Positions 1 to 64,000 of a stretch of DNA of 64,000 nucleotides are shown here, in pieces (the stretch's first letter is position 1; each line of letters opens with the position of its first letter). The DNA is from Gemmatimonas sp. (GTDB taxonomy: Bacteria; Gemmatimonadota; Gemmatimonadetes; Gemmatimonadales; Gemmatimonadaceae). The notes beneath the pieces are model-generated. The model was not told where the DNA came from and ran no database searches. It saw only the letters and a list, made by a program, of their open reading frames with translations. The position numbers and the translations under genes are program-made. The DNA lies in contig OZ257156.1 of assembly GCA_965279375.1 (NCBI GenBank), positions 1,152,001 through 1,216,000 on the forward strand, read 5' to 3'.

Positions 1-984
1 GCGGGCGGTACGACGGCCGATGACAGCGTGGCGGCCACGCAAGGCGTGCTGCGTGCGCAGTTCGCCGCGACACGTTGGTCGTTGAGCACGGCGGAAGTCA
101 GTGCGACGAGCATTGGCCTCACACTCCCCGGATCGAACGGCAATCGCAGCGCGTTGCTGCGACAATCGATCTCGCGTGACGCAGTGAGCGTGTTTGCGGG
201 CGCGGGCATCAGCCGCACATCACGCTATGCACTCGAAAGCCACGGGGCGGTGCAGCAGGTGGGCGCGACGGCCGCGCATCGCGGCGCAGTGGCAGCGTTC
301 ACGTGGCAGCGCTCCACCAGCAACGATTGGCAGTTGATGGAGGCCGCAGGCATCGTGCTGCGACGCGCGGCGCGTTCGTACGAGCTGCACGACGCCACCG
401 TCGATGTGTCGTGGCGGTCCGAGCGCGCGACCCTGAGCGCGAGCCAGAGCTGGCGTGCCGGCGCGGGTGCAACGAGCGGCCGAGGCCACGGATTCGCGCT
501 GCTCGCCGCGTGGCAACTCTCGGCCAACACACAGCTGATCGCCCAGAGCGGCCGACAGCTGGCCGACGCGCTGCGCGGCGTGCCGCAAGCTCGATACACG
601 GGATTGGCGGTGCGCTGGACGTTGGGCACTGGTCGTGCGCTGCGCGCGCGCGCACTCGGCGATGTGGCATCGCCTGCGGACATCGTCAGGCGCACGGTGA
701 CGGGCGCCGAGTTGCAGCTGACGCCGCGGGAAGGCGGTGCGGATGCAACGGTGAGTATCGTGGCGCCGGAAGGCGCCGTGGTGGAGATCGCGACCAGCGC
801 CAATGACTGGGCGCCGCAGCTGCTCACGCGGAGTGGCACCGCATTCGTCGTGCGCCTTTCGCTGACCAGCGGGTCGCATCGGGTGGCCGTCCGGGTGAAC
901 GGCGGTGCATGGCGGGCACCACGCGGGCTGTCGGTGGTGAGCGATGACTTCGGCGGTAGCGCGGGGCTCGTCGTCGTCCCTTGA
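1..984 (+). CDS. 5'-truncated outer-membrane-like protein with C-terminal AMPK-beta/CBM48-like glycogen-binding domain
   Basis: Frame is open from base 1; alternating beta-strand pattern; C-terminal LTSGSHRVAVRVNGGAW..P...VVSDDFGG resembles CBM48-like domains. Confidence 0.6.
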   Translation, partial: AGGTTADDSVAATQGVLRAQFAATRWSLSTAEVSATSIGLTLPGSNGNRSALLRQSISRDAVSVFAGAGISRTSRYALESHGAVQQVGATAAHRGAVAAFTWQRSTSNDWQLMEAAGIVLRRAARSYELHDATVDVSWRSERATLSASQSWRAGAGATSGRGHGFALLAAWQLSANTQLIAQSGRQLADALRGVPQARYTGLAVRWTLGTGRALRARALGDVASPADIVRRTVTGAELQLTPREGGADATVSIVAPEGAVVEIATSANDWAPQLLTRSGTAFVVRLSLTSGSHRVAVRVNGGAWRAPRGLSVVSDDFGGSAGLVVVP

Positions 985-1223
985 TCGCTGCTCGCACACC
1001 GTTTACGGCGTGGCCCATCGACTCATCACGGATCGTGCACCGCTCTCACCAGAGACGGGCAGCCGCGCTCCGGCGCCGATCTGTGACCCTCGTGCCAGCC
1101 GCGTGACAGTGCGGACGACCACGATGTCCGATTTCGGGTTAGCGGCGTGACGGTGCGGCGAACCAAGCGTCCCACTATGGCGCGTGAATGCTCGCCCACC
1201 TTTTCGCCCGAATGCCCTCCTCC

Positions 1224-2594
1224 ATGTCATCCACCAACGCGAAGCCACGCTCAATTGGAGAGTTGGTTGCGCACACGCTCGAGACGACCGTGCTGCGCGA
1301 TGAGCCGTTGTCTCCTGAACAGGTGGACGGCGCCGTTGCGGCACTGCGTACCGCGCTCGCAACGCGCGACTTGGTGCTGCTGGTGGAGAAGCACGGGTTG
1401 ATGGTCAACGGCGACGAGGTCAGTTCGTCGAGCGCCGTGCGACTGCTGCATCGCCTTGCCGCCGTTCGTATTCGCCGCGTGCGGATCGAAGCGGCGGTGC
1501 GCGATCAGGACCTCGCCGCGATGCTCGGCGCGTTGCAGGGCAAGGACGCCGATGCGATTTCCGACGAGCTGCGCTCGCGCCGACTGGCCGGTGTGTCCAT
1601 CGAGTTGCGCGATAGCCCGATGGTGCCGGCGATGGCGATTCCCGAGCCGGATCCCGAGCCGGAGCCCGAGTCGGAAGCGGAGAGCACGGACGTCTTTCCG
1701 GACGCCACCGTCGCTCTCGAGGCACCGGCGCCCAAGGCTGCGGTCGCGCTCGATGACGCGCTGTGGGACGTGCCGGTCGATCCCGAGCTGCAGGCGCGCC
1801 AGCAACGGCAGGACAATGCCTACGCTGCGGAACTCTTCGCCAAGTTGCTGTCGGCGCAGGCACCAGCGGATCGCCAGTATCTCTTCGGCGCACTCGTACG
1901 CCTGGACGGCAGCGTGGCGTTCCTCGAAGCGTGTCTCTCGCACGAGCGCCCGCACGTCGTGGTGACGGCACTGGCGCTGCTGCGCGCGAAGAACTCGCAG
2001 GAGTCGAGCCTGGCCATCGCGGAACTCATGCGCCACGCCGACAGCAGTGTACGGTTAAACGCCGTGAAGGCCATGAGTACGCTGGCGACGCCCGTGTGCT
2101 GGAACGCGCTGCAGGTTGGCCTGTTCGACAAGGTGCTCGAGATCCGGATGGCTTGCCTGCTGGCGTTCGATGCCAAGGCGGATGCGCTCCCTGCCGCCGT
2201 GATGCGCACGCTGCTGGCGCGCGAGACCGGCGAGGAGATGCTCGTGCAGATCATCGAGCGCATGGGGCGCTACAAGTCGCACGAAGTCAGCCGTGCGCTG
2301 GCCAAGGCCACGGTCCTGCAGATCAAGGAACGCGGCTCGATCAGCATCCTGCGTGCGTTGCTCGAACAGTTGGCCGTGCACCAGCCACCGATCGCGCGTC
2401 GGCTGGCGCACTACCTGCGCGATTCGCCCAACCCGATGCGCGGTGCGCTTGGTGACGAGATCTATCGTCGCACGTTGAGTGGCGGTACGCGCCGAGACAG
2501 CGGCGCCAACGAGGCGCAGGATGCCGACGCGCTGCTGGGCGACGCGTCCGGCGATGACATGTTCAGCGAGATGGGACTCGGCAACGTCGCGTAG
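1224..2594 (+). CDS. HEAT-repeat protein
   Basis: Helical repeats (HERPHVVVTALALL, HADSSVRLNAVKAM, DKVLEIRMACLLAF) after a PEPDPEPEPE linker; start uncertain (1188/1212/1224). Confidence 0.65.
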   Translation: MSSTNAKPRSIGELVAHTLETTVLRDEPLSPEQVDGAVAALRTALATRDLVLLVEKHGLMVNGDEVSSSSAVRLLHRLAAVRIRRVRIEAAVRDQDLAAMLGALQGKDADAISDELRSRRLAGVSIELRDSPMVPAMAIPEPDPEPEPESEAESTDVFPDATVALEAPAPKAAVALDDALWDVPVDPELQARQQRQDNAYAAELFAKLLSAQAPADRQYLFGALVRLDGSVAFLEACLSHERPHVVVTALALLRAKNSQESSLAIAELMRHADSSVRLNAVKAMSTLATPVCWNALQVGLFDKVLEIRMACLLAFDAKADALPAAVMRTLLARETGEEMLVQIIERMGRYKSHEVSRALAKATVLQIKERGSISILRALLEQLAVHQPPIARRLAHYLRDSPNPMRGALGDEIYRRTLSGGTRRDSGANEAQDADALLGDASGDDMFSEMGLGNVA

Positions 2595-2727
2595 ACCGTG
2601 CTGGCCCTGCATGCATCAGCGGCGTGCCGTCAACTCGACGACACGCCGCTGTCTGCTTTTTGTCTGCTGGCGACCACCACGCTCCGTCAAACGCGATCGC
2701 GTCGGACGGAGCGCAGTCGATTGAACG

Positions 2728-5700
2728 TCAGTTGGTCGGCACCGTGAAAGTCAGCTTCGCCTTGGCCATGTTCGCCGAGAGCAGCTTGGCCTTGGCCAGA
2801 ACGGCGCGCGCTTCGATCGTCGCCTTGGCCAGCGCGGCCTTGGCATCGACACCCTGCTTCACGACGGAGGCGCTGGGGACTTCCCAGATGCCTTGCATCG
2901 CGGCCTTGGCCGTGCCCACGCGCCCGAGCGCGTTGGCCTGCGCCGCCGCCTGAGCCGCTGCGGCTCCAGCACCACCGCCTCCACCGCCGCCGCCAAAGCC
3001 ACCACCGATTGCCGGCGGCACGCCGAACTTCACACGGACCGAGTCGAACGCCTTCCGGAAATCGGCGAACTCCGTCTTCACCGCCGCTGGAGTGCTCGCC
3101 GAGTCGACCTGCGGCGCGATGCGATTCACTTCGGTGAAGAGCGCGCTCAGCTGCGACGCGATGACCGTACCCGCGCGCTGCGCCTCATGCAGGTCGGTGA
3201 TGGCCGCGTTGTAGGCCACGCGGGCCGCGCCGGTCAGCGGAATCTCCGGGTCCATCGTGATCGTGAGCGGCTTGCTGGCCACCACCTTGCCGTCGGTCAC
3301 GAGCGAGACCGTGTAGGTGCCGGGAAGCACCTGCGGACCGGTGTTCGTCTGCCCGCCGCCACCAAAGCCACCGCCACCGCCAAAGGCCGCGCCGCCCGCA
3401 GGGGCGCACGGATTCTCCGCCAGATAGCCAATCGGCGGCAGCGGAACCGGCATCCCCGGAATTGCGCGGCCACCCGCACCACCGGGACCGCCAGGACCCG
3501 CGCCGCGTCCGCCGCCAGCACCCGCTGCTGCGGCACCCGGACCACCGCGACCCGCTGCCGCGACCGCCGGCACCGGCTCAACCCGATGATCCCAGCACAC
3601 CGTCTGGATGCCCGCCACGTTGCGCGCGTCGGGAATCGGCAGCTCACGCACCAGCTTTCCGGCCGTCGTGCTGATGCGGAGCAACGGCTTCACCGCCGGC
3701 TTGGCGAGGTGCAGCTGCAGCACCGCTTCGGTCGGCGGGTTTTCGCCGGTGAAGAAGCTGTGTCCCCAGAACTCGTCGTTGCGATCGTCCTTGCTCTTCC
3801 ACTGCAGCGCGAGGCCGGGCGTGAACAACGCGGCGTCGGCCTTGGAGGCCGCCGCGTATTCCTGAATCGGCTCGAGATGATCGAGCACCCAGATCGCGCG
3901 GCCGTGCGTGGCCACCAGCAGCGCGTTGTCGCGCGGGTGAATCGTCAGCTCGTCCACACGCACGTCCGGGAAGTTGGCCTTGAGCCGCTTCCACGTCGCA
4001 CCGCGATCGAGCGACAACATGATGCCCGTTTCGGTGCCGACGTACAGCACATCGGGATTGCGCGTGTCTTCGGTGATCGTGCGGACGACCTCGCCCTTGA
4101 GCCCCGACGCAAGCGAACGGAACGTCGCGCCACCATCCGTCGTCACCCACAGATACGGGTCGTAGTCGTTCTGGCGGTAGTTGGTGACGGCGACGTACGC
4201 GACCTTCGCATCAAAGCGCGACGGCGCCACACGCGATACGAACGCGTGTCCCGACGGGAAGCCCGGCAGGCGGCCGGTGATGTTCGTCCACGTCTTGCCG
4301 TTGTCGGTCGACATGCTGACGGTGCCGTCGTCGGTGCCGGCGTAGTAGATGCCCGGCTGCTTGGGCGATTCGCCCAGCGCGACGATCGTCGGCCACGCGG
4401 AGATGCCGTCGTTGCGCGAGATCGTGATGCTCGCACCCATCACGCCCATGGTGACAATGCTATCGCGCTTCTCGTTCTTGGTGAGATCGGGGCTGATGGC
4501 CACCCACGAATCACCACGATCGGTCGAGCGAAACACACGATTCGCGGCTGCCAACAACACACCCGGATTGCTCGGCGACAACATCAGCGGCGTATCCCAA
4601 TGGAAGCGATACGTCTCGCCAGCTGTGAAGTTGGTGACGTTCTGCGCCGTGGGACGGATGCTCTTGGATTCGCCGGTGACGATGTTGCGGCGAATCATGT
4701 TGCCGTCCTGCGACTCGGTGTACACGATGCGCGCATCGCGCAGATCCGGAATGGCGACGAAGCCGTCGCCGCCGAGAATCTGGAACCAGTCGTAGTTGAA
4801 AATGCCGCGACTCATGCGCGACGCACTCGGTCCGCACCAATCGTAGTTGTCCTGCATGCCGCCGCAGATCTTGTACGGCAGCGACATGTCATAGCTCACA
4901 TGGTAGAACAGGCCGACCGGAATGTTCTCGATGAAGCGCCACGTGCGCGCCATGTCGTACGACGCGGCCACACCACCGTCGTTGCCGATCACGATATGGT
5001 CGGCGTTCTTCGGGTCGATCCAGATCGCGTGCACGTCATCATGCGTGACGAGCGCCGCGTCCGCTTCGAAGGTCTTGCCGCCGTCCACCGACATGTGCAG
5101 GCCAACGCCGCCCATGTAGATGCGATCGGCGTTGGTGGGATCGATGCGCAGCTGACTGAAATACATCGGACGGGCGTTGGTGCCGCTCTGCTTGGTCCAC
5201 GTCGCGCCGCCATCGTTGGAGCGATAGACGCCCGTGATGAACGCGCCACCCGCCGGTGCTGCTGGTGCAGCGCCTTCCGCGCCTTCCGCTGCAGCCGGGC
5301 GACCCGCGCCCGCCGGTCCTTCCACGCTCGCGTACACGATGTTCGCGTCGCCGCGATACACGTCCACAGCGATGCGACCGAGCGGACCGGTGGGGAAGCC
5401 GGTGCCAGTCACCTTGGTCCACGTCGCGCCACCGTCAGTGCTCTTGTGGAGCGCGCTGCCGGGACCGCCACCGTTCATGCAGCAGGTCGTGCGACGCCGC
5501 TGATACATCGACGCGAACATGATGTTCGGATCGGTCGCCGACATCGCGAGATCGTTGGCGCCGGTGTCGTCGTCGCCCGCGAGTACACGCGACCACGTCA
5601 TGCCGCCGTCGGTCGTGCGATAGATGCCGCGCTCACCGCCCGGACCAAACAGCGGGCCCGTCGCTGCGACGAGTACGATGTTGTTGTCGTTCGGATTGAT

Positions 5701-6168
5701 GAGAATGCGATTGATGTGCTTCGACGTGGGAAGCCCCATCAGCGCGAACGTCTTGCCACCATCAGTCGACTTGTAGACGCCGCTGCCCCACGAGGTACTC
5801 TGGCGATTGTTGGACTCGCCGGTGCCCACCCACACGAGATCAGGATTCTTCTGCGACACGGCCACGTCGCCGATGGCCATGAGGCCATTGTCCTGAAAGA
5901 GCGGGGTGAACATCGTGCCGCCGCTCGTCGTCTTCCAGACACCGCCGTGCGCGGTGCCTACGTAGTAAATCGCCGGATTGGCTTCATACACGGCGAGGTC
6001 CGCCACGCGTCCCGACATCGTGGCCGGTCCGACGGAACGGAAGTGCAGCTTGGAGAATTCCTGCGCGACAGGAATAGCGGTCGACTGCGCGCGGACGGCG
6101 GTCGCCACCAGCAAGAGTGCGCTGGCGGTAGCCGCCGTAACGGCAACGGAGACACGGCGGAGAGGCAT
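2728..6168 (-). CDS. Secreted VPS10/BNR (Asp-box) beta-propeller protein, glycosyl-hydrolase-like
   Basis: Signal peptide, FRSVGPATMSGR start motif, many S/TxDGGxTW Asp-boxes. Confidence 0.85.
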   Translation of the reverse strand: MPLRRVSVAVTAATASALLLVATAVRAQSTAIPVAQEFSKLHFRSVGPATMSGRVADLAVYEANPAIYYVGTAHGGVWKTTSGGTMFTPLFQDNGLMAIGDVAVSQKNPDLVWVGTGESNNRQSTSWGSGVYKSTDGGKTFALMGLPTSKHINRILINPNDNNIVLVAATGPLFGPGGERGIYRTTDGGMTWSRVLAGDDDTGANDLAMSATDPNIMFASMYQRRRTTCCMNGGGPGSALHKSTDGGATWTKVTGTGFPTGPLGRIAVDVYRGDANIVYASVEGPAGAGRPAAAEGAEGAAPAAPAGGAFITGVYRSNDGGATWTKQSGTNARPMYFSQLRIDPTNADRIYMGGVGLHMSVDGGKTFEADAALVTHDDVHAIWIDPKNADHIVIGNDGGVAASYDMARTWRFIENIPVGLFYHVSYDMSLPYKICGGMQDNYDWCGPSASRMSRGIFNYDWFQILGGDGFVAIPDLRDARIVYTESQDGNMIRRNIVTGESKSIRPTAQNVTNFTAGETYRFHWDTPLMLSPSNPGVLLAAANRVFRSTDRGDSWVAISPDLTKNEKRDSIVTMGVMGASITISRNDGISAWPTIVALGESPKQPGIYYAGTDDGTVSMSTDNGKTWTNITGRLPGFPSGHAFVSRVAPSRFDAKVAYVAVTNYRQNDYDPYLWVTTDGGATFRSLASGLKGEVVRTITEDTRNPDVLYVGTETGIMLSLDRGATWKRLKANFPDVRVDELTIHPRDNALLVATHGRAIWVLDHLEPIQEYAAASKADAALFTPGLALQWKSKDDRNDEFWGHSFFTGENPPTEAVLQLHLAKPAVKPLLRISTTAGKLVRELPIPDARNVAGIQTVCWDHRVEPVPAVAAAGRGGPGAAAAGAGGGRGAGPGGPGGAGGRAIPGMPVPLPPIGYLAENPCAPAGGAAFGGGGGFGGGGQTNTGPQVLPGTYTVSLVTDGKVVASKPLTITMDPEIPLTGAARVAYNAAITDLHEAQRAGTVIASQLSALFTEVNRIAPQVDSASTPAAVKTEFADFRKAFDSVRVKFGVPPAIGGGFGGGGGGGGAGAAAAQAAAQANALGRVGTAKAAMQGIWEVPSASVVKQGVDAKAALAKATIEARAVLAKAKLLSANMAKAKLTFTVPTN

Positions 6169-6291
6169 GGATGTCGAACGGTGCGGGGGACAGGACCTGC
6201 GCAGATCCCGACGTTAACGCCCGCCCGGCACCGTTCGCTACCAAGACGCGCTCGCGAGCTCCGCGAGTGCGTCTTTGGCGAGCGCGGGGTC

Positions 6292-7737
6292 TTACCGGTG
6301 CATCAGGTACTCGAGCACGTCAAAGCGCGTCACGATCCCCTGCACGACCCCGTCCTTCTTCATCAGCACGGCACGGTTGCTCTTGCTGAGCAGCTTGGCC
6401 ACGCCTTCCACCGGCGAATCGGCGTCCACGGTCGGGAACGGCTGGTCCATCACGTCACTGACGGTCTGATCGAGCACCCGCGCATCGGCCAGGCTTTTGC
6501 TCGTCAGCTGGGACTCGGCGACGCTCCCCACGCAAACGCTGCCATCCATGACCGGCACCTGCGACACATCGTGCAGCGCCATCAGGCGAATGGCCTGACG
6601 CACCGTTGCACCGGGCGACACGCTGATCATGGCCGGCGCCGAGGTGTCCTTGCGGCCGAGTACCGACTCGATCGACGTGGTGGTGGCGTCGAGCATCTGG
6701 TTCTCGCGCATCCACTCGTCGTTGAAGACCTTGCTGAGGTAGCGCTCGCCGGTGTCGCAGAGGAAGGTGACCACGCACGCGTTCGGATCATCGACGCGGC
6801 GCGCGACCGTCAGCGCGGCGTGTGCGATCATGCCGGCCGAGCCGCCAACGAAGATGCCTTCCTCGCGCGTGAGCTTGCGCGCCATCGCGAAGGCGTCCTT
6901 GTCGTTGACCGTGATGAACTCGTCGATCACGCTCATGTCGAGCGTGTGCGGCACGCAGTCCTGGCCCACGCCTTCCACCTTGTACGGCGCGCCGGTGTGG
7001 TGCCCTTCGCCGTTCGAACGCCAGAGCGCGGCCAGCACGGAGCCCTGCGGATCAGCGGCGATGATCTTGATGTTCGGGTTCATCGACTTGAGGTAGCGCC
7101 CGACACCCGAGATCGTGCCACCGGTGCCAGCGCCCGCGATGAAATGCGTGATGCGCCCTTCCGTCTGCTCCCACAACTCAGGCCCCGTTGTTGCAACGTG
7201 TGCATCGGGGTTGGCCTCGTTGTCGAACTGTCCGGCCAGTACCGCGCCCGGCGTTTCAGCAGCGATGCGCTTGGCCATCATCACGTAGTTCTGCGGATGA
7301 TCGTGCGCGACTGCGGTGGGCGTGATGATCACTTCGGCGCCGAACGCCTTGAGCAGGCGCACCTTCTCCTGCGACATCTTGTCGGGCATCGTGAAGATGC
7401 ACTTGTAGCCCTTGAGCGCGGCTGCGATCGCCAGACCGACGCCGGTGTTTCCGCTCGTCGCCTCGACGATGGTACCACCCGGCTTGAGACGTCCCGACTT
7501 TTCGTGCGACTCGATCAGCGGCATGCCGATCCGGTCCTTCACGCTGCCGCCCGGATTGAAATAGTCGGCCTTGCCATAGACCGGTGTTCTCAATCCCTTG
7601 GCGACGCGGCTCAGGCGGATCAACGGCGTCCAGCCGATGGTATCCAGCACACTGTCGTAGGGGCGGCGGTGCCGAAGGTGTTCTACGGGAAGACGGTCGG
7701 CATCGGTGTTCCGTTCGGTCGGGAGTGTCGTCGCCAT
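6292..7737 (-). CDS. cbs: Cystathionine beta-synthase (PLP domain plus C-terminal CBS pair)
   Basis: NPGGSVKDR, EATSGNTG, GAGTGGT, PYKVEGVG and YLSKVFNDEWM motifs; tandem CBS domains; start trimmed to ATG 7737. Confidence 0.9.
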   Translation of the reverse strand: MATTLPTERNTDADRLPVEHLRHRRPYDSVLDTIGWTPLIRLSRVAKGLRTPVYGKADYFNPGGSVKDRIGMPLIESHEKSGRLKPGGTIVEATSGNTGVGLAIAAALKGYKCIFTMPDKMSQEKVRLLKAFGAEVIITPTAVAHDHPQNYVMMAKRIAAETPGAVLAGQFDNEANPDAHVATTGPELWEQTEGRITHFIAGAGTGGTISGVGRYLKSMNPNIKIIAADPQGSVLAALWRSNGEGHHTGAPYKVEGVGQDCVPHTLDMSVIDEFITVNDKDAFAMARKLTREEGIFVGGSAGMIAHAALTVARRVDDPNACVVTFLCDTGERYLSKVFNDEWMRENQMLDATTTSIESVLGRKDTSAPAMISVSPGATVRQAIRLMALHDVSQVPVMDGSVCVGSVAESQLTSKSLADARVLDQTVSDVMDQPFPTVDADSPVEGVAKLLSKSNRAVLMKKDGVVQGIVTRFDVLEYLMHR

Positions 7738-7870
7738 GATACTGGTCTCACCACAGGAAGTGGTCGGCGAGCGCCGACCGGCAGGAGAACGACGCCTGAT
7801 CAGCTGTCCCGTTACGTCGTTCACGCGCCAAATCTACACCCCAGCCGGCACTTCGGCGTTATCATCTGCC

Positions 7871-10213
7871 ATGAACTCAAGACGCTCCGCTCCCATTTGC
7901 GCGCTGGTCGCGCTCGTCGCTTCGGCGCTGCTTGGCGCATGCTCCAAGGGCACCACGGACGCCACGCAGACTCCCGCGGCGATGCGAGCGCAGTCCGGCA
8001 CGCTGCAGTCGGGAACGGTCGGGAGTGTGCTCGCGATTCCGCTCAGCGTCGTCGTCACCGACAACAGCGGCAAGACGATCGCCGGGGCACGCGTGGACTG
8101 GGATGCCGCAGCCGGTTCCGGCACCGTCAATCCGAGCGCGTCCGCCACCGACAGCAAGGGCGTCGCGTCCACCACGTGGACGCTTGGTACCGTGGCCGGT
8201 ACGGCCCGCGTCACCGCACAGATCGGCGGCGTCACGCCTGTCACGTTCAGCGCCACAGCGATCGTAGGTCCGGCGGCGAGTGTCGTTGCCACACCGGAAC
8301 TCGCCTTCCTCGGCGTCGGTGACACGCTGCGCGTTCGCGCCAGCGTGCGCGATCAGTTCGGCAACGATCTCGCGGGACAGGCGGTCTCGTTCAGCACCCC
8401 GGACGCCGCCGTTGCCACGGTCAGCAGCGCCGGACTCGTCACCGCAGTCAGCGTCGGCTCGGCGCGCATCATCGCCGATGCATCGGGCAAGGCGGACACG
8501 GTGCCGGTGACGGTTTCTGCCGCGGGCGCCTCGGCGTGCGGCACGACCGCGATCCGTCAGCTCGCCGTCGGCGAAGTCTTCACCCCCGCCGCTGGCACCT
8601 CGAGCGCGAGCACGTGCCTCGGCGCGCCGTCCAACGTGAATGGCGAGTACGCACTCACGGTGATCTCGGCAGCCACGTCGTTCGGCACGATCACCCCAGT
8701 GGATGTCTACGCCATCGGCAACACGGGGCCCACCACGTCCGCGCTCGTCGCGGGGTTGCTGTCACCGTCGGCGCCAAGCATCGACTTCGAAGCACCAGCG
8801 CAGATGAACGCGCGATCGATGTCACCGGTGCAGGCGGCGGAGTTTGCGCGCCGGGAGATGGAGCGCACGGAACTGTCGCCGTTGGTCTCGAGCGCGCGGA
8901 GCTGGTACGCCGATCGCGCCGCGTCATCCATCCGTTCGGCGCTCGCCGAGGCCAAGGTTGGCGACATCATCAAGCTCAACGCAAACGCCAATCAGGCCTG
9001 CGCGAACGCGGACAATCGCACTGGTCGTGTTGCGGCAGTAGGCACCCGCGCGATCGTCGTGGCGGATACGGCCAATCCGAGCGGCGGCTACACCGACGCG
9101 GAGTACGGCGACATCGTCGCCACATTCGACACGCTGATCTTCCCGATGGACACCACGGCGTTTGGTGCGCCGAGCAACATCAGCACGTACGGCAAGATCA
9201 TCCTGTTCTACACGCGCAACGTGAACGCGCTGACGCCGGCCAACGCCAACTACACCATCGGCGGGTTCTTCTTCGCACGCGATCTGTATCCGAAGGTCGC
9301 CAGGGCCGGGCTACAGGCATGCGCCGAGTCCAACGAGCAGGAGATGTTCTATCTCCTCGCACCCGATCCCAATGGCACCATCAACGGGAACAAGCGCACC
9401 AAGGATGTCGTGAACGTGCTGAACCTGGGCACCATCGCGCATGAGCTGCAGCATCTGATCAACTCATCGCGGCGGTTGTATGTGAACACCGGCGCGACAG
9501 CGAATGAGCAGACGTGGCTGGACGAAGGTCTCGCGCACACCGCCGAGGAGTTGCTGTACTTCCGCATCTCGGGTTTTTCGTCGCGACAGAATCTGACGCT
9601 GTCGGATGTGGCGGGCTCTCCGGCGCGCGCCACCGCATTCAGCAACTATGCGGCGCAGAACTTCTCGCGCTTCTACAGCTTCCTGGTCAATCCGGAAACC
9701 AACTCGCCGTACGCGCCGAACGATTCGCTGTCCACGCGCGGTGCGATCTGGAATTTCCTGCGCTACGCCGCGGGCCGGCAGGGCGCGAATGGTGAGGCGG
9801 CGTTCTACCGCGCCGTCGTGAACTCCAACACGACCGGCGTCGCCAATCTCACCAATGCGATTCCGGGTGGCGCGTTCGCAGAGTATCTGCGCGACTGGAG
9901 CGTGTCGCTCATCGCCGACGACTTCAGCACCGCCACCACGGCTGCACTCGATCCCAGGTACGTACTGTCAGCCTGGAATTTCCGCAGCATCTATCCTGGA
10001 CTGCGAATCGGCAGTGGCACCGCGTTGGGCGTGTATCCGATCAGCAGCCGCTCGCTGCAGAACAACACGCCGCAACGGATTTCGCTGGCGGGAGGTGCGA
10101 GCAGCTACGTGCGCTTCGGGATCGCGAGCGGCCGCAGCGCGTTGCTCACGCTGTCATCGAGCGGCGGAGCGTTGCCGGCGACGTTGCGCTATGCGGTGGT
10201 ACGGCTGCGCTGA
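7871..10213 (+). CDS. Lipoprotein with Ig-like domains and a gluzincin-type metallopeptidase domain
   Basis: Lipobox LLGAC; Ig-like repeats; HELQH followed by WLDEGLA. Confidence 0.75.
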   Translation: MNSRRSAPICALVALVASALLGACSKGTTDATQTPAAMRAQSGTLQSGTVGSVLAIPLSVVVTDNSGKTIAGARVDWDAAAGSGTVNPSASATDSKGVASTTWTLGTVAGTARVTAQIGGVTPVTFSATAIVGPAASVVATPELAFLGVGDTLRVRASVRDQFGNDLAGQAVSFSTPDAAVATVSSAGLVTAVSVGSARIIADASGKADTVPVTVSAAGASACGTTAIRQLAVGEVFTPAAGTSSASTCLGAPSNVNGEYALTVISAATSFGTITPVDVYAIGNTGPTTSALVAGLLSPSAPSIDFEAPAQMNARSMSPVQAAEFARREMERTELSPLVSSARSWYADRAASSIRSALAEAKVGDIIKLNANANQACANADNRTGRVAAVGTRAIVVADTANPSGGYTDAEYGDIVATFDTLIFPMDTTAFGAPSNISTYGKIILFYTRNVNALTPANANYTIGGFFFARDLYPKVARAGLQACAESNEQEMFYLLAPDPNGTINGNKRTKDVVNVLNLGTIAHELQHLINSSRRLYVNTGATANEQTWLDEGLAHTAEELLYFRISGFSSRQNLTLSDVAGSPARATAFSNYAAQNFSRFYSFLVNPETNSPYAPNDSLSTRGAIWNFLRYAAGRQGANGEAAFYRAVVNSNTTGVANLTNAIPGGAFAEYLRDWSVSLIADDFSTATTAALDPRYVLSAWNFRSIYPGLRIGSGTALGVYPISSRSLQNNTPQRISLAGGASSYVRFGIASGRSALLTLSSSGGALPATLRYAVVRLR

Positions 10214-10249
10214 CGCGGCAACTGACGGTTAGACGGTATCTGCTTTCCG

Positions 10250-11104
10250 TCAGCTGCGCTTCTTGAGGCGGATTTCGTACAGCTTGGGCCACCGCTTGCC
10301 GGTGACGAAGTAGCGATCGGCGGCGGGATCGTACGCGATGCCGTTGAGAACGTCCTCGTTACCCGTGCGGTCCAGCTTGGGGAGAAGCCCTGAGAGGTCG
10401 ATCCATCCCGTCACATCGCCGGTGGCGGGATCGATGCGGGCGATCTGGTCCGACTGATACACGTTCGCCCAGATCTCGCCCTTCACCCACTCGAGCTCAT
10501 TGAGCTGCGGGACCGGCGTGCCGTGATCGTTCACCGTGATGGTCCTGGTGACGGCGAATGTCTTCGGGTCGCGGTAGCGAATGGCGGCAGTGCCATCGCT
10601 CATGATGATCGACGTGCCATCGGTGGTGAGCCCCCACCCTTCGCCGTCGTACTTGAACTCGCCCTTCTTGGTGAACGTCGCCGCGTCGTATACGAAGGCC
10701 ACGCCCGACGTCCAGGTGATCTCGTAGAGGTCCTTGCCCATGATGACGATCCCTTCGCCGAAGTACGGCTCGGGGACGTCATGCTTGCGCAGCACGCGAC
10801 CGGTCTTGTAGTCGACTTCGCGCAGGCTCGACTTCCCCACGAGTCCGGTGCTCTCGAAGAGCTGGCCGTGATCCCACAGCAGTCCCTGCGTGTATGCGTC
10901 GGTGTCGTGCGGCCACGACTGCAGCACGTAGGCCACGTAGGTGGGCGTGCGCGCAGGCGCGTCGCCGGCGGCGGCGCTGTCAGCCGCGGGGGCTTCCTTG
11001 GTGCAGGCGCCAAACGCGCCCGCGGTGGCAACGAAGCCGACGGAGCCGAGGAGAATCGCGACCGTGGTGGCGCGAGAACGACGAAGTGACGACAGGAAGG
11101 CCAT
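10250..11104 (-). CDS. Glutaminyl-peptide cyclotransferase (type I, beta-propeller)
   Basis: PHD..YTQGL, ESTG, FGEG, EGWGL, LNELE and VLNGIA motifs. Confidence 0.92.
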   Translation of the reverse strand: MAFLSSLRRSRATTVAILLGSVGFVATAGAFGACTKEAPAADSAAAGDAPARTPTYVAYVLQSWPHDTDAYTQGLLWDHGQLFESTGLVGKSSLREVDYKTGRVLRKHDVPEPYFGEGIVIMGKDLYEITWTSGVAFVYDAATFTKKGEFKYDGEGWGLTTDGTSIIMSDGTAAIRYRDPKTFAVTRTITVNDHGTPVPQLNELEWVKGEIWANVYQSDQIARIDPATGDVTGWIDLSGLLPKLDRTGNEDVLNGIAYDPAADRYFVTGKRWPKLYEIRLKKRS

Positions 11105-11142
11105 GGTGCGCTCGGGCGGAGAATCGGGGCGGATACGGGAAG

Positions 11143-11718
11143 CTACCCCGGAACGGCGCGCGCGGGCAGCGTGGACCGGATCGCAGGCTCGGCCGCCAGC
11201 TCAGCGGCACTGTCCACCAGAAACCGCTCCACCTCTGCGGACGATCGCAGTCGCACCACACGCTGCCCTCGCTCGAGGTTGGACAGCAGCGCCAACACGC
11301 TCGGCCGGCGGTCGATCGGATAGCGCCAGATCCACCAGAGGAACGCGAAACTGAATCGCTCGGGACAGCCCGGTGTCATGTCCGGTCGCGAGCGCCCGCG
11401 GAACCGCGCGTAGCGACGCAGCACGCGCGCGAGACACACCCATCGCGACAGGTCGAGGAACACAACCGTATCGCAGGCCGCCAACCGCTGGGACATCGTG
11501 CCGCCGTAGTTGCCATCCATCACCCAGCGCGGTTCCGCCACGAGCTGCTCGACGGTCGTCGCCCATTCTGCCTTGGGCGTCTCCTCCCAACCGGGCTTCC
11601 AGTAGCACGCGTCGAGGTGCACCAGCGGCAGCCCTGTCAGCTCGGCCAGCTGAGCGGCCGTCGTGGATTTGCCAGCACCGCCGGAGCCGATGACGAGCAC
11701 GCGCTGCATCGGCGCCAT
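11143..11718 (-). CDS. P-loop adenylate-kinase-like protein (FlaR/topology modulation family)
   Basis: RVLVIGSGGAGKST, HLD..YWKPGW, WVMDGNY and GCPE motifs. Confidence 0.85.
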   Translation of the reverse strand: MAPMQRVLVIGSGGAGKSTTAAQLAELTGLPLVHLDACYWKPGWEETPKAEWATTVEQLVAEPRWVMDGNYGGTMSQRLAACDTVVFLDLSRWVCLARVLRRYARFRGRSRPDMTPGCPERFSFAFLWWIWRYPIDRRPSVLALLSNLERGQRVVRLRSSAEVERFLVDSAAELAAEPAIRSTLPARAVPG

Positions 11719-11741
11719 GTGGTCAGTCACCCGCGCATCCG

Positions 11742-12329
11742 TTACGCCTTCGCGCCCTGCACCCACGCACGCAGTTCGGCGAACAGCGCGATCAAATCAC
11801 CCAGTTGGTGATTGGCATTGAGCCCACTCGGACTCGGCAGCACCCACAGCGCGCTCGACGCGATGCGCTCGGGCTGCAAGCCCAACGCCGCCTTCGGTCG
11901 AGCGAACGCCGTGCGATACGCCCCGATGCCGAGGAACGCCACCACGCGCGGCGCATGCTGCGTCACCACCCGCGTGAGCCGCTCGCCGCCACGCACGAAC
12001 TCTTCGGCGGAGACCTCTGCCGCCGTCGCCGACGTGCGCTCCACCATGTTGGTAATGCCGATGCCGATCGAGAGCAGCTCGTGCTCTTCCCACGGCGAGA
12101 ACAGTCGAGGCGTGAGGCCCGCTCCGTGCAACGCCGGCCAGAAGCGATTGCCAGGACGGCCGAAATGATGACCGATGGCGGCGGTGTAGAGCCCGGGGTT
12201 GATGCCGCAGAACAACACGTCCAACCCATCGGCGATGAGATCGGGCACGGTCAGGTTGACCGCCGCCGCCAGCTCGGCTTTGGTGGGCTTGAAGGGTCCG
12301 TCGCGACGCGCGGGCACCGTTGGCGTCAT
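11742..12329 (-). CDS. mug: G/U mismatch-specific DNA glycosylase
   Basis: FCGINPG, HF..PGNRFW and LPSPSGLN motifs; ATGA overlap with mutS. Confidence 0.92.
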   Translation of the reverse strand: MTPTVPARRDGPFKPTKAELAAAVNLTVPDLIADGLDVLFCGINPGLYTAAIGHHFGRPGNRFWPALHGAGLTPRLFSPWEEHELLSIGIGITNMVERTSATAAEVSAEEFVRGGERLTRVVTQHAPRVVAFLGIGAYRTAFARPKAALGLQPERIASSALWVLPSPSGLNANHQLGDLIALFAELRAWVQGAKA

Positions 12330-15049
12330 GAGGAGAGCGTCTTCTTGAGCGCCGCGAGCGCGGTCAACGCCTGCATCGGCGTCATCTCGTCCGGCTCGAG
12401 CGCGGACACCGCGTCGGCCAGCTGCGCATGCGCCGGATCCACCGGTGCGGCTGCGGGCGCCTCGCCAAAGAAGCCCAACTGCGCCACCGGCCCCGTGGGA
12501 GAGAGCTTCATGCGCGGTCCTTTGCGCGTCGCACTCTTGGGCGCCACAAAGCCTTCCGCGGTTAAACGCGCCGCCATCTGCGCGCCCTCGCCTTCCAACA
12601 GCGCCAGCACTTCTTTCGCACGCGCAATCACTGGCGCGGGCAAGCCGGCCAAGCGCCCAACTTCGATGCCGTACGACCGATCCGCACCACCCGGAATCAG
12701 CGTGTGCAGAAACAGCACCTGATCGCCCACTTCACGCACCGCCACGGTGAAGTTCCGCACGCCGGGCAGCTCGTTCGCCAGCTGCGTGAGCTCATGATAG
12801 TGCGTCGCAAACACCGTCTTGCACCCAATCGCATCGTGCAGATGTTCGCTCACGCTCCACGCAATCGATACACCGTCGTATGTGCTCGTGCCGCGCCCGA
12901 TTTCATCGAGTAACACGAGCGAGCGCTTGGTCGCCGTGTGCAGAATCGCACTCGTCTCGCTCATCTCCACCATGAACGTCGACTGGCCGCGCACGAGATT
13001 GTCGCTCGCGCCCACACGCGTGAACAAGCGATCGGCGATGGGCAGCTTGGCGCGACGCGCCGGCACGTACGAACCCACCTGCGCGATCAACTGAATGAGC
13101 CCGATCTGCCGCAGAATGGTGCTCTTGCCGGCCATGTTGGGACCGGTCAGCACGATGAGCTGCGCATCCGACGTCAGCAGCAAGTCGTTGGGGATGAACT
13201 TCTCGCGCGCCATCATCCGCTCCACCACGGGATGCCGCCCGCCCACGATCTCCATATCGAAGCCGTCGTGCAGCTCCGGACGCGCGTACTGCTCGCGCTC
13301 CGCGACTTCCGCAAACGCGCCCAGCACGTCGATGGTGGCCACGCGCCGCGCCACCGCCTGCCACCGCGCAATCGCCACGCCTGCTTCGCGCCGCAGCGCT
13401 TCAAACAGCTCGCGTTCGCGAATCTCGATGCGCTCCCCCGCCGTCAGCACCTTCTCCTCGTACGACTTGAGCGCCGGCGTCACATAACGCTCGGCACCCG
13501 TGAGCGTTTGCCGACGCTGATAGTCGTCGGGCACGAGATGCTTGTTCGCGTTGGAGATTTCGAGATAGTACCCGAACACGCGATTGAAGCCGACCTTGAG
13601 CGACGTGATACCGGTGCGCGCGCGCTCTTCGTTCTGGATGTGCGCAATCGCATCCTTGCCACCATCACGCAGCGCACGCATCTCGTCGAGCTCTGCATCC
13701 ACGCCGGGCGCGATGGTGTCTTCTTCGCCAATCGCCAGCGGCGGACGCTCCACCAGCATGCGCGTGAGGCGTTCGGCGCAATCGGTGCCGTCGTCCCAAT
13801 CGTCCAGCAGCGCGCCAAGCAATCCGCCAATCGCGTTGCCCTGCGCGGCATGCTCCAGCACCGCACGCGCCGTCTGCGCCACACGCGGTAGCCGCGCCAG
13901 TGAATCACCCAGCGCGCGCAACTCACGCGGCGTCGCACGCGAAGCGGCTGCCTTGCTGGCCAAGCGCTCCACATCGCGCACGCCATCCAGCGCTTCGCGC
14001 AGCGCCGAACGCCCCACGGCATCGCGCACCAGCACCGTCACCGCATTCAGTCGACGCTCGATGGCTTCCCGCTCGAGCAACGGCGCCAACAACCACTGAC
14101 GCAGCAGTCGCTGTCCCATCGGCGTGACGGTGCGATCGAACACCGACAACAGTGTTCCCGCGATCTCGCCACCGCGCAGCGATTCCACCAACTCGAGATT
14201 GCGACGCGTCATCTCATCGAGCGGCATCACGCCGCCCGGGCGTTCCACGATTGGACGCGCGAGATGCGGAAGGCCACCGGGCTGCAACTCGCGCAGATAG
14301 CGGAGCAGTGCACCTGCTGCTCCAGTCGCGGCGCCGTCGCTCTGTCCGAGTCCAAATCCATCCAGGCCGCGCACATCGAACTGACGGGCGAGATCGTCGG
14401 CCGCGAGCTGTGCATCGAACTCCCAGCCGTCGCGCTCGGTCACCATCGCGCCGTCTACCGCTTGAGTCACCATCGCCATCGTCGCTTCATCGGCGCCACG
14501 CACGAGCAGCAGCTCGCGCGGCGCCAAACGCGCCAACAGCGCCGGCGCATCCATCGCCGACACGAGCGCGAGACGCAATTCACCCGTGGATAGATCCGCT
14601 GCCGCAATGCCGATCTGCGTGCGATCGCCGTCACGCGCGGTGTCACGTCCAGTCGCGACGGCACACACGTAGTTGGCACGCGCGCCGTCGAGCATGTCGT
14701 CCGCAAACACGGCGCCCGGCGTGATCGTCTCCACCACTTCGCGCCGCACGATCCCCTTGGCCAGCTTGGGATCTTCCACCTGCTCGCACACAGCCACACG
14801 ATGACCGTGTCCCACGAGACGGCGCAGATACTCCGCCGCCGCCTTCACGGGAATGCCTGCCAGCGGCACCTCGCTCGCGCCGCCGTTGTTGCGCGAGGTG
14901 AGCGTCAAGCCGAGCACACGCGATGCGGTTTCCGCATCGTCGTAGAACATCTCGTAGAAGTCACCCATGCGGAAAAACAGGATCGCATCCTGATGACGCG
15001 CCTTGATCTCCCGGTACTGCTGCATCAACGGTGTCGCAGTTCCACTCAC
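12326..15049 (-). CDS. mutS: DNA mismatch repair protein MutS
   Basis: TPLMQQY, FRMGDFYEMF, TGPNMAGKS, DEIGRGTST and FATHYHEL motifs; C-terminal clamp motif QLGFF at 12467-12481. Confidence 0.98.
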   Translation of the reverse strand: MSGTATPLMQQYREIKARHQDAILFFRMGDFYEMFYDDAETASRVLGLTLTSRNNGGASEVPLAGIPVKAAAEYLRRLVGHGHRVAVCEQVEDPKLAKGIVRREVVETITPGAVFADDMLDGARANYVCAVATGRDTARDGDRTQIGIAAADLSTGELRLALVSAMDAPALLARLAPRELLLVRGADEATMAMVTQAVDGAMVTERDGWEFDAQLAADDLARQFDVRGLDGFGLGQSDGAATGAAGALLRYLRELQPGGLPHLARPIVERPGGVMPLDEMTRRNLELVESLRGGEIAGTLLSVFDRTVTPMGQRLLRQWLLAPLLEREAIERRLNAVTVLVRDAVGRSALREALDGVRDVERLASKAAASRATPRELRALGDSLARLPRVAQTARAVLEHAAQGNAIGGLLGALLDDWDDGTDCAERLTRMLVERPPLAIGEEDTIAPGVDAELDEMRALRDGGKDAIAHIQNEERARTGITSLKVGFNRVFGYYLEISNANKHLVPDDYQRRQTLTGAERYVTPALKSYEEKVLTAGERIEIRERELFEALRREAGVAIARWQAVARRVATIDVLGAFAEVAEREQYARPELHDGFDMEIVGGRHPVVERMMAREKFIPNDLLLTSDAQLIVLTGPNMAGKSTILRQIGLIQLIAQVGSYVPARRAKLPIADRLFTRVGASDNLVRGQSTFMVEMSETSAILHTATKRSLVLLDEIGRGTSTYDGVSIAWSVSEHLHDAIGCKTVFATHYHELTQLANELPGVRNFTVAVREVGDQVLFLHTLIPGGADRSYGIEVGRLAGLPAPVIARAKEVLALLEGEGAQMAARLTAEGFVAPKSATRKGPRMKLSPTGPVAQLGFFGEAPAAAPVDPAHAQLADAVSALEPDEMTPMQALTALAALKKTLSS

Positions 15050-16110
15050 GGCGTCAGTACCACCACAAACCCCTTTTGCCCCTGTTTCTGCAATCGCGCC
15101 AACGCTGCCGTCGCTTCCGCGCGCGTTTCGTAGTAGCCCACGCGCACCCGATAGGGCGCCGCGTCACTGTCGTTGTGCGCATCGAGTCCGCGTGCCTGCA
15201 ACCGCTTCACCGTGGACTCGGCCTGTTCCTGCGTATCGAATGCCGCAATCTGCACACTGAAGCGCCCAGTGCCGGATCCCGCGGCAGAGCGTGCCGACGT
15301 CGACTCCGGCGCGGGTGCACGCTCCGAGCCCGTTCGCTCGACTGGCGCGATCGGTGTCGGTGGCTGTGGCTTCGACGGCGCGACTTCGGCTGTCTTGGGT
15401 GCGGCCGCGGCGCGCCCTCCCACGGCAGTCTCGCGTGCGCACCGCGCCTGCAGCTCCTCAGCCTGCAACTGCAGCTCACCGGCGGGCAGTGTGGCCGCCT
15501 GCATGCCCGACAGCGCGCGGCACGCACGCGTGAGGTCGCGCTCGTCGAAGTAGCTGCGCACAATCCACAGCGTAGCCTTGGGACGTTCGCTCACGCCGCT
15601 ATAGTCACGCAGCAGACGCTCCAGGTACGTGCGTGCACCGGCCGGATGCCCGCGCACCATCTCCAACTCACCCAAACGCAGCAGTGCCGTCGGCACACGC
15701 GGTGACAGCGGAACGTCCACAATGATGCGCTTCCAATCGCGCTCTGCATCCGCCGCACGCTCGCCAAGCACCGCGCGCCAATAGAGCCCATCTGCGAGAT
15801 CACCCGGCTCATTGGCCGAGGCAATCACCAACGAGTCGAGGAGCGCACGAGAGGCAGCGCCTTTGCCGGCGTCCACCAGCGCACGCGCGCGCGCAATCAC
15901 CGCTCGTGCCTCCGCATTGGCCGTCGGCCCGTTGATGCGCGCACTGTCGGTGCCTGATGCGGACTGCGCCCGTGCGCCTGTCGGCGACAGGAAAGCCAAC
16001 ACACTCCCGAGTACAGCCGCGACCAGTGCGCGTCCGCGGCGCGTCATGCCAATCTGGTTAACGTGCAGTTGCATTCGTCGCATCACGAGAGGCATCGGTG
16101 GCGTCATCAC
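15046..16110 (-). CDS. TPR plus SPOR domain protein
   Basis: Signal peptide, TPR-like helices, Pro-rich linker, C-terminal FSVQIAAF...YRVRVG SPOR motif; start overlaps the holA stop. Confidence 0.8.
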   Translation of the reverse strand: MMTPPMPLVMRRMQLHVNQIGMTRRGRALVAAVLGSVLAFLSPTGARAQSASGTDSARINGPTANAEARAVIARARALVDAGKGAASRALLDSLVIASANEPGDLADGLYWRAVLGERAADAERDWKRIIVDVPLSPRVPTALLRLGELEMVRGHPAGARTYLERLLRDYSGVSERPKATLWIVRSYFDERDLTRACRALSGMQAATLPAGELQLQAEELQARCARETAVGGRAAAAPKTAEVAPSKPQPPTPIAPVERTGSERAPAPESTSARSAAGSGTGRFSVQIAAFDTQEQAESTVKRLQARGLDAHNDSDAAPYRVRVGYYETRAEATAALARLQKQGQKGFVVVLTP

Positions 16111-17219
16111 GCGGCCTTGCGCCCGCGTCCGCCGAGCGCGCACAACGCCAGCACCAGCGACATCACCACCTGTTCGGCAGTCGACACGGTCGTTTCCTTG
16201 AGCGCGATATCCGCCTCCAGCAGCAGCTCGAGCGCGCGATCGCACGCCGCCGCGCTCCATCGATCGGTGACCTTGGTCCACGCCGACGCCGCTTCGCCCC
16301 ACGGCCGCCCCGGGTAACCACCCGTTTCCTTCAAGAAGGCAAAGAACTCGCTCGGCAGGCGGCTCGTGGGAATCCCCGCATCTCGACGCGCGCGACCGAA
16401 CGCCAGCGCAAACGCCTGCGTGCTGAGCATCATCACCACCTGCACGCCCGTCACCTTGGGTTGACCGAGCACGTGGCCCACGAGCGCGACCGCGCGCGCC
16501 GCGTCCTGCGCCGCAACGGCGTCGAGGAGGTCAGTCACCGTCTCGCCACGACGCACACCGACCACCGCAGCAACGGCGTCCGCATCGATCACCGCCGCAG
16601 CACCACTCTCGGCGTCGTGCGCACCCAGCACGTAGCTGGCGCACTTGTCCAACTCCGCAGCGAGCAGCAGCAGATCGTTTCCCACCGATTGCTGCAACAG
16701 CGCCGCGGCATCATCGGCCACGCCAATCGACAGCACTGTGCTCGCGTGATGCGCGATCCACTTGCGGACGCGCTCGGGCGACAACGGCTCGAAATCGAGC
16801 ACGATGGATTGCGACGAAAGCGCGGCGTCGATCTTGGTGCCCGCGGGACTCACCAGCAGCAGCAGCGTGTCGCTGGCCGGACGTTTGAGATAGGCGTCGA
16901 GCTGCTGACGCGCTCCCTTCTTGAGCGCTGTCACATCGCGCAGCACCATCGCCCGTCGTTCGGCAAGCATTGGTGGTGTGGCCAGCAGGCTGCCGAGCGT
17001 TTCCGCATCGAGATCGCTCGCACGGCGCACTTCACAGTTGAAGTCGCGCGTGGACGGATCGATCGCCGCTTCGAGCAGATCGTGCAGCGCGCCATCCTTC
17101 AGGAAATCATCGTCGCCGCAGAGGTAGTACACCGGCGCGAACGAGCGCGATTGCACGGCAGCCTGCACCACGCGCAGTGGCGACGCTTCTCGGGGCACGG
17201 CGGCAGGACGGGGAGGCAT
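16107..17219 (-). CDS. holA: DNA polymerase III subunit delta
   Basis: APVYYLCGDDDFL, DFN, TPPMLAERR, VGNDL...ELDK and C-terminal LLEADIALK motifs. Confidence 0.9.
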   Translation of the reverse strand: MPPRPAAVPREASPLRVVQAAVQSRSFAPVYYLCGDDDFLKDGALHDLLEAAIDPSTRDFNCEVRRASDLDAETLGSLLATPPMLAERRAMVLRDVTALKKGARQQLDAYLKRPASDTLLLLVSPAGTKIDAALSSQSIVLDFEPLSPERVRKWIAHHASTVLSIGVADDAAALLQQSVGNDLLLLAAELDKCASYVLGAHDAESGAAAVIDADAVAAVVGVRRGETVTDLLDAVAAQDAARAVALVGHVLGQPKVTGVQVVMMLSTQAFALAFGRARRDAGIPTSRLPSEFFAFLKETGGYPGRPWGEAASAWTKVTDRWSAAACDRALELLLEADIALKETTVSTAEQVVMSLVLALCALGGRGRKAA

Positions 17220-17257
17220 GGCGATAAGATAACCGCTCCCCGCGAACGGCTATGAGT

Positions 17258-17285
17258 GCACTGCGACGAGCGCACTGCGACGAGC
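17258..17285. repeat. 14-bp tandem duplication (GCACTGCGACGAGC x2)
   Basis: Read directly from the intergenic sequence. Confidence 0.9.
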
Positions 17286-17313
17286 GCGGGACTACTGCTC
17301 GACCGCCAACGGC

Positions 17314-17904
17314 TTAGCGGCTATCCGTGACGAGATGCAGGTCGCTGCTGCCAAACTGCGACGGTACCTCGTCGATGATCATTGCCGCTGGCCACACAGG
17401 ATTGCCGGTGGACATCGCACCGATCAGCGCGGGCGAGTAGTACGGCGCGGGCGAAACGGGCGTCACGACTGACGGCTGCGACGCAATCACGGGCTGGATG
17501 GAGAGTTCAGGTGCAGCCGTGGCGGTGAACCCGCGCCAGAGCATCGTGCCGATCACGGCGCCGGCTGCGACCGCAGCGAGGGCTCGCGGAGACTTGAGCA
17601 GCGGGGCGGCGCTGTGAACGCGATCGGTGCCAGCCGATATGCCCCGTGCTCCTGCCACATGCCGTTCTGCAGCGACCTGTTCGCGACAGGTTGCCAATCG
17701 CTGTCGCAGTCGTGCCTGAAATTCTTCCGAGGGAGCGATGGTCGGCATACTCCGCGCAATCATCAGCGAGCGCCGAACCAGTGTGTCATGCGCCGCGCAT
17801 CCATCACAGGACATGATGTGCTGCTGGGCAGCGCGGGTCAGGTCACCCGACAGCGTATCGTCGAGGTAGGCCAGGTGATGTTTGCGGAACGCTCTGCAGT
17901 CCAT
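17314..17904 (-). CDS. Zinc-binding (zf-HC2) membrane anti-sigma factor
   Basis: MDC...YLD...HxxxCxxC motif, one TM segment, directly downstream of an ECF sigma. Confidence 0.85.
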   Translation of the reverse strand: MDCRAFRKHHLAYLDDTLSGDLTRAAQQHIMSCDGCAAHDTLVRRSLMIARSMPTIAPSEEFQARLRQRLATCREQVAAERHVAGARGISAGTDRVHSAAPLLKSPRALAAVAAGAVIGTMLWRGFTATAAPELSIQPVIASQPSVVTPVSPAPYYSPALIGAMSTGNPVWPAAMIIDEVPSQFGSSDLHLVTDSR

Positions 17905-17961
17905 CGGTACAGGGTCGGGGAGGCTCGTCCGTCACAGCGATGTATCCGAAGCTGGACAAAC

Positions 17962-17987
17962 ATACCCGCCCGTACGCAACCGGTTCC
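17962..17987 (-). promoter_or_regulatory. Possible ECF-type promoter for the anti-sigma gene
   Basis: Minus strand reads GGAACC-N16-GTAT. Confidence 0.35.
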
Positions 17988-18027
17988 GGCAGCGTTCGGC
18001 TGGGCCGACGCTGCCGGAAAATGGGCC

Positions 18028-18053
18028 GCCGACCCGGGGAAACCCGGGCCGGC
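18028..18053 (-). terminator. GC-rich hairpin between sigma and anti-sigma genes
   Basis: GCCGGCCCGGG-TTTC-CCCGGGTCGGC, followed by a weak U-tract (CATTTT). Confidence 0.45.
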
Positions 18054-18076
18054 GCGCCTCGAACTGTGTGGACTCC

Positions 18077-18718
18077 TTAGCGAACCAGCGGCGCGATGAT
18101 GTCCGCGAACGCGGTCCGGGCCCGGTTCAACCGCGACTTCACGGTGCCCAGGTTCACGCCGGTGATTTCGGCGATTTCCTCGTACGACTTCCCCTCGAGC
18201 TCACGCAGCACGAACACCTCACGGTGGTGGCCCGGCAGCTTGCTCACCGACTGCTCCACCATCTCCTTCAGGTGCCGCTTCCGGTACAGGTCGTCCGGGC
18301 GCGTGTGCACGTCCTCGAACTGCAGAGGGCGATCCTCGTCCTCGAACTTGGCCTTGATGGCCTGAAAGAGCACCAGCGGGTTACGCGAGCGGTTGCGCAG
18401 CTCGTTCTTGGCCAGATTCGACGCGATGGTGTAGATCCACGTCGAGAACTTCTTGGAGCGGTCGAAGCGTCCGATGTGGCGGTAAACGCGGATGAAGACT
18501 TCCTGCACCAGGTCTTCTGCGCGGTCACGGTCGCCGATCGTGCGGTAGACGAAGTTGAGCAGGCGCCCCTGATACCGGTCGACCAGCTCTTCGAACGCCC
18601 GCTCCTCGCCATCGAGGAAGGCCGACACGACCTCGCCGTCTTCCAGCGTCCGCAGATGTTCGCGGACCGGGACGGTCTTGGTCTGGTTGGTCAGGTGCGT
18701 ACGAGCCAGTGCGGCCAT
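18077..18718 (-). CDS. ECF RNA polymerase sigma factor (RpoE/SigW-like)
   Basis: AEDLVQEVF, FSTWIYTIA and SYEEIAEI...GTVKSRLNRAR motifs; strong RBS AGGAGG before ATG 18718. Confidence 0.95.
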   Translation of the reverse strand: MAALARTHLTNQTKTVPVREHLRTLEDGEVVSAFLDGEERAFEELVDRYQGRLLNFVYRTIGDRDRAEDLVQEVFIRVYRHIGRFDRSKKFSTWIYTIASNLAKNELRNRSRNPLVLFQAIKAKFEDEDRPLQFEDVHTRPDDLYRKRHLKEMVEQSVSKLPGHHREVFVLRELEGKSYEEIAEITGVNLGTVKSRLNRARTAFADIIAPLVR

Positions 18719-18824
18719 GGGTGAAGCCCTCCTCCTGCGGTGACACGAACCAAGGGGCTCGTGGCGCGTCCAGTCGAGATGCCGGGCGATCCGGCATACC
18801 ATCACGTCGCGCAGGATGTCGTAG

Positions 18825-18840
18825 TGCACACCGCGTGCCG
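18825..18840 (-). promoter_or_regulatory. Putative sigma54 (-24/-12) promoter upstream of the ECF sigma gene
   Basis: Minus strand CGGCACG-CGGT-GTGCA with exact GG-N10-GC spacing. Confidence 0.55.
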
Positions 18841-18953
18841 TTGGGAACCTGACGGAACATTCGCGCGCAAATGAATACGCCACAGCGTGTTAGCTGGATG
18901 CATCCCGCGTCACCCTTCCTCACCGGTCGAGCGCGAGCGACGTCAGCTTCTCG

Positions 18954-18992
18954 AAAAGAGGACACGCCAAGGGGACACTCCCCCTGTCGTGT
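18954..18992 (-). terminator. Putative intrinsic terminator after the Nudix gene
   Basis: ACACGACAGGGGGA-GTG-TCCCCTTGGCGTGT stem followed by CCTCTTTT. Confidence 0.45.
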
Positions 18993-19064
18993 TGACGGTC
19001 CTGCTCGTTCTACAACGCCGAGTCCGCTTGGCGGACAGATCCGCTGCGAGACACGGCGCTGCCG

Positions 19065-19613
19065 TCAGCTCATCCGGAAGCCAGCCGCAAAGAGAAGGGC
19101 CAGTGCCGTCTTGGCGTCCTGGATCTCCCCCTGCTCGATCATCGAAAGGGCACGGGAGAGCCGCGTGGGTACGAGCTCCATGAACTCGTCCGCCTCGCGC
19201 GCGCTGGCACCCGCCACCAATCCGGTCGCCAGGAAGAGATGGATCTTCTCGTCCGTGAAGCCCGGGGTGGTGAACATCGTGAACAGCGGTTCGACACGCG
19301 CCGCGCTGTAACCGGTTTCCTCTCGCAATTCACGTCGGGCACAGTCCAGCGGGGATTCCCCCGCATCCAGCCGTCCAGCCGGGATTTCGTACAAATAGCC
19401 GTCCGCCGCGTACCGATACTGCCGGATCAGCAGCACCTCGGGGTCCTCTGCCGTGGTGTCCAGCAGCGGCACAATCGCGCTCGCGCCCGGGTGCCGGATC
19501 ATCTCCAGCGACCCGATCGAGCCATCCGGGAAACGCACCTCATCCACGTCGAGCGAGATCACTCGGCCTTCGTACGCCCGCCGAGTGGAGACTTGCCCCG
19601 GACGCTCGCTCAC
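19065..19613 (-). CDS. Nudix hydrolase, ADP-ribose pyrophosphatase-like
   Basis: HPGA, QYRY, EIPAG and Nudix box ARRELREETG; GTG start overlaps the SET gene stop (GTGA). Confidence 0.9.
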   Translation of the reverse strand: MSERPGQVSTRRAYEGRVISLDVDEVRFPDGSIGSLEMIRHPGASAIVPLLDTTAEDPEVLLIRQYRYAADGYLYEIPAGRLDAGESPLDCARRELREETGYSAARVEPLFTMFTTPGFTDEKIHLFLATGLVAGASAREADEFMELVPTRLSRALSMIEQGEIQDAKTALALLFAAGFRMS

Positions 19614-20272
19614 GCGCGCGCCCGCTTGGCGGCCTTCTTGGTCCCGGTCTTCACCGCTTTCTTCGTGCGCTTGGTCGGCGCTTTGCGCGTCAGCTTCTTG
19701 GTGGCCTTCTTTGCCGTCTTCTTCGCCGTCTTCTTGCGCGGCTTCCGCGGCTTGGGGACGTCGTTGCCGGCGAGCCACTGCTTTACCGTCGGCCGCAGAT
19801 AGACCGGCACGCGCAAAATTGTCCCGCGGCACTTGGGCGATCCGCAACGGCAGGCGTAGTAGCGCACATCTTCCGGCTCGTACTCGTCCTGCCACTCGAA
19901 GCGGTAATCGTAGACTAGCTCCGTCTCCGGCTGGATTGCCTTGATCGCCTTGATCCAGATGTGGCCGTCATCGATCACCGTTTCGCAGTTGGGATCGCAT
20001 GCGTGATTGATGAAGCGAGCGTCGCTCCCCTGCTTCCGCGCGTCGAGCACGGTGTCGTCGTCGAGAATGAAGAGGAACGTGTGGTGGCGTCCGTCCGCGT
20101 CATCGTAGCGGCGATCGGCCTCCTCGTGCGTGATCGGCTCGCCCGTGTACTCGTCAATCCGCTGTCCCTTGCGGATGGGGCGGATGCAGAACGCACCGCG
20201 TCCCTGAATTTTCGATCGGCGCACTTCATACAGCGGCGACTTCGACGGCTTGGGCGACTTGGCTGGCGACAC
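19610..20272 (-). CDS. SET-domain lysine methyltransferase with post-SET cysteines and Lys-rich tail
   Basis: SKIQGRGAF, EYTGE, RFINHACDPN, ELVYDY and CRCGSPKCRG motifs. Confidence 0.92.
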   Translation of the reverse strand: MSPAKSPKPSKSPLYEVRRSKIQGRGAFCIRPIRKGQRIDEYTGEPITHEEADRRYDDADGRHHTFLFILDDDTVLDARKQGSDARFINHACDPNCETVIDDGHIWIKAIKAIQPETELVYDYRFEWQDEYEPEDVRYYACRCGSPKCRGTILRVPVYLRPTVKQWLAGNDVPKPRKPRKKTAKKTAKKATKKLTRKAPTKRTKKAVKTGTKKAAKRARA

Positions 20273-20305
20273 GTGGCGGGTCAGAAGGTGGAATGAATCG
20301 AAAGC

Positions 20306-21745
20306 TCAGGCGACAACGGGCGCAGCGGACGACGCCGTTTCGGCATCGGCCGGATCGTACACCGTCACGGGGCCGAGTCCAAGCGCAGCGAGCGGTTCGC
20401 GGATAACGGATGCGTCACCAACGACGACGACCTGCAGGCGCGCCGGATCGAGATGCGTCTGCGCCACACGCAGGACATCGGCCGCGGTGACCGCTCGCAC
20501 GCGCTCACGATAGTTGTCGAAGTAGTTCGACGGCAGGCGGAAGATTTCCACGTTGGCGAGACCGCCAGCCACTTCGGCCGTCGTTTCGAACCGAATGGGG
20601 AACACGCCCACCAGATAGTCCGTCGCCAACGACAGCTCGGCGTCGGTCACCGGCGCCTCGCGAATGCGCGCGAACTCTATCTGGATTTCACGAAGCGCAT
20701 CGGCGGTGACAGCGGTCTCCACTGCCGTCGAGATCTCGAAGGGACTCGCTGCACGTCGCCAATCGAACGCGGAATGCGCGCCGTACGTGTACGCGTGCAC
20801 TTCGCGCAGGTTGAGATTGAGCCGCGACGAGAAGAGTCCGCCGAGGATCGCGTTCATGACGATGAGCGGGAAGTAGTCATCGTGCAGACGCGGCACGGCC
20901 ACATGTCCGACGCGCAGCTCTGACTGCGGGGCATCGGACTTGTCGATGATATGCACGCGCGGTTCGCGGAAACGCGGCAGGTCGAGTGGCTCGGTGACCT
21001 CTGGCGCCGTGCCCGCCCAGTCGCCGAAGTAGCGCGACGCATGGCGCACCGCGTCATCGACGGTGATGTCACCAACCACCATCAGCGCAGTGGAGTTGGG
21101 GCGATAGAACTGCGAGTGGTACTGCGCCGTGCGGTCATGCGTGATGCGCTCGATGCTTGCTTCGTCGCCGCCGGCAAGTCGCGCGAAGCGCGAATCGCCA
21201 TTGTAGAGCAACCGCGAGAAGAAGACATCGGCGAGTCCGCGCGGTTCGGCGCGCAGCTGCGCGAGATCAGCGAGCCGTTCGGCGCGCAACCGATCGAGTT
21301 CGCTCTCGGGGAATGCGGGGAAGCGCAGCACTTCGGCCAGCACCGCGAACGCGTCTTCCACGCGTGACGCGAGCGACGTGAGTTGCACGATCGCCGAATC
21401 CCAGTCGGCGCCAGTGTCGAGTGTGGTGCCCAGCGTTTCCAGTCGTTCGGCCAACTGCAGCGCATTCATGTCGCGCGTGCCTTCCGCGAGCGCGCGCGTG
21501 GTCATCTGCGCAAGTCCTTCGGCGTCGCGGGGATCGCGGGTCGCGCCGGCTTCCACGACCGCCAGCATCGTCACCACCGGATAGGCCGCCACCGGGGACA
21601 CGATGATGCGCAGGCCATTGGCCAGGATGCGCGTTTCGAACGACGGGAAGTGATACGGACGCGGAGGCGCTGCGTGTGGGCGTGGCGGTGCACCGGCCTT
21701 CATCACCGCGCGCTCGGCGGTCGTGTCACTTGTTGTGTCACTCAT
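20306..21745 (-). CDS. M16 (pitrilysin) peptidase, non-catalytic subunit
   Basis: LANGL and LGGLFSSRLNLNLRE...YTYG motifs; lacks HXXEH. Confidence 0.9.
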   Translation of the reverse strand: MSDTTSDTTAERAVMKAGAPPRPHAAPPRPYHFPSFETRILANGLRIIVSPVAAYPVVTMLAVVEAGATRDPRDAEGLAQMTTRALAEGTRDMNALQLAERLETLGTTLDTGADWDSAIVQLTSLASRVEDAFAVLAEVLRFPAFPESELDRLRAERLADLAQLRAEPRGLADVFFSRLLYNGDSRFARLAGGDEASIERITHDRTAQYHSQFYRPNSTALMVVGDITVDDAVRHASRYFGDWAGTAPEVTEPLDLPRFREPRVHIIDKSDAPQSELRVGHVAVPRLHDDYFPLIVMNAILGGLFSSRLNLNLREVHAYTYGAHSAFDWRRAASPFEISTAVETAVTADALREIQIEFARIREAPVTDAELSLATDYLVGVFPIRFETTAEVAGGLANVEIFRLPSNYFDNYRERVRAVTAADVLRVAQTHLDPARLQVVVVGDASVIREPLAALGLGPVTVYDPADAETASSAAPVVA

Positions 21746-23055
21746 GCGCCCACCTCAACGCCTTCGTGCGACGATTCCGCGTCGGCCGTTTCTTCGGCGG
21801 GCACGAACAGCAACAGTGCCCGATTGTCCGGGCCGAGTCGCTCGCGCACGAGCGCGGTCACATCGGCGGCGGTGACTTGCTGATAGCGCGCGACCTGTTC
21901 GTTGGCGAGAGAGGCGTCTCCAAAATAGGTCGCAAAGCGCGAAAGCTGATCGGCGCGTTCCGCGGCGGACTGCAGGCTGGTCACGAAGCTCGTTTCGATG
22001 AGCGCGCGCGCACGGGCGACCTCCGCCTCGGTCACGCCGTTGGTGTGGAGCAGATCGAGTTCGGCGAGCACGGCGCGTTCGAGGGCGTCCGGTGTCACAT
22101 CAGGGTGCGCGGTGACGTCCACCACCAACAGATCGCTGCCCTTGGCGAGATCATAGGTGAATGCCGTGGCTTGCGAGGCAACACGTTGTCCGCGCACGAG
22201 TGATTGCTCGAGTCGGCAGCCGGTGCGCAGTCCCAGGACCGCCGCGGCCAGACTTGCGGCGTAGTAGCCATCGGTCCCAAAGACCGGTGTGCGACAGGCG
22301 ACGAGCAGTCGAGGTAGCGCCACCGCATCGGCTACCACTTCGCGTAGGGTCGTTCCAAAAACGGGGGTTACTGACATATCGCGCAGCGGCGGGCGCGCAC
22401 TGCCGGCGGCGATCGGACCGAAGTACTCCTCGATCAGCCGCATGGCCTCGGTGCGCTCGAAATCACCAGCGATGGTGAGCACTGCGTTGTCTGGCGTGTA
22501 GTACGTGCTGAAAAACTCCGCCACGTCTTCGAGCGACGCGTCCGAGAGATGCTCCATCGAACCGATCAGCGAGTGATGGAACGGATGGCCTTCGGGGAAG
22601 CAGAGTGCGGGGAGGCGCTCCCACCACGTGCCGTAGGGCTGGTTGTCGACCGACCAGCGCCGCTCGTTCTTGACCACGTCGCGTTGCGTGTCGAGCTTCA
22701 CTTGCGTCAGCGCAGGGAGCATGCGTCCCATGCGGTCCGCTTCCAGCCAGAGCGCAATCGCGAGTTGGTTGGAGGGCAGTGTTTCGTAGTAGTTTGTCCG
22801 ATCGAGCCACGTCGAACCATTGAGCGTACCGCCGGCCCGCTGCACCAGTTCGAAATGTTCGTTCGCCTCGACGTTCGCCGAACCCTGAAACAGCATGTGT
22901 TCGAACAGATGGGCAAAGCCGGTTCGCTCTGGACGTTCGTTCGCCGAACCGACGTGATACCACAAGTTGACCGCGACGATCGGCGCTGTGTGATCTTGGG
23001 AAAGCACCACATGCAGGCCGTTCGGGAGGCGGTAGCTCTCGACAGGAATGCGCAT
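21742..23055 (-). CDS. M16 peptidase, catalytic subunit
   Basis: WYHVGS and GFAHLFEH (HXXEH); ATGA overlap with its partner. Confidence 0.93.
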   Translation of the reverse strand: MRIPVESYRLPNGLHVVLSQDHTAPIVAVNLWYHVGSANERPERTGFAHLFEHMLFQGSANVEANEHFELVQRAGGTLNGSTWLDRTNYYETLPSNQLAIALWLEADRMGRMLPALTQVKLDTQRDVVKNERRWSVDNQPYGTWWERLPALCFPEGHPFHHSLIGSMEHLSDASLEDVAEFFSTYYTPDNAVLTIAGDFERTEAMRLIEEYFGPIAAGSARPPLRDMSVTPVFGTTLREVVADAVALPRLLVACRTPVFGTDGYYAASLAAAVLGLRTGCRLEQSLVRGQRVASQATAFTYDLAKGSDLLVVDVTAHPDVTPDALERAVLAELDLLHTNGVTEAEVARARALIETSFVTSLQSAAERADQLSRFATYFGDASLANEQVARYQQVTAADVTALVRERLGPDNRALLLFVPAEETADAESSHEGVEVGA

Positions 23056-23207
23056 GACCCAATATTGGTAGTGGGGTCACGAACGCCGTAAGCCCGTTGC
23101 AAAATCCTGCGACATCTGGCACCGCTTCATGTCGCCAGGCGACGCGTGACCACCGTGCGCCGTTCCGCTGTCCGCCTTTTCGCGCGACTCCCTTCGAAGC
23201 TCTGCAC

Positions 23208-25055
23208 ATGCCTGCCTCCATCGCACGCCGCCCCGTCCGTCTGCGTCATGCCACTCTGCTCCTCGCGTGTGCCGTCATCGGTACGGCGTGCGGTGACGAC
23301 CGGCAGGTGCCCACCACGGCGGCGCCCACGACGTCGCTGACGTCCACCGCAGTCGTCGCCAGCGGCGTTGCCGCGATCCCAACGGTCAAGATCCTCGATG
23401 CCAAGGGCAAGGCGATCAAGAACGTCATGGTGCGCTGGCGCGTTACCGCGGGCGGCGGGCGCGTGGTCAACGACTCCATCCGCACATCGCCCGCCGGCGA
23501 AGCCAGCTCCGGTGGCTGGACGCTGGGCGTTGTGGCCGGCACGCAGACGCTGCAGGCCACCGCCGACGGCATCAGTGCGCCGGTGACGTTCGTCGCCGAC
23601 GCTGCCGCCGGACCGCCAGCACGCGTGGTCCGCACCAACGGCGACGCGCAGCAAGCCGTCGTCAACACCAACACCAGCGTCGCTCCCGCCGCACGCGTGG
23701 AAGACGAGTTCGGCAATCCGGTCGCGTCGGTCGCCGTCTCCTTCAGCGCGGGTGAGGGCGGCTCCATCACCGGCGCGACGCAGACCACCAACGCACAGGG
23801 TGTGGCCACTGCCGGCGGCTGGAAGCTGGGCACGGCCGCGGGCGCGCAAACGGCGCGCGCCACGGTCACCAACGTGGGACAGGCCACCTTCACGGCGACG
23901 GCGATTCCCGGACCACCGGCGGATCTCGTCAAAGCCGGTGGCGACAATCAGGCGGGACTCAACAACGCCGCGATCTCCACGCCGCCCGGTGTCCGTGTCG
24001 TCGATCAGTTCAACAATCCGATCGGCAACATTCCCATCACCTTCACGCCGGGCGCGAACTCCGGCACCGTGACCGGCGGCGTCGCTGCCACGGATCCCGC
24101 CACGGGCGTTGCCTTTGTGGGGGCGTGGGTGCTGGGCGATTCGCCGACGCAGACGCTCGTCGCCGCGAGCAGCCTGCTCCCGGGCAAGACGGTGACCTTC
24201 ACAGCCGCGGCCACGATCTCGCTCTTCAACATCGATCTGCGCTTCATCGGCGACGGCGGCACTCCACGTCAGCGCGAAGCCTTCACCAAGGCTGCCGCCA
24301 AGTGGCGCAAGATCATCGTCGGCCATGTGCATGACGTGCGCATCAACGCCACCGCCGGCCGCTGTGCGTCGTGGATTCCGGCCATCGATGAAGTCATCAG
24401 CGATGTGATCATCTACGCGCGGATCACCTCCATCGACGGCGCCGGCAAGATTCTCGCGCAGGCCGGACCGTGCAGCGTCAGCACCGCGTCGCGGCTCTCG
24501 CTGTACGGACTGATGGAGTTCGACCTCGACGACATGCCATCGCTGCTGGCCAACGGCACGATCGACGACGTCGTGCTGCACGAGATGGGACACGTGCTCG
24601 GCGTTGGCACGCTGTGGAACGGATTTGGACGTGCGCTGCTCACGGGCGCCGGCACGGCGGATCCGTTCTTCAACGGCGCCGGTGCGCGCGCCGAGTTCGC
24701 GGGCATCGGCGGCATCATCTACTCCGGCACGCCAGTCCCGGTCGAGAACACCGGTGGCGCTGGTACGCGTGACAGCCACTGGCGCAATTCGCTCTTCGGC
24801 CGAGAGCTCATGCAGGGCTTCGCGTCGGCCGGCGGCATGCCGCTCAGCCGGCTCACCGCCGCGTCGCTCGCTGACCTGGGCTACATCGTCGCGCTCAACA
24901 ACGCGGACACGTTCCGCTTTGCCGGATCACTGCGCGATGGCTTCTTCCCGCAGACGATGCTCGACAACGACGTGCTGAACCTGCCCATCTACGAAGTGGA
25001 CGGCACCGGTCGCGAACGCCCGTCGCGCAACGCACCAGCGGTTCGCAAACCGTAG
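23208..25055 (+). CDS. Lipoprotein with three Ig-like repeats and a leishmanolysin (M8)-like metalloprotease domain
   Basis: Lipobox IGTAC; repeated GWxLG modules; LAQAGPC, HEMGHVLG and SHW...ELM motifs. Confidence 0.8.
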   Translation: MPASIARRPVRLRHATLLLACAVIGTACGDDRQVPTTAAPTTSLTSTAVVASGVAAIPTVKILDAKGKAIKNVMVRWRVTAGGGRVVNDSIRTSPAGEASSGGWTLGVVAGTQTLQATADGISAPVTFVADAAAGPPARVVRTNGDAQQAVVNTNTSVAPAARVEDEFGNPVASVAVSFSAGEGGSITGATQTTNAQGVATAGGWKLGTAAGAQTARATVTNVGQATFTATAIPGPPADLVKAGGDNQAGLNNAAISTPPGVRVVDQFNNPIGNIPITFTPGANSGTVTGGVAATDPATGVAFVGAWVLGDSPTQTLVAASSLLPGKTVTFTAAATISLFNIDLRFIGDGGTPRQREAFTKAAAKWRKIIVGHVHDVRINATAGRCASWIPAIDEVISDVIIYARITSIDGAGKILAQAGPCSVSTASRLSLYGLMEFDLDDMPSLLANGTIDDVVLHEMGHVLGVGTLWNGFGRALLTGAGTADPFFNGAGARAEFAGIGGIIYSGTPVPVENTGGAGTRDSHWRNSLFGRELMQGFASAGGMPLSRLTAASLADLGYIVALNNADTFRFAGSLRDGFFPQTMLDNDVLNLPIYEVDGTGRERPSRNAPAVRKP

Positions 25056-25181
25056 CCAGCGGTTGCTGTCGCGGAAGCGTCCAGACGGCGCCTCTCCGCA
25101 CAGCACGACGCAGCCACGCAGGCTGCAGCCACGCGCGACGTGGCGACGCGCCCCCAACCTCGACGCGATCCGGTTTCGTGA

Positions 25182-25892
25182 TCAGCCGTCGGCGTTGGGG
25201 GCGCTGCTGTGTCCGTTGAGGTGCAGCCAGAGCAACAGCGCAAGATCCGCCGGCAATGCGATCGACTCGCGCAGGATGTACTCGATTGCGACGGATCGGT
25301 TGGCCGAGATCGGACTCGTGCGCGTAGGCGACGAGAGCGGATCGAGTCCATGCAATCGCGCCAACAGATCGAGCCGCAGCATGTGGAACGGATCGCTGAC
25401 CAATAACACACGCGGCCGATCGCGCATCGCGCCGATGTCGTTGCCGCCTGCCGCTCCACGTCGCGCGCGCAACGAGTCATGTTCCGCACGCAACAGCACC
25501 GCGGCACCGTGGATGGACGCGAGCGACGTGCGACCGGTCTTCTCGAGGAGAATTGCGCCGTTGGGCACACCACGCCGCATCACATAGCGGCGACCGGCGG
25601 CCGCTTCACTCAGCAGATCGCCCTGCCGCTGACCACCGGTCAGCACGATGCGCGGAGCCCGCGCATGCTGCCACAGATCGAGTGCGTGATCGAGCCGGGC
25701 GCTCAGCACGCGCGACGGACGACCGCTGTACTGCGCCGCTCCCAGCACCACGATCGCGTCGGCCTTGCCATCCGACGAACGCAGCGACCAACCGACGATC
25801 GCCGCGAGACAAACGACCCAACCCGTGATCAGGAGGGCGAGCGCGCGCATGGCGAAGCTGCGTAGTCCACCGCGCGAAGCTCGTCGAGACAT
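25182..25892 (-). CDS. YdcF/SanA (DUF218) family protein
   Basis: ADAIVVLGAA, RLD.A, TGG, SEA and VSDPFHM motifs. Confidence 0.9.
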   Translation of the reverse strand: MSRRASRGGLRSFAMRALALLITGWVVCLAAIVGWSLRSSDGKADAIVVLGAAQYSGRPSRVLSARLDHALDLWQHARAPRIVLTGGQRQGDLLSEAAAGRRYVMRRGVPNGAILLEKTGRTSLASIHGAAVLLRAEHDSLRARRGAAGGNDIGAMRDRPRVLLVSDPFHMLRLDLLARLHGLDPLSSPTRTSPISANRSVAIEYILRESIALPADLALLLWLHLNGHSSAPNADG

Positions 25893-25915
25893 GATGAGCG
25901 CAAGTTAGTGGACGG

Positions 25916-27313
25916 TCAGATGGTGCGCACATCCCCCGGCGCGGGCGCATCCACCGTGTACCCACCGCCACGCAGCGACTCGGCAAATGCCTCCTGCGAC
26001 GCGCGCTCGCCGTGCACCAGATGCACGCGTGGCTGTCCACGTCCGTCCTTCACTCCACCTGCGCGGACCTCGTCCAGCCAATGGCGCAGCTCGGTACGAT
26101 CACCATGCGCGCTATAGCCGTTCAGTACCTCCACCTGCGCGGCCAACTCCACGTCGTCCCCCAGCACGCGCAACAGCGGGCGTCGTTCGACGATGCGACG
26201 GCCAAGCGTATGCTCCGCCTGGAAGCCCACGATCAGAATCGTGTTGCGCGGATCGCTGGCGCCATTGCGCAGGTGATGCAGAATGCGCCCAGACTCCGCC
26301 ATCCCGGAGGCCGCGATGATGATCATCGGACCGTGCGCCGCGTTGAGCGCTTTCGATTCGCGCACGTCGCGCGTGAATCGCACCAGCGGAAACGCAAACA
26401 GATCCGGCGTCTCGCGCACTAACGCCTCGCTGCGATCGTACACCTCGGGGTGCATCGCGAATACGTCGGTGGCATTGATGGCCAGCGGCGAATCGACGAT
26501 CACCGGAATGCTGGGGATCTTTCCTTCGCGCAACAGCGCGTGCAGATCGTACACGAGTTCCTGCGTGCGTCCCACCGCAAACGCCGGAATGAGAATGCGC
26601 CCACCGCGCGCCGCCGTTTCGCGCACCACGCGGGCGAGATGCTCACGCGCGCCTTCCACCGATTCGTGATCGCGATCGCCGTAGGTGGACTCACACAGAA
26701 TCACGTCGGCCCCACCGCCGGGCGCCTCGGGATCGCGAATGATCGGCAGCCCCGATCGTCCGATGTCGCCGGAGAAAACGATGCGCTTCATCTCGTTCCC
26801 TTCCCGCGCTTCGATTACCACGCAGGCCGAACCGAGGATGTGCCCCGCGTCGGTGTACATCGCGCGCACGCCGTCGGTGACGTTGAACCATTTGTGGTAC
26901 GGCATGCCGACGATGCACTCCTGAGTGCGAGTCGCGTCGGCCATCGTGTAGAGCGGTGCGGCATGCGGCCGGCCGTGTCGCTCGAGAAAATCGGCGTCCT
27001 TTTCCTGGATATGCGCCGAGTCGGCGAGCATGACGGCGCAGAGGTCACGCGTGGCGGCGGTCGACCAGATGGTTTGCTTGAAGCCCTGATTCACCAAAAA
27101 GGGCAGGCGGCCAGCGTGGTCGATGTGCGCATGGGACAGAATCACCGCATCGATTTCATCGATCGGGAGCGGCAGGCGCGCGTTCTTGTCGCGGCTTTCG
27201 GCGCGTCGTCCCTGAAACATCCCGCAATCGAGAAGTACGGTGCGTGTCCCAACACGCAGGATGTGGCACGATCCGGTGACTTCCTGTGCGGCACCGCTGA
27301 ACTCGATCTGCAC
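25916..27313 (-). CDS. Metallo-beta-lactamase/beta-CASP ribonuclease
   Basis: VTGS, SHAHIDH, AGHILGS, FSGDIG, ESTYG, GYSAH and LVHGE motifs. Confidence 0.92.
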   Translation of the reverse strand: MQIEFSGAAQEVTGSCHILRVGTRTVLLDCGMFQGRRAESRDKNARLPLPIDEIDAVILSHAHIDHAGRLPFLVNQGFKQTIWSTAATRDLCAVMLADSAHIQEKDADFLERHGRPHAAPLYTMADATRTQECIVGMPYHKWFNVTDGVRAMYTDAGHILGSACVVIEAREGNEMKRIVFSGDIGRSGLPIIRDPEAPGGGADVILCESTYGDRDHESVEGAREHLARVVRETAARGGRILIPAFAVGRTQELVYDLHALLREGKIPSIPVIVDSPLAINATDVFAMHPEVYDRSEALVRETPDLFAFPLVRFTRDVRESKALNAAHGPMIIIAASGMAESGRILHHLRNGASDPRNTILIVGFQAEHTLGRRIVERRPLLRVLGDDVELAAQVEVLNGYSAHGDRTELRHWLDEVRAGGVKDGRGQPRVHLVHGERASQEAFAESLRGGGYTVDAPAPGDVRTI

Positions 27314-27343
27314 TCCGCCTCCATCTGGTGGGAGGCGCGAGAC

Positions 27344-27673
27344 TCAGACGCTCAACAGTTTCTGCTGCGCCTCGAGCTGTGCCTCAATTCGTCCGCACAT
27401 GAGGTCGCACAGCTTGAGGACGGTGCGATCGGCGAGGGCATAATACACAAAGAGCCCTTCCTTGCGTCGCTTTACAAAGCCGAGCGCATGCAAAACCTGC
27501 AAGTGCTTGGAGACGTTCGCCTGCCCTAGGCCCGTCTCTTCGACCAGCTCGTTGACCGACATTTCGCGCGACTGCAGCGCCGTGAGCAGTTGCAGCCGTG
27601 CGGGTTCCGAGAGCGCCTTGAAGCGTTCCGCGATCATTCGAAGCACATCGGCAGAGAGCGGCGTCCGCCCCAT
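27344..27673 (-). CDS. ArsR/SmtB family regulator
   Basis: FKALSEPARL and SVNEL...QANVSKHL winged HTH. Confidence 0.92.
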   Translation of the reverse strand: MGRTPLSADVLRMIAERFKALSEPARLQLLTALQSREMSVNELVEETGLGQANVSKHLQVLHALGFVKRRKEGLFVYYALADRTVLKLCDLMCGRIEAQLEAQQKLLSV

Positions 27674-27829
27674 AGTCAGCCATCCCTCACGCAGTCGTCA
27701 TCGCGCAAACGTCCGACTGGGAACCGTCGCGGTCCCGCACGAAAGAGGGACAGGGCAACGTAGCGACTCGACGAACTCGTGTGCAGTAGCCTCCCTCACG
27801 CCAAGTGCTAAGAATTTCAACTGAGAACT

Positions 27830-29386
<1,557 letters not shown>

Positions 29387-29406
29387 GTCCGAAGTCCTGG
29401 TCATAC

Positions 29407-29545
29407 GTTGAAAAACAAAAAAGGCGCGGGTCCACCCCCCGACAGGGAGCGAACACTCGCGCCTTCAACTGCCGGAGACTTTCTCTCCGGTCGTCAAGGT
29501 TGGCCGATCAAGCGGCCTTTTTACTTTGCGTTTCGTTGTACTGCT
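29407..29545 (-). ncRNA. Candidate structured sRNA or attenuator leader
   Basis: A-rich 5' tract, two short hairpins, and a long terminator hairpin with TTTTTTGTTTTT. Confidence 0.45.
29411..29465 (-). terminator. Intrinsic terminator immediately upstream of the sigma54 activator gene
   Basis: AAGGCGCG...CGCGCC stem followed by TTTTTTGTTTTT. Confidence 0.8.
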
Positions 29546-29710
29546 GTTAGTGAATATGCCGACTCACACGGCAATAGCAAGTGAAGAGCAGACGACCTGA
29601 GGGTCGTGGATCACACCATCTGCGTCACGACTGATCTCGACCTGCTTGCTCGCACGTGCCGATTGCTGCGTCGTTTCGCTGCGCCGTGGGATGCGGGTTC
29701 GAACGCGCGT

Positions 29711-30433
29711 TCAGACGTGCTTGCTGAGCAACTCCAACCGGTGACGCAGGTCGCCAAGCGCCTTCGACTTGAATGTGCTCCGCGTGTCCTCAAGGACGGC
29801 GATGGTATCGTCGATCGCTTGCTGCAGCTGCGCGCCACGCGGACAGTTGATGAGCTGACAGGGGTGCGACTGCGCGTCGCCTTTGCCCGCAAGCGCCTGG
29901 CCCAGATGTTCGAGATCCGACAAGGATCCCATCACGTTGCGCAGCGTCATCGCCAGAAACAGGTCAACGCCGCTCCTGGCCTCGTCCGCCGCCGCCGGCA
30001 GCACGTCGAGTTTGCGTCGATACTCTCGCAGCCGCGCCTCGGTGTCCTGCATCGTTTGATACGATCGAAAGCGCGCCACTGCCGCCGACACGCGCGCGAG
30101 CAACAGCGTGAAGTCCACCGGTTTCACGAGATACGCCGTGACCGGCAGCTCGATGCACGCGACTGCAGAACGCACCGACGGAAATCCGGTGATGATGATG
30201 ATCGGCAGGCCGCCACTCAGGTGCGACACCTGCTGTACGAGATCGAGATCGGCGTTCCCCGGCATCTCGAGATCGGTGATCAGCAGATCGTATGAGGCCT
30301 TCGCGATGGCACTGACGGCCTGCGGCGCGTCCTCCACCGTCTCCACCGTGTACCCCTCGCCGCGCAGCAACTCCGCGGTGGAGTGCAGAAAAGTCGGCTC
30401 ATCATCGGCAATGAGAATGCGGCCGCGACTCAT
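29711..30433 (-). CDS. Response regulator with unrecognised helical output domain
   Basis: ILIADDE, LITDLEMPG, IITG and YLVKP motifs; ATGA overlap with the kinase. Confidence 0.9.
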   Translation of the reverse strand: MSRGRILIADDEPTFLHSTAELLRGEGYTVETVEDAPQAVSAIAKASYDLLITDLEMPGNADLDLVQQVSHLSGGLPIIIITGFPSVRSAVACIELPVTAYLVKPVDFTLLLARVSAAVARFRSYQTMQDTEARLREYRRKLDVLPAAADEARSGVDLFLAMTLRNVMGSLSDLEHLGQALAGKGDAQSHPCQLINCPRGAQLQQAIDDTIAVLEDTRSTFKSKALGDLRHRLELLSKHV

Positions 30434-33339
30434 CGGAGTACCCCTGTGTCGATAGGAACCATGGGCAAGCGCACCTCGAATTCGGTGCCGCCCGTCGGAC
30501 GATCACGCACCACGACTTCGCCGCCCACTGCGAGCACGGACTGACGTACCAGCGAGAGTCCGATACCCATACCACCCGTCTTCACGGTGCGATCCTTCGT
30601 GCTGAAGAACGGCTCGAAGATGCGCTCACGTATGGCATCGGGAATGCCCGGTCCTTCATCGCAAACGCGAATGACGCATTCGTCGCCCTCGCGCACCGCC
30701 GACACTTCGATGGTGCCATGCTCCGGCGATGCATCGAGCGCGTTCTGCACAAGGTTGTAGAGCGTCTGACGCAACAACGCGTCGGGCACCGGCACGAGAC
30801 TTGGCGCCTTGGCGACGCTGGTCACGATGCGAATGTTGCGCGCGCGATTGACCTGCTCGAGAAAGCTGACTGCATCGCTGATGGCCAGCACGACCGACGA
30901 GTTGCTGTGCATTGACTGGTCGGGACGATACGTCTCGTAGAGTTGACGCGTGACCGCCGCGATGCGCGCGATCTCGCGTTCGATGGCACCGACAAATCGG
31001 AAATGCGGATGATCCGCTGCGATACCGCCGCGTACGAGGAGAAACGCGTTCTGAATACCCGCCAGCGGATTGTTGATCTCGTGCGCCACGCGAGCCGCAA
31101 GCTGCCCCATGGTCGTCAGCGCCCCGATCTGCCGCAAAGACTCCTCGGCGCGTTTGCGTTCGGAGAGATCGTGTCCCTCCACCAGCAGTTGCGTGACGAC
31201 TTCGTTGGCGTCGCGAATCGGGCGCAGTGAGAAGTCGATGGTGCCTGGCCGCTTGTCGGCAGTCGTGATGGTGACCTCGAAGCGCGTCGGGTCTCCGCCG
31301 CGCGCGCGTGCGAGGCGCTCCTGTACACGGGCGGCGGTCACCTCGTCGTCGATCCACCACGGCAGTCGCTCGAAGTCCGCGCCTTGCATCGCATCCACCG
31401 ACAGGCCAGCCACGGCAGCCGCTGCGCGATTCGCTTCGAGAATGGTGCCATCGAGGTCGAGCAGCAACTCGAGCTGAAAGGCGCTCTCGAACATCACGCG
31501 GAACCGACGCTCGCTGCGCTCGCGCTCCGCTTCACTGCGCGCGCGCTCGGTGATGTCGGCGGAAATCCCGAGCACGCGCGCCGGCGCGCCATCCACCGTA
31601 CGCTCGATCAATCGGCCGCGATCCACGATGGTGTGCCAACTGCCATCGCCGGCCTGAATACGGTACTCGCATTCGTATACGTCGCTCTTGCCGGCCAGAT
31701 GCGCACGCATCGCTTCGGTCACGCGCGGCAAGTCCTCGACGTGCATGATTCTCGTCCACCCCGAGGTGGGCCCGTTCAACTGCGCCGGATCGTAGCCGAG
31801 CGAGCGAACCAGTGCATTGCTGCGATGCACCTGGTCCTGCAACAGGTCCAGCTCCCAGACGCCATCGGTCGATCGCTCGATCGCGCGCTGCATGCGCGCC
31901 ATGCCTTCGGTGCTCGCCTGCTCCCATCGCTTGCGGGCGAGCCACAATGTGACCGACGCGAGCGCCGACACGGCCAATCCGAGCACAAGCAGCAGTTCGG
32001 GAAAGCTCGAGCGCACTGGTGCCGGCTGGGACGACAGCGCGAGGGTGACGATGCGATCGCCGAGCGGCATGTCGCGCTGATAGTTCGCTACGCCAGCGGT
32101 ACGCGGCGGTCCGGCCAACTGCGAATCGCCGACGAACGCACGAATCACAAAGCCGCTGCTATTGTCGGGAAGAAACTCGTTGAGCAGGGCGTGCTCGGAC
32201 ACGAAGCCGACGAGCAAAGCCGGACCATTTGGCGTGGCATCGACCGCCTTGAGCGCCACCACACCAAAGGCGCCGATCGCGCGCGCATCGACCAGCGAAT
32301 CGCGCAGCACCTTCCCCCGCGAGGTATGCACCCGACGCGTCTCGGTGCGCGCCCAGGTACGCAGCTGCGCCAACACTTCTGGCGCGAGTGCGGTATCGCT
32401 GGTGGTGCGCAGCAGCGCGCCCGTGGAGTCGAACCAGTCGATCCGCTCGAGGCCGACGGTTTCGTCGGTCAAGCGCATGATCGAAGTGCGCCACAACGGA
32501 AAGCCGGTGGACGCCGACTGCGCATACAATGCCACGCGACCAAGCGCGCGGTCGATCACCAGCAGCTGTCGCTGCATCGCGCGCTTGACGGCGTCTGCAG
32601 CGATTGCAGCCCGAGCGTTGGTTTCGGCCACCTCGCGCGCCAGCAGCGTTTGCCAGAACACCAGCATCAGCAACGTGCCCGCCGCGCCAACGGCCACCGG
32701 CATCCAACGCGGTGGTGCGACGCCCACCGCCTCGTGCGCTGCAACCGCGCGCAGCAGTGCCGCACTCAGTAGCGTCATGCCGATCAGCACATCGAGCGAG
32801 ACGTCGGCCAGCCGACGCGCCATCGACGTCTCGAGCAAGTCGGCCAGCGCGGTCAGCGCCAGCACGGCACACAACGCCAGAATTGCTGCGCCGGTGGAGC
32901 CGGCCGTGATCAACACGCGCGGCGTAATGCGTGGAACGGCGAGGGTCCACACCGCCGCACCATACCCAACGAACATCACGCCAAGTGTGACCGACAACCC
33001 CAGCGCACTCATGCTCGGCTCGTGCGCGCGCAGGCCGATCGACGCACCGACGACGCCGCCGACGATCGTCAGCATGGCCGCAGCGCGCGCCGGCACGAAT
33101 GCCCCCCGCCACAGCTGCACCACGGCAAACGCCGCGCAGAAGACGAACGCTACGCTCAACGGCGTCGCGGTCGCGAAACCTCCCGAGCGCAAGCCGGATG
33201 GTGTCTGGCGCGCCCACAGCACGAGCTGCGGCAGACAGGCCGCGACGGCCAGCAGCGCGAGCACGGGTACCACGCGGCCACCGCGGTGCGCGATACCGTT
33301 GCGCGCTTCCAGCCTTTCTGGGAGTACGGCGCTGCTCAC
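30430..33339 (-). CDS. Membrane sensor histidine kinase with two PAS domains
   Basis: Multiple N-terminal TM segments, PAS/PAC motifs, VAHEINNPL, NLVQNA, DEGPG, FEPFFSTK and GIGL. Confidence 0.93.
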   Translation of the reverse strand: MSSAVLPERLEARNGIAHRGGRVVPVLALLAVAACLPQLVLWARQTPSGLRSGGFATATPLSVAFVFCAAFAVVQLWRGAFVPARAAAMLTIVGGVVGASIGLRAHEPSMSALGLSVTLGVMFVGYGAAVWTLAVPRITPRVLITAGSTGAAILALCAVLALTALADLLETSMARRLADVSLDVLIGMTLLSAALLRAVAAHEAVGVAPPRWMPVAVGAAGTLLMLVFWQTLLAREVAETNARAAIAADAVKRAMQRQLLVIDRALGRVALYAQSASTGFPLWRTSIMRLTDETVGLERIDWFDSTGALLRTTSDTALAPEVLAQLRTWARTETRRVHTSRGKVLRDSLVDARAIGAFGVVALKAVDATPNGPALLVGFVSEHALLNEFLPDNSSGFVIRAFVGDSQLAGPPRTAGVANYQRDMPLGDRIVTLALSSQPAPVRSSFPELLLVLGLAVSALASVTLWLARKRWEQASTEGMARMQRAIERSTDGVWELDLLQDQVHRSNALVRSLGYDPAQLNGPTSGWTRIMHVEDLPRVTEAMRAHLAGKSDVYECEYRIQAGDGSWHTIVDRGRLIERTVDGAPARVLGISADITERARSEAERERSERRFRVMFESAFQLELLLDLDGTILEANRAAAAVAGLSVDAMQGADFERLPWWIDDEVTAARVQERLARARGGDPTRFEVTITTADKRPGTIDFSLRPIRDANEVVTQLLVEGHDLSERKRAEESLRQIGALTTMGQLAARVAHEINNPLAGIQNAFLLVRGGIAADHPHFRFVGAIEREIARIAAVTRQLYETYRPDQSMHSNSSVVLAISDAVSFLEQVNRARNIRIVTSVAKAPSLVPVPDALLRQTLYNLVQNALDASPEHGTIEVSAVREGDECVIRVCDEGPGIPDAIRERIFEPFFSTKDRTVKTGGMGIGLSLVRQSVLAVGGEVVVRDRPTGGTEFEVRLPMVPIDTGVLR

Positions 33340-33399
33340 GTGCTGCTCCTTCCGTCGATCAGGTGGGCATGCCGGTCGGTGCGCAGCTGCATCCTGCGG

Positions 33400-33981
33400 T
33401 CACGTCTCGCCGAGCCGCATCCAGCGCCGCACCTGCGGCGGCTCGAATGTGTGCAGCGCGTCCAGCAATGCGTTCGGCTCGGGCTCCACCACCAGCCAAT
33501 CCGACGGCCGACCACGCAGAAATCCTTCGGCCTCCACGTGTCCCATAAACTGCACCAGCGGACGCCAGTAGCTCTCCACATCCAGCAGCGCGACCGGTTT
33601 GCGATGCACGCCGAGCTGTGCCCACGTCCATGTCTCGAACAGCTCTTCGAGCGTGCCCAATCCACCGGGCAATGCGATAAACGCGTCCGCCATCTCGGCG
33701 AGCATCGCCTTGCGCTCGTGCATGGAGTCCACGATCTGCAGCGAGGTGAGCCCATGATGCGCGACTTCGCGTTCGACGAGCGCATGTGGCATCACGCCGA
33801 TGACTTCGCCGCCCGCTGCGAGTGCGCTATCAGCAAGCGCACCCATCAGTCCGGTGCGTCCTCCGCCGTACACCACCGTGATGCCGCGTTCGGCGAGCAG
33901 CCGCCCCATGGCGCGAGCAGACTCGACATAGGCCGGACGAATCCCATCGTTCGACGCGCAGTAGACACAGATGCGTTGCAT
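33400..33981 (-). CDS. LOG family nucleotide phosphoribohydrolase
   Basis: VYGGG..GLMG, MHERK and PGGLGTLEE motifs. Confidence 0.93.
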   Translation of the reverse strand: MQRICVYCASNDGIRPAYVESARAMGRLLAERGITVVYGGGRTGLMGALADSALAAGGEVIGVMPHALVEREVAHHGLTSLQIVDSMHERKAMLAEMADAFIALPGGLGTLEELFETWTWAQLGVHRKPVALLDVESYWRPLVQFMGHVEAEGFLRGRPSDWLVVEPEPNALLDALHTFEPPQVRRWMRLGET

Positions 33982-34026
33982 GAATCCAAGCTAACGCGAC
34001 CGGAGCGCGCCTGCGCGGTCAGCCGT

Positions 34027-35490
34027 TCACTCGCGTCGCGCGAGCATGTGCAGCCGACGCGCTGCGCCCCACAGCACCGGTGCCGTGAGAAGCGGACCCG
34101 CGCATGCAATGACAATGGCGAGCAACGTGCCGGCGTGCGCAGCGCGCGGGAGGTTCCACAGCACGGCCTGCGCGATCGTCAGGATTGCGTCAGCAGACAC
34201 GGCGAGCGCGAGTGCGCGCGCGAGCGGCACGGATCGCGTCTGCTGCAGTCGTCGCAGCGCGACGATGAGTCCGACATCGAACAGGACCCACGCGCCGTGC
34301 ACCCACGGCGACGGAAACCACTGCGCCGATGGTGAGAGGGCCAGCACGAGCGTCCACGGCACCAGCAACCATGCGAGCGCCCGCAGCACCGGCGCCGGTC
34401 CGCGCAACGACGTTCGCACGCCAAAGCGCAGCAGCGAGCCGCCAGCGAACGCGCGGAGTCCATCCCGCATCGCGATTGCCGCGTGCGACGTGTCCGGATA
34501 CGCGAGATACATCGGCTCCCATCGCTGCGGTCTGAGCTTGCGTTTGAACGCCGACAGTCCGACAAAGTTGAAGAGCGGTCGCGACAGCGTGCGCGCCGCG
34601 CGCAGCCAGCGATTCACATCACCCGACAGCGGTGCGAGACCGAGGGTGACGTCGCGTACGCCTTCGGTGTGCATGATGCGCATCGCGTGGTCCACCAGCA
34701 GCTCGGCGGTCCCGTTGGGCGCCTGCGGATCTCGCACGAGATGCTCGCACAGCCAACCATTGCGCGCCGGGATCGGCGCCATCGACAGCAGCGCGACGAT
34801 GTCTGCGCCGTACGTCTGCGATCCCGATCGGCGACGCTCCACCACGAACAGTCGGCGGCGTTCGGCGTGCGGCGACGGCGTGGAGAAGGGCGCCATGTCC
34901 ACGAGAAAGCGCATCTCCGCCATCGGTCGCGAGGCGTGCCAGCGGTCGATGAGCCGATCGAGCGTGGCCGCGGTGGCGGCGTCTGCTGAAAGTTCGGCGT
35001 GTTTCACCTCGCGGACGCTGAGTCCTTTCGCGCGCGCACGGCGCAGCTGTTCGCGCATCGACTTGTGCGCTCGAACGCTCGCGTCCCACTCCGCGGGATC
35101 CCAGAACGGCTGCTCACCGATCTGCACGCGACGCACCTGTGGCGCCGTGGCCAGCACGCCTTCGGTGGCGAAGAACGAGGCGCGGCGTCCCGCGGCGCGC
35201 GCGGCACCGACAAAGCGCGCGGCAACCTGGAGTCGTTCTTCGGGCGCCGCGATCGGCTCGCCCGCCGCGACCCACGCGCCGCCGGTGTCCACATACGCCA
35301 CCAGTCCGCGGTCACCGTCGGGACCGACGTCGAACCAGTGCTGCATGGCGCGCCCCAATGCCTGGAACGCCGTCCCCGTCTTCCCGAAGGCATCGACCAG
35401 ACGAAGCGCGCGGTCGGCCGACGCGAGCGGCGGTGGACCGGGAGGCTGCGAGGTGGCAGCCCCGGACTCGGCGCGCCCCGCCAGCGCCAA
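34027..35490 (-). CDS. DUF2156 (MprF-synthase-like) aminoacyl-transfer domain with C-terminal TM helices
   Basis: WVAAGEP, IGE, R..APNGTAELL, LGLAPL and F.GL.AFK.K..P.WEP.YL motifs; TTG start uncertain. Confidence 0.8.
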   Translation of the reverse strand: MALAGRAESGAATSQPPGPPPLASADRALRLVDAFGKTGTAFQALGRAMQHWFDVGPDGDRGLVAYVDTGGAWVAAGEPIAAPEERLQVAARFVGAARAAGRRASFFATEGVLATAPQVRRVQIGEQPFWDPAEWDASVRAHKSMREQLRRARAKGLSVREVKHAELSADAATAATLDRLIDRWHASRPMAEMRFLVDMAPFSTPSPHAERRRLFVVERRRSGSQTYGADIVALLSMAPIPARNGWLCEHLVRDPQAPNGTAELLVDHAMRIMHTEGVRDVTLGLAPLSGDVNRWLRAARTLSRPLFNFVGLSAFKRKLRPQRWEPMYLAYPDTSHAAIAMRDGLRAFAGGSLLRFGVRTSLRGPAPVLRALAWLLVPWTLVLALSPSAQWFPSPWVHGAWVLFDVGLIVALRRLQQTRSVPLARALALAVSADAILTIAQAVLWNLPRAAHAGTLLAIVIACAGPLLTAPVLWGAARRLHMLARRE

Positions 35491-35494
35491 GCGG

Positions 35495-35671
35495 CTACTC
35501 CGTCGCCGGCAGGTCGCGTTCGAAGATGATCGTCATGCGCGTTCCATCCTGCGCCAATCGACCGGGAGTCCATCCCATGCGACTGCGCTCGTTCAGCAGG
35601 TCGGTCAGCGCATCCTCGTCATCACGGACGTGGCGCGTCAGCCGAATGATCACCGCCTGATATTCCTTCAT
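35495..35671 (-). CDS. 58-aa small protein, DUF4177-like (below the ORF track cutoff)
   Basis: MKEYQAVIIRLTRHVRDDEDALTDLLNERSRMGWTPGRLAQDGTRMTIIFERDLPATE; fits the EY...LN...GW...F.R pattern and fills the gap. Confidence 0.75.
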   Translation of the reverse strand: MKEYQAVIIRLTRHVRDDEDALTDLLNERSRMGWTPGRLAQDGTRMTIIFERDLPATE

Positions 35672-35759
35672 CTGGCGAAGGTAGCGTACGCCACCGGCTG
35701 CACGCTACCGTTGCTGCGAGCACGCACGTCACGACTCCACCCCAGCGCTGAGCGGCACG

Positions 35760-36407
35760 ATGGCCACCGACCACAACTTCCCCATGCTTTCCGTCGTGGA
35801 CCATCCGCTGGTGCGCCACAAGCTCTCGCTGCTGCGCGACCGGGCGACGCCCACCAAACAGTTCAAGGAGCTGGTGGACGAAATCGCGATGTTGATGGCC
35901 TACGAGGCCACGCGCGATCTGGCGCTCGATCCCACGCCGGTCCACACGCCGCTCGAACTCACCACGGGATGGACGGTGCGCGGCAAGAAGCTCACGCTGG
36001 TGCCGATTCTGCGTGCGGGACTGGGTATGGTCGAAGGCATTCTGCGCCTGATGCCGTCGGCGCGTGTGGGCCACATTGGCCTCTACCGCGATCACGACAC
36101 GCTCGAGCCGGTGGACTACTACTTCAAGGTCCCGGGCGACGCGAGCGAGCGCGACTTCCTGCTGCTAGACCCCATGCTGGCCACCGGCGGCAGTGCCGTC
36201 GCGGCGGTGCACTCACTCAAGCGCGCAGGAGCGACGCGTATTCGCTTTCTGTGTCTGGTGGCCGCGCCCGAAGGCGTGGAGCGACTCACGCGCGAACATC
36301 CGGATGTGCCGATTCTCGCGGCATGCCTGGACCGCGAACTGAATGCGCAGGGCTACATCCTGCCGGGTTTGGGCGACGCCGGCGACCGGCTGTTCGGCAC
36401 GCGATAG
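35760..36407 (+). CDS. upp: Uracil phosphoribosyltransferase
   Basis: [26 protein letters not shown] and [16 protein letters not shown] motifs. Confidence 0.97.
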
Positions 36408-36450
36408 CTCGCCGGACGTCCCGAGGAACCGGTCACTCGCGACCCGCTTC

Positions 36451-36476
36451 CCGCAATCCGTCACCGCAATCCGTCA
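36451..36476. repeat. 13-bp tandem duplication (CCGCAATCCGTCA x2)
   Basis: Read directly at the convergent gene junction. Confidence 0.9.
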
Positions 36477-36479
36477 CCG

Positions 36480-37133
36480 CTATACGAACCACTCCCGCGG
36501 TGCCTTGCGCTGCTGCTGCGCCACTTCCAGCACCCACGCTTGCGCGACGGGCTCGGTCACCTCGTCGGGTACGCGATCGTACCATCCGGTCGCCTGGCGG
36601 TCGTCACCAATGCGACGCCACAGCTCGCCGATCAGATAAGTGATCACCGCGCGCTCCTCGATCGCGACACCATCGTACGCGTCGAGCGATTCGGCGAAAC
36701 GCTGGGCCGCCTTGCGACGGAAGTACCGCTCCGCTTCGGTGTCGCGCTCATCGACGCAGCACCACGCCGCGCGCAGATACAGGTCGGCCAGATAGCGCGG
36801 CTCGTTCCCCTGCCACTCCGCAACTTTGGCTGCGTGATCGTACTTGAGCGATCCGGAGGGCAGCTCGCGCTGCAACGCCGTCGCCAGCTCCGTCCACACC
36901 CGCTCGCGAATCCGGTCGCTCAGCTCCACCTCATCGGCGAAGTCGCGCTCCACGCCCGCGTAGCCGCAGTGCGTGCACATGTGCACGAAGTACGGCAACG
37001 GCTGCATGCCAGCGGCGCGCTCGTGAAAATCCGTGCGCTTGCCGCCGAAGGCGTTGGTGGCCACCACGGTCTGCGAACGAAAGTGGTTCTCGCAGACGGG
37101 GCAGGTGAGCTCGATGAGATTCAGTGTCGTCAT
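36480..37133 (-). CDS. DUF2225-like zinc-ribbon plus TPR protein
   Basis: CPVC...TDF...CTHCGYA, LRAAW and YLIGEL.RR.G motifs. Confidence 0.8.
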   Translation of the reverse strand: MTTLNLIELTCPVCENHFRSQTVVATNAFGGKRTDFHERAAGMQPLPYFVHMCTHCGYAGVERDFADEVELSDRIRERVWTELATALQRELPSGSLKYDHAAKVAEWQGNEPRYLADLYLRAAWCCVDERDTEAERYFRRKAAQRFAESLDAYDGVAIEERAVITYLIGELWRRIGDDRQATGWYDRVPDEVTEPVAQAWVLEVAQQQRKAPREWFV

Positions 37134-37335
37134 AGTCGGTTGGTGCGGGGTCGTTGATCAGTGTCGTCACCAGCACACGAGGTCTTGAACCCTCCGCGGC
37201 AGCCCACACATGACTTTTCCACGCGCCGTCACACGACTGGAACGCAATGTCTTGTTCGTCACGCGGGCGGCGGCTAGTTTCCCCCGACTTGATCGGCGAG
37301 TGTGATCGCGCCGGCTTCCCGCGTCAGGGTCGTTG

Positions 37336-38295
37336 ATGTTGATCAATCTCCTTCCAGATTTTCTCGCCGTTCTCGAGGCCGCCGATCGCGACGCGGCCTA
37401 TCGTGAGTACTTCGAGCGCCATCGTGCGCTCCTCACGGCGTACTGGGACAACTACGTCCTCGAGCCCTCGGGCCCGCACTTCGACGAAGTCATTCGCGCC
37501 ACCGTCAACGCGAATCGCGACGACCTGCTCGCCCTCCTCGCGCGTACCGACGTCGTCGCACTGGCCAACATGGCCGAACGCAAAGTGCACACGCTCCTGC
37601 AAGCCGATGTCCCGTACGACGTCGTGCTCATGGTGGGTGTCGGTGCCGCCAATGCCGGTGAACTGGTGGTCGGCGGACGCGGTGTCGCGTTCATCTGCCT
37701 CGAGCACTTCACCGGCGTCGCCAACCCGGAAACGCAGGGACTTGGCCTCGATCCCGAGCTCATTCCGCTCTGGCTCGCGCACGAACTCACACATGTCATT
37801 CGCTACACGTCGCCCACCAGCCGCAGCGACATGCGGGCGCTGATCGACGACGCGGACGGCTACTACTCCTATTGGGAGACGGGACGTCACGCCTCGCTGC
37901 GTGAACTGCTCGTCAACGAAGGGCTCGCAGTGCAGGTCTCGCGCAGCATCAGTCAGGGACATGCCGCGTGGGAATACTTCGGGTTCGCCCGCAAGCAGTA
38001 CGCGCGCATTCGTGAGCTCGAGCCCATCCTCCAGCGCGCCGCGAACGCAGACCTCGACCGCGCCGGACTCGGGCTGCGCCTGCGCTACCTCTCCGGCGGC
38101 ATGAGCGACGACGCCCGCACCCTCGATCGCGTCATCATGCCCGAACGCGCCGGCTACTTCCTCGGCGCGCGCATGGTCCAAGCCGCCATCGATAGTCGCG
38201 GTCTCGCCTGGGCCACCCGTGCCAGCGCCATCGAGCTCGCCATGGCTGCCGTCCCCGTGCCCTTCGAAGCCCCGCGCCTCACCATCGTCGGATAA
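37336..38295 (+). CDS. Putative Zn-dependent protease (DUF2268-like)
   Basis: LAHELTH...NEGLA and GYFLG motifs. Confidence 0.7.
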   Translation: MLINLLPDFLAVLEAADRDAAYREYFERHRALLTAYWDNYVLEPSGPHFDEVIRATVNANRDDLLALLARTDVVALANMAERKVHTLLQADVPYDVVLMVGVGAANAGELVVGGRGVAFICLEHFTGVANPETQGLGLDPELIPLWLAHELTHVIRYTSPTSRSDMRALIDDADGYYSYWETGRHASLRELLVNEGLAVQVSRSISQGHAAWEYFGFARKQYARIRELEPILQRAANADLDRAGLGLRLRYLSGGMSDDARTLDRVIMPERAGYFLGARMVQAAIDSRGLAWATRASAIELAMAAVPVPFEAPRLTIVG

Positions 38296-38303
38296 CACGC
38301 AGC

Positions 38304-39842
38304 GTGGATGACGCGCTGAGCCGTCGCGCCTTCAGCCAGCTCCTCGGCGCCGCTGCACTCAGCGGCGCCCTCCCCGACCTCGCGCGCGCGACTGGCGCCT
38401 CCACTGCCAGCGCCTCCACGGCCAACGCACCCATGGAACCCGCCGACGATATCTGCGCCCTCACCGCCACCGAGATGGCGGCGCGCATCCGGCGCAAACA
38501 GCTCTCCGCGCACGAAGTCATGCAGGCTCATCTCGCCCGCATCGAGCGCATCAACCCCAAGGTCAACGCCATCGTCACGCTGGTCGCCGAAGAGGCGCTG
38601 GCCAACGCGAAGAAGGCGGACGAAATGCAGGCGCGCGGTGGCCCACTCGGCCCGTTGCACGGACTCCCCGTCGCGCATAAGGATCTCGTCCCCACCGCCG
38701 GGATCCGCACGACGTATGGGTCGCCCTTCTATAAGGACAACATCCCCACCAGCGACGCACTGATCGTTCGCCGCATCCACGCCGCCGGTGCGATCACGTT
38801 GGGCAAGACCAACACGCCGGAATTCGGCGCGGGCTCCAACACCTTCAATCCGGTTTTCGGCGCGACGCGCAACGCCTTCAACCTCGCCAAGACCGTCGGT
38901 GGCAGCAGCGGTGGCGCCGCGTGCGCGCTCAACTGCCAGCTCGTCCCCATCGCCGACGGCAGCGACACCGGCGGCTCGCTGCGCAATCCCGGCGCGTGGA
39001 ACAACATCGTCGGCTTCCGTCCCTCGCCGGGACGCGTCACCGACGACGATCACAGCTGGTCGCCGCTCTCCACAGGCGGCCCGATGGCGCGCACGGTGTC
39101 CGATGTCGCGCTGTTCCTCAGCGCCATCGCCGGGCCACACGCGCCCGATCCGCTCGCCATCGACGAAGATCCCGCACGCTTCCGGCGGCCGCTCGCGCGC
39201 AACGTGAAGGGCACGCGCATCGCGTGGTTCACGGACCTGGGCGGCATTCCGTTCGAGCCCGAAATCACGCGCGTCGTCAACAGCAACATGCAGGCGTTTC
39301 GAGATCTCGGGTGCGTCGTGGAACACGCCGAGCCCGATTTCACCGGCGTGGACGACGCGTTCCCGATTCTGCGGCACCTGTCGTATCACTCGAGCTACGC
39401 CAAACTCGCCAAGGCCAATCCGTCGATGTTCAAGGAGACGGTCAAGTTCGAGATCGCCGAAGCGGAGCGAAACAGCGGCGCCGATGTAGCGCGTGCCGTG
39501 GCGCGACAGAACAAGATGTTCGGTGACGTTGCACAGTTCTTCACCACGCACGATTTCTTCGTGCTGCCCGTGACGCAGGTGGAGCCGTTCGACGTCACCA
39601 CCGAGTATCCCACGTCGATCAACGGCATCGCGATGCCGACCTACATCGACTGGATGCGCTCCTGCTGGTACGTGACGTTCATGGGGTGCCCGGCGATTTC
39701 GGTGCCGGCTGGCTTCAGTGCGAGCGGGCTGCCGGTGGGGCTGCAGATCGTCGGCAAGCCGCGCGACGATTGGGGCGTGCTGCAGATCGCGCACGCGTTC
39801 GAGCAGGCGACGAAGCACGGGCTGCGCCGGCCCAATCTCTAG
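38304..39842 (+). CDS. Amidase-signature enzyme with Tat signal
   Basis: SRRAF twin-Arg signal; LHGLPVAHKD, GGSSGG and GSDTGGSLRNP motifs. Confidence 0.93.
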   Translation: MDDALSRRAFSQLLGAAALSGALPDLARATGASTASASTANAPMEPADDICALTATEMAARIRRKQLSAHEVMQAHLARIERINPKVNAIVTLVAEEALANAKKADEMQARGGPLGPLHGLPVAHKDLVPTAGIRTTYGSPFYKDNIPTSDALIVRRIHAAGAITLGKTNTPEFGAGSNTFNPVFGATRNAFNLAKTVGGSSGGAACALNCQLVPIADGSDTGGSLRNPGAWNNIVGFRPSPGRVTDDDHSWSPLSTGGPMARTVSDVALFLSAIAGPHAPDPLAIDEDPARFRRPLARNVKGTRIAWFTDLGGIPFEPEITRVVNSNMQAFRDLGCVVEHAEPDFTGVDDAFPILRHLSYHSSYAKLAKANPSMFKETVKFEIAEAERNSGADVARAVARQNKMFGDVAQFFTTHDFFVLPVTQVEPFDVTTEYPTSINGIAMPTYIDWMRSCWYVTFMGCPAISVPAGFSASGLPVGLQIVGKPRDDWGVLQIAHAFEQATKHGLRRPNL

Positions 39843-39891
39843 CGCTCCCTCCAGCAGCACTCGCTCGAGCGCGACGTTCACTGTGTCCACG

Positions 39892-40518
39892 ATGCCCGCT
39901 GTGCGGCGCTACGACGCCGTCGTGTTCGACTTGCTCACCGCGCTACTCGATTCGTGGACGGTGTGGAACCGCGCCGCAGGATCCGAGTCGAGCGGCCTTT
40001 TGTGGCGTCGACAGTATCTCTTGCTCACGTATGGCGCGGGTGTCTATCGACCGTACGTCGACGTCGTTCGCGATGCGGAGCGATTGAGTGGAGTCGCCGC
40101 CGGAGCGACGGATCGACTGCTTGCGGCGTGGAACACCCTGGACCCATGGCCTGAGGCATCTGCTGTGCTCGAGCAGCTCGCCGCGCGCGTCCCGCTGGCG
40201 ATTGTCACCAACTGCTCGGTGTCGTTGGGACGCGAGGCGACGGCGCGAGTCGGTGGACGATTCGCTGTGGTCCTCACCGCCGAAGAAACCGGCTTCTACA
40301 AGCCCCGCCCCGAAACGTATTCCGCCGCGCTAGTGCGACTGGGCACCGCACCGGAGCGCACCCTGTTCGTAGCCGGCTCCGCCGCCGATGTACCGGGCGC
40401 CCGCGGCGTGGGCATGCCGGTCTTCTGGCACAATCGGATGCGACTCGCGCCGCTTGACGGAGCAGTCCCCGATTTCGAGTCCACCACGCTCGAGCCGCTC
40501 GTCGAGATCGTCACCTGA
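39892..40518 (+). CDS. HAD-family hydrolase (haloacid dehalogenase-like)
   Basis: VVFDLLTALLD, IVTN, YKPRP and FVAGS..DV motifs. Confidence 0.85.
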   Translation: MPAVRRYDAVVFDLLTALLDSWTVWNRAAGSESSGLLWRRQYLLLTYGAGVYRPYVDVVRDAERLSGVAAGATDRLLAAWNTLDPWPEASAVLEQLAARVPLAIVTNCSVSLGREATARVGGRFAVVLTAEETGFYKPRPETYSAALVRLGTAPERTLFVAGSAADVPGARGVGMPVFWHNRMRLAPLDGAVPDFESTTLEPLVEIVT

Positions 40519-40621
40519 GCCGCCGGCGCGAACGCGCGGCGCATCGCATGTCCGGGGCGTACAATCGGTGCGTGTGATGCTGCCATGTTCGCGCGCCCCT
40601 GATCTCCCACACAAACGCCCT

Positions 40622-42307
40622 ATGCCACGACTCCCGCGTCTGCTCCGGATCACGCGCACCCAACGCCGCTGCACCCTGCGCGACGTCGCGCGGCTTGGCA
40701 CAACTCTGCTCAGCGCCACCACGCTCGTCGTCGCTCGTCCGGTTTCCGCACAACAACCGGCGCCCGCACGCACGTCCAACGTACGCACCATCGATCTCGA
40801 CGCCGCCACCATCGCCGAGATCAACGCCGCGTTCGATGCGGGCACACTCACCGCAGAGCAGCTGGTCACGCGCTATCTCGCGCGCATCGCCGCGTACGAT
40901 GCACAGGGCCCGCGCATTCACGCGGTCATGACACTCAACCCCTCCGCGCTGCAAACCGCGCGCGCCCTCGACATCGAACGTCGCACCAAGGGTCGACGCT
41001 CGCCGCTGCACGGCATCCCCATCGTGCTCAAGGACAACTTCGACACGCGCGACCTTCCCACCACGGGCGGTTCCATTCTGCTCGAAGGCTATCGCCCCAC
41101 GCGCGATGCCACGGTCGTCCAGAAGCTGCGCGATGCCGGCGCGATCATCCTCGCCAAGGTGAACTTGTCCGAGTTTGCCTCCGGAGGCACCTACAGCTCG
41201 CTCGGCGGACAGACGCTCAACCCGCACAACCTCGACTACAGCCCCTCCGGTTCTTCCGGTGGCACCGGCGCCGCCATCGCCTCGGCCTTCGCGCAATTCG
41301 GACTCGGCACCGACACCGGCGGCAGCATCCGCGGCCCTGCCACAGCCAACGGCATCGCTGCACTCAAGCCCACACACGGACTGCTCAGCCGAAGCGGCAT
41401 CATTCCACTCGCGCTCTCGTTCGATACCGGTGGACCCATGGCACGCTCCGTCACCGACATCGCCATTGCGTTGGGCGTGATGACGGGGCTCGACAGCGCT
41501 GATGCCGCCACGCAGAAGAGCAACGGTCACGTGGAGCATGACTACACACGCTACCTGCAGCCCAACGCGCTCGCCGGCGCGCGCATCGGCATCGCACGCG
41601 ACTTCACCGGTTTCGATACGGATGTTGACTGGATCGTCGAAGCATCGCTCGACGCGATGCGCAAAGCCGGCGCCACCATCATCGACGTGCGCTTCCCCAA
41701 GTGGATGCTCGACGCGAAAGGCGGCTGGTATCTCGCCATGCGCAATCCGGAGTTCCCCGCGCAGATCGCCGACTATCTGCGCAACACACCGGCGCAGTAT
41801 CCCAAGACGCTCGCGCAGATGATCGAGCGCACGCGCACCTTGCCGTCACTGGGCACCAACGGCAGCGGACCCAACACGTCGCGCTGGACACGATTCGTCG
41901 GAGAACTCGCCAGCGGCACCACCAGCGACTACCGGTACGTTTCTGTGCGCGATCACGCACTCCCGATGATGCGCGACATCGTCAACGGTATGCTCGCCGC
42001 CGACAGACTCGACGCCATCGTCTATCCCACGGCGTCGATCAAGCCTCAGCGCATCGATGGCCTGACGACCAGCAGCACCGCCGGCCCCGATGCCACCAAC
42101 ATCGCCAACCTCACCGGCTTCCCCGATCTCATCGTGCCCGCAGGCTTCACCGATGGTCGGCTGCCGGTCGGCCTCTCCTTCCTAGGCGCCGCCTGGAGCG
42201 AGCCTCGCCTGCTCGCACTCGGCTACAGCTTCGAGCAACGCGTCAACGCACGTCGCCGCCCGGTACACACGCCGGCGCTCGCGTCGGAATCGATCGTGCT
42301 GAAGTAG
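40622..42307 (+). CDS. Secreted amidase-signature enzyme
   Basis: Signal peptide; LHGIPIVLKDN, SGSSGG and GTDTGGSIRGP motifs. Confidence 0.92.
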   Translation: MPRLPRLLRITRTQRRCTLRDVARLGTTLLSATTLVVARPVSAQQPAPARTSNVRTIDLDAATIAEINAAFDAGTLTAEQLVTRYLARIAAYDAQGPRIHAVMTLNPSALQTARALDIERRTKGRRSPLHGIPIVLKDNFDTRDLPTTGGSILLEGYRPTRDATVVQKLRDAGAIILAKVNLSEFASGGTYSSLGGQTLNPHNLDYSPSGSSGGTGAAIASAFAQFGLGTDTGGSIRGPATANGIAALKPTHGLLSRSGIIPLALSFDTGGPMARSVTDIAIALGVMTGLDSADAATQKSNGHVEHDYTRYLQPNALAGARIGIARDFTGFDTDVDWIVEASLDAMRKAGATIIDVRFPKWMLDAKGGWYLAMRNPEFPAQIADYLRNTPAQYPKTLAQMIERTRTLPSLGTNGSGPNTSRWTRFVGELASGTTSDYRYVSVRDHALPMMRDIVNGMLAADRLDAIVYPTASIKPQRIDGLTTSSTAGPDATNIANLTGFPDLIVPAGFTDGRLPVGLSFLGAAWSEPRLLALGYSFEQRVNARRRPVHTPALASESIVLK

Positions 42308-42345
42308 CGCAGGCCAACGCGCGCACGTCAGCGCGTGCGACGCAA

Positions 42346-43797
42346 TTACTTGCCGATGCAGAACTCGCGAAACAGCACGTCCAGCACATCGTCGGTGCCC
42401 ACCGCACCGATCACGCTGCCCAGTGCATCGCGCGCACCCTGCAAATGCACAGCAATCACCGTCGGTGGCAAGGCACCACCGCGCCACGCGTCGAGAAACG
42501 CCGCGATCTCGGCGCGCGCCTCGGCCACACCCGCGCGCTGACGTTCACGCGTCAGCATCACCGTCTCCACACCACCGTCGTTGGGTATAGCCTCGTCCTG
42601 AAGCCGCGCAGCCAGCGTTTCGTCGATGCGCGTGAGCAGCGCCGAAAGCCCGGCACCGGTTTCGGCACTCACCGCTGATAGGTGCTTGTACGCGCCTGAC
42701 GAGTCGTGTGAAGACTCGTGTTCGGGCTGCAGGTCGATCTTGGTATGCACCGCGATCACCCGCGCACTCGTGTGCGCCGCGACCACGTCGACGGTTGTCT
42801 GCACGTCACGCGCCGATGCGCCGCACGCCAGCACGATCTGTGCGTTTGCCAGGTAGCGCGTGCTCACCTCGATGCCTAGTCGCTCGATCTCGTCGGTGGT
42901 GTCTCGAAGCCCCGCCGTATCCACAAATCGCAACGGCGTCGGGCGCCGATCCAACACCGCCTCGATGGCGTCGCGCGTGGTACCAGCGATCGGTGTGACC
43001 AGTGCGCGCGACTCGCCAAGTAGCGCGTTGAAGAGCGACGACTTTCCGGCGTTTGGCGGACCTGCGATCACCACCAACGCACCATCACGCAACAGCGCAG
43101 CGCGCGGCGCCGTCGCCAGCAATGCGTCGAGCGAGTCGAGCAGTGCCTCCGCGCTCTGCGTGACGCGCTCCGGCGCGATCGGTCCGTCGTCCTCGCCAGG
43201 GAAATCGATGTCGTAGGCGATCAGCGCCTCCAGCATCAGCATCTCGTCGCGCAACGCAGCAAAACGACGCGACAATCCACCATCCAGCTGCGACAGCGCC
43301 TGTGCCTGCATCGCCACCGATCGCGCGTCGATCAGATCCGCCACTGCTTCCGCCTGCACCAAGTCCATTCGGCCGTTCACGACAGCACGACGTGTGAACT
43401 CGCCTGGCAGCGCCATACGCGCGCCCGCTGCCACGCATGCCGCCAATACCGTCGCCGGCACCACGCGCCCACCGTGCGTGCTCAGCTCGAGCAGATCTTC
43501 ACCGGTGTACGAGCGCGGCGCGCCAAACCACGTCGCGATCGCATCGTCGATCGGTGTGCCATCGACGGGATGGCGCAGCGTCACGCGCGTTGCAGACCGT
43601 GCCGACAACGCGCCAATTCCCAGCGCGTCGGCAATCTGCCGCGCGCGCGCTCCGCTGACGCGAATCGTCGCCAGCGCACCGCGACCGATCGTGGTCGCGA
43701 TCGCCGCGATCGTATCGGCACCATCTGCAAGCAACGACGCGCTGCGCGGCAAAGCCGGCAGCGCGTCATCAGCGTCATTCATCGCGAACTCAGGCAT
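42346..43797 (-). CDS. mnmE: tRNA modification GTPase MnmE
   Basis: DTIAAIAT, SYTGED, GPPNAGKSS, GTTRD, DTAG and terminal FCIGK. Confidence 0.97.
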   Translation of the reverse strand: MPEFAMNDADDALPALPRSASLLADGADTIAAIATTIGRGALATIRVSGARARQIADALGIGALSARSATRVTLRHPVDGTPIDDAIATWFGAPRSYTGEDLLELSTHGGRVVPATVLAACVAAGARMALPGEFTRRAVVNGRMDLVQAEAVADLIDARSVAMQAQALSQLDGGLSRRFAALRDEMLMLEALIAYDIDFPGEDDGPIAPERVTQSAEALLDSLDALLATAPRAALLRDGALVVIAGPPNAGKSSLFNALLGESRALVTPIAGTTRDAIEAVLDRRPTPLRFVDTAGLRDTTDEIERLGIEVSTRYLANAQIVLACGASARDVQTTVDVVAAHTSARVIAVHTKIDLQPEHESSHDSSGAYKHLSAVSAETGAGLSALLTRIDETLAARLQDEAIPNDGGVETVMLTRERQRAGVAEARAEIAAFLDAWRGGALPPTVIAVHLQGARDALGSVIGAVGTDDVLDVLFREFCIGK

Positions 43798-43814
43798 CGC
43801 CCGCCTGCACGCTG

Positions 43815-45530
43815 CTATCCCTGCACCAACGGCGTGATCTTTCCGCGCTCACGCGCGATCAGCCACTGCTGCGGCAGCGACGCAAGGTTCTGCACGAGAT
43901 AGTACAGGTTGAGGCCCGCGGCCATGTTCAGGAAGATGAAGAGCATCATCGCCGGCATCATGTACATCATGATCTTCTGCTGCTCGTTCGCCTTCACGCC
44001 CTTCATGCCGATCCACGACAAGCCAATCGCCGTGATCGCCACCAGAATGGGCAGGACGTAGAAGGGATCCTTGATCGAGATGTCGGACAGCCACATGAAC
44101 GAGACGCCGCGGAACTCGATGGTGTTCTGGAAGACGAAGAACAGGGCGAAGAAGACCGGCAGTGGCACCAGCATCGGCAAGCATCCCGACAGCGAGCTGA
44201 GTGGGCTCATGCCGTGCTGCTTGTACACCTCCATCATCGCGGCCTGCAGCTTCTGCGGGTCGCCCTTGTATTTGGTCTGGATCGCCTGCAACTCGGGCTG
44301 AATGCGCTGCATCGCCATCGAGCTGCGCATCGCGCGCTGGTTGAGCGGCCAAAGGACAATGCGCACGGCAATGCCGAACAGCACCAGAATCCAGCCGTAC
44401 GACAATCCCAGCGATGCCTTCATCAACAACAGCAACTTGATGACGAGCGTCGCAAAGGGCTGAACGACACCCTGCAGCCATCCGCCATACGGGTTGGACG
44501 TTTCGAACTCACGTCCGACCGCCACCAGTCGCGAGAACTCCTGCGGACCGGCGTACAGCTCGAAGTTCGCGGAGCCGGCCTTGAGCGGTGCGATCACCGT
44601 CGCCTGTGCACGCGTGGCGACTTTGCCGGTCCGCACACCGCCCGCAAAATCCACCTCGGCGAAGCCGGGCTGGCCAGCGGGCGTCAGCAGACCTACGAGG
44701 AAGTACTTGTTCTTCGCGACCACCCACGTCAGCGGTCCGGTGGCGATTTCGCGCTCTCCCGGATCCATCGAGCCGAACGTCACACCCTTCGCGCTCTGCT
44801 TTTCGGGCTTGTAGGCGTACGCGAGATGATTCGCATCTTCCAGCGTATCCGCTTCGGACGAACGAAAGCCGGGCGGCAGATCGACGAGCAGGAAGCTGCT
44901 GGCCGACTCCCCACCCACCTGCGCCGCGATGTTCACGCGGTAGCTGTCCGGCGCAAACGAATACGTGATGCTGATGGGGCGCGAGGCCACGGTCGCCTCG
45001 TAGCGCACGATGGAGCGACCGTTTTCGGTGCTCTGCGTCGTCGTGAACCGCTCCTTGTCGAGGCGCACGGTGTCGCCCGGCAGCACGAGGCGGAACGACA
45101 GCAACCGATCGGCGGCCGAGGCCAACTCGACAGCGCCGCCCTTGGTGCGACCGCGATCCTTGAGCGTCGGATACTGCGTCAGCTCGGCACCGATCAACGA
45201 CGCGCCCAGGTTGGACGTGCGATACACGGCACGCGCGGTCTTCACAGAGGTGGTGTCCACGCTCTGCGCGACAGGCTGTGCGGCCGCAGCGGCGTCGGGC
45301 GTCGCGCCGATCGCGGCCGTTGCAGTCGGCGCGGCGCCCGCAGTCGCCGGCGTCTGTGCGGCAGCCGCCACGGCAGGCGTGGTGGTTGACGCGCTGTCCG
45401 TGCGCGAGAGCGAGTCGGTCACGACCACGCCTGACCCCGGCGCCGGCTTCGGCGTGGGAAACAGGAGCGGAGTAACGACAAGGACGGCGGCCATCAGAGC
45501 GACGGCCAAGGCAATGCGGCGTGGTTCCAT
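43815..45530 (-). CDS. yidC: Membrane protein insertase YidC
   Basis: YAGP, QPEL...KY, GCLPML and WLSD...DP motifs; canonical synteny. Confidence 0.96.
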   Translation of the reverse strand: MEPRRIALAVALMAAVLVVTPLLFPTPKPAPGSGVVVTDSLSRTDSASTTTPAVAAAAQTPATAGAAPTATAAIGATPDAAAAAQPVAQSVDTTSVKTARAVYRTSNLGASLIGAELTQYPTLKDRGRTKGGAVELASAADRLLSFRLVLPGDTVRLDKERFTTTQSTENGRSIVRYEATVASRPISITYSFAPDSYRVNIAAQVGGESASSFLLVDLPPGFRSSEADTLEDANHLAYAYKPEKQSAKGVTFGSMDPGEREIATGPLTWVVAKNKYFLVGLLTPAGQPGFAEVDFAGGVRTGKVATRAQATVIAPLKAGSANFELYAGPQEFSRLVAVGREFETSNPYGGWLQGVVQPFATLVIKLLLLMKASLGLSYGWILVLFGIAVRIVLWPLNQRAMRSSMAMQRIQPELQAIQTKYKGDPQKLQAAMMEVYKQHGMSPLSSLSGCLPMLVPLPVFFALFFVFQNTIEFRGVSFMWLSDISIKDPFYVLPILVAITAIGLSWIGMKGVKANEQQKIMMYMMPAMMLFIFLNMAAGLNLYYLVQNLASLPQQWLIARERGKITPLVQG

Positions 45531-45581
45531 GAGTCGAAAGAGGTACGCCGAGGGCTGCTCGATCGCGCGACAACCGCGCGC

Positions 45582-45887
45582 TCAAGGGACCGGGTCGAAG
45601 CCCCCGGGCCGGAAAGGATGGCAGCGCCCGATACGACGAAGGGCCAGCCATCCGCCGCGCATCGCACCATGGCGCTCGAGCGCCTCGATCGCGTACGCGG
45701 AACAGGAAGGATAATAACGGCACGCTCCCCCGAAGATGGGAGAGAGTGTCACCTGATATCCGCGAACGGCGAGGATCAGGAGTGTGCGCGGCAGCTGTGC
45801 GACCGAACGGGCGACGAAGCGCACACCAGATGGCGCGCCAACGGAGGCACGGGTAAGGTCGCGGGAAGACAGCCGGGCAGATGACAC
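45582..45887 (-). CDS. yidD: Membrane protein insertion efficiency factor
   Basis: [10 protein letters not shown] and RCHPF..GGFDPVP motifs. Confidence 0.95.
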
Positions 45888-45895
45888 GAGCAGCC

Positions 45896-46255
45896 CTACG
45901 GTGCGCGACGCGGTGTGGTGTCGTCCGACATCGAGGGCAGGGAAGCGTGCGCTAACGTGCGCGCCACCTGCAGCACTTCCTCGCGCAGCACATCGAAGTC
46001 GCGCGTGTATGCGACCGGCGCGACGCGCAGCACGACATCCATGGGACGCAACGTGGGAAGCAGTTCGAGGCGCACGAGTTCCCTCAGGCGACGCTTGAGT
46101 CGATTGCGGTCGACGCCCGAATGTTTGTACTTCGGGATGACGAAGCCGACCCGTGGAAACACACGAAGGGAAGCGACGGCGCGCACATCCATCGAGGCCG
46201 TGCGCACCCGCTTCCCTTGATGTCGAACCCGCTCGAGTTCGGTCCCGCGTGTCAG
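45896..46255 (-). CDS. rnpA: Ribonuclease P protein component (start non-canonical or uncertain; CTG at 46255 shown)
   Basis: RVGFVIPK...[12 protein letters not shown] motif; conserved FPR..RL N-terminus lies in frame at 46273. Confidence 0.92.
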
Positions 46256-46283
46256 CCGTTGCGCACGCGGGAACGAACGAGAC

Positions 46284-46448
46284 TCAGACGCCCGCGTACT
46301 TCGAGGGGATCTGCACGGTGAGACGCTTGCGCCCCTTCTTGCGGCGGCGGCTCAGAACGGCGCGACCCCACTTGTCTTCCATGCGCAGCCGGAAGCCATG
46401 CTTGCGGAGACGCTTGATGTTGCGGGGGTTGTACGTGGGCTTGCCCAT
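46284..46448 (-). CDS. rpmH: 50S ribosomal protein L34
   Basis: KPTYNP...HGFR.RM...GR.VL.RRR.KGRKRL; ATG at 46448. Confidence 0.97.
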
Positions 46449-46566
46449 AAGAATCTCGTGCGGTGACTGGCGATTGCAGCCGGAACACTGGTCGCACCCG
46501 GGGTGCGACACACCATCATCGGCAGACTTGAAACGAACGTAGAAACGGCGGAAGGTGCAGCCTCGC

Positions 46567-46596
46567 AACTTACGCTCGGCTATGGCTTTCGGTCAA
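46567..46596 (-). promoter_or_regulatory. sigma70-type promoter of the rpmH operon
   Basis: TTGACC-N18-TAAGTT. Confidence 0.6.
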
Positions 46597-46647
46597 GGTC
46601 AATCACGTCTCTTGCCCCCACTCACGAACCCACAGCGAGTCACGCAA

Positions 46648-46677
46648 TTGACTTATCCACATCCGGAGCGGTAGCTT
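46648..46677 (+). promoter_or_regulatory. dnaA promoter with an overlapping perfect DnaA box
   Basis: TTGACT-N18-TAGCTT; TTATCCACA at 46653-46661. Confidence 0.75.
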
Positions 46678-46742
46678 CGCCCCCCCGAGTCGGCCTCGCA
46701 CGTTGCGATATACCGACCGGTCACCGCCATCCGCCCCACTGA

Positions 46743-48161
46743 ATGTCGCTCTCGCCCGCCGAACTCTGGGATCGCCTGCGCCAGCGCGCGCGCCAGGTGC
46801 TGCCGGAGCAGACGTACCGCACGTGGCTCGAGCCGACAGAAGCACTGGCAGTGGAGGGCGACACGCTGATGGTGGGCTCTCCGGACCAGTTCTCCGCCGA
46901 CTGGAACGAGTCCAAGCACGCCGACCTGCTCGCCAGCTTCAGCCCGGTCGCACTGGGCCATCCCCTCAAAGTCCGCTTCAAAGTCCACGAGGAACGCGTC
47001 GGTCGCGTCCAGATGGACATGTTCGTCGCGCCTCCGCCAGCGCCAGTTGTCGCGACACCAAAGCAGCAGCAATCGCGTATATCGACGCCACTTAACCCGA
47101 GATACACGTTCGACCAGTTCGTCATCGGTAAGTCCAACGACGTCGCCGCTGCCGCCGCACAGGCCGCCGCCCAGGCACCCGGCAAAGTCTACAACCCGCT
47201 CTTCATCTACGGCGAAACCGGACTCGGCAAAACGCACCTCATGCAAGGCATCGCCCATGAGCTGCTCCGCCGAACCCCAACCCTCCGACTCGCCTACGTC
47301 GGCACCGAGCAGTTCACCAATGAGTTCGTCTCGGCCATCCAGACCGGCCAGATGGGGGACTTCCGACGCCGCTTCCGCGAAATCGACCTGCTCCTGGTCG
47401 ACGACGTCCAGTTCCTGAAGGGGAAGGAATCCACGCAGGAAGAATTCTTCCACACCTTCAACGCCATCTATGAGGCTGGACGGCAGATCGTCCTCACCTC
47501 CGATCGGCCGCCCAAAGAGATCCCGGGACTCGAATCCCGCCTCGTCTCGCGGTTCGAATGGGGCATGGTCGCCAACATCGACGCCCCAGACCTCGAACAC
47601 CGCATCGCCATCCTGAAGAAGAAGGCGAGCCTCGATCACCTCGAGCTCACCATCCCCGACGAAGTCATCGAGTTCATCGCGCAACACGTGAAGTCCTCCG
47701 TGCGCGAACTCGAAGGCTCGATCATCAAGCTGCTGGCCTACGCGTCACTCAAGCACCGCGACATTTCCGTCGACCTCGCCCGCGAAGCGCTCCGCGACAA
47801 ACTCCGCGGCAGCGCCAGCTCCGAATTCCCGGAAATCCCCCCCACCTCCATCACGGTCGCCACCATCCAGCAGGTGGTCTCCCGCGAGTGGGGCGTCACC
47901 CCCGACGGCCTGCGCTCCAAAACCCGCACCAAACAGCTCACAGGGCCCCGCCAGGTCGCGATGTACCTCTGTCGCGAACTCCTCGCCCTGCAGCTCGTCG
48001 AAATCGGCAACGCATTCGGTGGACGCGACCACTCCACGGTCATTCATTCGCTCGATCGCGTCGCCGAAGACATGGCCGGCGAACCCGGTTTTGCCGACCG
48101 CGTACTCAAGGTGCGAGGCATGTTGGAAACCCTGCGGACAACTGGACAACTGGGCACCTGA
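46743..48161 (+). CDS. dnaA: Chromosomal replication initiator DnaA
   Basis: YNPLFIYGETGLGKTHL, LLVDDVQF, QEEFFHTFN, SVRELEG and GGRDHSTV motifs. Confidence 0.99.
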   Translation: MSLSPAELWDRLRQRARQVLPEQTYRTWLEPTEALAVEGDTLMVGSPDQFSADWNESKHADLLASFSPVALGHPLKVRFKVHEERVGRVQMDMFVAPPPAPVVATPKQQQSRISTPLNPRYTFDQFVIGKSNDVAAAAAQAAAQAPGKVYNPLFIYGETGLGKTHLMQGIAHELLRRTPTLRLAYVGTEQFTNEFVSAIQTGQMGDFRRRFREIDLLLVDDVQFLKGKESTQEEFFHTFNAIYEAGRQIVLTSDRPPKEIPGLESRLVSRFEWGMVANIDAPDLEHRIAILKKKASLDHLELTIPDEVIEFIAQHVKSSVRELEGSIIKLLAYASLKHRDISVDLAREALRDKLRGSASSEFPEIPPTSITVATIQQVVSREWGVTPDGLRSKTRTKQLTGPRQVAMYLCRELLALQLVEIGNAFGGRDHSTVIHSLDRVAEDMAGEPGFADRVLKVRGMLETLRTTGQLGT

Positions 48162-48394
48162 GTCCCCACTCCCCCACATCACTCCACAGTCGAGCACCTC
48201 GCTCAAGTGGATCAGTGGTGAGTCCCGCCCGCAGTGAACATCGAATGCACATGATCAGACGTGGCGAAAGTTCTTCGCCCAGCGTAGGTTGCACCGCTTG
48301 TAGACAAGTCCACACGCCCTACTGCTACTACCTGTTTTTTATCTAAGAGTACTTCTAACAGCAGTCACTCCACAGAACGGGCAGAAACACCCGC
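48162..48394. other. Probable oriC unwinding region
   Basis: Several degenerate DnaA boxes; opposed boxes TGTAGACAA/AAGTCCACA (48299-48314), then CGCCC, DnaA-trio-like TACTGCTACTAC (48320-48331) and an AT-rich tract (48333-48360). Confidence 0.8.
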
Positions 48395-49507
48395 ATGCGC
48401 TTCACGATCTCGCGCGAGAAACTCCTCGAAGGACTTCAGGCGGTCACGCCAGCCGTCCCGGCCAAGACCACCCTCCCGGTCCTGTCGAACCTGCTCGTCG
48501 AAACGACGGAGCGGGGCATTCGCCTGTCGGCCACCGACCTCGATATCGCCGTCAGCACGGAAGTTGTGGCCGATGTCGAAACCGCCGGCGCCATCACGAT
48601 CCCCGCCAAGAAGCTCAGCGAGATCGTGCGCGAACTGCCGCCATCACCGGTCAAACTCAGCGCCACCGGCGAACAGCGCATCTCGCTCGAGTGCGGACGC
48701 TCCAAGTTCAAGCTGCTCGGACTGCCGCGTGACGAGTTCCCCACGTTCCCCAGCGTCCGCTTCCAGGACGCGTGGCGCGTGAAGTCGGGTGAGCTGCAAA
48801 AGCTCATTCACCACACCGCGTTCGCCGTCAGCACCGAAGAGTCACGCCCGATCCTGAACGGCGTCCTCTGGGAATTGCGCGACGACAAGATGCGCATGGT
48901 CGCGACCAACGGGCATCGCTTGGCGAAGATGGAGGTGCCGGTAGATGGCAGCACAGCGCCCTCCAGCGACCTCATTGTGCCACCAAAAGCCCTCGAACAG
49001 ATCCGACGCCTGTTCCCGGCCGAAGAAGAGCTGGAAATCGCTCGTGGCGACAACCACCTGGGCTTCCGCTCGCCGTTCACCTCGGTGTTCACCCGCCTCG
49101 TCGAAGGGCCGTATCCCAACTACGAGCAGGTCATCCCGAAGGACAACGATCGCTACTGCCTCGCCGACAAAGCCGCGCTCACCAGCGCGCTCAAGCGCAT
49201 GTCGGTCATCGCGTCCGATCAGACGCACCGCATCAAGATGTCGTTCAACTCCGGCATGCTGAAGTTCAGCGTCACCACGCCGGACCTGGGCGAAGCACAG
49301 GACGAACTCCCGGTGCAGTACACCGGCGATCAGCTGGACATCGGCTTCAATGCCACCTACCTGCTCGAAATCCTGCGCTACATGCCCACCGAGCAGATCC
49401 GCCTCACCTTCAAGGCTCCGGAACGCGCTGCGACCATCGAACCCGAAGGCTGGGACGATGCCAGCAAGTATCTCTGCCTGGTGATGCCGCTCCGCTTGAT
49501 GGACTGA
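48395..49507 (+). CDS. dnaN: DNA polymerase III beta sliding clamp
   Basis: LSATDL, SRPILNGV, VATNGHRL, YPNYEQVIP and LVMPLR motifs. Confidence 0.98.
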   Translation: MRFTISREKLLEGLQAVTPAVPAKTTLPVLSNLLVETTERGIRLSATDLDIAVSTEVVADVETAGAITIPAKKLSEIVRELPPSPVKLSATGEQRISLECGRSKFKLLGLPRDEFPTFPSVRFQDAWRVKSGELQKLIHHTAFAVSTEESRPILNGVLWELRDDKMRMVATNGHRLAKMEVPVDGSTAPSSDLIVPPKALEQIRRLFPAEEELEIARGDNHLGFRSPFTSVFTRLVEGPYPNYEQVIPKDNDRYCLADKAALTSALKRMSVIASDQTHRIKMSFNSGMLKFSVTTPDLGEAQDELPVQYTGDQLDIGFNATYLLEILRYMPTEQIRLTFKAPERAATIEPEGWDDASKYLCLVMPLRLMD

Positions 49508-49543
49508 GATCTCACGTCGTCACGGGCGATCGATCACGCGTAG

Positions 49544-50449
49544 TCAGCGAAGATTGGTCGCCCGGACCGTGAGCTGTTGCACCACCCGCTGCATGCGCGG
49601 CGTGCCACGACTGCGATCGGTGAGCTGCAAGGTCAGCGTCCCCTCGCCCTCCAGCTGCAGCAACGCGCCCGAGGTGGCATCCACCCGCACCTCGTCGCTC
49701 CCGGTACCACTCCCCGTGAGCTCGAGCGCGCGCCATGCCGACGCCAACTTGCCCTCCATGCGCGTGCTCGTCTGACGACGCACGGTCACCGTCGCGCCGG
49801 ACGCACCCTGCTCGATGCGACGCGCCTCGTACTCGCTTTGCGTGCGCACGGTGATCGGAATGCCCACGCGACAGACAATGCTCACGGTGCTGTCGCGCCA
49901 GCGATCACCCTCCGACAGCGTTGCCGGAATGCGCACGACGAGATCGCGCACCAACGCCGTCGCACCCGCCTCCGGTCGGTCGCACTCGTTCGCCAACGGG
50001 GGACGCGTTGCCACCAACAGACGCAGACCATCGAGGACCGCGTCGAAGGAGACAGGGCCTAACGGCGCGGGCGCTGCTGCCGACGACGCTCCAGGCGCGG
50101 ACACGCCCGCAACCTCCACACGTACTGCGAACGAGTCCACACGTCCACTGCTGCGGAGAGCACCGTCCGCCGTGCGCTGGAGCGACATGCTGACGAGGCC
50201 GCGACTCTCCACGCGCTGCTCGTCCTTGCGACCAGCGCTGTCACGCTGCACGCGCGCACTCACGCGGACGTCGTACTGTCGCGTGGCGACTGCGGCGGCG
50301 ATGGCGACACGCGGCGCTGCGATCACGACCGGTGGCGGCGTTTCCGGACGCGGCGTCGGCATGGGTACCGGCGCGGGCGCAGGGGGCGCACCACACGCCA
50401 CGACAGCCACGCATGCACCGACGAGCACGCGCGATGTCGCGGCGGACAT
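49544..50449 (-). CDS. Hypothetical beta-rich lipoprotein
   Basis: Lipobox-like VVAC, Pro-rich linker, beta-strand pattern; start trimmed to ATG 50449. Confidence 0.65.
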   Translation of the reverse strand: MSAATSRVLVGACVAVVACGAPPAPAPVPMPTPRPETPPPVVIAAPRVAIAAAVATRQYDVRVSARVQRDSAGRKDEQRVESRGLVSMSLQRTADGALRSSGRVDSFAVRVEVAGVSAPGASSAAAPAPLGPVSFDAVLDGLRLLVATRPPLANECDRPEAGATALVRDLVVRIPATLSEGDRWRDSTVSIVCRVGIPITVRTQSEYEARRIEQGASGATVTVRRQTSTRMEGKLASAWRALELTGSGTGSDEVRVDATSGALLQLEGEGTLTLQLTDRSRGTPRMQRVVQQLTVRATNLR

Positions 50450-50540
50450 CACCCGCGCAACGCGGCAAGACTGGAGTTGTAAAGACGCGCGCAGCGGCTG
50501 ACCCATCGATGAACAAACCGACGAAGTGAAAACAGAGTAC

Positions 50541-50966
50541 GGGGCGATCGCCGGCCTATAAGCCGGGTTCTGTCGGTGCACTCACACGCGAGCGCGCTCG
50601 TACACCGGACGGTCATTCCTCTCGGCGTTCAGTCACCCGAACGCTCCAGCAGCCTACCCGCGGCTCGATGTCGTGAAACACCGTGGTCGAGACGGGCCGT
50701 CTCTCGCCGCTTATTTGGCCTTGCTCCGGCTGGGGTTTGCCTTGCCGCTGACGTTGCCGCCAACGCGGTGAGCTCTTACCCCACCGTTTCACCCTTACCG
50801 TTGCTTGCACAACGGCGGTTTGTTTTCTGTTGCACTGTCCGTCACCGGCAGCTCACGCCACCAGTGCCCAGGCATTACCTGGCAACCTGCCCTGTGGAGC
50901 CCGGACTTTCCTCGGCGGTTGCAGCTCGCGCTGCTCCCATCGCGACCGTCCGGCCGACGACCTCCC
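50541..50966 (-). ncRNA. rnpB: RNase P RNA, class A
   Basis: GAGGAAAGUCCGGGCUC, GUGCAACAGAAAAC, AAGGGUGAAACGGUGGGGUAAGAGCUCACC and ACAGAACCCGGCUUA motifs; ends pair as P1; TATATT at 50974-50979. Confidence 0.97.
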
Positions 50967-51159
50967 GTGCTGCAATATACCCCGCGTTGCACCAGCGCGT
51001 CCGCATCAACCTGTCAACGAAAGCCGAACACAAAAAGACGCCGTCGTGCTCGTCATCACGCACGTCCATGACATCGTGCTGACACGCATCGCTACTCTCA
51101 CCACGGGGATCCGGATCTCTCGAGCACACCTGCACGCTCCACCCTGTCGCGATGCATCC

Positions 51160-52173
51160 ATGACTCCAGATGCCGTACCGCCGCGCACACGACTCAGCGC
51201 ACGCACCACCACACACGCCGCCGACGGCGCTGTCGCCACCTTCCTCACGCCCGCCGAACGCCAACGGGTCGATGCAGCCGGCGAAGGCTGCTACCAGACA
51301 CTCCACCGCGAAAGTCTCGACGAACTCCTCGTCGATCTTCGCACACAACACGTCTCTGCCGTCCTCGTCTCCGTCGCACGCTACCAGCAACAGGACGCAC
51401 CGCAGATGGCACGCCTCGTTCGCGAATTCCCACGCGTACCCGCCGTCGCCCTCCTCACCGGCGCCGAACCGCGCACCACGCAATCCCTCCTCGCACTGGG
51501 CCAGCACGGCGTCCGCGCGCTCGTCGATGTCCGAGATCCGCGCGGATGGCGCGAGCTGCGTCACCTCGTCTCGGCCGAGCGCGGCGAATCCATCGAACGA
51601 CTCGCCATCGCACGCATCAGCGCCGACTTGCATGGCGCTCCGGCAGACTGCCTTCGCTTCTTGGAGCAGCTGTTCCTGAGCCCACCATCGCTCACCACGG
51701 TGCGACAGCTCGCACGCGAGATGGGAGTGCTCCCCAGCACCTTCATGAGCCGCTTCTTTCGCGCGAAGCTCCCCGCACCCAAGCGCTACCTCGCCATGGC
51801 CCGTCTCGTCCGCGCCGCACGCCTCTTCGAGAATCCTGGGCTCAGCATCTCACACGTCGCGTATCATCTCGACTACTCGTCGCCGCAAAGCTTCTCGCGA
51901 CACGTACACGCATTGCTCCAATGCACGGCCGTCGAATTCCGCCGCACCTTCGACGGCGAGGGCATGCTCGATCGCATGCGCCAGGATCTCGTCATTCCGT
52001 ATCGCGACGCCCTGCACGCCTTCGAACCGTTCACCGTGCCGCCATCATGGAGCATCGTCCGCGCTCGCAGCACCGATCGCCACCACAACGCACTCAACGA
52101 TGACGCCACGCCGACCGGGAATGCGGCCCGCCGCGTAGCGAAAGTCCAACTAGGCGGCAGCGCGGCGTCCTGA
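51160..52173 (+). CDS. AraC-family regulator with receiver-like N-terminal domain
   Basis: [10 protein letters not shown] and [20 protein letters not shown] double HTH. Confidence 0.85.
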
Positions 52174-53919
52174 CGACGGTACTGCGTCAGCGACATGCGC
52201 CGCGCGTGCTGTGCCGTCGACTTGCGGCTCGTGCTGGTGAGGGATCGCCGCCGCCACCGGATACTCCGCGGTGTGACGCAGCACCAGCGCTCGCATGCGT
52301 GCCGCTGTTTGCGAGAGCTGCGACGCGCTGCGCGACAACTCATCGATACTCATACGCTGAGCCGCCGCCGCTTCAGCAGCGCTCGCCGCCGCATGCGCCG
52401 CACGATCGGCAGAGGAGTCGAGCGCTTCGAACGCACTGGTGACATTGCTCGAGAATTGCGCCTGCGACTGCGCCAACGACGCCACCGCATCGCTCTGCTC
52501 GGCGATGCGCGAAATACCATCCACCATCGCTCCCAATGCCGTCGTCGCGTCGCGCGCTATCGTTCCGGCACCAGCCACCTCGCGTGCCGTAACGTCCATC
52601 GAGGTGACCGCGCTGCTGACGTCGTCACGCACACGCTGCACCGTGGACGCAATCGTCTTGGCGGCGAGCGCGCTTTCCCCAGCCAGTTTGCGGATTTCGT
52701 CGGCGACGACGGCGAACCCAAGCCCGTGTTCGCCGGCGCGCGATGCTTCGATGGCCGCGTTGAGCGCGAGTAGATTCGTCTGGCGCGCAATGCGGGAAAC
52801 CGTCGCGATGAAATCGCCCACGCGTTCCGATGCGGGGGCGAGCAGACGGACTTGTTCCGCGGAGGCAGTCACGTCGGCACCCACACGTAGCAGCGCCTGC
52901 GCCGCGCGCTCGATCGCTTCGCGACTGGCCGAAGCGGACCGGTCCATCACCTGAGCTTCGGTGGCGGTGGCGTCGGCCTTTTCGCGCGTTAGCTCGGCCG
53001 TATCGCGCGCGCGGTAGCCCGCTTGCACGCCATTGCCGGCGCGAGAGCGCTGCTGAGCGATCTCATCGCGCAGCGCTTGTGCGCCCGACGCGACGTCACC
53101 GGCACGACGCTGCAGTTCACTCGCCGATCCGTAGACCTGCACCGCAACCGCAGCGAGTTCATCGGATTCCTGCTGCATCGTTTCGATGACCATGGTGAGA
53201 TCATCGAGCATGCGGTTGTAGCTGCGCTCGAGGAAACCCAGTTCGTCGTCGTGACGCGCGTCGGCGCGGGCGTGCAGATCGCCGCGCTCCACCTGGGCCA
53301 TGCGCTCACGGGTTCGGCGAATGCGCGTGATGAGGCGCGACGGCATTTGGATGACCTGCTGCGAGACCACGAGCAGGAGCACCGCGGCGAGCAACACCTG
53401 CGCCCACGGTGAGGCGTCGGCGGGGCGCGCGTAGGCAAAGCCCCAGCTGGCGACGAGAAAGCCGATCGTGGAGGCGAGCGTGGTGACGTAGCCGAGTGTG
53501 GGGCCGCGATCGAAGGAGTAGGGGACGATCGCGAGGATGTACATGAGCACCAGCACCGGCGATCCGAACAGGAACACCACGCCGCTGATGAGCAGCGTGT
53601 CGAAGACCGCAAACACGTAGCGTAGCCACCAGCGATACCAGTTCGGTCGCGCGCCGACTGCGGAGAGCACCCAGTTGGCGGCGATCGCCAGGCAAAAGAG
53701 CGAGACAACTGCGGCGAGCGAGACTTCGGCGAGTCCCAGCTGCATGCCGGCGATGAGCACGCCCGCAATGAAGATCGTGCTCCAAAAACGCCGTTGCGCC
53801 GCGACGCGGAATGTCGCGATGTCCTTGGCGCGCTCCTCCTCGAAGAGGGCGCGAATGGCGTCGATCGGGGTGCGGTGCGTCTGGGACACGTCGTCTGGGA
53901 TGGGAGAAGGGCTTCCCAT
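52150..53919 (-). CDS. Methyl-accepting chemotaxis protein
   Basis: Multi-TM N-terminus, HAMP domain (GDL...DELG), [37 protein letters not shown]. Confidence 0.95.
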
Positions 53920-53984
53920 GGAGACGCGCGAGTGGGGCGTCGCATAACGCCCCGAGACGACTACACCAGCAGCTAACTCAGCAG

Positions 53985-54572
53985 CTAGATCAGCAACTCG
54001 CTGGCCTTGACCAGACTGATGACCGAAAGGCCCGTGGCCTCGATCGCTTCGCGTCCGCCCTCTTCGCGGTCCACCAGGGCGAGGACGCCCTGCACCGTGC
54101 CGCCCGCGGCCTTGATCGCCTCGACCGCCTTGAGCGCGGAGCCGCCGGTGGTGATGACGTCTTCCACGACGATCACGCGGTCGCCGCTGACGAAGGGGCC
54201 TTCGATCAGCCGCCCGGTGCCGTGCTGCTTGGCTTCCTTCCGAACGGTAAAGGCCCGAACGAGTGCGCCCGTGCCACGTTCCTGCTCGAGCGCACTGGCG
54301 TGTGCGATGGCATAGCTGATCGGGTCAGCGCCGAGCGTAAGTCCTCCGACTGCATCGACTTGCCATCCGCTGGAACGGACGGCAGCGAGGCCTTCGCGAC
54401 CGATGAGGAGCTGTCCTTCGGGGCTCATCGTGGTGAGGCGGCAGTCCACATACAGCGTGGAGCGGCGTCCCGACGCGAGCACGAAGTCGCCGCGCTTGGC
54501 CGAGCGTTCGGAGAGGAGCGCGACGAGTCGGGCGTGCGGTGCAGCCGTGGCAGGAGCGGAATCAGCGGCCAA
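53985..54572 (-). CDS. pyrE: Orotate phosphoribosyltransferase
   Basis: [27 protein letters not shown] and VDREEGG motifs. Confidence 0.96.
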
Positions 54573-55494
54573 ACAGTCCCTTCATCTTGCCGAAGATGCC
54601 GGACTTGCTCTCGGCGGCGGGCTCGGGGGCGGCAGGCGCGACCGGCGCGGCCAGAGCGGCTGCGGAGAACGCTTCGGAGAAGGCGCTGACCGAGGCGTAG
54701 CGGTCGGACGGCAGCTTGGAGAGCGCCCTCATGATCACCGCCTCGATCTGCGGTGCGAAGGTGAGCCCGGGCTTGGCCTTGTTGAGCGCCGTAGGCGGCT
54801 GGGTGAGCAGCTGCGAGAAGAGCTCGCGCGGCGACTTGCCTGTGTACGGGAGCGTGCCCGTGAGCAGGAAGTACGCGATCGTGGCGAGCGAGTACTGATC
54901 GGCGGCCGGTCCCACGAGTTCACCGGAGAGCGCTTCGGGGGCGACGTACATGAGCGTGCCCACGAAGAAGCCGGCGCGGGTGAGGCGCTGATCCGGAGCG
55001 GCATCGGTATCGGCGGCGATGCCGAAGTCGAGCAGCTTCACGTGATGCGTGGCCGGATCGTACATGACGTTTTCCGGCTTCAGGTCGCGATGGACGATGC
55101 CGGCATCGTGGGCGGCCTGCACCGCACCACAGATCTGCGACATGATGTCCGCGACTTCGCGCGAGGGCAGCGGGCCCGAGCGTTCGGCGTGCTTGTCGAG
55201 GATTTCACCCGACGCCCATTCGATCGCGAGGTAGTAGCGATCGCCATCCGACTGCCCGTAGTCTAGGGTGCGGATGATGTTGGGGTGTTGTACTCGTGCG
55301 CCAAACTGCGCCTCGCGCAGAAAGCGCGCGACGGCGGTCTTATCGTGCTGCAGCTTTTCGCGCAGCACTTTCAGGGCGACGGTACCATGCTGGGGGTGGT
55401 CTGCGCGGAAGACTGTCGACGTGCCCCCTTCGCCAACCTTTCCGCGGACCGTGTAGCCGGCCAGCGTTGTTCCGACTATCGTCTCGATGGGCAC
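54562..55494 (-). CDS. Hanks-type Ser/Thr protein kinase, cytoplasmic
   Basis: GEGGTSTV, VALK, HRDLKPEN, DFG, APE and DQYSL motifs; GTG 55494 is the likely start. Confidence 0.93.
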   Translation of the reverse strand: MPIETIVGTTLAGYTVRGKVGEGGTSTVFRADHPQHGTVALKVLREKLQHDKTAVARFLREAQFGARVQHPNIIRTLDYGQSDGDRYYLAIEWASGEILDKHAERSGPLPSREVADIMSQICGAVQAAHDAGIVHRDLKPENVMYDPATHHVKLLDFGIAADTDAAPDQRLTRAGFFVGTLMYVAPEALSGELVGPAADQYSLATIAYFLLTGTLPYTGKSPRELFSQLLTQPPTALNKAKPGLTFAPQIEAVIMRALSKLPSDRYASVSAFSEAFSAAALAAPVAPAAPEPAAESKSGIFGKMKGLFGR

Positions 55495-55711
55495 GAGGCG
55501 AACGTAACGCCGTTCGCTGCTCACGTGCAAGACAGTCGTGCGTAAATTCGGAATACCGTTGCGTTTGAACACGTCGTTGCTCAGTAGCTTGATCCAGTCG
55601 TGGAGCGAAACCGTCGGACCATCGACGCATGTCGGCGGTAGAATCGAGCGACGATCTTTGCGTTCCCTTTCCCAGCCGGGAGTCTCCCGCCGCATGCTTC
55701 AGCAGCATTCA

Positions 55712-57136
55712 ATGCCGCGCACCACTCGTTCAGGTGCGCTGCAGCTGCTCGCCACCGCCCTGGTTTCCACCGTTCTGCTCGCTGCGTGCGCGGGGAATCG
55801 ATCGGTCAACCAACCGGCGCCGCCCGCTGCGGGGCCCCGTGGGACGGGCGCACCCGGTGCGGCCATCGCTGGAGCCAACGCGGTCGCGGCCGACATGCAG
55901 CGACTCTACCGCAGCATGGGACTGTTGGCTGGCGCGGGATCGATCCCCTTCGTGTCGTCGGTGTCGTTCCTCCGCTCTCCCGTCGCCGACAGCACGCTCG
56001 TGCTCGTGGCGCTCTCCATGCCGTCGCGCGCGCTTGGTTTCGGTCGGGAAGGCGATCGTTACGCCGCCAACTACACGGTGCGCGTCGAAGTCCGGCAGGG
56101 CATGTCGGTGGTCCGGAACATCGAAGCCAACGAAACGGTGCGCGTGCCGACCTTCCGCGAAACCTCGCGGACCGACGAAAGCGTGATCTGGCAGCAGTTC
56201 CTCCGCCTTCGTCCCGGTCGCTACACACTGGGCGTGGCGGTCAAGGATCAGGCCAGCATCCGCAGCGCGTCAGAAGAAGTCTCCATCGTCGTGCCGTCGC
56301 TCGCCTCCGGCGCCATCGGCTCGCTGGTACCGGTTTACGAAGCGATCCCGCGCGCCACGGCGGACTCGCTACCGCGTCTCCTCGCGCGTCCGCGTGCGAC
56401 GGTGACGTTTGGCGTGGACTCGATCCTGCCGGTGTACATCGAAGCGATCGGCGCCGAGTCGCCGACGCGCGTGCATGCCCGTTTGATTGGTGAAGGCGAG
56501 CAGGTGATGTGGGAGAAGGACGTGGATCTCGTGGCACGCGGAGTGGCGCGCGACCTGACCATGGGCGTGCCGGTCGCCAACATGGGCATCGGGATTTCCA
56601 CGCTCGAGGTGAGTGCCGCCGGACGTGCCGACACGGCGCGTACGCGCATCTTCGTCAGCCTGGGCGACGACCTGCCGATCGCGACGTTCGACGAGATGCT
56701 TACGTATCTCCGCTACTTCACGACGGCCGATCGACTGAAGACGCTCAAGGACGCGTCGCCGACGCAGCGCGCCGTGGTCTGGTCGAATTTCCTGAAGAGC
56801 ACCGATCCGCTGCCAGGTACGGCGGAGCACGAAGGGCTGCGCGACTATTTTCAGCGCATTCGTGCCGCGAACGTGCGCTTTCGTGATGACGCGCAGGTGG
56901 GGTGGCTTTCCGATCGCGGCATCGCGTATGTGGGGTTGGGCGATCCGGACAACATCTTCGATTCCGGCGCCAACGATCCGAACGCGCGCGTGCGCCAACA
57001 GGTGTGGGAATATCGCGAGTGGCGTCTGCAACTCATCTTCATCGATCAGAGCGGCTTTGGCCGCTGGCGCTTGAGCGCGCAAAGCATGGCTGACCTGCAG
57101 AACGCGATCCGTCGCCGACTCGCTTCGCGTCCGTGA
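55712..57136 (+). CDS. GWxTD domain lipoprotein
   Basis: Lipobox LLAAC; YF.RI..AN..F...GWLSDRG.AY..LG.P motif. Confidence 0.85.
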   Translation: MPRTTRSGALQLLATALVSTVLLAACAGNRSVNQPAPPAAGPRGTGAPGAAIAGANAVAADMQRLYRSMGLLAGAGSIPFVSSVSFLRSPVADSTLVLVALSMPSRALGFGREGDRYAANYTVRVEVRQGMSVVRNIEANETVRVPTFRETSRTDESVIWQQFLRLRPGRYTLGVAVKDQASIRSASEEVSIVVPSLASGAIGSLVPVYEAIPRATADSLPRLLARPRATVTFGVDSILPVYIEAIGAESPTRVHARLIGEGEQVMWEKDVDLVARGVARDLTMGVPVANMGIGISTLEVSAAGRADTARTRIFVSLGDDLPIATFDEMLTYLRYFTTADRLKTLKDASPTQRAVVWSNFLKSTDPLPGTAEHEGLRDYFQRIRAANVRFRDDAQVGWLSDRGIAYVGLGDPDNIFDSGANDPNARVRQQVWEYREWRLQLIFIDQSGFGRWRLSAQSMADLQNAIRRRLASRP

Positions 57137-60135
57137 GTGACGTCACTCGCCCGGTCGCGCCACGTCTCTTCCTGATCGATGGCTACGCGCTGATCTACCG
57201 CGCGTTCTTTGCGCTGATGACGCGCCCGCTCAACACGAGCCGTGGCGAGAACACGTCGGCGGCGTGGGGTGTGGCGAACTTTTTGAAGCGGTTGCTGGCG
57301 ACGCACAAACCCGAGCTGATGGGGTGGGTGCATGACTCTGGCGCGACGTTCCGCGATGATCTGTATCCGGAATACAAGGCGACGCGCGAGAAGCTGACCG
57401 ACGAGCTGCAAGCCGATTTCGATCAGGGGCTGCGCCGTATCGAGCAGCTGCTCAAGGCGTACGATGTGCCTATTCTCGCCGTGCCGGGCTTTGAAGCGGA
57501 CGACGTCATCGGCACGCTCGCCAAGCTGGGTGTGAAAGCGGGCTACAACGTGGTGATCGTCTCCGGCGACAAGGATTTCCAGCAGCTCGTGCGCCCCGGC
57601 GTGTGGCTGCTCAATCCGGGGCGCGGCGGGCCGGCGAGCGTGGAGGAGTCGTGGGTGGGGATGGAGAACGCCAACGATCGATTGGGCGTCCCTCCCGAAC
57701 GCGTGATCGACTACCTCGCGATGGTTGGCGACTCGTCGGACAACGTGCCCGGCGTTAAGGGCATTGGTGAGAAGACCGCGATCGAGTTGATCAACCAGTT
57801 CGGTCCGCTCGAAGAGATTCTCGCACATGCTGCGGAATTGACGAAGAAGCGGCCGCGCGAAGCGTTGCTCGAACACGCCGACATGGCGCGGTTGTCCAAG
57901 CAGCTCGTCACTATTCGCGAAGACGTGCCGGTGGCGTTCGACACGAACGCGCTGCAGATGGGTCATCCCGACGTGCAGGCATTGCGCCATCTGTTCCTCG
58001 AGCTCGAGTTCAACTCGATGCTCAAGGACTTGGGTGGCAGCGCGTCGGATGCGACGCCTTCGTCTGCGAGCGTCGGTGCGAGTTCGGCGTCTGCTGAACA
58101 TGCAGCTGCCGCGGCATCATCGAGCGCGAGTGCTGGCGAGACGGATGCACCGGCGATGCCGGGCGCTTACGCGCGTCCCGATGCGCCGCCAGTGGTGGTG
58201 GGCGCGAGCGGCGTGGCGATGCTGGCCGATGCGACGTACACCACCGTAGACACGCTCGATGCGATGCACGCGCTGCTCACGCGCGTGCGCGAAGTGCCGT
58301 ACATCGCGATCGATACGGAAACGGTGAACGAGCCGGGCGCACCGCCGGGAGTGGACGCGATGCGTGCGCTGTTGGTGGGGATGTCGATCGCCGTAGCGCC
58401 GGGCGAGGCGTACTACCTGCCGTTCACGCACCGTTTGGACAACGGCGACGGTAACCTTGCGTTGCTGGCGGGTGATGCGGGGATTGCCGGGCGTCGGATC
58501 AGTGCGGGGCTCGACGCGCCGATGAATCTGCCCGCGTTTGCGTCAGATGACATCGCGCCGCTGCGCGCGATGCTGGAAGACGCATCGGTGCCCAAGATCG
58601 CGCAGAACGCCAAGTACGACATTCTGGTGCTGCGCACGGCGGGCGTGCGTCTCAAGGGTCTCGTATTCGACACCATGCTGGCGAGCTACGTGCTCGATCC
58701 AGGGCGTCGCTCGCACGGGCTCGATCTGTTGGCGCTCGAGTTTCTCGGTCACACGATGACGGCGTACGATCAGCTGTGCGGCAAGGGCCGTTCGCAGCTG
58801 CCGTTCGACGTCGTGCCAGTTGATGCAGCGCGCGACTACTCGTGTGAAGACGTGGACGTCACCATGCGACTCCGCGCGATCTTTGAGCCGAAGCTCGCCG
58901 AGTTTGATATGCTCGACCTGATGGCCAAGATCGAGACGCCGCTGGTGGATGTGCTTGCGGATATGGAGTGGGAAGGGATCGCGATCGATCTCGACTGGTT
59001 CATGTCGCTCAAGACGCGCTTTCAGGCGGAGCGCGAGAAGGTGGAGCAGGCGATCTATCTCGAAGCGGGCGAGGAGTTCAACATCAACTCCAATCCCAAG
59101 CTGCGCGTGATTCTGTTCGAGAAGCTGGGGCTGCCGATCAAGAAGAAGACGGCGACGGGTCCAAGCACCGACGCGAGTGTGCTGCAGGAGTTGGCAGAAG
59201 AAGGGCACACGCTGCCCACGCTGCTGATGGAGTATCGCGAGATCTTCAAGCTGGAAGGCACGTACATCGATGCGTTGCCCAAGCTCGTGCATCCGCGCGA
59301 TCATCGGTTGCACACGTCGTACGGACAAACTGTCGCCGCAACGGGTCGTCTTTCCAGCACCGATCCGAATCTCCAGAACATTCCCGTGCGTCGCGAACTC
59401 GGCCGCGAGATCCGTCGCGGCTTCGTGCCGCGCGCGGGATGGAGGCTGCTGTCGGCGGACTACTCGCAGATCGAGTTGCGTCTGCTCGCGCATCTCTCCG
59501 GCGATCCCGCGTTCGTGTCGGCGTTCAAGGCGGGCGGTGACATTCACAAGCAGACCGCGGCGATCATCTTTGGCGTGGACATCGCCGACGTGACGAGCGA
59601 GATGCGCGCGCGCGCCAAGACGATCAACTTCGCGACGATCTACGGGCAGGGTGCGTTCGCGCTCTCGCGTCAGCTCAAGATCAGCAACGCGGAAGCGAAG
59701 GCGTTCATCGAGACGTACTTCGAGCGCTTTGCCGGCGTGAAGGCGTTTCTCGAGAAGTGTGTGGTGGACGCGAAGGAGAAGGGGTATGTGGAAACGCTCT
59801 TCAAGCGGCGCCGCTACATCCCCGAGCTCAAGGATCGCAACCGCAACATCAAGGCGTTCGGCGAGCGCGTGGCCGCGAACGCCCCCATCCAGGGCTCGGC
59901 GGCGGATCTCATCAAGGTGGCGATGATCCGCATCCATGACGCGCTGGCCGCCGAGCATTTCCGTGCCCGCATGCTGCTGCAGGTGCACGACGAACTCATC
60001 TTCGAGTTGCCGCCGGAGGAAGAAGTGACACTCCGCGCGCTGGTGAAACGAGAGATGGAGGGGGCGGCAACGCTCGACGTGCCGCTGCTGGTGGAGATGG
60101 GCAGCGGCAACGATTGGGTGGCCGCGAAGTCCTAG
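57133..60135 (+). CDS. polA: DNA polymerase I
   Basis: LIDG, EADD, intact 3'-5' exonuclease motifs (DTET, QNAKYD, YSCED), TGRLSS.DPNLQNIP, DYSQIELR and QVHDE. Confidence 0.98.
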   Translation: MSDVTRPVAPRLFLIDGYALIYRAFFALMTRPLNTSRGENTSAAWGVANFLKRLLATHKPELMGWVHDSGATFRDDLYPEYKATREKLTDELQADFDQGLRRIEQLLKAYDVPILAVPGFEADDVIGTLAKLGVKAGYNVVIVSGDKDFQQLVRPGVWLLNPGRGGPASVEESWVGMENANDRLGVPPERVIDYLAMVGDSSDNVPGVKGIGEKTAIELINQFGPLEEILAHAAELTKKRPREALLEHADMARLSKQLVTIREDVPVAFDTNALQMGHPDVQALRHLFLELEFNSMLKDLGGSASDATPSSASVGASSASAEHAAAAASSSASAGETDAPAMPGAYARPDAPPVVVGASGVAMLADATYTTVDTLDAMHALLTRVREVPYIAIDTETVNEPGAPPGVDAMRALLVGMSIAVAPGEAYYLPFTHRLDNGDGNLALLAGDAGIAGRRISAGLDAPMNLPAFASDDIAPLRAMLEDASVPKIAQNAKYDILVLRTAGVRLKGLVFDTMLASYVLDPGRRSHGLDLLALEFLGHTMTAYDQLCGKGRSQLPFDVVPVDAARDYSCEDVDVTMRLRAIFEPKLAEFDMLDLMAKIETPLVDVLADMEWEGIAIDLDWFMSLKTRFQAEREKVEQAIYLEAGEEFNINSNPKLRVILFEKLGLPIKKKTATGPSTDASVLQELAEEGHTLPTLLMEYREIFKLEGTYIDALPKLVHPRDHRLHTSYGQTVAATGRLSSTDPNLQNIPVRRELGREIRRGFVPRAGWRLLSADYSQIELRLLAHLSGDPAFVSAFKAGGDIHKQTAAIIFGVDIADVTSEMRARAKTINFATIYGQGAFALSRQLKISNAEAKAFIETYFERFAGVKAFLEKCVVDAKEKGYVETLFKRRRYIPELKDRNRNIKAFGERVAANAPIQGSAADLIKVAMIRIHDALAAEHFRARMLLQVHDELIFELPPEEEVTLRALVKREMEGAATLDVPLLVEMGSGNDWVAAKS

Positions 60136-60293
60136 CGCGGGCAGCTGTTCGGTCGGGACGCCCGATTTTCCGTCGGTTCGGCCATGCAAGTTGCAAGAAA
60201 TCTGCGGCAGTGCAGCGGATTTTCCGGGGATGGCGCGCGGGTGCCGACTGCTAAGTCACTGTGCGACTGGCAGTTGGACGCGGCGAGCGGCCG

Positions 60294-60309
60294 CGGCATC
60301 GAGGTTGCC
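60294..60309 (+). promoter_or_regulatory. Putative sigma54 promoter of the pilin gene
   Basis: CGGCAT-CGAGG-TTGCC with GG-N10-GC spacing, about 90 bp upstream of the ATG. Confidence 0.65.
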
Positions 60310-60401
60310 TAGGATTGGATCCGAAGGCGTTGCCGGCAGGATTGGTCCGCGCACTGAGTGTGCGCGCGGCGACGCCAAGGCCGAACCTCTGAGGATTGCG
60401 T

Positions 60402-60791
60402 ATGCGTCGCACCCGTGTCGCCCAAGGCTTCACCCTCATCGAGCTGCTGATCGTCGTCGTCATCATCGGCATTCTGGCCGCGGTGGCCATCCCCAAATTC
60501 ACCACGACCAAGGGGAAGGCGCAGGTGACCGCCATGAAGAGCGATCTGAAGAACCTGACGTCGTCCGAAGAGGATTACTACTACAACAACTCGCAGTACA
60601 CGGCGGCGTTGGCTGCGATCAATTTTCAACCCTCCAAAGGCGTCAGCCTGACGATCACGGAGGCGACTCCGATCGGATGGTCCGCGCAGACGACGCATCC
60701 ACAGGCCACCCCGGTTACCTGTGCGGTGTTCTATGGTGGAGCGGCCGCGGTCGCACCGGCGACGGTGGAAGGGGTGGTGACGTGTCAGTGA
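60402..60791 (+). CDS. Type IV pilin
   Basis: Basic leader followed by G|FTLIELLIVVVIIGILAAVAIP. Confidence 0.93.
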   Translation: MRRTRVAQGFTLIELLIVVVIIGILAAVAIPKFTTTKGKAQVTAMKSDLKNLTSSEEDYYYNNSQYTAALAAINFQPSKGVSLTITEATPIGWSAQTTHPQATPVTCAVFYGGAAAVAPATVEGVVTCQ

Positions 60792-60815
60792 TCAACGTGA
60801 ACGCACGAAGGTTTC

Positions 60816-61217
60816 TTGGACGGATTCTGGGGCCGCGCGCTGCCGGCCATTGCCGATGATCGGGATGACGCACGACGACAGGCACGCCTGATCGAGGTCA
60901 ATCGCGCAGCCGGTGCGCGCGAGTTCGCGAAACGGCGCGAAGGGATGATCCACGCGATGGACGGCGGCCTGTGGCTACACCGTCACGTGTGGAAGGGGCA
61001 CGCGATGGTGCACATGGTCAGCACCGACAAGGAGCGCCTGCTTCGCTACGGTGCGGCGATCGGCATGCCGGCGCGTCGATTGCAGCACAAGCCGCTGCGC
61101 GATCCGCGCACGGAGATTCGCGTGGAGGCGTGGCATTGGGACCTGGGCGGTCCGGTGTTGCCCCCGCCGGACGACACACTGATCGTGATGGCGGGGGCGC
61201 GCGCCGAGGTTCGCTGA
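60816..61217 (+). CDS. Hypothetical protein, DUF4031-like
   Basis: HMVSTD.E.L....AIG...R.Q...HWD pattern; start uncertain. Confidence 0.55.
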   Translation: MDGFWGRALPAIADDRDDARRQARLIEVNRAAGAREFAKRREGMIHAMDGGLWLHRHVWKGHAMVHMVSTDKERLLRYGAAIGMPARRLQHKPLRDPRTEIRVEAWHWDLGGPVLPPPDDTLIVMAGARAEVR

Positions 61218-61255
61218 CGCGAGAGAATGCGCTCCGGAACGCGCTCTCGAATGCG

Positions 61256-62623
61256 TTACAGCGTTCCGTTGATTGCGCGTGCGTCGGCCTCGCGCGCGGC
61301 ACGTTCGCCTTCCGGGACGTTCACCATCGCGAGCAGCACGCCGCCCACCACAAAGAAGCCGATCACCGAGAGAATCGCGCCGCGGCTAGAGCCGCTCTGG
61401 CCGATGGCAATGGAGAACGCGAGCGGCCCCAGAATACCGCCGAACTTCTCGAAGACGGAGTAGAAGCCGAAGAATTCGCCGCTCTTGTGCTTGGGAATCA
61501 TGTTGGCGAAGAGCGAGCGGCTGAGTGCCTGCGTCCCACCCTGCACGAGCCCCACGAGAATGGCGACCATGTAGAACTCGCGCGCCGACTGCATGTTGTA
61601 GCCAAGCACGCAGATGCCCGTGTAGACGACGAGGCCGATGAACACCGAGGTCTTCGCGCCGATTTTCCCGGCAAGCATTCCAAACAGAAACGCGCACGGG
61701 ATGCCGATGAACTGCACGAGCAGGATGGCCGTGATGAGATCCTTCTGCTCGATGCCGATTTCGGTGCCGTACACGCTCGCCATCTTGATGATGGTCTGGA
61801 TGCCGTCGTTGTAGATGGTGAACGCCAGCATCGCGAGTGCGGCCTGTTTGTACTGACGCAGCTCGCGCAGCGTTTCGCCCAAGCGCGTGAAGGCCACGCT
61901 CCATCCGCTCTGTCGCGCGACTTCATCGGCCTCGATGGTGCGCGGTGGCTCAGGGACGCGCCGCAAGAGCGGAATGGAGAACACCAGCCACCACACCGCC
62001 ACCGACACGAACGCGAGTCGTGACGGAAGCGTGGCCTGCGATTGCGTGAGCCCGTCGCCCGACGGCAGCCCGAACGTCGCCGGGCTCGAGATCCACGCGA
62101 GGTTGAGCGCGAGCAGGAGTCCTCCACCCACGTAGCCAAGGGCGTAGCCGGCCGTGGACACGCGGTCCATCTCGTCCACCGAGGCGATGTGCGGCAGCAG
62201 CGACTCGTAGAACGTCATGCTGGCCGCGGCGCCGCCCAGCGAGAGGACAAAGACGATCGACGCGAAGAGCACGTCGCCGTGGCGGATGAAGAACATCGCC
62301 GCGGTGGACGCGACACCCAGCAGCATGAATCCCACCAGAAACCGCTTCTTCGCCGCCTTGAAGTCAGCGAGCGCGCCGAGCAGCGGCGCCAGGACGGCGA
62401 TGAGCACGGCACTGATCGTGCTGGCGTACCCATACCATTGGGATGCTTCGGTTGGGGTTCGACCTGCAGCCGCTACCTTCACAAAGAAGATGGGGAAGAC
62501 AGCGGTCATGATCGTGGTTTGCGCCGCCGACACCGCCCAATCGTACATCGCCCAGGCTCGCAACTCGCGACGGTGCAGCCCCAGCGCATTCAGGAAGCGT
62601 GACGCAGGGCGTGTAGAAGTCAT
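61256..62623 (-). CDS. MFS transporter (Atg22/UMF1-like)
   Basis: WAMYDWA, PLLGALAD, YNDG, QALSRSLF and EFFGFY motifs; multiple TM segments. Confidence 0.88.
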   Translation of the reverse strand: MTSTRPASRFLNALGLHRRELRAWAMYDWAVSAAQTTIMTAVFPIFFVKVAAAGRTPTEASQWYGYASTISAVLIAVLAPLLGALADFKAAKKRFLVGFMLLGVASTAAMFFIRHGDVLFASIVFVLSLGGAAASMTFYESLLPHIASVDEMDRVSTAGYALGYVGGGLLLALNLAWISSPATFGLPSGDGLTQSQATLPSRLAFVSVAVWWLVFSIPLLRRVPEPPRTIEADEVARQSGWSVAFTRLGETLRELRQYKQAALAMLAFTIYNDGIQTIIKMASVYGTEIGIEQKDLITAILLVQFIGIPCAFLFGMLAGKIGAKTSVFIGLVVYTGICVLGYNMQSAREFYMVAILVGLVQGGTQALSRSLFANMIPKHKSGEFFGFYSVFEKFGGILGPLAFSIAIGQSGSSRGAILSVIGFFVVGGVLLAMVNVPEGERAAREADARAINGTL

Positions 62624-62800
62624 GCAGAGTCTCGTAAAGGGAGGCCGGACCGGGCAGATTATTGTCAGCGCTGTTGCAGCAGAAGTCCAGCAACCGTCTG
62701 CATCGCGCGCGTTCCAGCGTCGTTTCAGTTCGTTTTCGTCCGCCTTCAACTGTCTTTCGATCTGTCATCGCCTGCCTGTGACCGTGTTGAGCTTGAACTG

Positions 62801-63796
62801 ATGCCGCGCTCCCCGATGTCTCGTCGCCCGTCGCCTTCCGTGCGACGCGCGATGGGTCGGATTGGCGCGCTGGCGCTGTTCACGGCAGCCGCCAGTATGC
62901 TGTCGGCGTGCGACCGTCGCTCCGCAGCGAACCCGACTGACTCTGCGGCCACTGCGCGCGACTCGGCGGCGGCGGACAGCGTGCGCCCTGTGGTGGAAGC
63001 CACCGGCTGGGACTCTTCGGCTGGTCCGTTTCTCGTGTTGCCTACAGTAGATGGCGGGCTGACGGCGGGGTCGCTGCTCCGCGCCGACGCGTCCGAGCTG
63101 ACGGTGTCGGATACGGGCGGCGTTGGGCAGCTGATCAGCGATGGTCGGGTGGAGCTGTTCTCTCGCAGCGGGCGCGTGGCGATCGCACGGCTTTCAGTGG
63201 ATGCGGCGCCGAGGGTGGATGCGGGGTGCACGGCGTGGCCAGTCGCGCGGCTGTCCACTGATGCCGGCGTGAATGTCAGTCCATGGACGGCAGCGTTCGC
63301 GGCCAACCGCATCACCTCCATTCCGCTCGATTCCATCGAAGGGTTGTCATCGCGGGATTCGTCGAGGCTGGTGGTGGACCTGAGTCGTCTCGCGTCTGCC
63401 CTGCGCGACGACACGAGCGCGACGTTTCGCGGACTGCCGTTTGTGGTGCTGCGTGCGTATCGCACGCGCGGACTGGACAGCGCGTTCGTGGTGGCGACAC
63501 TGGCACGCCGCGTGAACCAGGAAGCGGATCCCAAGGAAGAGCGGCTGGTGATGGTTGTGGATATCACTGGCAGCGACGCGAAGTCGTGGAACGTCGCGTG
63601 GCATGAGCGCGCCTCGGGGCTGGAAGAGGAACTGGTGGTCGCCGAGCCGTTGATGGCGTTCAGGGCCAACGGCGCGTCCGATGTGCGACTGCTTTTTGGT
63701 CGTGACGACGGGATCGCGCTGGGCGCGGCGGTGCTCGCGCGTGATGGTGCCGGCTGGCACGTGCTCTGGGAGAGCGCGGTCGCAAGCTGCAACTGA
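62801..63796 (+). CDS. Hypothetical lipoprotein
   Basis: Lipobox LSAC; coherent 331-aa ORF. Confidence 0.7.
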   Translation: MPRSPMSRRPSPSVRRAMGRIGALALFTAAASMLSACDRRSAANPTDSAATARDSAAADSVRPVVEATGWDSSAGPFLVLPTVDGGLTAGSLLRADASELTVSDTGGVGQLISDGRVELFSRSGRVAIARLSVDAAPRVDAGCTAWPVARLSTDAGVNVSPWTAAFAANRITSIPLDSIEGLSSRDSSRLVVDLSRLASALRDDTSATFRGLPFVVLRAYRTRGLDSAFVVATLARRVNQEADPKEERLVMVVDITGSDAKSWNVAWHERASGLEEELVVAEPLMAFRANGASDVRLLFGRDDGIALGAAVLARDGAGWHVLWESAVASCN

Positions 63797-63826
63797 ACGA
63801 CTGCGCCATTCTCTAACGATCAATCG

Positions 63827-64000
63827 ATGTCACGTGCGTTTCTGCGGGACGACGCGGAAGGCGAAATGCCGCGTCGCAACTACGATTTGCCTCCGCGCGA
63901 CGATCCGGACTACGACCGAGTCGCGGCGCGCGCATTGCTCGAGGCCGCTCGCGTTGGCGAAACCCAGCTCGCGGAGCGTGCGACGGGCTACTACTGGGGC
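63827..64000 (+). CDS. 3'-truncated hypothetical protein
   Basis: MSRAFLRDDAEGEMPRRNYDLPP..., open to the window end. Confidence 0.6.
   Translation, partial: MSRAFLRDDAEGEMPRRNYDLPPRDDPDYDRVAARALLEAARVGETQLAERATGYYWG

Follow-up and report, generated by a model that had tools for sequence, protein, structure and literature searches.

A predicted clamp-binding motif beside domain I of the chromosomal initiator DnaA in Gemmatimonadales

Introduction

How do the Gemmatimonadales, an order of soil and water bacteria, couple their initiator DnaA to the replication fork? The two known chromosomal links that couple DnaA to DnaN, the sliding clamp, namely Hda and YabA, are both negative regulators. 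Hda is listed for alpha-, beta- and gamma-proteobacteria and YabA for Firmicutes (PMC3290774), and domain II of DnaA is described as a poorly conserved tether (PMC5295017). An earlier note on a stretch of Gemmatimonas sp. DNA pointed to five residues of DnaA, QMDMF, as a possible clamp-binding motif (CBM), through which DnaA might dock directly on DnaN and be inactivated or sequestered after initiation without an adaptor, a possible built-in Hda function.

Results

The motif lies beside domain I, in a segment predicted to be disordered

The window, by which we mean the whole stretch of 64,000 nucleotides that was analysed, belongs to a genome assembled in one contig (G000) that is 99.95% complete. 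It contains dnaA at 46743..48161 (plus strand, as are all features of this section), an ORF for a full-length four-domain initiator of 472 amino acids that matches the Pfam families DnaA_N, Bac_DnaA and Bac_DnaA_C and, in a structure match, has the fold of B. subtilis and A. aeolicus DnaA. Walker A and B, arginine finger, sensor II and the box-binding helix-turn-helix are present, and the gene adjoins dnaN (48395..49507, from ORF and pocket alignment), which lies 3' of it and encodes the beta sliding clamp, the predicted partner. A perfect DnaA box, TTATCCACA, is located upstream of dnaA at 46653..46661. The gap between dnaA and dnaN (48162-48394) holds degenerate DnaA boxes only and, near 48320-48350, an AT-rich stretch with short TAC repeats; dnaA is about 39 kb away from the GC-skew minimum of the genome.

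Domain I, delimited by model and Pfam, comprises residues 1-81 (46743..46985) and is followed in the alignment by a flank of residues 82-89 (46986..47009) with E83/E84, R85 and R88. Bases 47010..47024 then encode Q90-M91-D92-M93-F94, exactly as had been read before, and sequence, alignment and model together mark these residues as the predicted CBM. A variable Pro/Ala/Gln-rich linker (residues 95-116, 47025..47090), disordered in the model, leads to the AAA+ module of domain III (47091..47807, from the alignment) and to the DnaA-box-binding helix-turn-helix of domain IV (47856..48122, approximately residues 372-460, from model and Pfam). K163, R266, R270 and R321 align with K178, R281, R285 (the arginine finger) and R334 of E. 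coli DnaA, and R270 aligns also with R153 of Hda.

According to an AlphaFold2 model made from 50 sequences that bear the motif, strand 76-81 closes domain I and a short helix (84-87) comes next. Because residues 87-111 have a pLDDT below 50 and no secondary structure, we place the motif outside the fold of domain I. Burial of the motif in domain I was the structural objection that the earlier note had raised against its own proposal; the model instead predicts a position past the fold, in a disordered stretch.

The motif is conserved throughout the Gemmatimonadales sampled

We compiled 55 DnaAs of the order from the 30 best loci of a search of 41 genomes and from part of a search of 151 genomes of the phylum (145 matches, 70 loci fetched), with order assignments taken from the record labels. 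In the analysis as a whole, two loci were dropped, a DnaA_N match without ATPase (L053) and a locus that was not parsed (L279). Q[MI]D[FML]F was found just past domain I in 55/55 genomes, usually followed by V, in the forms QMDFF (22), QMDMF (20), QMDLF (10), QIDLF (2) and QIDMF (1). In 39 aligned rows of the order, Q90, D92 and F94 are invariant, as is R88 upstream (39/39), and R85 is kept in 36/39; Q90 is unchanged in 50/50 aligned motif-bearing rows and is one of three invariant residues N-terminal to domain III. In the 39 rows the top residue reaches a mean frequency of 0.89 over the motif, compared with 0.37 over the remaining linker, 0.65 over domain I and 0.82 over domain III, and among the 5-residue windows starting at residues 1-111 the motif ranks second. 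It is thus conserved to the same degree as the ATPase domain and forms the conserved island in a variable linker that the earlier note had thought worth looking for by alignment. Two of the three findings that this note had named as refuting its proposal, lack of conservation and burial in domain I, were thus looked for and not seen.

Could the motif be a product of chance, or reflect a constraint on DNA or RNA, such as a binding site, or a start codon within the gene at M91 from which a short DnaA would be made? In 4,260 script-called genes (1,602,559 residues), Q[LMI]D[LMF][FW] occurs 3 times and the loose pattern Q[LMIV]x[LMF][FW] 87 times, which corresponds to 6.6 × 10−5 and 1.9 × 10−3 expected occurrences per 35-residue linker, respectively; chance alone would therefore give about 1e-4 to 2e-3 occurrences per linker, even without regard to conservation. 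Synonymous codons differ across the order (CAG/CAA, GAC/GAT and TTC/TTT, with six codons for R88), and position 2 is Ile, encoded by ATA, ATT or ATC, in 3/55 genomes of the order and, encoded by ATC, in 4/11 genomes of a family from another class of the phylum (f10; see below). The position-4 codon of that family, CTC in 11/11, speaks for a nucleotide-level constraint. Because synonymous codons vary and position 2 is sometimes Ile, the constraint acts on the peptide and not on DNA or an internal start; we therefore rejected a short DnaA starting at M91 and a DNA-level element, and we regard chance or nucleotide constraint as exceedingly improbable.

When GTDB was scanned with a DNA pattern that places the motif upstream of domain III, at least 120 stretches matched. 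Among the 80 listed, 73 are in-frame DnaA, 2 are frameshifted Gemmatimonadales copies and 5 are chance matches, and 72 of the 73 in-frame matches listed are labelled Gemmatimonadota, Gemmatimonadales or Gemmatimonas. The pattern asked for a TTC codon and for a motif some 14-34 codons ahead of domain III, so the scan is no proof of absence elsewhere. The exception (L201) is on a 3-kb contig of a genome whose second dnaA is motif-less, and it is therefore probably mis-binned. Genome G185 has two dnaA genes (L247, L249), one of them a Gemmatimonadales-like copy with QMDLF on a 3-kb contig, which is probably due to mis-binning. Clusters of a protein atlas returned nothing beyond generic DnaA_N.

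Related motifs occupy the same place in other lineages

The motif was found in none of 32 DnaAs from other orders of the same class (26 matched genomes) and from two further families (6), or in none of 31 when G126, which is flagged unpublished, is left out. Two pattern matches in motif-less lineages, QIRLRF and QLKMSF, lie inside the last strand of domain I and were excluded from this count. One motif-less family of the same class (f6; L032, L034, L037, L039, L042, L047) has RL[DV]FP[ED] at the equivalent spot past domain I, possibly a degenerate or a different motif.

In f10, Q[MI][DNE]LW is present in 11/11 genomes (QMDLW 5, QIDLW 4, QMELW 1, QMNLW 1), at a variable distance from domain I; a protein of the f10 type is labelled Gemmatimonadota at its source. 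A tree of DnaA domains III-IV (52 rows, midpoint root) requires two changes of the trait, with the clade of the order (100/99) and f10 (100/100) parted by motif-less lineages. The trait was gained twice, or gained once and lost several times.

Searching 1.84 billion representatives with a profile of domain I and the motif, we obtained a DnaA (P0138) with the six-residue form QLDLEY five residues past domain I. Among the best 120 of 1,979 relatives of P0138, which include many near-duplicate rows and five rows named Bacteroidota, 43 show Q[LI]D[LM][DE]Y flanked by acidic residues, and in the remainder of these 120 the motif is degenerate or absent. In 63 aligned rows of this Bacteroidota subgroup, position 1 is Gln in only 35 and position 6 is Tyr in 55; the motif segment of one member (P0152, residues 96-136) is predicted to be disordered (pLDDT < 50). 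A second island, PPQPxSF, often follows the motif in the subgroup (P0138, P0152-P0270; L265). Of 110 matched Bacteroidota loci we fetched 70, of which 69 gave readable DnaAs, with QLDLEY in one and a degenerate form in one; the six-residue motif is a trait of a subgroup within the Bacteroidota.

In a fourth clade (P0127, P0271-P0297), the 27 top-ranked proteins have a linker island of the form Q[LIM][PSAT]LP (18), QD[DSE]LPF (8) or QLEFP (1), and the other 93 listed proteins of the same search have no such island. Compared with QLSLPL of Hda, the first five letters match; because the sixth, hydrophobic residue is mostly missing, we treat this clade as a lead only. The QD[DSE]LPF form resembles the tail of SSB.

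In three lineages, the motif lies approximately 4-9 residues past the last strand of domain I, whereas 16 to 49 residues, depending on the genome, separate it from domain III. The independent evidence amounts to three or four lineages and not to 100 genomes, kin not being independent.

Domain II of DnaA has further islands. Many Bacteroidota DnaAs (L250-L319) have NPF[VIA]IPG (e.g. NPFVIPG) shortly before domain III, and one group among these loci has a conserved PVTI[EQ]LP. Several profile matches (P0002, P0031, P0037, P0052, P0070) carry two or three tandem copies of domain I. DnaA linkers may hold lineage-specific binding motifs worth surveying.

The motif has the hallmarks of a clamp-binding motif, with departures

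Two types of CBM are known, with the consensus Q-phi-x-[LM]-[FL] and Q-phi-x-[LM]-x-[FL]; position 2 is tolerant (L, I, V and A, without Met, in the review set), Asp is preferred at position 3, and QLDLF is the strongest known peptide (PMC11139829). QMDMF is one position away from QADMF of Pol III alpha (PMC11139829); QIDLF fits the consensus exactly, and the order variants QIDLF and QMDLF are close to QLDLF. The six-residue form of the Bacteroidota subgroup resembles QVELEF, likewise of Pol III alpha, and QVEMEF of RecB (PMC13254535). Position 1 is Gln in 55/55 DnaAs of the order and in 11/11 of f10, as in the 35/63 rows of the Bacteroidota subgroup mentioned above. Position 2 is Met in the window and in 52/55 genomes of the order, Ile in 3; Met or Ile at this position is also found in the replicative-polymerase (DnaE) or MutS motifs of f10 and of a Bacteroidota genome (G221), namely QMGLF, QMSLF, QIGLF and QMTLF. 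Position 4 is Met in the window, L/M in 33/55 and Phe in 22/55 genomes of the order, and Leu in 11/11 of f10. At position 5, Phe is present in 55/55 genomes of the order, but f10 has Trp in 11/11, outside the Phe/Leu rule.

The peptide pocket of the cognate clamp is kept. At 22 positions that we take to line the pocket, DnaN of the window is identical to the E. coli clamp at 15, including H175 and M362 (E. coli numbering), and the pocket is intact and near-invariant in all 52 rows aligned. In 10/10 aligned clamps of f10, E. coli positions 346, 360 and 365 are Gly, Val and Lys, where the order has Ala, Leu and Arg; these changes might suit the Trp of the DnaA motif, although they come from one clade whose DnaE and MutS motifs still end in Phe.

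Other clamp clients of the same genomes served for comparison. The C-terminal clamp motif of MutS, QLGFF, to which the earlier note had pointed, lies at 12467..12481 of the window on the minus strand and has Phe at position 4. In a search of 30 genomes (29 rows), MutS motifs end in LF in 25/29 and in FF in 3, all of the latter in the genus of the window, and DnaE motifs end in LF in 25/27 rows. Two further proteins of the window's genome are likely clamp clients, a DinB-like protein with QLGLF (G000:C1:4812112-4813356, plus strand) and a protein of 801 aa that bears an exonuclease-type signature and, close to its C-terminus, QLPLF (G000:C1:5048499-5050904, minus strand).

Next to the LF preference of the established CBMs in these genomes, the DnaA motif stands out as an outlier. 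In the order it ends most often in FF and in f10 in W, and R85 and R88 are conserved upstream, whereas the flanks of CBMs are mostly acidic; E. coli peptides bind the clamp more weakly when Phe stands at position 4 or Trp at position 5, and Tyr does not belong to the position-6 set of the review (PMC11139829). Either the motif is tuned to be weak, which would suit an abundant protein that must spare the polymerase, or its partner is not the clamp. Its binding instead to the helicase, DciA, a protease, another regulator or DnaA itself is what these endings, the fixed Asp and the upstream arginines would suggest, since they depart from local CBMs and E. coli preferences alike, and conservation alone does not name the partner because domain II has other, non-clamp-like islands such as NPFVIPG. 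The succession of Gln, aliphatic, acidic, hydrophobic and aromatic residues, with five- and six-residue spacing in separate lineages, nevertheless matches the range of one clamp pocket. The motif is also unpacked in two single-chain models, although these are of low confidence at this point and a conditional contact is possible. We consider a partner other than the clamp improbable.

Judged from sequence, the motif is probably a CBM by which DnaA docks directly on DnaN. We put the probability of docking at about 0.8, mainly because separate lineages show five- and six-residue forms at the same place. From the earlier proposal, docking on DnaN gains in weight through the CBM-pattern island, its recurrence in other lineages and the intact pocket; inactivation by a built-in Hda does not.

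Neither Hda nor YabA was detected

The earlier note had suggested searching the genome for hda and yabA, and our searches detected neither. No protein of G000 exceeds the cut-off of the Hda model TIGR03420 (194.8 bits; the window's DnaA scores 118.3 bits), a model that is narrow because just 1/14 control genomes passed. YabA (PF06156) was found in 0/6 genomes searched (G000 and five others), and was detected in the controls B. subtilis and L. lactis.

We also searched 60 genomes with the DnaA ATPase family. An Hda-sized paralogue was not seen in motif-less genomes either, several of which are single-contig. We fetched 18 loci, three without a parsed ORF; the strong extra matches fetched belong to one double-/single-AAA+ family with a conserved Trp-containing tail, four weaker matches are insertion-sequence-ATPase-like as read from their translations, and 8 further matches are weak. 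DciA is present in 50/50 genomes searched, motif-bearing and motif-less. No anticorrelation of the motif with Hda or with DciA was seen in these searches, and the motif makes good no evident lack from which motif-less genomes would suffer.

In G000, the only other DnaA-type protein (G000:C1:3511482-3513467, plus strand) has two tandem DnaA-type AAA+ modules and lacks domains I and IV. We rejected it as an Hda stand-in; its N-terminus has no visible clamp motif, its neighbours, as read from their translations, are chemotaxis-like, small-GTPase and TPR genes, and its relatives occur in motif-bearing and motif-less genomes alike. By appearance it is a signalling ATPase derived from DnaA and not Hda. 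Single- and double-module relatives (L102, L103, L107-L119) are found across the phylum, though none was seen in f10; at the C-terminus they have in common a Trp-containing tail that ends in D(R)xxEE[LM]-like residues.

These results bear on the proposal that clamp-docked DnaA acts as its own Hda, offering R270 to ATP-DnaA and so causing hydrolysis (cis-RIDA). The order of motif and AAA+ module is that of Hda, in the alignment R270 falls on R153 of Hda and R285 of E. coli DnaA, and R321 on R334, contact between DnaA molecules by way of R285 and R334 is able to bring about hydrolysis on datA (PMC5742627), and G000 has no Hda over the cut-off. Because motif-less relatives lack Hda just as much, however, the motif does not track the loss of Hda, and because motif-less genomes show the same gap, the absence of Hda is no evidence for a built-in one. 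The arginines are universal in DnaA, so R270 at the position of R153 is not diagnostic. The motif precedes the TF that opens the ATPase by 27 residues, against 6 in Hda, and with 16-49 residues between motif and domain III the spacing follows domain I and not the ATPase; Hda also has a second clamp contact (PMC13691371, PMC7049699). The built-in Hda function of the earlier proposal is thus supported by neither distribution nor spacing, and we think it unlikely. A one-gene RIDA in which DnaA is its own Hda, with the clamp motif gained independently in several lineages, is doubtful; if it were true, Hda could have arisen from such a layout by duplication and loss of domains I and IV.

Discussion

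Tethering of DnaA to clamps after initiation, as a negative feedback, is the best explanation we can offer for the motif, held tentatively and at somewhat less than even odds. The motif stays at a similar distance from domain I but not from domain III, which is why we give first place to tethering with domain I occluded. Once replication has started, clamps would accumulate on the newly made DNA, both at the forks and behind them, and on these clamps DnaA would dock weakly, aided by DNA binding and by the avidity of its oligomer. In the DnaN pocket, one subsite would receive Gln1 and Met2 and the second subsite positions 4-5, in the manner of polymerases, MutS and Hda. Docked DnaA would be kept from oriC, with the clamp set against domain I, the site of its helicase and self contacts, and the effect would lapse on clamp unloading. 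Such an adaptor-free feedback would be of the YabA-tethering kind, tethering to the replisome being one of two published models for YabA (PMC5295017). Both docking and its negative outcome we infer from the features described above, and what we know of the locus would fit a positive as well as a negative outcome.

A positive outcome would resemble that of the plasmid RK2 initiator TrfA: origin-bound DnaA would recruit the clamp or the clamp-loader complex and so speed replisome assembly. TrfA (QLSLF), which must contact the clamp for a replisome to assemble in vitro (PMC8034659, PMC4980987), is the only precedent we found for an initiator with its own CBM; the motif of DnaA adjoins domain I, the recruiting end, and a weak affinity would suit hand-over. 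Motif-less sister lineages nevertheless initiate with the same machinery, DciA occurring with and without the motif, and we found no missing loader for the motif to replace. We therefore also consider a recruiting role unlikely, and return to tethering as the preferred reading.

Clamp motifs, the coupling of DnaA to the clamp and a clamp-binding plasmid initiator are already known, and what appears to be new is the motif in a chromosomal DnaA. A literature search that lacked most subscription papers and supplements gave no report of a chromosomal DnaA with its own CBM, and none is mentioned in the passages of PMC3290774 and PMC12926913 that were available or in Table 1 of PMC11139829. The motif thus appears to be undescribed, as the earlier note had supposed. 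A five-residue handle that is present order-wide and recurs at the same spot elsewhere points to direct docking as a third possible solution for connecting DnaA to the fork. If docking is true, initiation would be tied to the running fork without the adaptors of model bacteria.

Compared with known systems, the motif shares with beta-clamp clients Gln in first place, hydrophobic residues at positions 2 and 4, an aromatic residue at position 5 or 6, Asp at position 3, a disordered setting and a conserved cognate pocket. It differs from them in the frequent Met2, Phe4, Trp5 or Tyr6, in the basic upstream flank of the window's order, and in its carrier, a chromosomal initiator, a kind of protein absent from the clients in Table 1 of PMC11139829. 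Hda/HdaA likewise has a CBM upstream of an AAA+ module of the DnaA type, in which the arginine finger occupies the equivalent position. Hda, however, is a separate protein without domains I and IV, both of which the window's DnaA has, and besides a second clamp contact it has its hexamer at the N-terminus, 6 residues ahead of the ATPase module, whereas the window's DnaA is a full initiator whose motif is internal and tied to domain I. With YabA of Bacillus subtilis it would share what we propose as its outcome, namely that DnaA is tied to DnaN at the replisome and ATP hydrolysis is not needed; YabA is a tetrameric adaptor, whereas the link between DnaA and DnaN would here be direct. Like TrfA of RK2, finally, DnaA is a replication initiator with a CBM of its own in the N-terminal region, but TrfA, a Rep protein of a plasmid, is no AAA+ ATPase governed by ATP/ADP, and through its clamp contact it promotes the assembly of the replisome.
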